Below, one piece after another: positions 1 through 64,000 of a stretch of DNA of 64,000 bases; position 1 is the stretch's first letter, and the number at the start of each line of letters is the position of its first letter. Under the pieces are notes generated by a model that worked only from the letters and a program-made list of their open reading frames with translations, ran no database searches and was not told the DNA's origin. The stretch is from Ramazzottius varieornatus (taxonomy: Eukaryota > Animalia > Tardigrada): NCBI GenBank assembly GCA_001949185.1, contig BDGG01000002.1:1257851-1321850 (forward strand), in the 5' to 3' direction. The translations under genes and the position numbers were made by a program.

Positions 1-46
1 GTTTCTGAAAACTGTTCAGTGAAACTAATTGCTCCTTTCTTCTCAG

Positions 47-1917
47 GTATCGGTACATTCTTTAGTGAGGAGTGGCACCGTCGGTGCATGCGTGACAATG
101 AGAAACAGATTTCCCTTCGTATGGGATCCAATGTTGATCGGAAGAAGGCGCGGGAATGGACTCCTGAATGTGCCGAAGACTGGATCAGCCTGTTAGCTAA
201 ACTTGAAAGCGAAGGATACCTCTCGGACCCTGCTGCTAGAATAAACTTCGATGAATAAGGCTTCATGTTGGGTTTTGAGAAGGAGGAAGTCTACGCCGCA
301 AGAGGTGTGAAGCATGTCCCTTCTTACACCGACGGAACTACTCGGGACGCTGTCAGCACTTTGTTTTGCGGAGATGCAGCCGGAAAAATGTACAAGCCAT
401 TGGTCCTGTTCGACGGCATTATGCACCTGAAAAGCATGTTCGATAATACCGATGGCAAATTGTACATCGCAGTGAACGGTTCGGGGGTATGGACTGCGAT
501 GTCATAACGGATCACTTCCGGAAGGTTATCTTGCCGAATGCGCTCCAAAAGGTATCACGTTTTTTACGCTATCAAATGTGTGGATGATAGGTGTCTGACG
601 CTTGTTACTGTGATGTGAGCTATGATTTTAACTGTGATCTGCGTTTGCTATCTTGTAGTGCGTCGTTCTTTGCGATGGACATTACAGTCATGTCAACAAC
701 GCTCAGCTTTTCAAACTATGCAGAGACTCCGGGAAAGACATCAAACTCATCTGTCTTCCTGCGGGACAAACGGATAAATTGCAGCCGTTGCATAACTGCA
801 CGTTCGGATGTATGAAGGTGAAGTGGACTAACTATAAGGCGTCCAAACGCCTTGATTCTTCGTTCGAGGTAAAGAGCATTGCCTGAAGTTCTTATTAATT
901 AACTTTGCTCTCTGGAAATTTATGTTACTCTTCAGATAACTCGCAACACCTTTGCTGGGCACTTGGCATTGCACTGCACCCCAGAAGCTTCCAGATTCTC
1001 TTTCGAGTTCGAAGCACCACTGAAGAGCGGCTTCAAGAATACTGGCATACTCCCTTTTTCACCCGAGAGGATTCGTGCAACTGTCGACAAGGAGTTAGCA
1101 GCTCAAGACGCACCCGTATTGCCCGTGCTGACTAAGGAAAGTTCGCCGATGAAGGACGTGTCCAAGATTCTTCGTTCTATAGTTTCTGGGGATGAAGATA
1201 AAATTAATGCGAGTATTGAATCCATCGCAAGCATCTATGGCGGTCACAAGTCAGTTGCGGAGACCGTAGTAGCTGCAGCAGGTAAAGCTTTCTCATTTTC
1301 GAAGCCGAAAGAACAGAAGAAACCGAAGGATCAGAGACTTGCTCTTGAGAGAGGCAGAAACGTTCTCGACACTGAGTACGTCGCAGCAATTAAGAACGAA
1401 ATCGGGCACGACAGGCTCTGAAGGATGCAAAGAAGAGCAAAGCTTCGGAAATTGCAGGTGAAGTGCCGAAAAATCGTGGAAGACCGAAGACTGTCCAGAT
1501 CGAACTGCCAGTGGCCGTTAGTAAAAGGACAAGATCGAAGTCTGCCAAAGCAGATTTACCCGTCGCTTCGAAGAAAGGCAGGTCGAAGAAGGTCAAAAAC
1601 TGATATCGTTCCGTGGTCGGACAAGTGTAGTTCCTTTTTCTACCTCAAATATCAGGAAAAAGTTAGCTGACTGTTGTCGCAGTTGGAGAACTGGGTTATG
1701 CTATTTCCTGTTCATCTTAATGCTTTGTCGGGGTTTGCCGGTTCCAGTTGATCCGCTGGATCGCATTAGAAGCTTTAATAAAATCAGATGCAAAGCGGCA
1801 ATGTATGGTGAAAGCCAGTTCTGTTTCAATCGTAAGCGAACACAGCTGGCGGAGCCGCTGTTTCGGAAATGACTTCCCCATAATTTTGTCCATCCCCACA
1901 ATTAGGCCAGCCGCGTG
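47..1917 (+). mobile_element. Decayed pogo/Tigger-like (DDE_1) DNA transposon; 5' part lies outside the window
   Basis: Spliced translation gives FSEEWHRR..., NFDE*GF (in-frame TAA 256-258), STLFCGDAAG..KPLVLF, CDGHYSH...LPAGQTDKLQPLH, GFKNTGILPF and a basic tail. Introns at about 552-658 and near 869-936. Probable right TIR ends ...CCGCGTG|TA at 1917. Confidence 0.85.
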
Positions 1918-3919
1918 TACATTCTTAAGCCTTAAAGTTCTGCCACCTCGCCACCCCCCCCCCCCCCGTATTCTACAGAATCATACCGTGCGCCCAGTCC
2001 ATTCCCGGACCAAAATGCATATTCAGAAATCATCAAAATCTTAGCAGTAGGCCGCAAAGGCCTACTCAAAGTCACAGCGGAAATCTAGTTTCAACAAGCA
2101 GCGGATGCTGAATAGGATGAACTTTTCGAATACGGAGAGGCCAGTCAGGTTCAGCACTCAACCTCCTTTGCGACCTGCACGTGGTTGAGATTCATTTCAT
2201 TTGGATTTTTGAGATTTGGTTTGGCTCTCCCTTTTTTTCGCCGTTCACAACGGTCCTTGCTTTCCTTAACTTTGTTGGACACGATGTGCTACTTCGACAC
2301 AACCAGCCATCGATGGCTGAGAACTTCATTCATGCTTTACCCTGGATGCTCGGGTGCTTCGAAGGATGCGCTGCTGTAGAAGCTGTCGCTGAAATATCAG
2401 AGGTACGTGTGACACTGGGAATATAGGATCACGGCTTTTGCGGGACAGTCCCTACTTAGCCGAGTAGACGTACGCACACATCAGAACCATGAAAGATGAT
2501 GCTTCAAGGTAAGTTTTGCTTCGAGGCTGAAGTACGCAATTTTACAGAGGTGCGCAAGTTGAACGCGGTTGGCTTTGGTTTGGCAGGTGGCTCATGCTGT
2601 TTCGTTACCCTTCCGGCGTCTACCTACCATTCCACTGACTGATAGGAGCACCTGGGGATGTCTGCTGCCTGCATAGTGAGGAATTCTTTGCAGATACGAC
2701 TGACTGTTCGAAAATCGACAGAAGGTTAAATCTTCCATTCCATGGATCGGCCTTGCATGCATTGTTTAGACCAGTCCCTGGCCGTAGGAAGTGGCATCAA
2801 GAGCTCCCGTGATGATAACCACAACACTGCACCATGTTCTGCAGCGCAAAACTGCAGGGGCGCAGTTGAGCGGTCCACTTCCTACGTCCAGGGGCTGGTC
2901 TGAACGATTTACACAAGGCCGATCTGTCTGCCATTTCGGTAACCGGGTCTTTGATCAACAATCAACGGTTACTGCCACATGTACCTGCGAAAGCCATAGC
3001 AGCGACCCATGTGCCGTTATCCATTGAATGTTGATTTGCGAAATTCAGCACTGTCGGTACAGCCCTGTTGGTGGCCCCAGTGACTAGGACTATGCTTGCT
3101 CCCGACACAGAATTGTTCCGTGCATAACCGACGAGACAAGGCCGTGCTCGTGCACAGCCTTGTTTGATGTCAGTTGATGATTCCATGCATTAGTTTCTGA
3201 CCGTGTTCTAGGTGCGGTAAAATCACTAGCAGGAAGACTGCACGATGCCGGACTGTCCCTTTTGGCCAACTTTATGGTAAATTTGAAACCATTTTATTGA
3301 CCTCTGAGATTTATCCTAAAGATTCAAGTTGCGCCTTAACCAACCTCCCTGTTCTTTTTCTAGTGTATTCTAGTGCCGAAGCTCCCGTTGCTGTTCCTGC
3401 TGTGGATACCTAAAGAATAATACGGGTCTGTCCCTCTTGAGTGAATTTTCCGGTACGCAGTTCTTTTCCCAAGCTTTCACTTTCGCTTGCATTTAATTTC
3501 ATGTGCATAATCTTGCAAGCAGTTCCGCAGATGCCGACCGATGGCCCAACGGCATACCGGAGTGATGTCGCAACCCTTCGACTACCAGCAAAGCCTCCTT
3601 TCTTCTTTCTGGCGGGAAATTGTTAGTCTTTTGTAGGTCTTGAGCCTTTGAAGCAGTTTACTCTCTCTGATCTTCTTTTGAGTTTTTACAGCTTTCGATG
3701 GGCGGAAAACAAACATTTAGATTTTCTAAAAACTTCGAACTTCACCTACTGATAACTTCGGTTTCCCAGATCTTAAAAGTTCGAATTTCGGAGCAGTAAA
3801 GATCACCACCAGCATCCAGAAATTCAGTCTTGAGAACTTCACGAACGACGAAATTTTCCCGCAACATATTTTACGGAAAATTTTCACAGGAGTCCTCCTT
3901 AATTTCTCGGGAATCCGGT

Positions 3920-4714
3920 CAGTGTTGTTTCGATCAATACAATTGATAATTGAAAATGGCCGAAAACGAGGGTTTTGGAATTCCAATACGACAATTTCAA
4001 ATTGAAAATTGCAGGCTGGACAATTTTGATATTAATTAGAACTGTAGTGGAATTCGGAAAACAGAACAAAATTATAATTGGTAATCGAAATACAGAATGT
4101 AGCAATTCAAATTATTGAATTTGCGCAAAACAGCGTGGTAAAGCGCACGTAGGTGCATCAAGTGTCGGAGTTTCTAGGCGTGTTTGACGCTTAATTGGCC
4201 GAATGTGTGTGCGTATGTGCATGTCGCACGATGGCGAATGACACGATGCTTAGTACTGCGTAGCTTCCTGAACCACGCGCGGTGCTTCAAAGTACAAGCG
4301 AAGTTGAACCCCGGTCCCAATACTTTTCTCTACTAACCCCTAAGGGATGTTTCGCGGTTATGGTGGCATACGCGCGAGACTTTCAGAAGCATGACAATCG
4401 GGTTGACGTCAGCGCATCCGTACACAGTGCCTTGGCAGTACCATGCTTTGTGCTAAACATCTGACGGGCATTCTACGCGCATGAAACGAGAGGTTTGCGG
4501 TACGTTACAGTACGTATGAATGATATTATTAGAATGACGAAAATGAACTAATATTAAAATAACATCAAATGCTGTCGCGAGCTGAATTCCAATTAATTGT
4601 AATTACTAATTCAGCTGGATTGAATCTCACATGATTGAGATAGCTGTGGCCCGAGGTATTCCAAGTAATCGTAATTGCAAGGAGAATCAAAAAAGTCCTA
4701 TTGAAACAGCACTG
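3920..4714 (-). mobile_element. ~795 bp non-autonomous hAT-like element, copy 1
   Basis: Termini CAGTGTTGTTTC / GAAACAGCACTG (11/12 inverted). The body is a diverged reverse complement of 6089-6888. Flanks aatccggt/atggcggt are a weak 8-bp TSD. Confidence 0.75.
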
Positions 4715-4894
4715 ATGGCGGTTAGGGATCGGGATCGGGATCGCGACCAGCACCAGCAACGGGTACATGTCCAAGCTTCAGATCGTCAACGCATGGTCAC
4801 GAACGGGGGTACCGGATTGTGAGACGAGAACTGTGCAACCCTGACCCAGAGCAACGCTCTAGCATTAGCGGCTTCCTAGCACACTGGGATAAAA

Positions 4895-5208
4895 TTAGCT
4901 AGTGGTCCCGACCACTGGGAGGGCCGAGCGAGTGCGACCGAACACCGAGAAAACCAACATGTTATGCAACACCCCCTTCCTCCACTCACACCATTGCGGA
5001 GACAAAGACGAGTCGGCTGAACGCTGCAGACGTGTTCTCGGTAACGGACTGAATAGGGTTTTCGATCTACAAACCAAAATTTCGAGCACTCCGATCAAGT
5101 AGCGCATTATTTCACACTGCAGAGTTTGAAATTTCAGCAAGCTTCATCTTTGGCGACATCCATTGAAATCATGACAAACTCAAAAGGGCCTCGCTTCGAT
5201 CGGCCTGA
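4895..5208 (-). mobile_element. 314 bp non-autonomous Helitron-like element, copy A
   Basis: Near-identical reverse complement of 7808-8121. On the minus strand it starts A|TC and ends with hairpin AGTGGTC-GG-GACCACT followed by AGCTAA|T. No TSD. Confidence 0.75.
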
Positions 5209-5581
5209 TTCTCAGATGCCTGTAACAATCTCGCTCGCTCGGCCGTTCCAGTGGTCAGGAGTCCTGATATATCATATATCATATTTATCCCAGCACTAGT
5301 CAGGACCACTTGCTTGTGCTGGTTCAGGTCGAAAATCTGATGGACTTGCAGAAGAGACAAGATCGGAATTCAAGTGGGGCACAGTGAATCAGGCGTGTCC
5401 CGTGGATCACTTGGCGCGCCAGGTCCAATTCGCTGGTTGCTCTGATTCCACCAAAATTTCGAATTTCGTACAAACAGGTCAACAGTACAGTTAACTCGGC
5501 CTGCACAAAAGCTCAAATTCTGTGCAGCGATATCAGGCAAAACAAAAGCTTCGTGGATTGCTCCATGGCATAAAACCTGTA

Positions 5582-5752
5582 CGGGCACGAAGGGGAAGTT
5601 TGGAGCATGTTAAAAGTTTGGACCATACAATTGCGAAACAGCTGGACGGAAATACGTGCGTACGAGTGCTGTTCACACAAATGCACTTTCTGGCAATTTT
5701 CTATGGTTTAATCCGTCTTTTCCGTCTGATCCAAACTCCCCCTTCGTGCTTG
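5582..5752. mobile_element. TA-flanked MITE (CACGCACGA-type TIR family)
   Basis: TA|CGGGCACGAAGGGGAAGTTTGGA ... TCCAAACTCCCCCTTCGTGCTTG|TA; related to 53859-54025. Confidence 0.7.
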
Positions 5753-5871
5753 TACGTATGCTGTGCAAGGCGGCAATATGACTTGCACGCAGGTCCAGGA
5801 ACGGCTGGCTGTATCGGTTGGTGCACCAACCCATTTCGGATGCTTGTTTCTCATCGGAGTAATATGCAGTA

Positions 5872-6068
5872 CACGCACGACGAGAAAATATGGGCCAGTA
5901 AGAATTATGGACCAGGCGGAAAAGACGGCAAAATGGGAATCCAACCGTAGAAAAGTGACAGAAAGCACATCAATGTGAATGCGTCGCGTGCTTACGTTCT
6001 TCCGTACTGCCATAGCGAAAAGGCCTAGTCCATAATTTTCACTGGCCCATAATTTTTCGTCGTCCGTG
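5872..6068. mobile_element. TA-flanked MITE (CACGCACGA-type TIR family)
   Basis: TA|CACGCACGACGAGAAAATATGGGCCAGT ... ACTGGCCCATAATTTTTCGTCGTCCGTG; homologous to 13523-13690 and 16572-16765. Confidence 0.75.
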
Positions 6069-6088
6069 CCCAGCTTGCGAGTTTTAAG

Positions 6089-6888
6089 CAGTGTTGCTCT
6101 AATATGAATTTTTCGATTCTAATTGCATTCACGATTAATCAGAATACTTCGGGCGGCAGCAATTTCAATTATCTGAGACTCTGCTCAGCTGAATTAGCAA
6201 TTACAATTAGCCAGAATTCAGCTTGCATCAGCAATTTAAATTATTTCAATTGTTGTGGTTCATTTTTTGGATCTGGATATTCCCCAAATACCGTGTTTTA
6301 ATGCGACTTAAGCCTATCGTTTCATAAGCGTGGAATGGATGTTGGATGTTTAGCTCAAAACATGTTGTACTCAAGGCATTAAACACGAATGCGCTGATGG
6401 AAGCAAGTATTGTAATGCTTCCTGGAGCCGTGCGCGTACATCGTCACGGGAAACATCCCTCCAGAGGTCGGTAGGGAAAAATACCGGGACCGGGCTTGAA
6501 CTTCGCGCTTACATCGCTGCACCGCGCATGATCCGCAAATCAACACTGTAAGCCTCGTGCCTTTCTCCTTCGTGCGACATGCACATGCGCATAGCCGGCA
6601 TAGGTGTTCGCCCAATCGAGCGCTAAAGACACCCAGAAACTCCGATACTTGGGACACCCACGTGCGTTTTACCGCGCTGTAGGGCGCAAATCCAATATTC
6701 TGAATAGCCACATTCTGTATTTCGATTACCAATTATAAATTCTTCCGTTTTCAGAATTCTAATACAATTCTAATTTATATCGGAATTACCCAGCTTGGGA
6801 TTCCCAGTTTCAATTGTCCTATTGGAATTCAAAAACGGTCGTTTTCGGCCATTTTCAATTATCAATTGTAATGGTCGGAGCAACACTG
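6089..6888 (+). mobile_element. 800 bp non-autonomous hAT-like element, copy 2
   Basis: Perfect 11-bp TIR CAGTGTTGCTC / GAGCAACACTG; 8-bp TSD gttttaag (6081-6088) / gttttagg (6889-6896). Confidence 0.85.
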
Positions 6889-7260
6889 GTTTTAGGGGTG
6901 GTTTGCGTTCAATGGAGACAATGGGGGTAGCCAACAGCGAGAAGGATTGCACGGGTCATAGCAGTCAAGGGTCGACTTCATTAACACTGTAGTGTTTATG
7001 CACAGATTGTGTCCGATTGAAATCCGTGGCATGGAAACACTGATACCACCATATCACAATGCGAAAATTTTATTGTTATTCAAACAGTTCCAGACTAAGT
7101 GAGTTTTGCGTTCAGTCACCGTGCTGACCACATTCAACTCTCACACATACTTGGTCGAGTTGGTCGTTTATGGAGTGGTGCAACCATCGAATATTCTTTT
7201 GCCGCACTTTGGTTGTGTAGCATGAGTTGAGCCAATAAATTGTATCTTCCGCAGGGCGAA

Positions 7261-8415
7261 ATGGGTCGTTGTGAGTTCAGTGTACACGATAGTATCGGAG
7301 TCTTGGTGAAATGCCCCATTCTGCTTACCGTTATCTTAACCGCGTGTGTGGCGGAATCAACTTCTGCGCATGTAGAAGATTTTGAATGTTTAATATGTGA
7401 ATCTGGCAGCGGAATAAGTGAGAAATGTCTGGACCCCATACGACCTCACTTTGACGATTACCGGAAGTGTTCCACCGGTCATTGCTTCGTGCGTCATACT
7501 GGATCAGGTAAGTTCGCCGATCTGTACGAGTCGAGCTAGACTTGTTCTTGGGCTCCCACGAATGATAGTATAAACTAGTACGCAGTTAAGCTAACGTGTT
7601 GTTACAGCGAGATCAGTGGATCGGGGCTGCCTTGACATATTGTCGGATGACGAACAGACGCATTGTGCAACTTTGGAATCGTCGCTGAAGAACCAGTCTG
7701 TACTAAACGCAGGCGTCGGCACTGATGAATGCTGGGTCTGCGGGGCCACCAAGTGCAATGTCGTACCACTGCGACTGACGGTAAGCAGTAATGATATCCA
7801 CTTTTCATCAGGCCGATCGAAGCGAGGCCCTTTTGAGTTTGTCATGATTTCAATGGATGTCGCCAAAGATGAAGCTTGCTGAAATTTCAAACTCTGCAGT
7901 GTGAAATAATGCGCTACTTGATCGGAGTGCTCGAAATTTTGGTTTGTAGATCGAAAACCCTATTCAGTCCGTTACCGAGAACACGTCTGCAGCGTTCAGC
8001 CGACTCGTCTTTGTCTCCGCAATGGTGTGAGTGGAGGAAGGGGGTGTTGCATAACATGTTGGTTTTCTCGGTGTTCGGTCGCACTCGCTCGGCCCTCCCA
8101 GTGGTCAGGACCAGTTGCTAGTTCTACCACTTTGCTAGCGCTTTCTCTTGATCAGCAAGGACCGTTCTATTTTGGTTAATAGAATAACGTCTCGTTTTGC
8201 AGGAGAAAACAATGTCATGGATAATATTCGTGGGCGCTGCTATTGGATGCGTTTCAGGGACTATTTTCATTTCGGCTCTTCTATGGTATTGTCGATGGTT
8301 GTACCAGGGAGGAAAGGTGTCAGTCGACCTGAGTGGCCCGCAGATATACGTGATCAGGAACGAAAATTCTCTATGGGACTTCGTGGACCGTATTTCTAAT
8401 CTTGGGCGAAAATAA
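7261..8415 (+). CDS. Ly6/uPAR (three-finger, quiver/sleepless-like) cysteine-rich type I membrane protein, 3 exons
   Basis: Exons 7261-7507, 7608-7780 and 8203-8415 splice in phase at GT-AG sites. Hydrophobic N-terminus, then FECLIC...C...C...C..DRGC...C...CWVCGATKCN, a TM segment (WIIFVGAAIGCVSGTIFISALLWYC) and a short tail. Start codon uncertain. Confidence 0.7.
7808..8121 (+). mobile_element. 314 bp non-autonomous Helitron-like element, copy B (in intron 2 of the Ly6-like gene)
   Basis: A|TCAGGCCGATCGAAGCGAGGCCC ... GTGGTCAGGACCAG hairpin ... CTAG|T: TC/CTAG ends, AT target, no TSD. Confidence 0.8.
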
Positions 8416-9799
8416 TGAGCGCAGTCCGACAAAGCTAGGTGACGCGGCCAGGGCTCGAAAGGAATGTCCTGGATTGAAGTCCAGAGTTTGGAAGCAGCTT
8501 TGCAGTATCTCGTTGCAGTTTTGCAAACAGCACGCGAGGCTATATGATTCAGTGTGAAAGGTGAAAACCTGGATTCAATGTCTTCTGTTCCTGCCTGGGT
8601 CATTTGTAGCATGTTTTTGCAAATTATTTACAGTTTTCACATTGTTTTCACATTGCTTTTTGTTTCGTACTGTGTCAATAGTTTTGGACGCGTGTCATCT
8701 GGTTGACACCGAGAACACGGACTACAGCAACACTGTAGATGCAGCAGAAAACTGGCAGTTATTTCGTGATATTAACGGAGGCTGTAACCGGCCGGCGTAA
8801 CAGCGGAAGAAAATGCGGATCGAGTTAGCATTACACGTGGAGCGCGAATATGGAAAGCTAAATACGATAAATGAGCCAATTCTTATCCCCTCCGAAAGTT
8901 CGGCCCAGTCACATGACAGGCCCATAAAATAATCCCCGGGAAATGCTAACTGGACCACGATCAACCGGTGTCTAATTTACGAGCAAGTCGTGTGACTGCG
9001 CAAAGCTTCGAGGGAATACAGTACGAGATAAACGACATAGGTCGGGTATGTCGATTTTCGCACCATAATTTGGGCAACGCGAAAAGTTTGAATATCATCG
9101 ACGACGCTTGATTCATCTCTCATCATACGCCTGTTCATACAACTTTAGGCTTTTCAACATTGGACTGACCCATCTCTCTCCCAGGGCAAATTCCTGTGGT
9201 CTACAACGCGTTATCTTTCGCATACCTAGTAAGACCTCGAACAGAAGGAACAATCTATCTCGAGAAAAAAGAAGCGGTTGATGACATGCAACAGGAGCTG
9301 AGAAAATGTATGCCCGAATTACGTCGTCTACTTCCTACTGTAAAAATCCGCTGCGTCCGCGCAGTACGTACACGTAACGATGCACCGCCGGGGGGTTGAA
9401 CAGGCAGTAAAGACGGACTGGTGCTGTACTTCACGTGTACAATGACGTGCTACGCGGACGCAGCGAATTTATACAGTAACCAGCCAATGCTGTTTGTGTG
9501 AAGCACCGGGTCGGCTGATCCAGGGTCGGTTGGTCTCACTTTTTTCGTCAGCCGTCCAAGAACTGCACTGACAGCCGACCGGTAGTCGCGATTCATCGTA
9601 ATGAGGAATATCTAGGTACGCAGGAAATACTTCCAAGTAAATCCTCCTTCTTTTTCTTATTGATAATAACGGTACGGAAAACTCCATATCCGGACGTAGG
9701 AGCTTTTAAACAAACTCAATAGAACACCTTCTAAGATGACGCACGTTTCTACTGTTACTGGCTGGTAGCGTGCGCCACCTGGGACATCGATCTTGTCTA

Positions 9800-10500
9800 C
9801 GGTATGTTTGCAGCTCCCGCGTGTACCGAGACACCGACTCATCGGATGGACAGAGTACCCACTGAGGTAAACGGTTACGAGCCACTGACCGAGCATTAGG
9901 ATACGTTCGTGCAGTAACGGGAAAGGACAGGAAACAAGCAGAGTAGAGAACAGATGAGGCGAACAATATCTTGCGCAAGTTGCGTTTCCAGGTTCGCTGA
10001 GTGGCTGCAAGGGGCTGCGAAGCTATGATAGCTGCACCACGAGGTTTCCACCATTTTTGTCAACATCAAGGCATGATTAAGTGGATCTGCATCTGGCGCT
10101 AATCGAACTGTTGGGACTTAATGAGCGTTGCCGTACATCCGCCCCAGACGGGATCCACGCCAAAATGGCCTATTCCACCGTTAAACTCCATAGGGATGTT
10201 CAGAACCACGAAGATGAGCCAACTGTTCAGTATGAAGATCGCACACCACTTCGGAAGGGAGAAGTACCGATACTTGAGGGGAAAGAACACAGCTACGGAG
10301 CGGTTGATGGCCAGACAGAGGATAAGACCGAGCTGATCGGAAGGAACACCCAAGGCATGAGGGTCTCGACCAGTACCATGTGCCCGATCAGCATACCCAA
10401 GCCTTTGCGCAAACTCCGTGTCATCCATATGGTTATTAAGCGAAAACTATCCAGAAGACCAATGGAGAGGAAGAAATAAATCTTCAGTCTGTAACGAGCG
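9800..10500 (-). pseudogene. Class A GPCR pseudogene fragment
   Basis: TM1-2-like FFLSIGLL...MLIGHMVLVETL, frameshift, TM3 LILCLAINRSVAVFFPLKY, TM4 CAIFILNSWLIFVVLNIP, TM6-like ILFASSVLYSACFL and TM7-like GYSVHP; several stops. Confidence 0.7.
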
Positions 10501-10675
10501 GCCAGTCTTGATTGATATCTTTGCCATATCGCCGGTTGTGAAATAGTGATGTTGGACAAGGTCCAAAACCTAAGAGAGGAGTAAATGAAGTTATGGTTGA
10601 GCTCTCGGAGTCTCCTGTCCAAATCAGCCTACGCGCGGCTAATGAGCGAGGTGCGTGGTGAATGTACTGTGGCGA

Positions 10676-10725
10676 NNNNNNNNNNNNNNNNNNNNNNNNN
10701 NNNNNNNNNNNNNNNNNNNNNNNNN
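10676..10725. other. Assembly gap (50 N)
   Basis: Run of N. Confidence 1.
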
Positions 10726-11731
10726 CCATGATTGATCGTAAATTTGACGTTGCGCGGAAAAGTGCGGACGGAGCCATTTTGTGGTTTTTCACTATCGGAC
10801 TGTCAGTACACTAACTTCTCCCAAAAGCAACGTGCAGTTATGCGCATGGGACACGGTCTTCATTTGCCTGCTTGTATCATTTGAACACGCCCACCGATTT
10901 GCATGATTAGAACACCACCAGGTACAACACACTCTACACTTTCGGATCACGTGGTGGGCGAGTTGCTGGTTCAATCAAGTACTTCTCTACGGCTGATCCT
11001 CCATTCTGCCCTCCTGTCCGCCTGTCCCATAATTTGTACTGTCCCACAATTTCTCGTCGTACATGTCCTGGGTTCTGGACGAGTAGCTCTCTTCGGGTTT
11101 GGCCCTCACAACTTCTCGGAGATGAGACCGCGAGTTCATTCCATTTGCAGTGGAGACTGTGCTTATGGCCAGCTCTCATCAACACGTACGGGCTGACACT
11201 TCCAGGATGTCGGGCATCGATTCCATTACACGCCATCTCTACTTTGTCGTTTCGCCTGCACCGGCAGAAAACATTTCCTCTGAACCTTTCTTCTGGTCCT
11301 TCAAAACCCCATCGCCCATAGAACATTTATTAACGCGTTTCCTGCGCAAGAGAAACTCCTGCCTATCTTTCGGACCGATTTTGTCTGAATAGAACCGGAG
11401 TCGAGAGAAAACAAATTGGGATCTTAAGGTTGTTTCGGTATCGCGTGTGGTAGTATGGAATCTTGATTACGTGCTTCACTTTGGACGTACAGAAGTTGAG
11501 ATACAACTACTTAATGGCCCTGGCGTTATACATTTGTCGTGCACTGTGTACGAATACCGCCCATTTAACGTACGTACAGCTCGATATGTGACTGGACGGG
11601 CGTTGATGGCGCATCCAGTGGCAACAGCTGATCAAGATGGTTACTCGGCCTGATGCAGCGATTCCACTTCATCACGGAGAACCATTACGGACCTCCGTCA
11701 GGAGCTCCGTAATGAGTGATTCTACTTTCGA

Positions 11732-12360
11732 TCATTTCGAGCCGGTTATGACAGGAGAAGTGGAATCAATCATTTCGGAGCTCTTGACGGAAGTCCGTGA
11801 TAGCTTCTCGTAATGACTTCTATAGGACTTTACGTAAATTAAGAAAAGTGCGAAATGCACCGCGTCCGACATGAGCGATAACGCGACACAACATTCGGTT
11901 GATTGAAATATATGGTGGTTTGAACGGAAGACCCGGAAATACAGTGCGGGAGCAACCAGGAAGGTACACAAAAACTCCGAAACTTATTAATTGACGTAAT
12001 CCCTGTTATATTCCCGTAGACTACTACGGCGGTCCTGTGTTATTTTATATTGTACCTACCTCTTCATTATTGTAGTCGTTGTGAATTTATGATAATTAAG
12101 TATATATACTCGAATGAGAGGAATATACATGTAGAACTTTCGACAAGAAATTACGACAGTTATGAGGTATATTCTACTTCCTCGTTCCAGCCAGTAATCA
12201 GAAATACGTGGTGGGTCCGTAGATTGCTCCTCTCTCGAGATGACTTTTTCCGTGATGGTTTTTTCCAGTTATGGTAATGGAAAATTTTCGTAAAGAGCAA
12301 AAACGCGCCAGTTACGAGAAGTGGAATCGCTGCATAAGTCACTGTCAGCACCGGGATCAG
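11732..12360 (-). pseudogene. Possible class A GPCR TM5-TM7 fragment
   Basis: YAAIPLLVTGAFLLF + basic loop (TM5/ICL3-like), FLCTFLVAPALY (TM6-like), SDAVHFALFLIYVKSYR (TM7/helix-8-like). No N-terminal half found. Confidence 0.4.
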
Positions 12361-13522
12361 TAATTTTGACTACGATACGACTTTGATTAATACGATAAAA
12401 GTCATTCAAGTGCCCACTCGATAAAAGTCATTTGCACGGAATGGTCCGCGTTCAGTTCGGCTTCCATTCTATCACCACCCATCATCGTTATCAGTCCACA
12501 CCGTCCATCCGTTTCTTTAGTAGCATTCACCGAAGTCCTTTCAAGAGGCATTCTTGAAGGTTGGCTTCGCTAGTTTCTTTCCGTCAAATTTATATACGCA
12601 GTTCAAATCTTTCATGTTCATACCCACAGGTCTTCTTGACCCAGGATTGTCAGCATCACAGGTAGATTTAGCGAGGAGTATAGCCAAAGCGGGAGAGTAC
12701 CAGGTTCATGTTTCTCTTCTCCCTTCGTGTGGTTGTCTGGCTGTGCCCTGTCGTCTTTCGCAGGTTCCAACAAATCACAGTGGTCAAAGAATCAACGTGC
12801 GTTAATTATCAAAGATGAAATGGGGAATTATGTGTTGTACTTCTCTGAGAAAAACCTCAAGAGTCAAAACGGAAAGCCCTGCTGTCCAGAACACAAGCAA
12901 TCGAGCCTTCAACTGGACAAGTCAAGTGCTCATAAAGAGAAAAACATTGGATGAAAGAGCTAAAGCAGGAAATGACGCGCAAGAGCTTGCAAAGGAAGGA
13001 GATCAAGTCATCTCTGTAGACTTGAGAGCCAGCACCGCAGCTTCTCCTAGACTACAGGTCAGCAAGCTACATGACATTGTGCAAAAGCAGCAGCAGTAAC
13101 AGCAGGAAGAACAGCTAGAATCAGCAGGTCTGACTATCATCGTTCAAAACCAGAAGGCGCGCATATGCTTGGAATAAAAGCCCGAAACGTCACCGAAGTG
13201 CAGTACAATCTTTGCGCCAGTCGCAAAACCTAACATCTGCCAACATCACATGGAAGCAGTCTCCTTTGGTCGATCTTCAATGAGTTAATCTTCAGAAGGT
13301 CAAATGATGAGTAACATCCGCCCGCTACACAACAACCCATCCAACCCGATACATAATACGTCTAAAAAAAGTACCATGAGAAACGGTTGGAACGTGGGCA
13401 ACTAAACTGAACTAGATCCTTCATTCAAATGGCGCGCCTTATCTTTGTCACTGGCTGGATGAAGTGCGCTACTTAGGAAAACGATCTGGGCTAATTCATT
13501 TGCCGACGTTGCAATTTTCGTG

Positions 13523-13690
13523 CACGCACGAGGGGAAAGCATGGGACAATAAAAACCTTGGGACAGGCGGGAAGGACGGCAAAATGGAAATTCGACCGTG
13601 GAAAAGTGTCGAGAAGTGTGGCGTACGTACGTACGTGCTTCCATATCGCCGTAGCGAAAAGGCCTATCCCATAATTTCCAATCGTACGTG
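13523..13690. mobile_element. MITE (CACGCACGA-type TIR family)
   Basis: CACGCACGAGGGGAAA ... CCCATAATTTCCAATCGTACGTG|TA; internal GGACGGCAAAATGGAAAT block shared with 5872-6068. Confidence 0.7.
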
Positions 13691-14129
13691 TACCGGTAAG
13701 CATTGAGCTTGCAAGAATAGTCATGATTAAAGTGAATCGACGTACCTCTGAGTTGCGAGTTCACGATCTCTTCGAGCTGTCTTCAGCCGCAACAGGCTTC
13801 TGATCCTTCATCACAGTGTCGTAGGTAGGAGGACCTTGACTAAAGGACTGGCTAACGGCCACGTTCCCTGCCAAGAACTCGCACAAGCGTACCGGAGACT
13901 CCCGTGTTGTCTTGGACTTTGCCCTGTTTTTCCCTTCACTGCCCTCAGAACACAGGTCATTCGAGCAGCCGGACGACCGGCCTTTGCATTTGGTGGTCTT
14001 GAGCTGTCTGGCACTTGGTCGTGACTTTGCTGTTGTTACGAAGCCCACCAGCGACTCCACCACCTAGAAAAACATCTAAGTAATAATTGTATCAATACAT
14101 GTGTATTATCCACATCACAGTATGAGTAA

Positions 14130-14358
14130 TCGGGCCGGGCGAAGCGAGGCCCTTCTTAGTCTGTCGAGATATCAATGGACGATCAGATTGTTGGAGCTTT
14201 CACGTATCGCAAACTCTGTATTGAAAATAAATGCGTACCTTGATCCGGGCAACAGAAATTTTTTATTCGCAACTGCAACGCAACGCAGTAGAAATGTGCG
14301 GCCTATAATCTTTTGCCTCCTTTGCTCGGCCTTCCCAGTGGTCAGAACCACTAGCTAG
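14130..14358 (+). mobile_element. ~230 bp non-autonomous Helitron-like element, copy C (diverged)
   Basis: A|TCGGGCCGGGCGAAGCGAGGCCC ... CTCGGCCTTCCCAGTGGTCAGAACCACTAGCTAG|T; same termini as 7808-8121. Confidence 0.75.
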
Positions 14359-15303
14359 TATTTATGGGTATGGTGACGCACACAGCACACTCGTGTGTTG
14401 ACGAAATGCTTGATATTCATGAAGCATTACAGTGCGCCACCTACCAGCTCGAAATGGTCAACCTTCATAATTTGCTGTTGACCACCAGGCATATCTAAAA
14501 TTCCACCAAGATACAAAAATGTTTGGGCTAGGGCTACAATTTTTGAAGAGGGAGTTTCCCTCAGTAATATGCAGGATGTGGATTCCCTTACTTCTTTGAT
14601 TCTGCTGCTTTTGGAAAAAGACGTCGAATCACTCGAACCCTTTGGGGGAACGAGATCACTTCCGGCTTGAGTTCGGTAGGGTGGTTGCATTCGACAAGCT
14701 TTGAAGGAGTCGCCCAGACAGCGATGACCAGGGGCAAAGTAGTTCTCGCAGATGTTATAGTCGACGGTGCGATTCGGTGGCGCCTGGATTGTGTTGCTCA
14801 TAATAACAGTCTGTAACCGGAAATTGGTGTATTCTTCAAAGCGCGCAGACGGTAGACCGCGCTCTTCACCGTCTAACAAACGTATCGTACGCGGAAGATC
14901 CCTTCTCTGAGCCTCTACGCCAGTTTGTCCACTTCTCCTGCACAAACAGAGGAAAAATTCAACACCGAGTCATTCCCTGGTTGCCAGCGTAGCTGGGAAT
15001 TTGTTCAGCTCGTTCCAAATCGCGCGTGGACCTGCCTATTTCTACGAAAACAGCGAACAAAGCTGTGCTGGGTTCGAACCTGTCAGTAGAAATGGGTAGC
15101 TGCGGCCCATTCTCAGTACAACTGACCTCTGACCAAATTGTTCCGGAAACTAGTTTTAAGTTTTAGGACCCCAAGGGCAAAGTTACGGCAAACTTACCGC
15201 ACGATGCCCTTTGATATTCCTAACAACTTCGGAAGCAAAATCGATTGTACTGGGAACGGGCCTCAGCTACCCAAATATCGTAAAAAAGGCCAGATGAGCT
15301 ATT

Positions 15304-15879
15304 AATATTAGGGTGATGCTATATGTACCCCTTAGAACCACGTTTGGCTACAGGCACCCCTATCACACCCCGTTTAGCTATAGGCACTCCGATTTAATTC
15401 ATTAATTCAAACACTTGGATGCGATATCACTATGGGCACTATGGTTATCACTATGGACACCCCTGTTTTTGAAATCAGTCTTTCCTTCGAAATTTTTGGG
15501 CCAGATGTACGCCGTGTTACAACCGAATGTACTGTGGTATCTTGACCACCCCGCTGTAGTAATCTTGCCCATGCCATTGTAGTAACTTTGTTGCAGCATT
15601 CGTACTATTTTGCTCGACTATGTCTGACAGTGGGGTTGTTGATGATAAAGCCAGTGACGAAAAACTTCTGCCATCTTCTGATGGCAAGAACGGTAAAGTT
15701 GATCCACCAGACGCTGATCATATCCATGTACCTGTTATCACGGAGGGCAAGGACCTTAAGGAAGAATACGACACCCTGTAGGGGTGCATTTAGCAAAACA
15801 GGAATTAAATGAGGGTGCGATGAGGGTGCCTATAGCCAAACGGGGTTTTTGGGGTGCCTATAGCCATTTCCTTAATATT
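15304..15879. mobile_element. Non-autonomous TIR element with subterminal GCTATAGGCAC repeats
   Basis: Left AATATTAGGGTGATGCTATATGTACCCC...GGCTACAGGCACCCC...GCTATAGGCACTCC is mirrored by GGGTGCCTATAGCC x2...CCTTAATATT. Confidence 0.65.
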
Positions 15880-16064
15880 GATAAAAAGCCAGAAAAGTTG
15901 TCGGATTTCCGGCTGTTTGGACTGTTCTGTTTCATCCCAAAGGTTATTATAGTGTTTAGAAAATTATTGTATACGTGGTAGGAATTTTTTCTTCCAACAG
16001 TATTCGGTGGAGTCTCATGATCAGGTAATACATCTACAAGGACTGATTAATGGCCATGGGTGTA

Positions 16065-16538
16065 CATGTGCGGTGGAAAAATATGGGACAGTGAAAAGGA
16101 TGGGACAGGCCGTTTCGCTATGGCGGCACGGAAGCACGTACATGGCTGATTCTCTCCAATAGAGTCCGGAAAAAGTTTTTGCATCAGTTGATTGTCAATC
16201 AATACCAGTGACGTTTTCGCACGACGCGGAAGTTTTGCATTTTTATTCGCCACGTGGTCAAGCTTGCGACTTCCAGTTAGCACGTGTCTCTGTGGCTGCT
16301 TTATCGAAATCGTACGTCTTCGGATTTGGCACAGCAACCGGCTGTACGTGTAAGACACACGTATGAGCCCGAAGCGCAGGCGATTTTGCCGGGAATAACG
16401 GGATTGCTAGTTTTAATGTTTCCAGTCTCTACTCTCCAAAAATTTTTTTGAAGACTTTTCCACGGTTGGAATTCCATTTTGCCATCCTTTCCGCCTGCTC
16501 CATAATTTGTACTGTCTCATAGTTTCTTATCCTACGTG
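16065..16538. mobile_element. Diverged, interrupted copy of the CACGCACGA-type MITE
   Basis: Both ends match 16572-16765 (AATATGGGACAG...; CCATTTTGCC...CATAATTTGTACTG...CGTG|TA) with about 250 bp of extra internal sequence. Confidence 0.5.
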
Positions 16539-16571
16539 TACGGCCAGCGGCGATGGTGCGTTACAAGTGTA

Positions 16572-16765
16572 CACGCACGACGGGAAATTATCGGGCCAGT
16601 AAAAATTGTGGGACCAGGCCTTTTCGCTACGGCGGTACGGCAAGCACGTAACCGATTCACAGTAATGCACTTTTGGACACTTTTCGACGTTTGAATTTCC
16701 ATTTTGCCGTCTTTTCCGCCTGGTCTCATAATTTCTACTCGCCCCATAATTTCCCGTCGTGTGTG
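16572..16765. mobile_element. MITE (CACGCACGA-type TIR family)
   Basis: TA|CACGCACGACGGGAAATTAT ... ATAATTTCCCGTCGTGTGTG|TA. Confidence 0.85.
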
Positions 16766-18432
16766 TACTTCAAAAGGTGCGCGAGGGGTAATTTGAGTTG
16801 ACTTTATCTCGGTTGACTATGTGGTGCTTGTCTGGCTCGGCTAGGAACGTCATACAGTAATTTATGACTAGTAATTTTCTGCATATCAATGGAAAGTAAG
16901 CCAGGCCAACAATCGCTCAGATCACATATCACATATTGCTTCCTCTCGAACTTTGGTTGCGAATTTGACAGATATAAAGACCCATCAAATACAATATCCC
17001 ATCGGTCCAAGAAAGCCCCAACTACCAAAGTGTACAATTTTCAACAGCCCCATCATTTCAAGCCCTTGTCTAATAAAGCTTTCGTCAACCGTGTTTCACT
17101 TCACTGTATCACGCTCCATACTGTATCGGTTGTTCACCGATTGTTTTTTCCTACAATGACAGTTCTAGTGCATGTTAGGGAGACCCTGATGGAAGGCAAT
17201 AAAGGAACCTACGGTGTTCGTGAGCTCTGATGAACATGTCCCATCCTCCTTTGTTCTGCGGCTCCTCGACTTGTTAAACCGCTTCGAACTTCTGGCAACA
17301 AGCCCGTCGAAGCATTCGATTGCAAGATGGGTAGATACCCCTTGTCATCAGCAGCAGACTCGCTGCTTCTCGTCTCAAAGGTGCGTGAGCTGACCGAAGA
17401 GGTCTCCGCGAAAGAAAACGATGAGGTGGATGAGGAAGCACTGGACAAGCTGGGAGAGACCGACGAAGACTTGGAGATGGTCGAGCTGCTTTCGTCAGCA
17501 TTGTCCGACTGTAATTTCGTGGAGGGCTCTACATAACAAGACCAACGAGAACATCAATATATGCACGATGGGATTTCATACATATGCCAAATCATGACGT
17601 TTTCTAGTTCTTAATACATTCACGAATATTAAAGTGTGTTTTTGAGCAATTCTGAACGGTTCATCTGACTATCGGGACTAGACGTACCAGCCTGAGAGAG
17701 CAAGAGGTGTGGCTGAAAATGGGAAGAGGGCTGGTCGGCCATTCAGCTGTGGTCGAATCAGTCAAAATGAGCGGTGCATGTTGATGGATGTCCGAATGTT
17801 ATTTCCGATGGCGCTTACAATAATTGGAAGATGGAGCGAATGTCCTGTGCAGCGGGCTCTCCCTTTCCTTCGGCTCAGCCCCGCAATCTGCAACACATCA
17901 AAACGGAGCTTCTGTCAATGTTCCATGCCGCCACCGTGAATTCATCGGAGACCTCGTCGGAAAAAAACCCAGCGTGTGATACGAGAACGACAGGAGGAAA
18001 CTAGGACAAACGCTGTGTACCGGCTGGCACTACACAACTAGTCCTACATAATAAACCACACAAACCACTGACCTTACAGTACGAGCAAGCCAGCCTTTAA
18101 AGTTTACCCATGAACGGAGGGACATTCGATATATCGAGCTGAGTAAGGCCCATGATGCTGAGTTAAAGTTAGACCAACGAGACGGCGAAAGCGCTTGAAC
18201 GATCGACGAGCTTTTACAAGTAGGCTAACCTTCAACAGCGAGCTCGAGGCTACAAGTCTCACTCTAGCCGCACTAAACACTCGCCAGTGTTTACAGCCAA
18301 AGCATATAACCAAACACGTACCCCAAAGAAAAGGCCGGAAGGAGATACCATTTCTCCATTTGTCAGCGTAAACATACCTCAGCCACAGAAACACACTCAC
18401 GCTGACGCATTTTCTAGTACAGTAGTACAGTA

Positions 18433-18589
18433 CTGTATTCCCCCGATATCTCCGCGAAGCTTGATACCCATGGCGCCACCTACGAAACGTACATGACGTA
18501 CGGCAGATAGGCGCGCATGTACGGATGACGTACTTCCTTCAGGTGGCGCCACGAGTAACGGGATTCGCGAAGATATCGGGGGAATACAG
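18433..18589. mobile_element. 157 bp TA-flanked MITE
   Basis: TA|CTGTATTCCCCCGATATCTCCGCGAA ... TTCGCGAAGATATCGGGGGAATACAG|TA. Confidence 0.85.
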
Positions 18590-18607
18590 TACTTGGGTAT
18601 TTCCCTA

Positions 18608-18762
18608 CGAGGGAAAAGTTGTAAAGTTAGCCGGCGTAGGCCGAAGTTGTAAAGTTAGCCGCATCTTATAAAGCTTAGGCCTTTTGATGGCCTACTTCTA
18701 TTATTGGGTGGCTAAACTTACAACTCCGGCACCACCCGGCTAACTTTATGACTTTTCCCTCG
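18608..18762. mobile_element. 155 bp mariner-like MITE
   Basis: TA|CGAGGGAAAAGTTGTAAAGTTAGCCGG ... CCGGCTAACTTTATGACTTTTCCCTCG|TA; solo ends of the same family near 54116-54144 and 63861-63890. Confidence 0.85.
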
Positions 18763-21700
18763 TACTTAAACAGCTCGCATCTCAGAAGCTTATCATGAAG
18801 TACCTTGACCATCCAGCACAGTATATGTTTCCAATGCCAAAGGTGATCTTGGACAGATTCTAGGTTGTCCAAGATAAGTAATAACCGGATATATAATCCC
18901 GATAACACATAAAAAGGAGAGAAAATGAGCAACACAAGTGCCGGCAAGCAAACAAACTTGGTTTGTAGAAACTTTTGCTCGGTTTTTTAGAAATGCGGTT
19001 TTTGGTCGAAATTCCGACTTGAACGTTTTGTAGCATCAGATTGTAGAGAAAAATTCGGGCTTTAGGATGATCCTGTACGACAGTTTCGCCACGAAATGGC
19101 TGGATTACAGTACGATGAGGAAACTGCGGTATTTGGAAGACGCGCTTTTTTCCCTTGGGACGAATGCGAGTTCTGCGCTTCATAGACATGCCGCGTGCCG
19201 TTGTCGTACAAGTGCTGAATCTCTGGCGGGGGTTCTAGGGCAACACATCTGGACCGGGGCTTAATATTACGTGTACCGATGACGTGTCACGGCACGGTCA
19301 CGAAGCACCGCAATACTGGACCCTGGTCTACTTTCTCCCATAGTTCTGTACCCAAATGTTGGATACGGAGTCTTCTGAGCCCATTTTAACCCGTTAAATC
19401 ACTACAAGAAGGTACCTGTGCACTCGGTTGTCCACTTGAACGAAGGCGTCTTTTCTTTAACACCTTGAGCACGACGCGATTTCGTGCTTTCAGAATACGC
19501 TGAGGGAAAGTCACTTTCGCCTGTTTTCAACTGGTCGAATCTGGAGGCGGTGCTAAACTAAGCCAATCACCACCTCGCCGATTGGCCAAAATTTGGGAGT
19601 ATGATGTAGAGTGCGCCACCTACTAAGTCAAAACGGCTTAGCTTCATGATTTTTTCTTGACCACTGGGCAGATCTTTTCACGAATCTCAAACTGCCGTGG
19701 AGTACCAGAGTGCTTGGGCTTAGTCTACCATTTTTGTGGAGACTCTGGAGTAGCAGATTGCCTGGCTAGAAAATAATCTGTTAGCGTTGGTAAAATTCCA
19801 TCGGAAACGGAAAAAATTCCACATAGTTTTGCAGAGCCCCTTCCCAGTGCGAGTTTGTTGCAGTTTGGAAAGAAATTGATTCTTTAGGCAAACGAAAAAG
19901 AACTTGGAGCACAAGTTAAACGGGAATCTCGCTGCACACAAATGAGTGTGCGCCAGGAAAATGAGTTTCCCGCCCCGTGCCCAGGATGTTAACAATAGCG
20001 GTACACTCGAAAAACCCGATCTCTGTACTTAAATCGCGTTGTGTGCTAAGTAACACCTTCCCAAGTCTTGTCCATACAGCACCATATTATGAAGTAGACA
20101 TTGAACGCTCCGTCTCGGCAGATTCTAGCCTCATTTTATTGTTGAATCGATAACGAACCACTATAATCACAAAGACGGCATGTGCCAAGTCGATCTCTGT
20201 TCGTGGCGTTCTTCCCTTCGGTTTGACAATTAATGCGCAACACGAGAGAACCCGAAGAAACTGCTCATCAATAAAAACCACGTGAATGGTTCGCCGAACT
20301 CAAACCCCTTTTACGGAAGACTGAATGTGGGACTCTTCGATCTATTAATGTGAAAAGTCAATGTGGGACTCTTCGATCTATATGCGCTGTAACATTGATC
20401 TTCTCACTTACGTCAGCGTAAAGTGTACTTTGTCTACTAAGCACATCTGACCTCGAGCAGGAATTCTACAGGATAGAAGTGGAGAAGCAGTCCCTCGTAG
20501 ACGTCGAGTCTTGTCCAATAAAGAAACGCGTCTGTCTTGCTGGAAAATGCTCGGATCCAGCCGGTATACTGTCGCATCACGAAACCAATCGACAGCAGCA
20601 GGACGGCAGTTCTTCGTAACCAAGACCTCATAGTCTAACTTAGGAACTTCACTGAGAGAACAAGCGGCTATCATGTGTTACTAATTGAAGAAAGCGAATA
20701 CTTTGCATATGCAATTACATGAGCTCACAAATACACTAGACTCGTCAGCCTAATCCTTACGGAACGCGGTGCGCACTTCGGACTTACGGTTTTTGCATTG
20801 TAAGGAGCCACCTTAGGGTGTACGAGGTGCTCGGAATGGCAGAAAATGGCTCCCGTATGCGCAACAACATTCCGTTCTTCGAGACATTCCGACGATCTCC
20901 GAATAACCGTCTTTTGTTCGGCAGGGAAGGGAAGTTCGGCGCGGCTTTCTCGAGCCCCATGTCTGCGGCGTTCAATACTGCCGAAAGGTTCCCGATAACA
21001 CATACATATCTTTACGCCAGCTCGTTTAACCAATCAAACCAGTCAAGTAGCCCTGCTGGACAGCTAGTAACGTCAGCAACATGCAGGCTGCAACAGAACT
21101 TTCAAAGTTCATTTTCGAAATTTTCAGTTTTCGATTTTGTTTCTGGAGTAAACTTCTTGACTTCTTGTGGTTGTCTTTCTTACTCAACTGCATCATGCAG
21201 TAACTGCAATAGGTTATCGTCAGCCCTAACTTTCCATTTGTTTCATCATAACTCCTGAGCCCGTTGACCGTTCTCCAAAACTTGAATTTCCAGATGGGCT
21301 TTACATCACGCTTTACATCACGCTTTACATCACAAAACAATTGGCAGCCGGCCGAAAGCGGCAATGGGCAGCTCAATTAAGAGGACTTTGCCGCTTTTTC
21401 GGTCGGCTGCCGACTATTTTGTCCATGCCAACAGTCAGGCCAGTAGCCATTATGAGAATCTAACAGAAATCGGTTTCAGAAACATTTTTAGAGTAGGATT
21501 TCCCGTCGGGGTGCTGCCTTTGATATTCGCTTACAGGTGCATGCAGGGGTGGAGGAGGCAACATGGACGGAGCCACAGTTCGCGGTCCCTGTGCCCCGAC
21601 CCGTAGGCTAGACGCAGAACCTGGCTGGGTTTGCAACGAGGCCGTGTTGCAGTTTAGGGAGCACTCATCAATGAAGTCAGATACCCAGGGACGAGTGATG

Positions 21701-22825
21701 AGTCCACGAAGCCTGACAGCAACGTTATGAAAGCCGACGGATTGCTTGAATTGCCTAAGAAGGGAGGGGATAGTAAGTAAGGTCTTTACCATATCTGTCG
21801 TTATTTATGGATGCCCCCTTGCTCCTGGATTATCTAATTTTCCGTAAGCTGCTTTTACATGTTTATCTTTTTTTTGCCTACAGCAACGGCTGTCCGGAAG
21901 AGGCTACCTTAGCGCCAGGAAGAGGTGATAGCACAGACGGTCCTGCGTGGATGCTCAGCTGAAAACAGCCGTTCTGTGGTAAACCGTAACAGGCAATGCA
22001 CGAAGAGACACATAACCTGTTTCCGTTCTCAGCGATAACAAGATATTTCGGAAGAGCAATGATGGAAATCAGAACAGAATCGAAGAGGCACTGTTGTACT
22101 AAAGAAAATCTCATCGGAAATTTTGAAATTTCCGAAGAGCGGTAAATTTTTACCGGAAACCAATCAAGGTCTCTATGTTGGGACGTTAATCAGCCGACGA
22201 CAATGTGCCAACCTGATCTACTCGACTCGAACGATGAGTGCAAGCGTGGCTTTGCTCCGAGTTCAGCGAGTGTGTGTCACGAGGTTTTACTTGGCCTATT
22301 TACGGCACACCACGTGACTTCGTCTTGCGCAAATCCCATCTGTACTGTGCTGGCAGCTTCTTGCAGGTTGTTCGCTCGCTTCGGCCCTCCGTCCAGTGCT
22401 CAATGTTGAGCTTTTTGAATGATGCAGCTTTCATGGTCATGAAGTAGGATGTTTATTAACAATGTTTCTATGCTTGCGGCTGGCAGATGCCCGTGCCGTA
22501 AAGAAGAAAGACTTTGTTTCCTGTGTAATTCGGTCGATTGAAGGCGTACACACGCTCCAAACCTAATCCAATTTCTCCGGTGAACAGACTGTATACACAA
22601 GTGGCGGCGCGGCGGCGCCACATAATAGCAAGTCTCAAGTTCAGCTACAAAAGCAGATCGTGCCATATTTTGCAGCAAAGCTGCCCTTGTGTAAGATGTT
22701 AAAAAACGGTGACCTAGTGCAATGTTGCTTGCAGTAGAAACAATTTGTTCTCCGTAACAATGTTGGACTCTGTCGCCCAAACGCAATGAAAAATCGCCAT
22801 TCCTAGAATTGTCTCTGAGGTTAAA

Positions 22826-24119
22826 ATGCACTTCGGTCTGGATTTCTTTGAACTCTTTGCCAAGCACGGTCATGTCTTTACCCTGGTCTTCTCCATGTGG
22901 TGTTTCTTGTTTCACACAGGTTCTTCCTTCGTCATCAATTCAGACTCACAACGGTATCGCACCTGGCCAAACGGGATTGTAAACTTCATATTACCACCGA
23001 ACGAATATAGTGAGTTTCATTCCCAATTTTTCTGTCACAGTGCTATCTCGAAAAGCCGGTGTACTGTTCATACGTGCCTTATCAGATGCTCAAGAGGAAG
23101 GAGTGATACGTCAGGCGATGCAGCAGATCCAGAACGACATGAGCGGATGTGTTCGTTTTCAGGAAGTCTTTCGACCAACGACGCCAGGTCTTCGCTACAC
23201 TGTCATCACACACAACGGCGGACTTTCTGGGTACACAAACCGAGGAACGAGTTTTGATGTGCTATTGTGGTCGGTATATTCACCCCCTCATGAAAAAGCA
23301 TGTCCTTTGCAGAGTGGGAGGGCAGTCCTGTTATGCCTTTCCTGGGATGGTAGTTAGCCAAACTGGTCAAGGGCAGTTTATGGCCATGCAAGGGGGAACC
23401 AACGGATGTCTGGCTAGTCCACGACAAGCTATGCGGCTGCTAGTAAGCCTACTGGGTCTTCGAAGCGAGCACAATAAGCCCAACAGGTGGTTTCGAAAAG
23501 TACTGTATGGTGATCACCTTTCATGCCCCTGAGTGTCCAAGCAATTTTTTGCAGAGACAATTTCATCCAGATCAATCAAGCCAACCTCAATGCCGGTATC
23601 AGTACTGAAATGGTTCTTTACACAGTTCCAGAGCTCTGTGTAGATTCAATTTGTTGCTTGCAGTTGCAATGGGAAATAACATTTTCAACATTTATGATGC
23701 CAGCAAATCTTTGTCCGACTCGGGGTTCGACTATAACTCAATCACGCTACCGGATTCGCAGACTGTCTATTCTAATAACGGCCAACCGACGATTGTCTCG
23801 AGAACCGGCACACCTTTCCAGAATCCCGGCAGACTTAGTCCTCAAGACTGCCAGGCGCTGCGCTACATGTACAACTGTAATATTCAGTGCAACGGCGAGT
23901 CAAACGGGTCAAACGGTACGCTGTCCAACTTCGCCTCTTTTTACTGCCAGTAAGCAGAGATCAAAAGTGTACGTATGCCGATTTTTATTGTCTCTGACAA
24001 CAGGTTTCACAACACCCCCACCACATCTACCATTCTCACCTTTTCCGACTGGCTTTACTTTTTTCTCAACTCGAGTTCCTTCTTCGACATTCGATGTCAG
24101 CGTGGATTTCAAGAAATAG
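22826..24119 (+). CDS. Secreted astacin-fold (M12A) protein lacking all catalytic residues, paralog 1
   Basis: Exons 22826-23009, 23086-23230, 23313-23486, 23555-23595, 23664-23915 and probably 24004-24119. Landmarks WPNGIV, IRQAM...GCVRF, SCYA..G, GC, EHNKPNRD, FDYNSI, LSPQD...MYNC. The zinc motif reads RLLVSLLGLRS. Start codon and last exon are uncertain (an alternative stop is at 23953). Confidence 0.85.
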
Positions 24120-25366
24120 ACCAACAGCTTGAATTTTTCCTGTCAGGAAATGACTTTTGTGTGCCATAAATTTCCTCAAAGAACAGGACGCTCGTACCAA
24201 TTTGCTACCACCTGTTACTTCCACGAGAAAAAAAATCAGATTGCCTCTTTCCCGCCCGTTCTTCCAGATTGTCCATACAACTTTCAAGCTGTCTCGGCTG
24301 AACTATGAGTCGTTTCGTAGTATTGAACAGCAGCTTAAAAAATTTGACTAGTGTGACTTCCAATGGGGAAGACCCATCGTGACGACTAAACTGTTGTCCA
24401 CAGAACCCATGTTAGAGTTTCGATCCGACATCTGCCATCAACAGGCCGATAACCGTCTTAGTTGCACGTGGAAATTGAAAAAACATCCACGGAGAACATC
24501 AAGATACTCAGCGATTGAATTTTAAACAATAAATTCGGCCATTCTGCCGAGAAACCTTGCTCTATGAAAAAAATTTTCACTCTTGACCTGATCGTCAGAT
24601 TCATGGTTTTGATGACTTTTCGAGTAGCCCAGCTCGTGGTCTAATTACAATCGTAATTGTAATTGATTTTAATTGTTATTCCAATCGCAGTGCCGCATGA
24701 CTTAAACGAAAAACTAATTTTTGGAAACGACCGCTAAAACCGCGAAAGCTGATAAACTTTTGGCTTCTCTCCTCCTCTAGCTTGATGTCAGTTACGACCC
24801 TTCCTTAAAAGATTTCTGGTCGTTGATTTCTCAACGGGTTGCAAAAAGGATGTCAGACCAGGAAAAACTAATGTGCAAGTTGAGGAACGATCCAGTCGAA
24901 AAAGCCATGATTTTATGGGTGGCAGCTAGTTGGTGCGAGCGCTCTGTAGTACTACTGTAGTACTATGGATAGTGTGCGGGCTGGTAGAGGAAATTCTCAA
25001 GTACGTCCCACTTTGGAAAAGTTTTCACTGAAAATCGCAACATGGGCACTTTTACCTACTTGGCTCACCTAGCCTACTCTCGAAAATGTTTTTGCATAAT
25101 TCTCAAGCCGTGGCGTTTCGAGTGTTCTGATTTTTATTATACAGTTTTGCGGTACATCCTGGCCTGCGATACTTGATACTTTTCTCGTGCGTAGCTCAAG
25201 ATCCACAAGGTACGCAAAAATAAAGTTGCAATTTGGGACTTCACGAGCTTCGTGTAAAATTTAGGTCAGCCACATGGCTGGGTATCCATATCATTGTCAC
25301 CTTCAGAGTTACCGCATAACCGTAATTCTTTAACTATTGGTTTTGCGCCAGTAGAGGTCTGTGGAG

Positions 25367-26950
25367 ATGTCCCTCGGCGCAGCTTTGCTCTTCGGCGTGA
25401 TTGCAGTTGTGAACAGCGCTGTCCTGAACAGCGACCCCCAGTATACCCGATGGCCAAATGGAAAGATTCCTTTTTACCTTGCTCCTAACGAATACAGTAT
25501 GGCCGGCAAGATTTGAGATATTCTGCTGCGTATCCTCAATGAAACCTTTAATTTTCTTTTTCAGCTGCAGCGGAACGCACTATGATCGGACAAGCCATGC
25601 AGAAAATGAGCATTGATACCGGCGGCTGTATCCAGTTCGAAGAACTGACTTCACTCCCCGCAGCAGGAACTATGCGATATGTATCCATCTCGAAAGCTGG
25701 AGGAATAGGGTAATGGGATATCCCAATTATTGCTTATCGAAGTAGCTAGCGTAAGACTGGAAGCATGGGCAAATGTTCTCATCCGGGTCGCTATCTAAAA
25801 TGGCGCACGCTCGTGACCCATGCCAATGAAAGCATGCGCCGCTTTAAAAAACGATGTGAATGAATTCGTTTTGTTCAAGCGCCACACGTTCTTTTTGCTA
25901 TTGACCAAAAGCGTGCGCCATTTCGGAATAAGATCCGGATAAGTTTAATTGCCGACGTCCGAAACGAAGACCGTACTATTTTAGCGCACCATCGCCAACT
26001 TGTTATTCCTTCCCCGGAATGGTGGCGCAACAAACCGGCCAAGGTCAAGCCATGTCCATTCAGGGTGGTCAGAGTGGTTGCATGAACAGTCCTCGGCACA
26101 TCATGCGTCTCCTGGCCAGCTTGACTGGGCTCCGCTCTGAACACAACAAGCCGAACCGGGACCAGTTCGTCACAGTCAGCCCGCAGAACGTGGAACCTCG
26201 AGTGCAACCCTTCGTCCCGCTGAACGCGTTCGACCCGAGTAAAGTCATTAGTAACCCCTACGACTTCGACTACAACTCCATCACGATGATCGACCCACTG
26301 CAGTTTAGCGGAAACGGCGCCGCTGTAATTCAGTCAAGAACCCAGACGCCGCTGATCAACAGCGGCACTTTGAGTATGAAGGACTGTCAAGCGATTGCAT
26401 GGTTCTATCAATGCAGCGCCACCTGCCAAGACCGTAAGCTTTTTTCTGCCTTCACCTCTCAACGAGTTCGCAGGAATAAGCTTGATGTTTTCATTTTGCA
26501 GCTTACGGAGCTGGTGGACTTCAAAGCAACACGTACGGCTTGAACAACGTTCAAGGTCCGCTCAATCAATTCGGACTACCAACCAACGGGCAGAATTTGT
26601 TCAACCCGAATCAACAGCAATTCCCCAACCAGCAACAGTTCCCCAGCGGACAGGTACCGTCATCATTCAATCAGCTCGGACAGCCAGTGAATGGTCAGGT
26701 ACCGCAGAACTTATTCAACAACGGCCCGATGTCAAATGGGCAGTTTCCCAATGGCCAAATACCGGTCAACCAGTTCCAGCCGTTTCCGTCTAATCAAAAC
26801 CAGCAACCAATAAATGGCCAGTTCCCGACGAATCAGTTCTCAAATGGGCTCAGTGGGCAACTACAGCCCAATAATCAGCAATTTCCCGGGCAAGTCAATG
26901 GGAACTTCCAGACACAACCCTTCAGTAACAATATTGTACCAAGCGGATAG
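25367..26950 (+). CDS. Secreted astacin-fold protein lacking catalytic residues, with Q/N/P/G-rich tail, paralog 2
   Basis: Exons 25367-25496, 25565-25709, 25985-26433 and 26502-26950, all in phase. Signal peptide MSLGAALLFGVIAVVNS, WPNGKIPF, GCIQF, TCYSFPG, RLLASLTGLRSEHNKPNRD, FDYNSITM, then a low-complexity last exon. Confidence 0.88.
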
Positions 26951-27297
26951 TTGATTACCAGTTTGAGAAGTCGGAAAACAATCACCGCGTAGTTGTTGCG
27001 TTCTCTTCATGGTCATTACCGGAAGATGCATGGACCATTTTGTGCCTGCGAGGCATGATGATGTTTGGTGAAGAGGAAATTTCAGAGCAATGAGTAGAAC
27101 CGGAATTGAACGACATAACAATAATTACAAACTATCGGAGCTGACAGATCGAGCCGTACGAGTGTCCAGGAGTAAACTGGCTTCGAGCGCTAGAAAATTG
27201 GTCGTGACTACGGATACAGACGACTATAGTTTGCATCTCCTCTACGAGTCAGGTGCCTGAACTTTAGCCTTGCTTTCAGCCGTTGAGAAGTTTGAGA

Positions 27298-28800
27298 ATG
27301 AATCGCCTTGGTTTGACCCACAGCATACTTTGTCTAATAGTCGGGGCGAGCGTCGTTAAACCTTCCTGCGCTCAAGTTGAGTTTCTGTTCATTCCTACTG
27401 AGGCCACGTTACACTCCAGCCCGTTGTTCGCAGCAAGTTCGGCCTGGATGACGGTCGCGTTTGACGAGATCCAGCAGCGGTATCCCGATGCGCTCGTCGT
27501 GCGTGTACACAAGAAGGTGGCTATATCACTACAGACTTTTAGTTTTGACAAATGTGTTACCGTAGTACGTAATCAGGGGGTTTGAACTAATTGGCAATAT
27601 CGCAAGAGGTAAGAGCTGAAGCAAATGCACGTAAAGCTTCCGTACCTTGCGTCCGCTAATGTCAGCTTTCGGTCGTTAAGAATTCGACTACCTTGCGGCG
27701 CTCTGGTAAGCGGACTCTTCACCAAAATCTTCTGCTTTGGCTCTTCCTGCACCATCTTGCCGTTTCTAGTATGGCCATGATGAGTTCGATGGAAAACCGA
27801 CAGAGATTTCCTTCCCTCACTTCATTCGCTAAGGCCTCTGTCACTCCATATATGCACAGGCATTGATCATCTTGCTGAACTTCTTCCACTGGAAGTCAAT
27901 TGCTGTCATTTTTGACACGGCATCCGAGAACGCTCGTTCACGGACAAGGGAGTCGTGCCAGCCCGTGCTGGCTGCGCTAAAGAACCCGGCAACCCCAGTA
28001 TCCTATTCATACCTCGAGCTGTCCACCACGTCCTTTGGCAACGTTTCGGAAGCTCTTCTAACCGCACGACGCTTTACCCGAGGTTACAATCATAGTTTGC
28101 TGTTGCACTTGGACAGGAGGATAATGATGCCCTCTTTTGATGACGATCGGTCCTATTCTCGGTTATTCTTGTCTGTTCCCTGGTCAAACCCACAAAGAAA
28201 CTTATGGTATAGTCGGGCGCAGTTCACGGCAAAATACCTACAAGTACCAGCCGTCCATTACATCTATATCTCCCCTGCTTGCTGTGCTTTTTAGGCTGCT
28301 GCGGAAAGTCTGAACATGACAAATGGCGACTTTGTGAGCTGCTTCGAATTTTTTTTCGTTTCAGAAATTTAGAGTCGTGAGCCAGTTATGTTTTTTTTCA
28401 TGCCCAGACATGAATGCTCCCTTCCAATATTATGGGCGATGCGAAAAGCCTCACGCTCCGCGAACAACACAGCGCTCGGTAGCCCTTCGTCTCAACCAGA
28501 CAGCCAACGAGGACATGCTACACAACGATCTCCTTATCAGCTGCTACGAGGCCGCGACAACTATCGGAAAGGTCGACGAGTGGCTGCAACGCATGTTGGA
28601 ACATGAAGCACAGCAAGTGCAAGAATTAACCTCACTGTCAACCTACCGGTAGGTGCTGAATGAGACATTTTCGTCTCGGCGCGATTTGCACCAGCCAGCA
28701 TGCCACAGCGGCAGCCAACTCGCCCAGGCGATGCTTAATCGGACGTTTCATCATGATCAGACTGGTCAAGATATCAAGCTGACGAAAAATTACCTAACAA
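27298..28800 (+). pseudogene. ANF-receptor / receptor guanylyl cyclase-type ligand-binding ectodomain, disrupted
   Basis: Signal peptide, AFDEIQQRYP, NRQRFPSLTSF, frameshift near 27860, LLNFFHWKSIAVIFD, AESLNMTNGDFV, CYEAA, GSQLAQAMLNRTF. No TM, kinase or cyclase domain found; 3' limit uncertain. Confidence 0.7.
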
Positions 28801-29481
28801 TTTAAAAGTATTCTATTTGAGTAAGCTCCGGTTGAGCCTACTCAAAGTCAGAGCAGGTCACTAAAGTTCCTCCATCTATGTCACAGGGTGTCGTGGCCTT
28901 CCATCTGAAGGAAGACGGTTTCTGGTGGAGTCTACCGCTACAGTCGCTGTTTATGCGTCCACCCCGGTAGCCGGAACGGTCGGACTTGGTTACCCGTTTC
29001 TTGATTTGATGGCCCAAGTGTTACCTTGTGGAGTTGAGAGGAGCTATAGTTCTTTTGATTGGATCGTTACTGGGACCAATAAGAGCGTTACGTCACTAGC
29101 TGTACCTCGTACCTCTTGACTGCCCGATACTGCAGACAATAAATAAATAGTGCCGCAGACCGGCCTACATCAACAGCAGTCTTCTAGCGGGTGGTCGACG
29201 ACTTGCCTGGCCTGTGCGAACTCCATGCAAAGAATCTTTTCCAAGAGCTTATGTCGCGACTTTTTATCTCTAAAGACATGTTTAGGAGTGTGTTCAAACT
29301 TTTATAGTCTGTGAAGGTCCAGGAAGAACAGCTCTGGCGGTTTCACAAGCTTCCGCGTTGTCAGCGATCAGTAACGTATGTTTTCTTGAGGCGTAGTCTC
29401 AACTGTGACATTCTGTCAAGTTTCGAATATCGTGGAGTCGACATCAGGTGAAGGATTTCGGATGCGATATTCGAAAGCAGG

Positions 29482-31733
29482 ATGGAGTCAATAGCAAGCC
29501 TGGTCTGTCGCTCATTTTGGTTTGTCTTTTTCACGATGGATATCCACGATATTCGTGGTGCGACCCAGCGTCCTAACATTGCCTTCTTCCTCGCTGATGA
29601 TCTGGTACAGCGAGCTGCAAGCAAGAAGCGATACGACTAAGCGATGTTCGATGCTCCATACTGCACTTTTGCTTTCAGGGACGCACAGACGTTGGATACA
29701 CGGAAGGCAGCAGCCAAACGCCCACTCCTACTATCAGCAAGCTGGCATGGGACGGTGTCATACTTAACCGCTTTTATATCATACGAACCACGTTTGCACA
29801 CCATCGCTGGCAGCCGTCTTGACAGGAAAATTTCCCATACACACAGGTTACGTCTTTGCCTGATCAGGTCTGTCGTAAGTGAGGTGTAGAATGTTGGCCA
29901 TCTTTAGGCTTGTAGAATGCTGTCATCGTCCATGGTCAAGTTATAGCGTTACCCCTACATCACCATATTCAAACGGAATATCTCAAACGGCTTGGCTATC
30001 AGACCTTCCTCGTTGGAAAAGTAAGTCATAGGCAACCTAACTTTAGTTCGAACTATGAGTACAGCAGAACTTATTTCGTTTAGTGGCACCTTGGATCACA
30101 CTCGAGACAGTTCATGCCCCGTAAGTTTGCGTATGCCATGAATACAAACGAATACAATAAAGTGCATCAATATGTTCCTTCCAAGATGCCCGAGGCTTCG
30201 ACCGGTCGTTTGCAACTCTCGGGCCGAGTTGCAATTGGTTTAACTACGAGGAACATGCAGCGTATTTTCCTAAATACAGTATTCATATTTTTTTGATGGA
30301 TTTTACTGATTTCCCAGACCTTTACGAAGGGACGAAGTCTTCGAGAAGACGGGCTACGCGTTCTAGCTAACGACACCAACAAATTTTACCTGCCCGACTT
30401 GTTAACCCTGAAAGCAGAGCAGTACATTCACGACGCCGACCCATCGGTTCCGTTCTACCTTCACTTTGCCACCCCACTTCCACACACAGGCTATGCCAGT
30501 GACGGCACACCCAATTATCAACACACTCTGCCAACCTAACGATTTCGACCGAGCGCCTTCAGCTTTCCAGCGAAATATCCACGACGAAAAGAACAAGTTT
30601 GTGAGCATCCCTCACCACTTGTCAGCTCATCCAGACATGTCGGCTGTACAGTTGTCGTCGTAGCGCTGATAGAAGCAATGGGTGAAGCGTCAAGCGCCTT
30701 ATTAGCGCTTTATCGCACAAAGGTATTATCAACAACACCATTCTCATTTTGGCATCGGACAACGGAGGCGCACCAGCTGAGCTCAATTTCAACCCAGCAG
30801 TCCAAGCCATCAACCACGGTCAAAACTGGCCTTTACGTGCCGAGAAAGGATCATTTTTCGAAGGGGGTGTCCGAGTACCCGCTTTCGTCTGGTCGCCTCT
30901 CTCGAAAAGGCGAGGGCGAATGACAGACCAGTTATTCCATGCGGTGGACTGGTTACCGACTTTGTGGGAAGCTGCTGACGGTGATCCAGCTGAGCTAGTC
31001 AATGCAGGTCTTGATGGCGTCAGCCAGTGGAAATCCATTCAAGGCATCGTACTCATGTCTGGGCACCTTTGTTATTATATTTCCTCTTCCTCGAGAGGTG
31101 TTTGCCTTGAGTCTCTCTGGTATTCCGCAAGTACCACCAGGACTGTAAGCAGGAAGGAAATGTTTCTGAATGTGGATCCCATCTTTGGCGAGTACGCAAT
31201 GATTTATCAGGATCCTCATGGAAAGTTGTACAAAATTATCGGAGGAAATGCTTACAACAACACACTGGGTGCTATAAAATGGTACTTTAAAATTCTCGAA
31301 CGTAATTTAGTAGGTTCGTTGTTTTATGGTGAACGCCTCGTACAGGTTTGCTCCAGAGAACACAAATAGTGGTAAAGACAGAAACTGGCGGAGGAGGACT
31401 GCAGCTTCCGCTAAGTGTAATTACCCGTGGGCCCAAGATATTACACCCTGCGTACCTTGGAAGAAAGACTGTTTTTTTGATCTGATTAACGATCCGTGCG
31501 AACTAAACAACCTTGCCAGTGCCTATCCGGCCATGGTACGTGCCCTTCAGCTGAGGCTTCGACAGTAAAACGCTTCAGCCGTGCCAGCTCAGTTTTCCGA
31601 GTTTGACCCGGCTTCCAGTCCCGACTTATGGGATGGTTGGAACGTGCCGTAGCTCGATCCGCAACCGATAGACGATGGAATCACTACGAACTACGAACCC
31701 CTTCGGGACACGCACACCGAACTGGTTCATTGA
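29482..31733 (+). pseudogene. Arylsulfatase B/I/J-like pseudogene
   Basis: RPNIAFFLADDL, CTPSLAAVLTGK, LGYQTFLVGK|WHLG, SDNGG, NWPLRAEKGSFFEGGVRVP, HAVDWLPTL, FDLINDPCELNNLA; in-frame stops (e.g. TAA 31566-31568) and frameshifts. Confidence 0.9.
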
Positions 31734-31837
31734 AAGCAGACCTTCAGAACTGCGTATTTCTAACCTAATTCCGAGTTACCAATAACGTGGTATGTTCAAT
31801 TTACTATATTACAGTGGTGTATTTCCGAAATTCAAAG

Positions 31838-32643
31838 GGTCGGCAAATTTTTCGGGGCGCATGGTGAGGCTTTGGATGGGCCGTGTTTAGGGGCCAGAAA
31901 TCCGGACACGCCTCTTGCGCGCGCTATTTGACCGAGTCAGTGCGAACCAGAGGTTTTGCTATCCCATTGGCCATGGCAAATGAGCCACAGTGGGCAGGTT
32001 GCGTTTCGGCGAATCTGAATTCTGACTGATCGCTACGTCATCCCATCCGACTGTGTGGTGTACGGTTGATGAGTGGCACTGCCACATTACTACCTTGGTT
32101 CACCGATCAGCTGATCGTGACGTAATGAAATGAACGCGTAGGACCGTAAACTGCCCACTGTAGCTCATGTGCCATGGTCTATGGGTCAGGAAAAACCTCT
32201 GCTGCGAACCGATCGCGCATAAACCGGATGCACAAGTGCCGAAACGCATGCCAGCCCAGTTTCTCATCAACAGACTTTGGTGACAACATCGCCTGCTTGC
32301 TTCCCATCGGTTTTCCGATCAGTATTCCTTTGTTACGTGGCAAACATTTCATCAAAACGCCGTAAACTATAATTTACGGAGTGTTCCAATCGCTTATGTA
32401 AAGTTTGTTGCTTTGATATTCGTCAAAAACAATGGTCTTCGCATACAAAACAGGGTTTCGTCTGACTCACTCTTTGAGTTTCCGTACGGCTGGCATGCGT
32501 TTCGGCACTTGTGCGTCCGGTTTATGCGCGATCGGTTCGCACTGTCTCAATCAGATCGCGCGCTCAAGAGGCGTGTCCGAACTTCGGGCCCGCTGAACAC
32601 GGCTGATCATAGCCTTACCGTGCGCCCAAAAAATTTGACGACC
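31838..32643. mobile_element. Mutator-like/foldback non-autonomous element with long TIRs
   Basis: About 170-bp inverted arms (left arm split by an insertion), GG...CC ends, flanks aaattcaaag / aaatttatag (8/10 TSD). Confidence 0.8.
31948..32201. mobile_element. hAT-like MITE nested in the left arm of the Mutator-like element
   Basis: CAGAGGTTTT...CCATGGC...CAGTGGGCAG mirrored by CTGCCCACTG...GCCATGG...AAAACCTCTG; TSD gtgcgaac / ctgcgaac. Confidence 0.85.
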
Positions 32644-32691
32644 AAATTTATAGGTCGGTGTCCACGTTTCTTGGGTGGATAGTGTACCGTA

Positions 32692-32938
32692 CAGGAGGAG
32701 TAAGCATGTGTGACCCAGTGAGGAAATGTGTGACCCAGTAGTCTCAGACGGCGCATCCATAGAAAAGCATGAGACACTCGTAATTAAAATAAAGCCTATG
32801 ACATAACGAATTACAGTGTTGTCTAACTTACATAAAAAGTGTTTCTGTTAACTTAATGCATACTTGATACATGTCACGCCGTCTGAGACTACTGGGTCAC
32901 ACATTTCCTCACTGGGTCACACATGCTCACTCCTCCTG
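32692..32938. mobile_element. Young TA-flanked MITE with ~62-bp TIRs
   Basis: TA|CAGGAGGAGTAAGCATGTGTGACCCAGTGAGGAAATGTGTGACCCAGTAGTCTCAGACGGCG and its reverse complement (one mismatch) ending CTCCTCCTG|TA. Confidence 0.9.
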
Positions 32939-33227
32939 TACAGGAGTTATTCGGAAGCCGCGAAACTAGCTGTTACTGTATGACTGAGGATACGAAACTG
33001 GTAAAGACCACATTTAGAGATGCGCTGTCGCCCCAGCTTGCACGGTCTTTGCTACTTAGCGAATTAACAGAGTACGTTACGTACGTGATTCCCTTAGCGA
33101 AAAGGCTTGTCCCAACATTTTTATTGTTCGATAATTACTCATCGTGCGCGTGCATTCAAGCTGACAAGGGGGTTGCCTGTCCCGACGTCCCGATAGACGA
33201 GAGTCTCTTCTCTGATCTTACCTAGGA

Positions 33228-33576
33228 AGCTAAATTATCCGACGATCCTGGAATGAACTACAGGACTTGGAAATGAAAGTCCATTGACGGCTCCAGTAAG
33301 CCGCGATGACGTAAAGCTCTTTGATTGTGGGTGTTGTTTGAAAACATTAGGAACATGTCTTTTCCGCGGATCATCAGGGTGACCGAACAGCGTGTGTAAT
33401 CTAGCTGAAGATGCGCCATAAAACACTATCCAGTCCGAATCTGACGGAACAGCTGAACGACTGAGTTGCAATCTGTTCAGTCGAACTCCCAGTCAAAGAG
33501 CTTACATCACTGTAGTACTTAGGTTCGTTACTTCCGAACGCTGTGGTTTATTCCGGGGTCGTCGGATAATATAGCT
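33228..33576. mobile_element. MITE-like inverted-repeat element
   Basis: AGCTAAATTATCCGACGATCCTGGAATGAACTACAG vs CTGTGGTTTATTCCGGGGTCGTCGGATAATATAGCT. Confidence 0.6.
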
Positions 33577-34394
33577 CTGATTCTGCACTTAAGATTCTGC
33601 ACTTAAGAGGAAATTTGAGTTGCTAATGAAGATTCTCTCTAAAGAATTATGACCGACGCCCACCAAACACAGGTTACGGATAGGAACATAAAACCGACGG
33701 CTACAAACACCCAAAGGACGAAAGGCACCTCCATGGATTGTTGACCGATGAACTTTTGGCCATTAAAACCACAGGCAGGATGGTCTTGGGTGCGAACACG
33801 ATTCGTTGATGCATGGCTTGGCCGCGATCTGGACGCTCCCAAGGGCATGGAAGATGTGTTCGTTACGCTATGATACTAGCAAGTGGTACAACTACACCCC
33901 TAGAAAGCCGAGCTCAGTGCATGCACCTACATGCACAACGCGGGTATGAACGGCGATAAGCTTGTATTTATGTGCGTGATAGGAGCAAGTCGCACACGCA
34001 CGCACCGAAACTCGCTCCCTGTAATAAGATGGCCAATGGCAAACACGTTTGGCGCCGAGTCCGCCTTGTGAGTTCTATTGTTAAACAAGATCACATTTTC
34101 AAACCCCCTGAGGCGCAACCACGTAATTAAACTGCGGTCTCCTCGTGGTAACCCGAGCTTGAATTCGGCAGTTCCACAATTTGCCGAGATCATCTGTCAG
34201 TATATTCAAGTTATACCGGCCTTCAGGGAGCAGGGAACCTCTGGTTACGGTATTTGTGCGAGCGGCGATCTGGTTTGACCTTTCATCTTGTCTGTCAGAT
34301 CACTTATGTTAATTATACTTGCAGGGTTTTCCGTTGCTTCACATGGATATGGCCAACCCTGAAAGCTCTTACGTTGGTGGGACGGACTGGAGCT

Positions 34395-36953
34395 TCATAA
34401 CGGGCAAAGTCGGCGGACCCGGACCGCGATATCGGCCTTCCAGTTTCCCAAAGCTTTCCGGACCTAAACGAAAGTTCAAATAACTATCAAAACGTAATTG
34501 AATATATAATTATCAGCCCAGTGAGCCGCTGTCGTTTACAGATTTTCCGGAGGGAAGGAAGTACTAGACACTACCTCGCTGTTCATGTAGGCGTATACCA
34601 CTGGATTACAGCACACGCAGGCTTTAGCCAACAACATCAATGTCACGGCGATGTCTGGCGACAACAGCGCCTCCTTTTGTCCGAAAGTGATGATCAAGGC
34701 TTCAGCCCCGTAGGGAAGCCAAGTGATACAGAAGGTCAAGACCATCACGAAAATCATTCGGATAAGCTTGATGTGCTGCTGCAGCATGCGCTCGTCACCG
34801 TTTGAACGCAAAGTGAGCTGAACCAACCGTAGAAACATTCAAACCTAATCCTGCTGATAAGGTTGTCGAGGATTTTACGCAGTCTGCAAACATTGCTTAC
34901 TTGACGGATAATCTGGAATATCCTGATATACGAATGCAGAATGACGCTTAGCGGTAGGACAAGGCCCAGTGAGAAAACAACGGCGACGTACAGCCGGTCG
35001 GTCCATACTGTCGACTCCCAGTTGATCGAACATGCCGGTAAAGAGTAGACTTCCATTTGATACCTAGAGGTATTCCTGTCTTTGGCTTACACTATCAATC
35101 CACTGATCATTACCTGATAACACTCGCCTTGCTAGACTGCTCCTTTGTTACCTGTCCCATCCAAACAGCGGTGGCGAGGTGATCAAGAAACTAGCGGTCC
35201 ATACTAAAAAGATACACCTTATACATGGTCTGTTTTTTCAGCAGTTTACCTACTGCAGATAACCAAGAATCTGATAGCTAACATAGGTCATCGTCCACCT
35301 ACAGTAAGGAAGACGGGACTTACTAGCTGTGAGGCGCACCAAGATGTGCCATTTGGCTCTCGGAGTTCGGGTGAGCAGACGCAATTTTTGGTGCCATTCG
35401 TAGGATATGACCGCCATGGTCAATATGCAACCGATACCTGAAGTGCGGAAACCCGGATTAGGACTGTATTTAAGCTGAAAAATACACACTCGGTTTTGCT
35501 GCCTTGTGCAACGTGGATTTGCTAATGTGACTTTTCACCATGTTGATTTGTTCCGTTGTTCGGGAGAAATGTATTCATTTCCGCATGATTTCTGTGTTAT
35601 TACTGTACATACCGAGCCAAGCGATGCAGAAGCCGTAGGCAACGCACATTGGGCCGTTGAGGTGGCATTGATCAGATGTCACCATGCAGAAGGCCACACT
35701 GGAGCCTTAATCAAGAACACAATGAATACCGCACAACAGTGGTATTTTCAACCTGTCGCTGCGGTTGCGTTTCATCTACGTTGGCAGGGCTTAAGTACCG
35801 CTTTTTACCTAAGCATCCCAGTCCGCAACTCCCTGAAAACAAACAAACGAAATTTGGGCGGTGTCGTAGTCGAACCATCACAAAGCAGATTTTCGATCTG
35901 TAAGAAACCGATTTTCCAAGTTTTGGAGACTGCAGGGGCAATCTTTCGCTCTCAGCACAGCTAGTGACTACTTTATCACGTGCGTCCTGAAAATCTTATC
36001 CGTAAAGTATGATTTGAATTGATTCAGGAAGAAACATTTGGCGATAGGAAGATGGGCATGTTGAGAGAAAACCCAGTTTTATTCACGTTTTGGCGAAACC
36101 TCGACGCTTCGGCGCATCATGAACAAGCGTTGTAAGAGCTATGATGCGCGAGTTGACCCAGCTTGTCCTGTGTGACTTATAGCATGATGGTGCGCCGATT
36201 AACCGGGGACATCCCCCGGTTCCTGTCAGTTACCCTGTAGGTTTAACGTGGTTATGGTGCCAAGGCCACTTTTTCGATTCAGCCGATTTTCGAGTGAACA
36301 GAGGCCGTACTGTGCTCGATTTCCTGGCTGTATCACTTTTCTACATCATCAACTTTGCAAGTCGTGAACTGTTACGACAAAGAGGGTTATGATGGTGCAT
36401 TACTACGTGGTACGCCGATAAAAAAGAAGAAACTGAGAAAACCTGGTTCCGTGATCCCGTGGACAAGGGGCCAACCTGATTGTGACAAGAGGGAGAATCT
36501 CTTCCAGCCAGCTTGTTATTCCTGGATCTCTTCCACGACTGAAATTTGTTCCACTGATAGAAACAGCTCTTGTCCATCTTTTGATGTCGGATCAAACCAG
36601 GGGATCTGACCTCCTAAGGGTTCGACCATGACGCGCCTCACTTCACTTTTCCACACCTACTGCTTTAAATTTGCTGTTAGAGTTCATGAGGGCGCGATGC
36701 AACAATTACCTGCATGCAAGACGAACAAGGTGGCGTGGAAGGTTGATAAATATAGCTTGGAGCGGATAATAACAGCGCAGATGAGACCGTTGCCGAATAA
36801 GGTCACGATGGAAATGAGCAGTAAAGTGACCGACATCAGAGTGTAACGGGTACCATGGGGTTTATATGCCAACTTGATGTTCTCCCAGGTGACACCATTT
36901 GCCAAACTTTGGGTACTACCATTCATCCACCCGTCGGACTCAACGATGTCCAT
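34395..36953 (-). pseudogene. Ciliary-type (pteropsin-like) opsin, apparently disrupted
   Basis: TM1 TLFGNGLI, TM3 MCVAYGFCIAWLG|IGCILTMAVISYEWH, TM4 VWTASFLITSPPLFGW, ECL2 YQMEVYSLPACSINW, TM5 LGLVLPLSVILHSY, TM6 FCITWLPYG, TM7 LLAKACVCCNPVVYAYMN with the retinal Lys (codon 34623-34625). I could not splice TM2 or the TM4 exon without a frameshift. Opsin identity is strong; pseudogene status is less certain. Confidence 0.8.
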
Positions 36954-37997
36954 CTGGATCTTTTAGCACTGACCTATGGATGACTGGGTTCTAACGTCTC
37001 AGCTCCCGGCGCTATGAGCCAACCGACGATGAACAGAACCGCGGAGCACAAGGGACAGTATCACGCGGTAGTCTGCAGTCCGGATTCGATCCCACAGTTG
37101 CACTACCATACTGGTGAACGCTCGTCGTACTCGCTGATATCGCGCAGTCGGGAAAAGGAAGCACATGTACAGACTGTAGAGCAAAACGCGTTCAGGTGAC
37201 AGCGTTCCCAGATTAATTGACGCATACGCTCGGAGCGTGAGAGAAGGTCCCACCCGCTTGAACGACCGAGACAAACTGGAATATCCCTTACCGGCGCAGT
37301 AAGCATTTGCTGAGTAAAGCTTGCGGCAAGCCACACCGGATGCACCCAACCGTTTCAGATCAACTTTATTGCGCAGATAGCCCTATCCTACTGTGGCCAT
37401 GGCACTTTGAGAGCAAGTAGATGACGGAGGTCCTCACGGCATTGGATTTTCCGCTCCTAAACGGTAAGAGCGGCTGTGGGGCGCTACTGTGGTTGCCGCA
37501 TGGCAGCGCCACCTTGACAGCACATCATTGTGTCAGATCGTGTCATTTAAAAATACCGACATCGACGGGGACGATGTCACATAGTTCACATCAACCTTTC
37601 CTCAGTTTCGAATTGATTAAGTAGACTCTTCTTAAAATTCGAACCCAACCAACCTAAAATTGCAATAACCTGAGTAACTCATGCATAGCGAGCCTTCAAT
37701 AATACCTTGCGGCAACGTAGAACTTGCATGAAATACTGTAAACTGAAAATTGAGGAAGCCGGTATGCGGACGAGTATAGTATGTGTACGAGGTGAACATG
37801 GCAGACTTATCAGTGTAAAACAGCATGGCGAAGTTGTCGGCGTTTAGGCCGCGCGGTGGCGACAGGTCCTATGGCCTCACCTATCGCGACCAATAAAACG
37901 CAACACGCACGCCCCTAGCAAATCGCTCATAAACATCCCTACAGGCTTTCAACTGGAGAAACCTCTCTTCCTATGAACCCTCTCCCCCCCCCCCCCC

Positions 37998-38047
37998 NNN
38001 NNNNNNNNNNNNNNNNNNNNNNNNNNNNNNNNNNNNNNNNNNNNNNN
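37998..38047. other. Assembly gap (50 N) after a poly-C run
   Basis: Run of N. Confidence 1.
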
Positions 38048-38210
38048 ACAAGGTTTCTTGTGTCTAAGGAACCGAGAAGCTAGCAGAACGGCCCAGTACT
38101 TCGTCAAATCCGACGCTGACATTTTCGCCATGCGATTTTACATTGACAAGTCCACCATGCGCACCTCGCACTTGTACATTCTTGCCTAAAGACAGTGCGC
38201 GGACGTTTAC

Positions 38211-39931
38211 TCATCGATTATGGTTGAGTAACAGGTTTTCCGTTTTTAGGTGTGAAGCCGGGTTGTCGCCCAAGAGCTCCTGGCGTAAATGGGTACATTC
38301 CTCGATCCGGTGCTCCAGCTGCAAATCCAGCTGAATTTCGAAAATCAGGATCTGGTGGCTGATGTAAGCAGCTACAACCTGCAATGACGTATTCGCACAC
38401 TGTACATCCCTTCATTCTGCAGTGAAGTAATTTTGCCGCACGTTACCGCTAGTACAGCTTCGTGATTAATGGTGAACATTTTCCCAGCGGTGAAACCGAT
38501 CTTGGTACTTGTCAACCGATTCAGGAATGTTTGTATTTGTAGCATAGTTGACACGTCCAGAGCACTTTGGTCGATCCGATGGACATGCGGCAACGCAGAG
38601 TGCGCCTGCAACAAGCTACGGTTCATTTGTGGACGTGTAAGTGCAAATGACAAGAGCGGCCAAATCTGTCCCACATAAGTACTGGGGTACTGATTGAGAT
38701 GTAGTTTGTTATTTACCGCTTTACTCAGTCTGCTTCCAGCTCGTAGAACAATGTAAATTTGGAAGAAGAACGTGGCAAACCAGAAGCCGGCCGTTGCTGC
38801 CGTCATGAAGGTCCAAGTCGCCGATACAGCATAGGCTACGTAAACATTGCATAATATCTGCAGTACACAGCAGGCCAATATCAGGAGAACCCAGGGAGAG
38901 AAGATCTCGTCGGCCATCTCCACCAAGGTACACAGTCCATTATGTCGAGACCGGAACCACTCGACGTTTCGCCCTGTATTATCATCCACGTGTTTTTTCG
39001 TCGATCTGACCGTGTTTCCCAGATCGTGAGTGAGGTGCTCAAAGTCGACCGTTAGGAGTTCGGCAATAAGGTAAAAGAAGTATGGTGGTACCACATCAAC
39101 GAACGACAGGAAGAATCCCCCGAGAAAATTCAGCGCCATCAAGGCTTGATTGTTGCCGTCGAAGCCTTCAGTAACTTTCGAGTGCAGTTGCTGGTAACCG
39201 TGACTGGTGAGGAATGCCGGTCCAACGGCCAGAGAAAATATATGAGCCGCCAAATGAATTCCCACGATAACGCAGATGACGTTCCGGCGAAAGGTGAAAC
39301 TCTTTCTGAAATTGGCACAGGAGTCCTCGTTACCTGCACAGCGGTAATGCAAATAACGCCATTGACAAAAGAACTCGAACAGTCCAGAAGACCCCAAGCT
39401 GTTCTTCAGGAAGATCAGTTGGGTGGTGATAACCATAAAGATGGAAACTGCGAAGGCGCAGTGTGCCCCGATCGGGCCCAGATCTTTTTGGGTGAAGTTT
39501 AGTTGACGTAGGCCGTACACCACGGAATAGAGGAACTTTCCGGCATATACCGCGTTGATGAGAAGCACCAACAAGCTCCAGGCTTTAGAGACACGTTCGA
39601 CATTTACCCATCGGGCGACCAGGGTTTCGTCAAGGATTCGCCCTTTGACGAAAACCTGTTGACCGTTTTGACCTTTCTGGGTCAGGATGATCGCTTGTGT
39701 TCTCAGGAAGAACATTCCGCCCAAACGCATCAGCCAGAGGAATGGGCGACACAAGAGATAACCCTGGTTATGATACAGATCGATGTCAGTTTCCATTTCG
39801 ACCGTTGGACCATTGCTGGGTTTCGGGATGACAGAAGACGAGACACTTTCGGGAGTCAGTGTGGTTTTCGCACTATCAGCATGGTGAACTGCAGTCAGAT
39901 CCTCCCGGCCTGACTCGATAGTGTAGACCAT
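38211..39931 (-). CDS. Gustatory receptor family (7tm_7) chemoreceptor/ion channel, 3 exons
   Basis: Exons 39931-38717, 38605-38447 and 38378-38211, with phase-0 C-terminal introns typical of GRs. Motifs PFLWLMRLGGMF, RSRHNGLCTLV..ADEIFSPWVL, IQTFLNRL...IGFTAGKMFTIN, TM7 VVAAYISHQILIFEI. Confidence 0.88.
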
Positions 39932-40196
39932 TTCACACAATTTACTGTCGGAAAATGGAGATTTAAATTCATGCAGCTTTTAAGCGTGCTGCAACACGTC
40001 ATAATCAGGAATATCCTGCGGACAGTTTTGTGCTACGACTACCCAGTTATACAGAGCAGCAGCTCACTCTCAGGTGGAAGCGAGACAGCTAACTTCAGCT
40101 GGCGTATTGCTGCTTACGGGCGGACGGGGAATTAACCGCTGTAAGCTCAGAGGTCCAGCAGTAGAGAACCGTAGAGTATATGCAAATACAGAGTAC

Positions 40197-40261
40197 GAAA
40201 GGCGAAATGAGCTGAACGAGCTAAACGAGCTAAATAGCTCGTTCAGCTCATTTCGCCTTTC
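40197..40261. repeat. Perfect 27-bp inverted repeat (hairpin) within GAGCTA-rich repeat DNA
   Basis: GAAAGGCGAAATGAGCTGAACGAGCTA - 11 nt - TAGCTCGTTCAGCTCATTTCGCCTTTC. Confidence 0.9.
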
Positions 40262-40674
40262 TTCTACGAGCTGTTTTACAAAAAGCTCATCCAGGTTCGT
40301 GCGCTGCACAGCCCTGTTTTGCGTTTTCGTAGAAAAAAGGCAGATCTAGCTCACGAGCTAAAACCAGCTAAATAGCTCCGCAGCTCTGACGTCGACAGGC
40401 CCTTGAGAACATCACTCAGAACTGAACGAAAGCACCGCCTTTACTGTTAGAAGTGACTATGCTACCCCACGCAGAAGCGTCGTTACTCCCTAGCATCAGT
40501 CTGGCTCTGAATCAACCAAAACTGCGAACCTTTGTTGGCGACCGTACATTCACTAAACTAACTTCTAGAAAAAACAGGAGTGGCCAGTGGAACAAATAGC
40601 TGAAGAGATCAACCGCGCGAACGACAAAAAGAAGCAGGAAAACGGTTACGGACCTACGAGAATAGAGATCAAAG

Positions 40675-41270
40675 CATGTTGAGCCTCCACCCAGCACGTT
40701 GGCCCGTGACCCGAAGCCTCCGGAACTCGCTTCCTCCGAAGCCGCTTTGCAGGTTGACCGCACTTAAAATGTTGATGCCTGTCCACTTCCCAAGGCGTTA
40801 CTCTAAGCGCAGGCCATCGAGCCGAAAGGATTAAACTGGGTGAGGAGGTTGCCGCTGGTGAAAATATTGCCCATCCGGGCCGAGCCTCCACCCAGCGCCA
40901 GCGCGAATGACCTAAAACCGAGGAAGGCGATCTGGCAAGTACTGCCACATAGACGGCGCTGCACAGGAAACCTGAAAGAACATCCTTGAGGAGAACACTG
41001 GTCACACGACTGACTCAAAACTTCGGACGGAGGAAGCGTCAAGCGGGTTTTGGTGGCTTCGGGTCGCTGGCCAACGCGCTGGGTGGAAGCTCGGGGCAGA
41101 TGAGCAGCATTTTCAGCAACACCAAAATTCAAGGCCAGTCTAAACTATTCAGCGTGATGGGCTTGGCATCGGGAAGTGCCTTTGAAAGTGGACAAGGATT
41201 AACGTCTGCGATGCGGCCAACTCTCAGAGCAGCTTCAGACGACGCAAGCGACAATTGTTCGGCGTTCCTG
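40675..41270. pseudogene. Two head-to-head fragments of an unknown Gly/Ser/Ala-rich protein family
   Basis: Minus 40970-40675 (with stops) and plus 41000-41270 (open) align over about 65 codons with many synonymous third-position changes; shared motif GFGSLANALGG. Confidence 0.6.
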
Positions 41271-41874
41271 ACTATTCCATCGTTTGTCGTCCCGAATACT
41301 GTAGTACGTCGCTCAGTACGCCGTCTTTGTCCTCCTAAGTTGGAGTTGTGTGCCTGGATGATGTATTGGGTTGTTCGTCCTGACGACGACTGTTGCGGAG
41401 CACCCGATTCAATAAAGTTAGATCTCTCGTCAGCACTCAGCAACATGATCCGAAGATCCTCCGGTGGACCTCGCACACCCGAGTTTCAACTTTTCCATTG
41501 CCTTCTTCGTTGAGATTTATACCCTGTTCGACGGCCTCGTTTTACAAACGGCTATTTGTACGGGACGAGAGTTTATCTTGTTCCCGTGGAAAAAGAAAAT
41601 AGGCTAATGCCATTTTGCCCACCCTAGTGAAAAAAGCTTATAACTGTTTTGCCCCCCCCTTCCCCATTGTTAATTATTCGTTTCTCAAGAATCGATAGAG
41701 TTCGCAGACCGGTGTTCAAAACCTCGGAAATTAATTATTCGGTTTCTGATCTTTTCCTGGTCCTTCAGGAAAATATTGCGTTACCGCAGCCAGAGGGGGC
41801 TACTATTAAACCTACAGCCGCCTTCGGGAGTCTCCTACGGGTTGTAACCCAAAGGGGCGCAGTAGTAGACACTA

Positions 41875-43179
41875 CAGTGATAATCCTCACTTCTTTACTA
41901 CGTCACTGACACGGCAGAACAACAGGGAGTGTGCAGTCAACTTTGAATTTAGCTTTGGGGATTCAAGCAAGCGTTGAAAAAACCCAAGATGCCGCTTTAC
42001 AGCACAGGCAGATTGTCAGGTGGTGTTAGGATGACTTGTACACTTGCGACTTGCTGATCGCAAACTACCAACTCACAAGTAAGTCCTAGTTCCACTGTGG
42101 AGCTGCAGTACCTCGCCGTTTCCAAACAACGGCGTGCCAGAATGCGGACTGACTCAACAGCCGCCGTAGATAGGAGATGAGCACCTATCAAACTTTTGCA
42201 TCGAAGGTCGGGCATTCAAGACATGAGCTGACTTTTTACGAACCATAAATTGCAGAAATACTCTGATTCGCATCGCGGAAGACATGGATGATGGTTCTCA
42301 GATTTCAGAGCTCTAACAAATTGGAGAAATGCTTTCTGGTGTAATGGCTTGCTCTTGAGTCGTGAGAGTCCGACGGAGAGGTTTGTTCAATTGACTTTAT
42401 TCATTTATTCATTTAGTTGCATAGTCGGTGACGTAACGAATATTCGCTCCGCCTCGATATTCCCATAACACAATCAATCAATTTCATTAGCCTGTGTCCT
42501 ACTCTCCGGCAAGGCGAGGTACAGCAGCTCATCAATGCTTACTGTAAAGTGCCAATGATGCGGGACCGGTTTGGATTAGAGCCCTGCAGCAGTAGCTGAA
42601 ACCTGTGCTGCTTCTGCACTGCATCTGCAATTTTCTGCTATTTTCTAAACTGCAGCTGCACTGCACTGCATTTAGAAATTCAGAGTTTCTGCCTGCCAAC
42701 GGAAATAAATGTCGAACGCATCGTAAACGTCGTTTTTTTACGGAGATTTAACCGAAAAACGGTAGAATCCGGCCTGAAAGTGCGGAGAAAGCTGATTTTT
42801 CTACTGTTTTGGGGTAAAAAAGCATACTGCGACGAACGGTGGCCATTTTTTCAAAACTACAACTGCACTGCATTGCAGTAGGATGGAGTGCAGTACAGAA
42901 CGTACTGCATGTTGCAGGGCCCTAGTTTGGATCCGGATGCGTGTAAAAAGACCGCGCGGATGGTGGGTGAAATATCTGGCCAACGTGTGTATCGATCAGC
43001 TAATCGCTACGACATGACATATAACAGCCAACACGGCGCGTACCGGGGGATTCTTTACGCGGACCCGGACCAATCTTGTCCCACTTCGTTGGCACTTTAA
43101 AGTAGTTCATTTCGGCCCTTAGAAGCTTGCTTGTGGTGACGTAGTAAAGAAGTGAGGATGTTATGGTTGCGACTCACTG
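41875..43179. mobile_element. ~1.3 kb decayed Tc1/mariner-type TIR element
   Basis: TA|CAGTGA ... TCACTG|TA ends plus a perfect 24-bp subterminal inverted repeat ATCCTCACTTCTTTACTACGTCAC (41883-41906 / 43136-43159). Confidence 0.7.
42577..42924. mobile_element. hAT-like MITE nested in the Tc1-like element
   Basis: TIR TAGAGCCCTGCAGCA / TGTTGCAGGGCCCTA; perfect 8-bp TSD gtttggat; internal CTGCA repeats. Confidence 0.9.
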
Positions 43180-43633
43180 TACAAACAGGCTGTCCGTCTA
43201 CGAAAGCGAGCACGAATGGTTGAATAAAGTAACAGATCAACCACGAATCGGGACGCTATAACTCCTCCTTGAGGCAGGCTTATTTCGATATAGACACTGA
43301 TCAGCTGTCCGTCAGCCTGCAGCACAAAATTCTTCCTTTCTAGTCTGTCTCTTTGTTGTGCAACTTTCCACAGAACGATTTATCTTCCTTCTTTGGAGGA
43401 AATATTCCAGTATAAAACACTTCGCCTTCAACGAGATCCTAAAGACTTTTGAACGTTGTAGTTCAAGAGACCAGAGCCAGCGCCTCACTGGTTCTGCAAG
43501 GGGTGATGGCAGTGTTGCCCACATCACTTTCGTTTGGCCTTCTGATGCTCAGTGAGCCCTCCAGGTCTCCCTCCAGCTTATGCAGCCGGGTGAACGGGGG
43601 AACGTCTGGGAGTCTTCGTCCACCATAGCCATC

Positions 43634-46600
43634 ATGTCCGACAACGGCGGCAGCAAGCAGAGCAACCCCAAGCTGCGCAAGTTTGGTCTGATGTTGATAG
43701 GTGCACAACTGGCCTTCATCGCGCTGTTCGCCGTCTTTGTCCAGTACGACTGGGACGCACTGCCCGTTTCCCTGCGATCGCTGAGCCACCAACCCTCTCG
43801 CACCTACCGAGCTACCCACAATGACACTGCCGAACTGACCGCTGTCGGTTTGGATCCCCGTCTGCAACAAGTCAAATATCCCCTCCGCGATTATTTCTCC
43901 AGTAAGTGTATGGTTGGCCAATCAAAGTATAAGTGTAATCAATTGTTGTGGACTGCATCTCGTCATGTTTGGCCGAAGGGGCCCGTTTTTCCAGAAACCC
44001 TGCTGCCGGGAATCGTTCGCTTGAACACCCTGGGTCGTACCAAAACGGGATCTGTTTGACTTCTTGTAGTCGTGACGATGGTTGATGCTGGCGTGGTGGG
44101 ATAGCATCAGTCGAACTGGTTTAGTTGTCGCGTGTTCGAATTCGCTTCAGTTGCTTTTTCACTTCATGTTTATGTTTTCGTGTTTCATCGCGTTGATGTC
44201 ACTTGTTTTGCGCTTTCGTTGCAGGCTTGAGCGAACTTCCAGGAAGAGAAGACACTCCGAAAGCTTTCAACCATTTTAGCAGCGCCTTGCTGCGTTCTTG
44301 TTTTGAGGCGTTAGTCCGTCTGTCTTAGCCAGCAAATTGATACCAAGATACTGCGCGAACTTGAGTATCTTGTAGGCGACAGTTATTGACATTGAATTGC
44401 TGATTAATACCAAGAGACGAGTAGGGAAAAGAAGAAACGGTCGATAGTTCAGTCTTTATTATTTTTTAACGACACAACATTGCTGCGAACCCCGGAACCC
44501 AGATGGATCTCTGCACTCGCGTCACCAGACAGGAATAGATCGAAGTTAAATTACTGCGCGGAAGTGCTCTTTTGATGGATCGCTGTCATTTTCCCGGCCA
44601 TACTTTTGCCTGTCTGCCCTTTTCGCTGACACGATCATAATCGATGATTTGAAGAGACCTTGCAGGAGAGACTGTTTCTTCAGCACAAACAAATTGTTCC
44701 GTGATAATCGAATCAGAAATTGAACTTGTCCGTTACATCTCTTGAAGAAAGTTACAAGAAGGCAGATAATCCGCTGTAATAGTGTTTCCTCGTCGACCCA
44801 AAACATGAGCAAGGTAGATACCACAGAAAGAAAGGTACCGACAAATTCTGGGAATCTTTTTCAGCTCCCATTTTCGGAACTTTCACAGTGGACGACACGC
44901 ACCTGCATATAGTGCTGCTGTGCCAAGACGCGAAATGCTGTATGCAGATGTGTGATGTTTCTTGGGTTCTTCGCTATTTTTATCGAATTGTTTATTCTTT
45001 CAACAAGGTAAAATCAATGCAATCTTGCCGTTCTGCAGATGATGTTTGAATAAAGAGCCATAAAGGCTTTCAGGAATAGTCTCGTGCCTGGTGGATATAC
45101 ACGAGACTTCACTTTAACTTTGGACCGCTTTAGTGCACCTGTGAATATTCTGTGTATTCTGTCCATCACGCCCGTCACAAAGAAGGTTTTTCAGGGTTCC
45201 CCGCACTATGAACACGCACTATGAATATCGATAGTCGATCTTAAGTGCAGTATTGTCCGGAAATGTGCCTAGAAAAAACAGTCTTCGGAAGAGTATAGAA
45301 TAACTATGAACAGCCGAGAACCCATATGTTCAGCGACCCGTTCTTTCAATCGTCCTTTCTTCAAACTGTTATACCTACAAAATTCTTCCGAGACCTCGAG
45401 GCAACATGTGATGCCATTGCATCAGCGTAAAATGCCGTAGATAATGGTTGACAGCACTCAGAACTAGTTAATCCTCAGCTTGAGGCAAACAAACCCCGAA
45501 TAATAATTTAAGTCTCAAGTACACAATTATTGACGGCACGGGTTTGACGAGTTGAGGAAGACCGGCAAGGCCGTGCCGGAAAGTTCCACAATTGTTTTCG
45601 TGATCTGAAGAGGTTTTTTGTTTTTGCAGTGTATGGCGACATTCAGATTATGATATTCCTGGCTTTCGGTCTTTTCATTGCCTGTTTTAAAAGGTAAGCA
45701 AATCTGGAAAAAGTGACAGAATATTTTAACCGGAAGGTTGTTGGAAGTTAACGCATGAGGGTTAGCGGCATTCATCACGATAGACCGACCGGTTCTTATC
45801 GCGGACTTCACGTCATTTATGATACGGGCAGGAAGTTTACGAGCTGTTTTCATGTCTTTGCAGATATGGATATTCAGCAACAGGCATGGCCTTTATGCTG
45901 TGTGCTTTCATCGTCCAATGGTCGACTCTGGTCCACGGCTTCTTTCATCTAACCCCCGACAACACTATCAACTTGAGTCTCATTACGTACGTCGCATACC
46001 CAACACGGAAACGTAAAACGAACAAGAGGGAAAACACAAACAAAAATCCAAAATAAAAATCACAGAAAAAACAATCGCACTTTTTACCGACACGGCCCTG
46101 AATGGATGATCACGTCCAACAAGGCCGTGCCGAGGGGTCAAATGGTGCGTTTTTCCCACTCGGAAGTTCAATAGTTACTGAAGTTTCTTTACGGATGATT
46201 GACCTTTGTAGCGAAGTCTCCCCCGATTAGTCAGCCCGAAAAACGCATTTCAGTCACGTCTTTTGTCTTGTCGACCTTAACGAAGCACGTGCTGAAGCGT
46301 GTTGTTAACGAACTAGAACGCTTTTCTGTAGGTTGATCTCCGCGGACTTTACTATCGCTGCCGTTCTCATTAGCACTTGTGTTCTCCTTGGTACTCTCAG
46401 CCCTCTGCAGTACATAGTCCTCGCTCTGATCGAAGTCGTTGTGTACGCCGGCAACGAGTGGCTGTGCCTGAGCGTCCTGCGCGTAGTCGATGTGGGTGGC
46501 GCCATCTACCTGCATACCTTTGCTGCCTACTTCGGCTTGGCGGTGGCCTTCGTACTGAACCGAAGAACCAAGGAATGTCTAAAGAGTCTGAAGGGCTTGA

Positions 46601-48406
46601 CGGCGTCTAGCTACTTCAATGAACTGCTGGCTTTCTTGGGAACGATCCTGCTATTCATCTACTGGCCCAGCTTCAACAGCGTCTTCGCACCGGCGGACTT
46701 GCAGCAGCGAGCGGTGATCAACACGGCCCTGGCGCTGCTGGCGTCAAGTCTGGCTACCTTCGCGATGTCGGCCATAGTGTTCAAAGAAAAGTTCAGCATG
46801 GTAAGAGATATTCTACAAAATAACAGAAAGAAAAACAATGCTTCGAACCAGAGCAAACTACTTTTGTGAGTGAATGAATGGCAGCTCGGCAAATAAACAA
46901 ACTCTACGTGACTGTCTTTCAGGTGGCGCATCCCTTCAGCCAAAAAGACTGACGATGTGCGCCACTTGAGAAAATGAATCTTGCCGGGCTCACCAAGTGG
47001 CGCACGTTCCCGGTCAAAGCTACTGACAACATGCTCCACTTGAGGAAACGTTCGTGTCGACTGAGAATGTGCGGCAGTCTGAGAAATAAACATACTCGTC
47101 AAGAGGGTTCCTCCAAGTAGCGCACGCTTCCAGCAATCAACACGAAAGAAGGGCGCCACTTGGGAAAGTGATCTTGTCGAGTTTGTTGCCGAGCTCTGAG
47201 TTCTCAAATGGCATGTTTTCGGTTCCTAATGCGTATTAATTACAATTGTGTTCTGCTCTGAACAGACCGTCATCCAGAATGGAGCTTTGGCAGGCGGTGT
47301 GGCGATCGGCTCCACGGCGGACCTGATGATCCAACCGTACGCCGCTTTGATGATTGGGTTCGCTGCTGGGACCCTGACGGTGATTGGATTCAAGTTCATC
47401 GCCGTAAGTTTATTGCTGACCTGAGACTCTGTATTTTTCGTTTAAACGTTATGGTGGGTATCGTTTCCGACCTTGAATATTTGCAGCCGGTGTTGGAAGA
47501 GCGATGGAAGCTCTTGGACATGTGTGGTGTGCAGTACCTCCACGGCTTGCCCGGTCTGTTTGCCGGTCTGGTCAGCGCACTGGTGTGTGGCATTGCCAAA
47601 GACGAAACATATGGCTCTAGGCAAGTCGACTGATCCAACATTCAAATGAAAGCGAGATATTTGCGTCATCCAGCCAGCATCCTGGCTTTTTTTCAAATGG
47701 CGCACGTTACCAGCCTGCGGCTTCGAAAATGTGCGCCACATGGGGAAACCAATCAAACTCGACAAGATAGTTGTTTCAGGTGGCGCACGCTGTTGGTCAT
47801 AACGTTATTAGCGTGCACCACCAGCGTGCACCACCAGCGTGCGAAAATAGTCGTGTCCAGTTTGCTTATCAAGCGCCAAAATATTTTGGCTGTGAGTTTT
47901 GATTCAGCGAGCTTTTTCTGTGTAGTTACTGGGAGGCTTTCCCAGCTGCAGTTCCCCCTGACAACTCCTCAGCGTATCAAAAACTGTTGGTGGAGTACCC
48001 TGCTCTGAAGCCCGGTTTCGGACGTACTCCGTGGATGCAAGCTGGCTTTCAGGTCCTTGCGCTGTTGGTCTCGGTTCTCATTGCCATGGTCTCCGGTCTG
48101 GTTACGGGTATTTCAACAGCAGTTGGATAAGCTTTCTCAGACGGAATGTGCAGTAGAATTTTCTTGTTAGGGTTGCTGCTGAAGCTGAGCGTCTTCGACC
48201 CAATCAAGCCGGCGGAAATGCTGTGCGATGATGAACTGTGGCTGATGCCGAAGGAGCTGTCTGAGGATCAGGAAGCTTCGGTAAGGGAGACACTGGAGCA
48301 GGTTCAGAAGATGCTGGACAGCCAACGGCAGAAGCTAGCCTTCAAGCCGACCATCGTGCGAAACGATCTGAACGGACTGCAGCCCTGTCTAAAGGTCCGA
48401 GCATAG
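43634..48406 (+). CDS. Rh-family (Rh50/RhAG-like) ammonium transporter, 8 exons
   Basis: Exons 43634-43901, 45630-45693, 45864-45986, 46332-46800, 47266-47403, 47487-47620, 47926-48107 and 48171-48406 give an open frame. Motifs ISADF, DVGGAIYLHTFAAYFG, YWPSFNS, RAVINT, QNGALAGGVAIG, CGVQYLHGLPG. Confidence 0.93.
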
Positions 48407-49541
48407 CCTTGGCTTTCGTGAAAACGAGGCTATGTCTCAATTCTGACTTGATGTAGAAAGTTGCCTTTCTGTTTTTATCTTTCCCTTCTGTTGTTTGACT
48501 TCCCTGTTGGCTTTTCGAAATGGTTATTGAGTCTTTGATTTTGACACTGCATTTTGATACATAGCTTTTCTTATCCACTTCTGTGATACAGTACTGAACA
48601 TCTTGTCCGCTTGCGCGAATATGAAAGAACAAATTCGATAAACTTTAGAGAACAGTGAAATATTGAGCACTGAGTAGGGAGAGAGAAGGATAGCTAGCCA
48701 AGCTTCAACGTGCTGATTCTACAGGTGGTTTACATTCAGTCGTAACAGTGAGGGGTGGCACACAGCGAGAAGGTGTGTTCGGGTCACAAACGGTTTCATG
48801 GCCACCTCGACTGCATCAAATGGTGTCCTTCATGCGAAAAGGATCGTCGATTAAAAACCGCGCCCATTCACGCAGCCGTAGAGCACCACCACATCGTCGT
48901 GTGCAGACACCACCAGCCCCGGTTAGAGGGGTTTAAAGCAGCGATTAAGACACTTGCGAAGTTAGGAAATAATCAAATATATGATGCCGGCATTTTAGCT
49001 GACGTAATTGCCTAGGCAAATTAGGTGGTCTGCCGGAACGTCAAGTATACTGCATGCTGCGTGGCTTAGTAGTTGATGGAGCGACGGGCTGCAAAACCTA
49101 CCATCGACTGTGACAGGATTTCTAGTCATTGTGGGTTCCAGCGCACGATTGGACGCAAGAAATTCATCAAAACTTACTGATACCACCTCCGATTTCAGCT
49201 GCTCCGATTCCATGGAGAACGTGAAGGGTAGTATTCGACGAGAAGGATTGTTCAGGTCACAAGCGGTTACATGGTCGACTCCGTAATCCTCAACATGTGC
49301 TGTTTATGGGCAGATTGTATCCGATCTGAACCACGGCATGGTGCCACAGTTACCACCATTTGACCAACCCGCGAACTTGCTTTATCATTCAAACAGTTTC
49401 ATCTCTGGCAGAGTGAGTTTTGCACGCAGTTACGATGTCAGTTTCGTTTAGCACCTACGCACATATGAGCCATCCGCAAAGCCGTGTACTATCCATCCTT
49501 CTTTCTTCTTCCCCTTTCCAAGGTTTACCTTGTATATTCAT

Positions 49542-52016
49542 CATGTTTGAAAGCACTCAGTCAACAATCTCTGCGACTTCCGACGGTTGCCCTTCTGTTC
49601 CTCCACAGCACAAGCCGATGGATAAACCGCGAAAGAGGCGATACTCGCAACGTCATCCGGACATGGAAGCTGCTCTGGCCGCTGTCAGCGACGGAATGTC
49701 CACCAGGATGGCCGCCGAGAAGTACAACATTCCTCAGAAGACTCAGTACAATAAAGTCAAGGGGGAACATTCGAAGAAGGTCGGACGTCCCAACACTTTG
49801 ACGCCAGAGGAAGAGAAGGAAATCTGCGAAATTCTCGTTCGTTGCTCCACGATCGGAGTTCCACTGGACAAGCGTACTTTGGTTGAGATCGTCAAAGCAA
49901 TCGCTCTGGCAAAAGGCAAGAACGGTGTTGCTGGTTCTCATCCGCACGGAGGATAACCTTCGGGATAATATCCCCAAAATGCTAAACGTAGAATATCCAC
50001 AATATCCAACTACCGGCTGCACAAGCACCAAGGATACCCTTGTCAGCAACGCTCTGTTTTTAGGCATGAACGAGGCTAAGTTTACCGATCGATGGCACCG
50101 AAAGTTTCTTCGCAGAAATCGCGAAATTTCCTCAAGGATCCTCAGCGCCGTAAGCTTCAAGAAGTCGAGAGAATTGACAAGGGCGCGCTGTGAACATTGG
50201 ATTTCGCTTCTACAGAAATTAAGTGACAATGGATTTCTCGACGATGCTGATGGAATATGGAACTTGGACGAGTCGGGATTTAGGCTGACGGAGTTGTTTG
50301 ATAAGGAGAGATCTACTCGAAGAGAGGAGTGGAGGAAGCGGTTGGGTACGTAAAAGGCACAGAGAGCGATCGAGAGAATATTTCTGTTCTGGCTATGGGA
50401 AACGCTGCTAGAAAGATGCTTCACCCGCTGATTCTTTACAAGGGGGAGATGCACATTGAATCACATTTCCGGGACTCTCACGATGCATTCTACGTTAGCA
50501 CCGATTCTTCGTGAGTAATGGACACTGAGGTTATGACCGAATTTCTCGAAAAAGAATTCCTGTCATCCATCATTTGTTCCAAGTTAAACCTTGTGCCAGT
50601 TTTAGAAAATGATACTTCCATCCGCATTTCGTTTCGAGGTGCGTGCGTAACGTCGAGGTTGACCTTTGTTATGTTACAGAACGTGTTGATTTTCGACGGA
50701 AATTCTTCTCATCTGAGCTGTGTCGCCTTTCTACTGGCCTGTATGGAGCATGAGAAGGAGATCCGAGTAGTAGTGCTTCCTTCTGGGCAGACTGCTTTCC
50801 TGCAGCCATTGGATAAAGAGGTGTTCGGGGGAGTGAATCAGAAGTAGCACATGCATCTCCGTGATTCCAGGGTTGACACATCCATCAATGTGAATAAACG
50901 CAAGCTTCTCTTTCGTTCGCAGTCCTATGACGGTAACAGCACTGTGAGAATATGGTGATAACATTTCACGTGTGTCACCATAACTTCCCTGCCTATGTCG
51001 AATCCAGACTTCCCGCCATACTCGTTCAATTCAGGTGAGACTACACCCGCCAAGGTTACCCTTGTTTATTAAGCTGTTTGCGATCACCAACCAACGAGAC
51101 TATGATTCAAAATAGAAAGGACGCTTCGCAAATAAAATCGGCTAGATTGGTTTCCCAGATGGCGCACTTTTTCAGTAATGTCGGCCAGAAGCCTGCGCCA
51201 GTTGGGGAAACTAACTTGTCGAGTTTATTTTCCGAGGTCCAATATGCCTATCGTGGGTAGGTTATTGTTCCGAGTGTCTTTGTTCCAGGTGGACCTTTGA
51301 AGGAAGGATTCCGCAAAACGGGAACTTTTTCCGTTAGACGCCGAACTGCTAAGACGCACGGTGGATCCTAACTTAGACATCGGGGAAGAAACAGAACTCG
51401 AAAGTGACCAGCACTTTGCTGATATCGCAAAAAGATCGGCCTGACCGATGACAAAACTACCACCTGCCTGCTGGAAATCAAAAAGGTCATGACAGGAGAG
51501 TCGATGGGCTCAGTCGTCGCCTTAGAATTCCATAAGAACTTGCTACGTAGCGCTCCTCAGAAGATTCGCGTTTGGATGTGTCCAATGGTAGCAGTCTCAC
51601 TGACAGCACGTACATCGGCACAAAGAAAGCTGCAATGGAAAAGAACAAACAGGAAGCCAAACGTTTAAGCACACTTCGAAGCGGCGGAGGGATGCACATC
51701 AGAAAGCAAAGGAATGAGCCTGAGCCCAAGCCAAGGATACCCTTGTACTGTTCTTCCAAAACGAAAGCGAAAGACTGCTGAGCAGGTTGCAGCGGAATTA
51801 GTAATTGATGTAGTCGCAGCACAGCCGGTCATCGATTCTTCAGTGGACAATCCGGAAGGTAGCCCTTCGAAAACCAGAACAGCGCGGCGGAAAGCACCAG
51901 CTAGGAATACCCCTGCTCCGCGAAAGAAACGTCCAGCTTCCATTTCCAAGGCAAAGCCTGTACCGAAGAAAAAACCTGCGGTTTCTGTTGTGAAGTCGAA
52001 GGCGAACAAAGCCTAG
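49542..52016 (+). mobile_element. Decayed pogo/Tigger-like transposase gene (HTH_psq + CENP-B HTH + DDE_1)
   Basis: MEAALAAVSDGMSTRMAAEKYNIP..., GRPNTLTPEEEKEI, FTDRWHRKFLRRN, WNLDESGF, MGNAARKMLHPLILYKG, IFDGNSSH...QPLD, GFRKTG, Lys/Pro-rich tail; stops and frameshifts. TIRs not identified. Confidence 0.9.
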
Positions 52017-52806
52017 AAAGTCTTTTTTAATTCCGTCAAGTTGAAGTAAAGGCTCTCCTGTTTTGTTGTTTTGCTGAACCATTATGCGATCTCGCATACT
52101 GTAATGGTTCAGTCCTATGTGACGCCGAAAGTAGAAATAAACTGTCTGCGTGGTAGGTGCATATCGACGATTACCATCACTTCTAGCAAAAATCGGAACG
52201 GCTAAAACTTTACTAACTCTTGCTGGGTTGCCTTACGGCGGTAGTACACGATCAGCGGAGCTAGACTCAGCGCTGCGCTACCTGCAGATTCTGCAAAGTA
52301 AAGTAAGACCGTTAGTAAAGTCAGGCCTCCCTCCTCGTACATATGTATTTTTGCGCGTTACAGCAAGACTGTCCCGGTTTTCGAGAAAACTCTTTTTTCA
52401 GTCGCTGGTCATAAGTACCAGTTAAAACACGTTTGCTCTTGTTCTTCAAGCTCTCTAGTTTTATCTGAGCACAAGAGGAATCATTCAGATCGGAAGCATC
52501 GGATGAGTTAAGAAAAAATATTCCCCCGTATTTCTGAAATTTGTTAAAATCATGCGCGCCAAGTGACCGGAGAGAATTTTGAGCTTTTCAGTCGAACGTT
52601 CGCATCTTGACATTCTAGCTTTTGACCAAAAACTACTTTTTCGATGACACAAGCAGACAAGCAAAAATCGTTTTGGAGCCAAATTTCAAGATGGAGCTCT
52701 CGAAACAGTTTGCACCTCCGACTCGTAAACCGACGTCAGACAGTTTGAACAGAAGCTCCACGTTTTGAAACTATCCGAGATGTTCAGAAGATTAGTGCTG
52801 TTACAG

Positions 52807-53224
52807 AGAGATCGGTTGATCGGGGCTGCGCCGACTTGATGTCGGACGAAGAGCGAACATACTGCGGAATTTTGAATTCGACAATCGACATGTTCCCAGC
52901 AAGGCGTCATACTACTAATATGACGCTTTCTCGACTCTGTCGCATATCTGTGTTTGACCAAGCGTGTAAGTTTTGTTTCATTAGTAAAATAAGCATCTCG
53001 TTTTGCACTGGGAACCGACGTCATGGATAACATACCTGGGTGCTACTATTGGATGCGTGTCAGGGATCATTTTCATTTCGGCTCTTTTATGGTATCGTCG
53101 ATGGTTGTACCGAGGAAGAATGGTGTCGGTCGACTTGAGCGGACCGGAGATGTCCGTGGCCAGGAACGAAAATTGTCTGTGGAACGTCGTGGACGGTTTT
53201 CGTCGTCTTGGGATAAAATACTGA
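52807..53224 (+). pseudogene. Partial paralog of the Ly6-like membrane gene at 7261-8415
   Basis: RSVDRGCADLMSDEERTYC matches exon 2 and SWITYLGATIGCVSGIIFISALLWY matches exon 3. The CxxC..CN segment and exon 1 were not found; the exon-3 acceptor reads ttttgcaC instead of ttttgcaG. Confidence 0.75.
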
Positions 53225-53858
53225 GTGCATTCCAACACAGGTGTCAACCAAGGTCAGAAAGGATTAAATCCAGGATTCAGTTCCTACCTGATCTCCGAAA
53301 ACAATACAATACCCTGACGGCTAGCACGCTTGGCCTTTCAGCGAGTTCGCTGTGACAGTTGGAGACCTGGACCTTCTTCAGTTCGCAAGTTTGGATTGTC
53401 TGTAGGCGGGAGAGGTTGTAAGCTTAGCCACCCCGCACCGGGTTTGTGAAGTCAGCCACGGCTGCAGCGTCTATCGCTTGATTGACTACAATCCATTCGT
53501 TCGAGCTGTGTACACTGCTCTTTGATTTCCAAATTTCAATATCACTGCAAACAAAAGAGCGTTCGTCATATATATTCTTCATTGTTCGTTCATTAACGCA
53601 TCGAACGCACATAGTGGAAAACGAATAGTTGATTTTGATTTAGAATGATTGTGATTTGTTGAGGTCACTTTCTTCCGCTTTCGGTAAGCTGTACGGTAAA
53701 TGGTTGACTGGTGCCAAAAAGAAATCGAAGAGCGATGTACACATGTCCAGCGAGTGGACTGTATTTGTTAATATATGTTAGTCTTGGCTTTTTAACATGG
53801 AATTTCTTCTCATTAATTGCGGATCTCTTGGATTCTCTGAGTCCTCCCTTTGACTGTA

Positions 53859-54025
53859 CACGCACGAAGGGGAAGTCTGGACCAATCGAAGACGACGGCA
53901 CCGTGAAACTCAACCGTAGAAAACTGTCGGGAATCATTCAATTTCATGCAATTTCCTGCAATTTTCTACGGTTGATTTCCCGGTGCCGTGATTTTCGCTT
54001 GATCCAGACTTTCCCTTCATGCGTG
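53859..54025. mobile_element. MITE (CACGCACGA-type TIR family)
   Basis: TA|CACGCACGAAGGGGAAGTCTGGA ... TCCAGACTTTCCCTTCATGCGTG|TA. Confidence 0.8.
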
Positions 54026-54351
54026 TACCTAACATCATTCGACAGCCCATCATTTTATCCATCGATCTGTGCATAGACATTCGGAACTGAGCAAGAGCGA
54101 ATAGGCAAAATTAGACGGCTAACTTTACAACCTTTCCCTCGTATTAATACCATATTTCAGCAAATTTTTCAGTCTTTTACATTGTCTAATAATTTCTCGT
54201 ACTTTTTGTGTCGTATCATTAACTTTGGAGGCTCGTCGTCTGGTTGATATTGGCAACGTTAACACTACCTACAGCTAGATGCAGCAAAAAAGTCTCTGAC
54301 ATTTGACATTCTGTGATATAACTGGGCTGTAGCGGAATATGGAAAGTAAAA

Positions 54352-56615
54352 TTTTTTTTTAATATAGTAACATTATATTAAAGTAGATGATAGTAGATGG
54401 TTTGAGCATCTACTGTATTTAGTAATATTTAGTAAACAGAATTGGGCACCGCATTCCAATATTTTTTTTACATAGCTAACGATTTTGAGAAAAAAGTCTG
54501 AGTCTAGCCTAGAAAACAAAAACACGCTAGACTATCGCTACTCACACTTAAAATGTAAAAATTTTCATCCAAACCGCGAGAAACAGGAAACGTGCCTAAA
54601 ACACAGGCTGCGTTACCCCTCTGAATATCAATGCTAATTCTCTGTCTTAAAACTTCCGAGGATCTCTTTTCACCGGTTCGGTCAGCCATTCTTTTTCCTA
54701 TCTCTCAAGAGGCTGGTAGCTGCAGGACCGAAGGTCTCGAAACCAACTGGACAAAAGAAGTAGCTGCCTTCGAGTCTCTGGTACTTCGGACGTTTGTTCT
54801 CCTCGGCCTTGTTAGCTGCGTGGCCCGCGTTCTGCGCAGATCCCTTACGATAGGTCTGGCAAACGGAGTCGACGCAGGTCACATCCCACACCAGCGCCTT
54901 GCCCTCCTTCCAAGGAACCAGCGTTATCCCGTCTGTCCTTTTCTGAGAGTCGTCCCGCAGGACACCTTTGGGCTCCAAGACGGCTTGGACTTGACAAGAG
55001 ACTAAAGCACGGCGCAAGGACTCGTTAAGGGAGGAGTGTCTGCTGTGGCGGCCAGCGGAATACTTACAGCTCAAACCATGGCGCCCGTGGATGTCGACCG
55101 TAGCCGAGCACCGACATGTGTGAGGTTCGCCGATCGGGGCTCCTAGCCTGAGACCGACCGAAATGCGCAGTGAGTCGTCGTCGAAAAGGTTGCCCAGACA
55201 GGATGCCGGCAACGCATTCAGTCACGCACCAGACTCCTTCGTGGAAGCGGCGAGAATTCGAGCCGTTTCTTCTTCCGACTCAGAGTAGGAAGCCACGACT
55301 GCGAGAAAGTGCTTCTGGACGATGGGCTGGTCCCACAACCGTTGGTGGACCCGCAGCTCAGGCATGGGCAGTTCAACACCAGACTGCTCAACCCACGCTG
55401 ACTGCTCGGCAGCACAGAGCTCGTCCACGTCGAAATCAGCGACCATCGACGATACCAAACGCTTCGCAGAAAAAATCGAGGCCAAATAGGCCGGAAGGGC
55501 TATCTCTTCTGCTCGGCGAAGGCCGAGGCCACCTTTTACGACTGGCAAGCTAGTTTGCCTCCAGACTGAATCCTTCATCTTGGTGTTGGTAATGCGGGCG
55601 ACACTGCTTCGAAGAACCTCGTCGAAGTTGCGTAGTAGTGCAGGAAACTTCCAGACGGGACTGCAACGTAAGATGTAAAGAAGCTTGGGCAACAACAAGC
55701 ATTTCTTTAGCAGGAACTAGGCGTGGTGAGCCCCGAGTTTCGCGAGCCTCGTTGTTATCAGTTCCGCTTGTCTTATCTTTTCTTGGAGGATTGAAGGGAA
55801 AGCATCTTCCAGGATGGGCACACCCAGAAGCAGCAGATCCGCATTCGTCAGGGAAGCCAACTTTGGGAAAATTCTTTTCACCATGGACTTTTTGGTCACC
55901 TGTTCTTTCTTGCTGCCTCCGTAAATGTACATCTCACACTTGGACATGTTTAGCTCCAAGCCGAGGGTGACACACTGGTTAATCACCGTCTGCAGGTCTT
56001 CGAGGACGATGTCCGAATCCCCTCCAACTGTCGCATCATCCAGATACCAACAATTGAAGGGCGACTGGAGGGACTTGGAGAGTTCTCGTGTTACTAGGCA
56101 GAAAAGGAGTGGTCCGAGGGGATCGCCTTGTTGGACGCCTCTGGCCGACGACAGAATCTGGTCGCCGTAGAACAGGTTTGATGGTTGACCGTACATCTGG
56201 TACACGAAGAGAAAATATTGTGGGAGGCATTTCTGAACTTCTAACAACAGTTTATCTCTAAAAACAGTGTTAAAAGCGTCCTTGAATTTTAGAGAAAAAC
56301 TTGGCAATCTTTCTCATTCTGCGTGACGAAGAGGCGCGCCGAATGAACTGCAGCTTCAGCACCTCCCCTTGTGCTATAGCCGACCTGCCCCGGCCGCAGC
56401 AGTTCGCCCATCGGTTGCATCACTCGCTTGCTGACCACCTTCCCTGCTAGGCGTCGTAAAGTGCAACCGACGGCAATGGGACGGATCCCGCCGTCTTTCT
56501 TTGTCAGAGCGATGAGTGACGCTTCATACAGGAAGGGGCAGACCTCCCCTGATACCTTTCCGCTCAACAACAGTCACGCTAGTGACGCGAGCGCCTCCAG
56601 CATCTCCTCTTACGG
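54352..56615 (-). mobile_element. 5'-truncated, disrupted CRE-like non-LTR retrotransposon (RT + restriction-like endonuclease)
   Basis: KKDGGIRPIAVG..LRRL, FKDAFN, GVQQGDPLGPLLF, WYLDD, GGLGLR, Zn knuckle CRC...HGLSC, RH, DGITLVPW...WDVT, AEENK..KY, PVGFETFG. Poly(A) is seen as T9 at 54352-54360; stops near 55717 and 55222. Confidence 0.92.
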
Positions 56616-58597
56616 AGGTTCTGAACATCGTTACGGAGCGGTGTTTTTACTTTTTTCTCATTCCAAATTTTCTGTGAATCGTTACTCAGTTTTCCATATT
56701 CTCTGGCTGTTATACAGTCACCAAGCAATTTTTCTGATCATATTAGTTTCAGTCTCAAGTATCCAGTCCTCATATCTTTCCATTGGATGTTTCTATTGAC
56801 AGATCTTTTGTGGTAGATGTGATGTGAAAATGTAAAATAACTGGAATGAGGGAAAACAAGCCGAAAGCTTGCAAAGTGGTTTCAGTGGTCTGTACACTTC
56901 TAGTGAGATTCCTCTGCACAAATCCAGATTTTGGAACCTCGCACGAGACGGTGAGTTTTGAAGTAATGCTTCTTGAAACAAGAACATTTCTTATCTCAAG
57001 ATCAGAGATAAGTCTCAGTCTTTTCAGTCTATCTGGATTTTTGTTTCGTCTGAGTCAGTTTCAGCTTTCTGAATATCAGTGTTAGTCCTGCTAGCTCAGT
57101 TTCAGTCTGATAGACGTACAGTTTCGGTCAATGTCGTTTAATAGAAATGACATTCCATAGAAATTTCATGGAGATGTCAGCTTGGAACGTCGCCCAACAA
57201 TGTCCCACGAAAAACTTCATTCAGAAATCCGAGCGGCGCAAAAAAACCAATTGGCGCAGTGGCCTAGATCCACCCACTTGTTGCGCTAATCATGTGAGGT
57301 TGAAACTCGTTATGCGAAGCTGGCGATTTGCGGAACCTCTCCGGACGGTTTTGCAGAACCGCTCTTCTTCCTCGTGGACCAGTTTGACGAGATATCAAAT
57401 CAAACTAAATCTTCATTTCGACTGAGTAATGGAAACAAAAAGTTTTGGTTTCAACTGCTCGACGCTGAGACCTATCGGAAACCGCGCATACCTTGGTGCG
57501 AATAGTCACAGTTAAAGGTGAAGTGGAGACAACAAAGTTGTGAAAGCTACAGTTGGAGACGGAAAGCTTATCCAGATAAAATCACAGTTACCTGCAGTTT
57601 TATGGAAGTTCAATGACGACACCACCATCGCAGTTACCAAAAAATCATACGATAAAGACTTCCCTCAGGCTACTACTGGCTGGGATCCAGGACAAAACTC
57701 ACGTGAACCCAAAAACACGTCTGCAGATGTTTTTACACCGGAGAAGTTCTTTTATGTAACATAGGGTACGCTGCGGTCTTTTGAACTCTCGCGTAAAAGT
57801 TGCGATCGCGTTCTCAGTTAATTTCCAGAAGTGGTTGTAGTTACGTACGCTTCGTGAAAATTTTGACACCGTCTACAAGAAAACACTTTGGAGCCCATTT
57901 AACCAGTAGACATCATACAGAAAGCAAGCAATAAGAGCCTAAAGACCGTGCTATCAAACAGCTGTTTTTTTCCGGTTTTTGAAACCTTCGCTGAGGATAT
58001 AGCCAGGTTGGCTGAGGATAAAACCATAAACTAATGAAACAAAAAACAGTACCCTGCATTCCTCGAGAGAGCGAAACTTCTCAAGTTTCGAACAGTGGAG
58101 GTAGGTACCTTGCTGTATCATAGAAAAGCATTCTTTCTCGCTCTCGTCGATCAAGCGAGGAAAAATTGCGAAAGAGGTGTTGGGTGACACCCGGTATTTT
58201 ACAAAACTGCTTTTCAAAGTTTACTGTCTTCAGTTTGTAGCCCAAGCTATGTGGTACAGCACAGAGACCAGTTTTTGAGAAACCAGTAACCGGTTTTCGG
58301 GTAAAAAAATTGCGAACGAACCCTGGTTAGTAGTGAGTGCTGGTCCTTCGCTCATTTTTCCACTTTTCTTCTCTTATTAGATCGCTTCGATTGTGGTTGC
58401 ACAAAATTACCGAGACTTTGTTGCTACTGCTGAGGACCACACGAAATTGAGGAGTTTCTTCGCCTTATCACAAAAATTTGTTGAAATTAAGCCCCCAAAA
58501 AAACGCAAAGTCATATCGACCGACCTGATAGATCGAGAGTTTTCCCGTGTTTTTCTTCATTTAAGGCAAGCTGCGACCCAGCCGAAGGCGAAGCGAG

Positions 58598-59765
58598 CAC
58601 CTGGGACATCGATCTTATCTATGGTTTGTTTGCAGCTCCCGCGTGTGCCGAGACACCGACTCACCGGATGGACAGAGTACCAACTGACGTAAACGGTTAC
58701 GAGCCGTACATCCGCCCCAGACGGGATCCACGCCAAAATGGCCTATTCCACCGTTAAACTCCATAGGGATGTTCAGAACCACGAAGATGAGCCAACTGTT
58801 CAGTATGAAGATCGCACACCACTTCGGAAGGGAGAAGTACCGATACTTGAGGGGAAAGAACACAGCTACGAAGCGGTTGATGGCCAGACAGAGGATAAGA
58901 CCGAGCTGATCGGAAGGAACACCCAAGGCATGAGGGTCTCGACCAGTACCATGTGCCCGATCAGCATACCCAAGCCTTTGCGCAAACTCCGTGTCATCCA
59001 TATGGTTATTAAGCGAAAACTATCCAGAAGACCAATGGAGAGGAAGAAATAAATCTTCAGTCTGTAACGAGCGGCCAGTCTTGATTGATATCTTTGCCAT
59101 ATCGCCGGTTGTGAAATAGTGATGTTGGACAAGGTCCAAAACCTAAGAGAGGAGTAAATGAAGTTATGGTTGAGCTCTCGGAGTCTCCTGTCCAAATCAG
59201 CCTACGCGCGGCTAATGAGCGAGGTGCGTGGTGGAATGTACTGTGGCGATAGGATTGTCAAATCCGGCTTTCTACTTTTGAAGCACCGTAGAATCAGGGC
59301 GGACCATGATTGATCGTAAATTTGACGTTGCGCGGAAAAGTGCGGACGGAGCCATTTTGTGGTTTTTCACTATCGGACTGTCAGTACACTAACTTCTCCC
59401 AAAAGCAACGTGCAGTTATGCGCATGGGACACGGTCTTCATTTGCCTGCTTGTATCATTTGAACACGCCCACCGATTTGCATGATTAGAACACCACCAGG
59501 TACAACACACTCTACACTTTCGGATCACGTGGTGGGCGAGTTGCTGGTTCAATCAAGTACTTCTCTACGGCTGATCCTCCATTCTGCCCTCCTGTCCGCC
59601 TGTCCCATAATTTGTACTGGCCCACAATTTCTCGTCGTACGTGTCCTGGGTTCTGGACGAGTAGCTCTCTTCGGGTTTGGCCCTCACAACTTCTCGGAGA
59701 TGAGACCGCGAGTTCATTCCACTTGTAGCCGAGACTCCGCTTGTGGCCAGCTCTCATCAACACGT
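58598..59765 (+). repeat. Dispersed duplication, copy 2 (carries the GPCR pseudogene fragment on the minus strand)
   Basis: Matches 9776-11187 except for a 249-bp deletion; LAINRFVAVFFPLKY in ORF 58615-59001. Confidence 0.95.
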
Positions 59766-62277
59766 GCTATTCATCTTAACCGGTCCTGTACAAAGGGACA
59801 CCCAAGTCAGTAGTAGATGAAGTTGTGGTTCAGGTCCTCTGACACGGTCGTGCTACGGGGAATGAGCGAGGAGCGCGGTGGAACGTACTGTAGTAATATG
59901 ATTCCGAAATCCGCCTTTCTGCAAAACCGGTTCAGTCTCGGAATAGCAAACGGCCCTACTCCGGTGGAGCATGCCGGCGAACGCACACCCTGTTGCCACA
60001 ACCCATGGAAAAGTCGGTCTGGATACAGTGGCAGTAGCGTGGACGTCAATGTGGGACACGGCATGCCGTCCAGCGATCCCACATTGATTTCCCACCACCT
60101 TGCGACCACATTAGTCACTTTGACATCCTATATTGAATTTTCTTCCGCATGTTTCCTTTCCAGTCTAATCCCATATTGATTTCAACTCTTATTGTTGCGC
60201 TGTAAATCCCACATTGCTTTCGGTGACCCGATTTGATGACGTCAGAGTTCCCAAATTGATTTCCATAGTACTCCCAGCCTCACCAGATTCCCCATTGAAA
60301 CCCTGTTAGTCCCATGCCTAATTGACCACGCCCATTTCACTACGTCACGTATCCCACATTGAGCCTTTTTTCAAAAGAACGCACACTGCTGATCCAGTAC
60401 CTGACCCAATACGCCGGATCATCCTTCCTCGATACCGAATCGGACATTGGTGAGCCTGAGGAAGAAGGTTCACGCAAGCGGAAACGAAAGTCAAAGTTCG
60501 TGGCCAAGGCTGGTGACAAGGGACGGATGGCGAGGTTCGACAAAATTTTGAAGCTGAACGCCGACGGTCGCTTCGTCAAACTGCCGAAGACCGGCAAACG
60601 CATTCTGTCTCTCGACGACAGCAGCGGCGATGATGACAAAGCGTAGTTGCTGTAAAGAGCCGGCAGTTTTGGTCGACTGTTTTGTCAAGCGTTTCAATTC
60701 TTTTTGGAGCTTTTTATGAACCATTTGAACCTTTAGCTTGTTTTTTAGCATTTTTGAATTGTTTTAAATTAATTTGATATACCCAGCTTGTCGTGGTGTT
60801 TAACTTACGTTCTAGTTGTTGTCGGTCGTTTTCACTTAGGTTTTCCTTGAGTGAGATCTCAGGTGTAATTTTGGTGAATTTCTCTCTTGTCGGAATTTTT
60901 CTATCGGTTGCCTGATCGGCATACTTATTGTCCATCATCTGTTATTATTAAATTTGTTATTGTTGCAGGCTTGTGGTCTGTTGGATCGATCCTCGGTTTT
61001 AATAGTGCGCAGTCATGTTTCGGCGGTTTATAATAATAGGCAGACAATAGCCCGTCAGCAACAGAAGCAGTGCGGTCAAGCTAACGCTATTACTGTAGTT
61101 ACACCCCGAATCCTGAACGGGTTAGACCATGTGAACCAGAGCCGTTCCTCCTCCGCAACTGAAAAGCCTTTACCCAGGAAATCAGTAATCTATCGTTACG
61201 GATATGAACATGAGTAATGTGCGTTCAAGAAACAGGTTCGAAAGAGACCGGGGTATGAAACAAAAGCTTTACCAGATAGGTTTTCGCGTTAGCTATGGGT
61301 ACCTTACTCAAGAGTTCTTTGATGTTGTCGCATCGCCGGACCTCCGTAGACTGCAGTGCGGCACCAATATGGGATCCTCCCACATAAACCACCTTACGCT
61401 GCGATCAACCTTTAGCGTTCAGTGCGTATTTAAAAGTGGATCAATGTGGGATCATCTGGTCCCATATTGTTTCCTGCCGGAATTACACCCTGGAAGCGGC
61501 AAACGTCGGTAATGTGGGGTTGCGGTGGATGCCACAGGAGATATTTTTTCATAGGAAGCCTTTTTCACATTAAAATGACCTAATGTTTCTGTGGCTAACC
61601 CTCCGCTAACCTTCGGCTTCCCAGTGAAGCTGAGGGTTTTGCAAGTTAAACCCGATGCGCTGATGTCGCACCAGCACAAACCATAAAAAAATCCAGACGG
61701 TTCTGTGATTTCCCCTGACAAGAAGGCGGAAATACAGTCAGTTCAAGCAAACTTGCTACCACCTATCAATTCTCGCCGCTCTCAACGGGATAATTGCGCA
61801 GCTTCGTAACCAGTTTTTCTCGATTCAGCATCTTATTGGCTACCTCAAGGAAAATTACTGGCCCGCAGTCTGTTTAGCAGAAGTCACAATCGATATTAAA
61901 CCAGAGGTCGTGGAAAGCGAAAAATACACCAAATTTCGAAATTTTTAGGGGCGTCATCTGGACATCTGGATATAAACATCTGGACGTCTGGACATCGTTG
62001 CCATTTTCTTCCTGTCTTGTTCTGCCGACTTTTTGAGCAATATCGCCTCGTTCGATAGCTTTCCTGCATAAAGTCTTGTAACCTGTCTAGAATATGGTCA
62101 CATAGACTTCTGGAATTTCTGCCTCCTGTTCTCTTTCTGTCGTTGTTTGCGGGTGTAAGGAGTAGTGGAACAGAAAACACTAAAAATCATCATTTTGGGT
62201 TTTATCAGGGTTTGTGTCTCAGTAAAAACCATAAATGATTCAGAACTTTTCATGTCCGATAACTTGTATTTTCCATA

Positions 62278-62668
62278 CGAGGTAAAGGACATGGAGTTTT
62301 CCAGTGAGAATTTCGGACATGAAAATTTCCAGGTTGTTTTAACGTAGCTGCTGGTGAGATTGCGTCGTACGGTAAGTCTGTCAATAGAGAAAGTCTTTCT
62401 TATCATAACCAAGCCGTCTTCCGAGTCATTTGACGGTGCAAAGGCGAGAAAGGAAGGTCTGCAGGAGACAGTATAAAATCCAATGTTAAAGAGCCTGGAC
62501 AAGAAATAAGACGTAGGCCTGAAGAGGCGCTTGTGTAGTCTTCTACGGAGACTTACGCCAAGACGTTACACCTCCGTTCTGGTCAACTCCTAAGAACTCC
62601 TACTGTGGTGCCACCCTACACCGCAGTTTGGAAATTTCCATGTCCGAATTTTCATGTCCTTTACCTCG
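62278..62668. mobile_element. TA-flanked mariner-like MITE
   Basis: TA|CGAGGTAAAGGACATG ... CATGTCCTTTACCTCG|TA, plus an inner inverted TCGGACATG-AAATTTCCA block. Confidence 0.8.
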
Positions 62669-63579
62669 TAGGTAAACCAGTGATGTCAGTTTCATGTCGT
62701 TATTTGGGTTTCCTGTGGGTTAATATCTGGACCATAGCTGAAACCTCGAGGATTCCAGAAGGTTTCAGCGACGGTTCTGAGGGCTGAGGCAACAGGGACA
62801 GCTCAAGATTCAATATCGCCTGGACTGTCGCTCTGGGACAAATTACTCTGGCACAAATTAATTACACTTCCGGGCGTTTCAGCCATTAAATTCTCGTCGT
62901 CATCATTTTCAAGCTCTCAAAGCAAACTTGATTGTACAGCACACTGCTATTTTTTACCGACACGCCTTCAGGACACCGGCATTCCGGCATCCCGAGCACC
63001 CCGGCTACCCGGTAGTTCAGGACTTCGAAAACTTTTCAAGATTTGTCTGAAAACCAGAATAAATCAAGATTCGTTATAAATTTCTGTGGCACGAAAAAGT
63101 TGCTGACGAAGCCATTTTTCGGATTTCACTGTTAGTGCGCTACCCTCTCCCAAAATTTACGTACAATTAGAGTCCATATATCCTGCGCAGTCTTCCACGA
63201 AGCTCGTCATCCACCTCTGCTAGAAAAATCGGGAGATAGGGAGACAAGAACACAGAAACCGCGGAGCAGCGACGACACGAGAAGGCAGGCGGTCTAACAC
63301 CGAGCTTCGCCAGCTAAGCTGAACCAAAACGACGACGTAGGCAATCATCCACCACACATCCCTTGGTGTTTTCCATGGAGGCTAGTCGCCTACATAATCG
63401 AAGAGAGGGGAAAGCGGAAGGGGAAACAGGAACTCCAGGAGACGAAAAGAAGATTCAGTAATCATGCGAGGTCTGATGCAATACCACTGTTTCACTCCAG
63501 TGTTGTATTTAGTTATACTCTAGAGTAAAATCAATTTACTCTTTTCTTCAGTTACAGTTTTACTCCCGAGAGTTAAATT

Positions 63580-63690
63580 GAGAGTAAAACTGAATGCCGG
63601 GAGTAAAACTAAAATGCTTGAGAGTAGAAATAAAATGCCGAGACGAAAAGTCAAAAGCCAAAGACTAAAATGTAAAGGCCGAGATCTAGA
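63580..63690. repeat. Degenerate ~21-bp tandem repeat (GAGTAAAACT...ATGCC)
   Basis: About five decaying units, e.g. gagagtaaaactgaatgccgg / gagtaaaactaaaatgcttga / gagtagaaataaaatgccga. Confidence 0.55.
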
Positions 63691-64000
63691 GTAAGATCCA
63701 AATTCATAAGAGTAAAACTAACGCCTCAAACGGAACTAGAATTCTCGGGAGGGAAACTGTAGTGAGGAGACAAAATTCAAAAGTCGAAGACTGAAATGGG
63801 AAGCTGGGACCAAAATGAGGATGTCAAGATGATATACCATCGGTTTCAAAGTCGATACCGTACGGGGAAAAGGTTGTGAAGTTGGCCGGTCTGTATTTCG
63901 GACAAAGTAAATTGGTACATGGTGTGGAAGGCCTACATGCAATGAAGTGCATGAACGGAGACGTACGCTGAACTGGTGGGCGGGGGTGAGGGGGGGGGGG

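What the first reader, a model, noticed from the sequence alone, without database searches (positions are those of the whole stretch)
22826..26950. Tandem pair of conserved 'pseudo-astacins' with the whole zinc-binding site replaced
Seen: two intact, spliceable genes carry astacin fold landmarks, but HExxHxxGFxHEHxRxDRD reads RLLVSLLGLRSEHNKPNRD (from 23434) and RLLASLTGLRSEHNKPNRD (from 26106). The Met-turn SIMHY reads SITLP / SITMI. Established: M12A catalysis needs the three His, the catalytic Glu and the Met-turn. All are lost (H>R, E>L, H>S, H>S, M>T). Inference: the paralogs are clearly diverged elsewhere yet keep the same substituted cleft, the cysteines and a shared FPGMV.xQTGQGQ loop. 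That pattern suggests selection on a non-enzymatic role (binding, decoy or matrix scaffold) rather than decay, unlike the broken genes next to them.
Basis: partly seen in the sequence, partly recalled or inferred. Interest (0 to 1): 0.85.

Follow-up and report, generated by a model that had tools for sequence, protein, structure and literature searches.

The report
Two zinc-less astacin genes in a tardigrade
Two neighbouring, intact genes of the tardigrade Ramazzottius varieornatus encode secreted proteins that keep the astacin protease fold but have lost every zinc-binding and catalytic residue. They belong to a large, selectively maintained family, named members of which are all tardigrade, that I could not find described in print.

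Summary
The window is Ramazzottius varieornatus contig C2.

- **Gene 1** is annotated RvY_03834 (303 aa, six exons, 22826-24119). **Gene 2** is a 390-aa four-exon model (25367-26950) that appears to be unannotated.
- **Astacin homology:** both carry a Pfam Astacin domain. An AlphaFold model of gene 1's protein matches BMP1, meprin and astacin at Z 21-22.
- **Dead site:** H92, E93, H96 and H102, the Met-turn Met and Tyr149 are all replaced. There is no propeptide.
- **Not an isolated pair:** this genome holds at least 33 such dead domains against at least 15 intact astacins.
- **One clade:** about 70 database clusters form one well-supported clade. Every named member is from Ramazzottius, Hypsibius or Paramacrobiotus.
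- **Old duplication:** each gene has its own relatives in other genera, so it predates the Hypsibioidea/Macrobiotoidea split.
- **Selection:** synonymous sites between paralogues are saturated, while dN is 0.18-0.5. The substituted active-site helix is the most conserved segment of the family.
- **Tail:** gene 2, its paralogue RvY_04948 and a Paramacrobiotus relative share an uncharged Q/N/P/G/F tail.

The most likely role is a secreted, non-catalytic binding or matrix module. This is inferred, not shown. The scan had already found this family on other DNA of this genome. I found no published description, only unnamed 'Peptidase M12A' orthogroups in a 2017 supplement.

The parts
22826..24119 (+). 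Gene 1 = RvY_03834, 303 aa. Exons 22826-23009, 23086-23230, 23313-23486, 23555-23595, 23664-23915, 24004-24119.
   Evidence: The six-exon model, built from window.fa in a local script, is identical to database protein P0156. Pfam Astacin E 1.7e-14 covers profile positions 1-189 at residues 46-254. AF2 pLDDT 84, pTM 0.78. Z 22 to BMP1, meprin and astacin.
22826..22927 (+). Gene 1 predicted signal peptide (about 34 aa). It is followed directly by the mature-domain start, with no propeptide.
   Evidence: Hydrophobic N-terminus read by eye. Model residue 36 aligns to residue 1 of mature BMP1 and astacin.
23338..23376 (+). Gene 1 FPGMVVSQTGQGQ, the counterpart of the astacin CxSxVGRxGGxQ cleft-rim strand, 4 residues longer.
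   Evidence: Profile alignment to HCE-1 and ZHE1.
23434..23486 (+). Gene 1 substituted zinc-site helix RLLVSLLGLRSEHNKPN(R). H92>R, E93>L, H96>S, H102>S. G99, E103 and R..RD are kept. The Arg codon is split by intron 3 and finished at 23555, and the Asp is 23556-23558 in exon 4.
23738..23752 (+). Gene 1 Met-turn equivalent SITLP (Met>Thr, Tyr149>Pro).
25367..26950 (+). Gene 2, a 390-aa model. Exons 25367-25496, 25565-25709, 25985-26433, 26502-26950.
   Evidence: Intact frame and GT-AG introns. Pfam Astacin on exon 3, E 6e-10. 69-71% identical to paralogue RvY_04948 in the domain. Not returned by length-compatible protein searches, so apparently unannotated.
25367..25420 (+). Gene 2 predicted signal peptide (about 18 aa), followed directly by VLNSDPQYTRWPNG, the mature-domain start.
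   Evidence: Read by eye. Family alignment.
26010..26048 (+). Gene 2 FPGMVAQQTGQGQ cleft-rim strand.
26106..26162 (+). Gene 2 substituted zinc-site helix RLLASLTGLRSEHNKPNRD.
   Evidence: It is the most conserved window of the family.
26277..26291 (+). Gene 2 Met-turn equivalent SITMI (Met>Thr, Tyr149>Ile).
26502..26947 (+). Gene 2 uncharged low-complexity tail, 149 aa: Q 21%, N 19%, P 13%, G 13%, F 9%, with no D, E, K, R, H or C.
   Evidence: Composition. No DNA-level tandem repeat. The same kind of tail is present in RvY_04948 and in Paramacrobiotus XP_055337682. No Pfam or Atlas match.

Best explanation
**What is shown.** Both genes encode secreted proteins that keep the astacin (M12A) fold but cannot bind zinc or cleave peptides.
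- They belong to one old clade of 'dead astacins' whose named members are all tardigrade. This clade lost the metal site once and then radiated.
- Its signature is Lys/Arg at the first His ligand, Arg two residues after the conserved Gly, Asn/Ser at the third His ligand, and Thr at the Met-turn. It also has two extra invariant cysteines and no propeptide.
- The genes have been under strong purifying selection, strongest on the substituted cleft helix itself.

**What is inferred (about 50%).**
- The permanently open cleft serves as a non-cutting docking site for an extended peptide or matrix ligand in the extracellular space, such as cuticle, basal matrix or mucus.
- The basic side chain and the extra disulfide stabilise the fold in place of zinc.
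- Gene 2 additionally carries an uncharged Q/N/P/G/F tail that would self-associate or embed in a matrix. It would then act as an adaptor tethering the cleft's ligand to that matrix.
- Gene 1 is the short-tailed version.
For: - **Homology and fold:** Pfam and fold matches.
- **Dead site:** every ligand is replaced in both genes and across the clade.
- **One clade:** 70 rows with SH-aLRT 99. All named members are from Ramazzottius, Hypsibius or Paramacrobiotus.
- **Old duplication:** gene 1 groups with Hypsibius BV898_01198 and Paramacrobiotus LOC129587676. Gene 2 groups with RvY_04948 and Paramacrobiotus XP_055337682. Both groupings have support 99.
- **Selection:** synonymous sites are saturated while dN is 0.18-0.51. 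The substituted helix is the most conserved window.
- **Structural core kept:** both astacin disulfides are retained and two clade-specific invariant Cys are added.
- **No propeptide:** the mature domain starts straight after the signal peptide.
- **Fusion partners suggest binding:** relatives are fused to hemopexin repeats, a ligand-binding-receptor domain or Thr-rich mucin-like stretches.
- **Tail is conserved in kind:** the composition is shared across two superfamilies.
- **Precedent for the tail:** secreted prion-like low-complexity proteins build the C. elegans pharyngeal cuticle (PMC9629831).
Against:
- Gene 2 was not found among public proteins of compatible length. It may have had no transcript support in the published annotation.
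- The active-site helix is also a structural core element of astacins. Its conservation may therefore reflect folding constraints rather than ligand binding.
Confidence: 0.6

Rival explanations
1. Decoy or regulator of the active astacins. The dead domains compete with the at least 15 intact astacins of this genome for substrates, or soak up endogenous astacin inhibitors. This would tune proteolysis during moulting or matrix remodelling.
For: Intact and dead astacins coexist in the same genome. The cleft-forming elements are the best conserved parts. Pseudoenzymes regulating their active relatives is a recognised theme (PMC11266112).
Against: - More than 30 diverged copies with many different fusion partners are hard to explain by titration alone.
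- No co-expression or physical linkage with an active astacin was seen in this window.
Confidence: 0.2
2. Purely structural matrix proteins. The astacin fold is just a stable globular head, and the tails (Q/N/P/G/F in gene 2, P/T/F-rich in gene 1) do the work. There is no specific ligand in the cleft.
For: The tail composition is conserved across genera. There is precedent for secreted prion-like cuticle proteins in nematodes. The tail evolves faster than the domain but keeps its composition (dN 0.37-0.40 against 0.18).
Against: The highest conservation sits in the former active-site helix and cleft rim, not in the tails. Many family members have no such tail.
Confidence: 0.12
3. One or both genes are recently dead pseudogenes or unexpressed relics, with gene 2 the more likely candidate.
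For: Gene 2 was not found in public protein sets. Expression could not be checked. Gene 2 lacks the C-terminal D-[FLI]-(G)-[KR][KR] motif that six sub-clade members share.
Against: - Both frames are intact over 303 and 390 codons, with all splice sites canonical.
- The nearest paralogue is at synonymous saturation, yet amino-acid identity is 50-71%.
- Exon GC and GC3 exceed those of introns and intergenic DNA.
Confidence: 0.05
4. Still an enzyme with a different chemistry: metal-independent, or using another metal site.
For: Glu103 and, in this sub-clade, the following His are kept. A conserved Arg/Lys lies in the cleft.
Against: The general base and all three His ligands are gone, and the residues at those positions vary within the clade (for example L/I/Y/F at E93, and S/N/H/I at H96). 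No known metzincin works without them (established knowledge of the family).
Confidence: 0.03

Closest known systems
Canonical astacins (MEROPS M12A, Pfam PF01400: astacin, BMP1/tolloid, meprins, hatching enzymes, nematode NAS proteins)
   Same: - Same fold (Z 21-22, rmsd 2.3-2.9 A over about 190 residues).
- Both conserved disulfides.
- Gly99, Glu103, the RxDRD segment, the DYxSI segment, and secretion.
   Different: - All zinc ligands, the catalytic Glu, the Met-turn Met and Tyr149 are replaced.
- There is no propeptide or aspartate switch.
- There are two extra invariant cysteines and a 4-residue insertion in the cleft-rim strand.
ADAM pseudoproteases (M12B: ADAM11, 22, 23, 2, 7, unc-71)
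   Same: They are metzincin domains that lost HExxH and act through protein-protein interaction rather than cleavage (PMC11266112).
   Different: - They belong to a different subfamily, are membrane-anchored and have disintegrin domains.
- They typically keep the Met-turn. Here the Met is Thr in 99% of the clade.
- That review of pseudometallopeptidases lists no astacin example.
MMP-style catalytic domain plus hemopexin layout
   Same: Some members of the tardigrade dead clade carry hemopexin repeats after the astacin-fold domain (P0022, P0030).
   Different: The two window genes have low-complexity tails instead, and the head domain is an inactive astacin, not an MMP.
Scattered degenerate astacins in other animals (scallop XP_021349755, Necator ETN80164, mayfly CAB3384142, moth XP_063529624)
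   Same: They have partly or fully substituted zinc motifs on an astacin domain.
   Different: They fall outside the 70-row tardigrade clade, and their position is unresolved (support 56-88). They lack the K/R...R-N/S-E...T signature.
APPG / ABU-PQN prion-like cuticle proteins of C. elegans
   Same: They are secreted, low-complexity, prion-like proteins in an ecdysozoan (PMC9629831). This is an analogy for gene 2's tail only.
   Different: No sequence relationship was shown. They have no astacin-fold head.

Membership tests
Astacin family, Pfam PF01400 (fold and homology) | Significant match to the family profile above the curated cut-off | tested here: met
   Gene 2 exon 3 scores 39.5 bits and gene 1 protein 54.4 bits, against a cut-off of 22.5.
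Astacin family, Pfam PF01400 (fold and homology) | Astacin three-dimensional fold | tested here: met
   The AF2 model of RvY_03834 (pLDDT 84) gives Z 21-22 to BMP1, meprin, TLL1 and astacin. The orthologue model has TM 0.73-0.79.
Astacin family, Pfam PF01400 (fold and homology) | Two conserved disulfides (astacin C42-C198 and C64-C84) | tested here: met
   All four cysteine columns are conserved in 93-99% of the clade and are present in both genes. Pairing itself is inferred.
Active astacin metallopeptidase (MEROPS M12A peptidase) | HExxHxxGxxHE zinc-binding and catalytic consensus | tested here: not met
   R-L-x-x-S-x-x-G-x-x-S-E in both genes.
Active astacin metallopeptidase (MEROPS M12A peptidase) | Met-turn SxMHY with Tyr as fifth zinc ligand | tested here: not met
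   SITLP and SITMI. Thr replaces Met in 99% of the clade.
Active astacin metallopeptidase (MEROPS M12A peptidase) | N-terminal propeptide that keeps the enzyme latent | tested here: not met
   Pfam profile position 1 and residue 1 of mature BMP1 and astacin align within about 10 residues of the signal peptide.
Active astacin metallopeptidase (MEROPS M12A peptidase) | Zinc content and proteolytic activity | not testable with these tools
   Needs recombinant protein.
Tardigrade dead-astacin clade (unnamed) | Placement inside the 70-row clade | tested here: met
   Both genes lie in a 12-row sub-clade (support 99) inside the 70-row clade (support 99).
Tardigrade dead-astacin clade (unnamed) | Signature residues: K/R at H92, Arg at position 101, N/S at H102, Thr at the Met-turn, and two extra Cys | tested here: met
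   Both genes carry R, R, S, T and both extra Cys.

The most novel reading that the evidence does not exclude
The dead-astacin radiation is a phylum-specific invention of a new kind of extracellular binding module, in which a basic side chain and an extra disulfide replace zinc. The gene-2 type, with its uncharged Q/N/P/G/F tail, would form an extracellular gel or condensate in cuticle or intercellular matrix. That gel would contribute to the tardigrade's ability to survive drying, as an outside-the-cell counterpart of the cytoplasmic gel-forming heat-soluble proteins.
Probability: 0.1. Interest if true: 0.85.

Novelty: new variant of a known kind. Interest (0 to 1): 0.55.

Why it matters
Pseudoproteases are known from ADAMs and carboxypeptidases. 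Neither the 2024 review of inactive metallopeptidases nor the 2023 astacin review treats inactive astacins.

In this genome, zinc-less astacin domains outnumber the intact astacins I could count (at least 33 against at least 15). They are old, conserved and fused to many kinds of tails. Every named member of the clade is a tardigrade.

That makes them a candidate for a lineage-specific extracellular toolkit for cuticle, matrix or mucus. They are also a natural experiment in how a metzincin fold stays stable and useful without its metal.

The orthologue in the RNAi-tractable species Hypsibius exemplaris (BV898_01198) makes the question testable.

Tried and rejected
- **Orthologue DNA:** No DNA of Hypsibius or Paramacrobiotus orthologues was available, so orthologue dN/dS could not be computed.
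- **Paralogue dN/dS:** NG86 and YN00 failed because synonymous sites are saturated, and the ML dS values of 6.7-23 are meaningless. I report saturation plus dN instead.
- **Gene 1 sixth exon:** tail similarity to orthologues was not significant against shuffles. The exon was instead confirmed by identity to RvY_03834.
- **Literature:** no paper text mentions RvY_03834, RvY_03835, RvY_04948, RvY_08703 or BV898_01196-01201. Supplements of two tardigrade papers do not list them either.
  - A glycoproteomics paper lists another nas-like protein but none of these.
  - The C. elegans astacin survey does not discuss inactive members.
- **Gene 2 tail:** the Atlas search gave no usable hit, and Pfam found nothing on the tail.
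- **Neighbours:** 19 flanking open frames gave only one sulfatase-like exon.
- **Inverted repeat:** the repeat finder missed a 14-nt inverted repeat that a script found.
- **Joined models:** the joined 390-aa model of gene 2 was never sent to a search or fold tool. It was searched exon by exon, by reference. Joined coding sequences were assembled only inside local scripts, for the frame check, codon comparison and tree.
Full report
**Source and gene models**

The window is G000:C2:1257851-1321850 of a 55.8-Mb, 200-contig genome. A paralogue on contig C4 is GenBank GAU97396 (RvY_08703) of Ramazzottius varieornatus, and the contig lengths agree. The organism is therefore the eutardigrade R. varieornatus (lineage).

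Reading the region and checking frames and splice sites in a script gives two plus-strand genes.

- **Gene 1** has six exons: 22826-23009, 23086-23230, 23313-23486, 23555-23595, 23664-23915 and 24004-24119. It encodes 303 aa.
  - The six-exon product is identical, residue for residue, to the database protein P0156 = RvY_03834.
- **Gene 2** has four exons: 25367-25496, 25565-25709, 25985-26433 and 26502-26950. It encodes 390 aa.
  - All introns are GT-AG and 68-275 nt long.
  - Exons are richer in G+C (0.48-0.52, GC3 0.53-0.60) than introns and intergenic DNA (0.42-0.43).

As the operators require, gene 2 was searched exon by exon, by reference. Its joined model was never sent to a search or fold tool. 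Joined coding sequences were assembled only inside local scripts, for the frame check, the codon comparison and the tree. For gene 1 I used the database protein P0156.

- Pfam Astacin (PF01400) matches gene 2's exon 3 alone at E 6e-10. It matches gene 1's protein at E 1.7e-14 over the whole profile, positions 1-189.
- An AlphaFold2 model of gene 1's protein has pLDDT 84 and pTM 0.78. It aligns to BMP1, meprins, TLL1, astacin and fish hatching enzymes at Z 21-22, rmsd 2.3-2.9 A, over about 190 residues.
- A model of the Hypsibius orthologue gives the same answer.
- A family profile aligned to solved astacins, and a 127-row domain alignment, place the substitutions as follows.
  - Gene 1 and gene 2 have R, L, S and S on H92, E93, H96 and H102.
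  - Thr sits on the Met-turn Met.
  - Pro (gene 1) and Ile (gene 2) sit on Tyr149.
- Gly99, Glu103, the R..RD segment, the D-Y-x-S-I segment and all four cysteines of the two astacin disulfides are kept.
- Model residue 36 of gene 1 aligns with residue 1 of mature BMP1 and astacin. Pfam position 1 falls about 10 residues after the signal peptide in the paralogue too. There is therefore no propeptide.

**It is not just a pair**

- A six-frame search of the genome with gene 2's exon 3 found 39 exon-level matches.
- I fetched the loci and read the motif region. This shows at least 33 domain copies with the zinc site replaced in the same style: M-[KR]-x-x-x-x-x-L-G-[LK]-R-[NS]-E-x-x-R-x-D-R-D.
- Among the 30 best Pfam Astacin loci there are at least 15 copies with an intact HExxHxxGxxHE.
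- A scan of 1.84 billion representative proteins found only 185 hits at E <= 0.001. Most carry the same dead motif.
- In a maximum-likelihood tree of 127 domains, 70 dead rows form one clade with SH-aLRT 99.
- Every member of that clade with a source name is from Ramazzottius, Hypsibius or Paramacrobiotus. These represent two superfamilies of Parachela.
- Unnamed members come from environmental or unannotated assemblies.
- Degenerate astacins from a scallop, a hookworm, a moth and a mayfly fall outside this clade, and their placement is unresolved.

**Position of the two genes within the family**

- Both sit in a 12-row sub-clade (support 99) marked by R at H92 and by EHNKPNRD.
- Gene 1 groups with Hypsibius BV898_01198 and Paramacrobiotus LOC129587676 (support 99).
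- Gene 2 groups with its paralogue RvY_04948 at C2:4.58 Mb and with Paramacrobiotus XP_055337682 (support 99).
- The gene 1 / gene 2 duplication therefore predates the split of Hypsibioidea and Macrobiotoidea. Their adjacency is old rather than a recent tandem copy.
- Gene 2 has lost the phase-2 intron after NKPNR that gene 1 and RvY_04948 keep.

**Selection**

- Four-fold degenerate sites are no more alike than base composition predicts.
  - Gene 2 against RvY_04948: 0.25 observed, 0.25 expected.
  - Gene 1 against gene 2: 0.21 observed, 0.24 expected.
- dS is therefore saturated, and formal ratios are not meaningful.
- Over the same history, dN is only 0.18 (gene 2 against RvY_04948) and about 0.5 (gene 1 against gene 2). 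Both long frames remain intact.
- The 19-residue window covering the former zinc-binding helix is the most conserved of about 240 windows. This holds both in the 70-row clade and in the 12-row sub-clade.
- Gene 1 and gene 2 share 17 of 19 residues in that window, against 42% elsewhere in the domain.
- Clade-specific conserved positions, absent from intact astacins, are:
  - Met before the first ligand position;
  - Arg at position 101 (89%);
  - Thr at the Met-turn (99%);
  - two extra cysteines (100% each).

**Tails**

- Gene 2's last exon encodes 149 residues: Q 21%, N 19%, P 13%, G 13% and F 9%. It has no charged residue, His or Cys.
- RvY_04948 has a 291-residue tail of the same make-up. 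The Paramacrobiotus relative has an N/P/I/F-rich tail of 252 residues.
- There is no DNA-level tandem repeat. The bias is therefore maintained at the protein level.
- The tail's dN (0.37-0.40) is about twice that of the domain.
- Gene 1 has a 46-residue tail after the domain's last Cys (pLDDT under 50 from residue 261). Its last about 35 residues are P/T/F-rich.
- Other family members carry hemopexin repeats, a receptor ligand-binding domain, mucin-like Thr-rich stretches or a second dead domain.

**How it most likely works**

Shown:
- The proteins have the astacin fold.
- They lack all catalytic and metal-binding residues and lack a propeptide.
- They have signal-peptide-like N-termini.
- They are under purifying selection.

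Inferred:
- The permanently exposed cleft is used to hold, not cut, an extended ligand in the extracellular space.
- The conserved basic residue and the extra disulfide compensate for the missing zinc and Met-turn.
- Gene 2's uncharged tail anchors or self-assembles in a matrix. Secreted prion-like low-complexity proteins build the pharyngeal cuticle of C. elegans (PMC9629831), which is an analogy only.

Rivals are a decoy or regulator of the active astacins, a purely structural role, recent pseudogenisation (mainly for gene 2), and a different enzymatic chemistry. They are weighed in the rival explanations.

**What is known**

- A 2024 review of inactive metallopeptidases lists ADAM pseudoproteases but no astacin. 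It notes that ADAM pseudoproteases typically keep the Met-turn (PMC11266112).
- A 2023 review of astacin evolution cites tardigrade astacins but does not use the word 'inactive' (PMC9848320).
- The supplement S3 Data of the 2017 Hypsibius/Ramazzottius genome comparison lists orthogroups restricted to Tardigrada. The tag 'IPR001506 Peptidase M12A' occurs 22 times there with no family name (PMC5531438). The existence of tardigrade-only M12A groups was thus tabulated, but I found no description of the loss of the metal site.
- None of the gene identifiers appears in searchable text.
- This scan had already noted and followed up the same family on other DNA of this genome. My results agree with those notes and were obtained independently here.

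**Limits**

- Gene 2 was not returned by three protein searches whose length ranges would include it. It seems to be missing from public annotation, which is a weak point against its expression.
- Signal peptides were judged by eye.
- The genome-wide counts are lower bounds.

Noticed in passing
window 25367-26950: Gene 2's 390-aa product was not returned by three protein searches whose length ranges include it, although gene 1's product (RvY_03834) and the paralogue RvY_04948 were. It appears to be unannotated in public protein sets.
   Followed up: partly
window 25798-25811 and 25910-25923: A perfect 14-nt inverted repeat (AAATGGCGCACGCT and its complement) lies inside gene 2's unusually long intron 2, which is 275 nt against 68-88 nt for the others. 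It may be a small hairpin or MITE-like insertion. The repeat tool did not report it.
   Followed up: partly
window 24102-24116 (gene 1 C-terminus) and proteins P0007, P0008, P0006, P0151, P0002: Sub-clade members end in a shared D-[FLI]-(G)-[KR][KR] motif: VDFKK, PDFKK, IDLR, FDLGRR, GDFGKR, GDFGRK. The G-K-R forms resemble amidation or dibasic processing signals. Gene 2 ends in PSG and lacks the motif.
   Followed up: no
window 26042-26044 and 26081-26083 (gene 2 Cys226, Cys239); the same columns family-wide: Two cysteines are invariant in the dead clade and absent from canonical astacins. They probably form an extra disulfide.
   Followed up: partly
window 23487-23554, compared with gene 2 at 26160 and L060:4493-4608: Gene 1 and RvY_04948 share a phase-2 intron after NKPNR that gene 2 has lost. 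Gene 1 has an extra intron at 23596-23663.
   Followed up: yes
window 30749-31366 (+): A sulfatase-like exon (Pfam PF00884, E 1e-6, C-terminal part of the profile). It was the only recognisable neighbour among 19 flanking open frames.
   Followed up: no
L060 (G000:C2:4580000-4589999), 3221-5250 and 6742-7808, minus strand: A second cluster of the same sub-clade. RvY_04948 (five exons, NGQFP-rich tail) lies next to a copy with MRILSYLLGLRPEHNKPNRD. That copy resembles Hypsibius BV898_01196, which carries a roughly 250-aa unassigned C-terminal domain.
   Followed up: partly
protein P0030 (Hypsibius exemplaris BV898_16936): One predicted 1296-aa protein combines an ANF_receptor ligand-binding domain, a dead astacin domain and a hemopexin repeat.
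   Followed up: no
L055 (G000:C1:3886900-3894100), about 5442-5975: A dead-astacin copy whose motif region reads ...GKRNEHQRG*RS, with a stop where the family has DRD. It may be a broken copy or an intron boundary.
   Followed up: no
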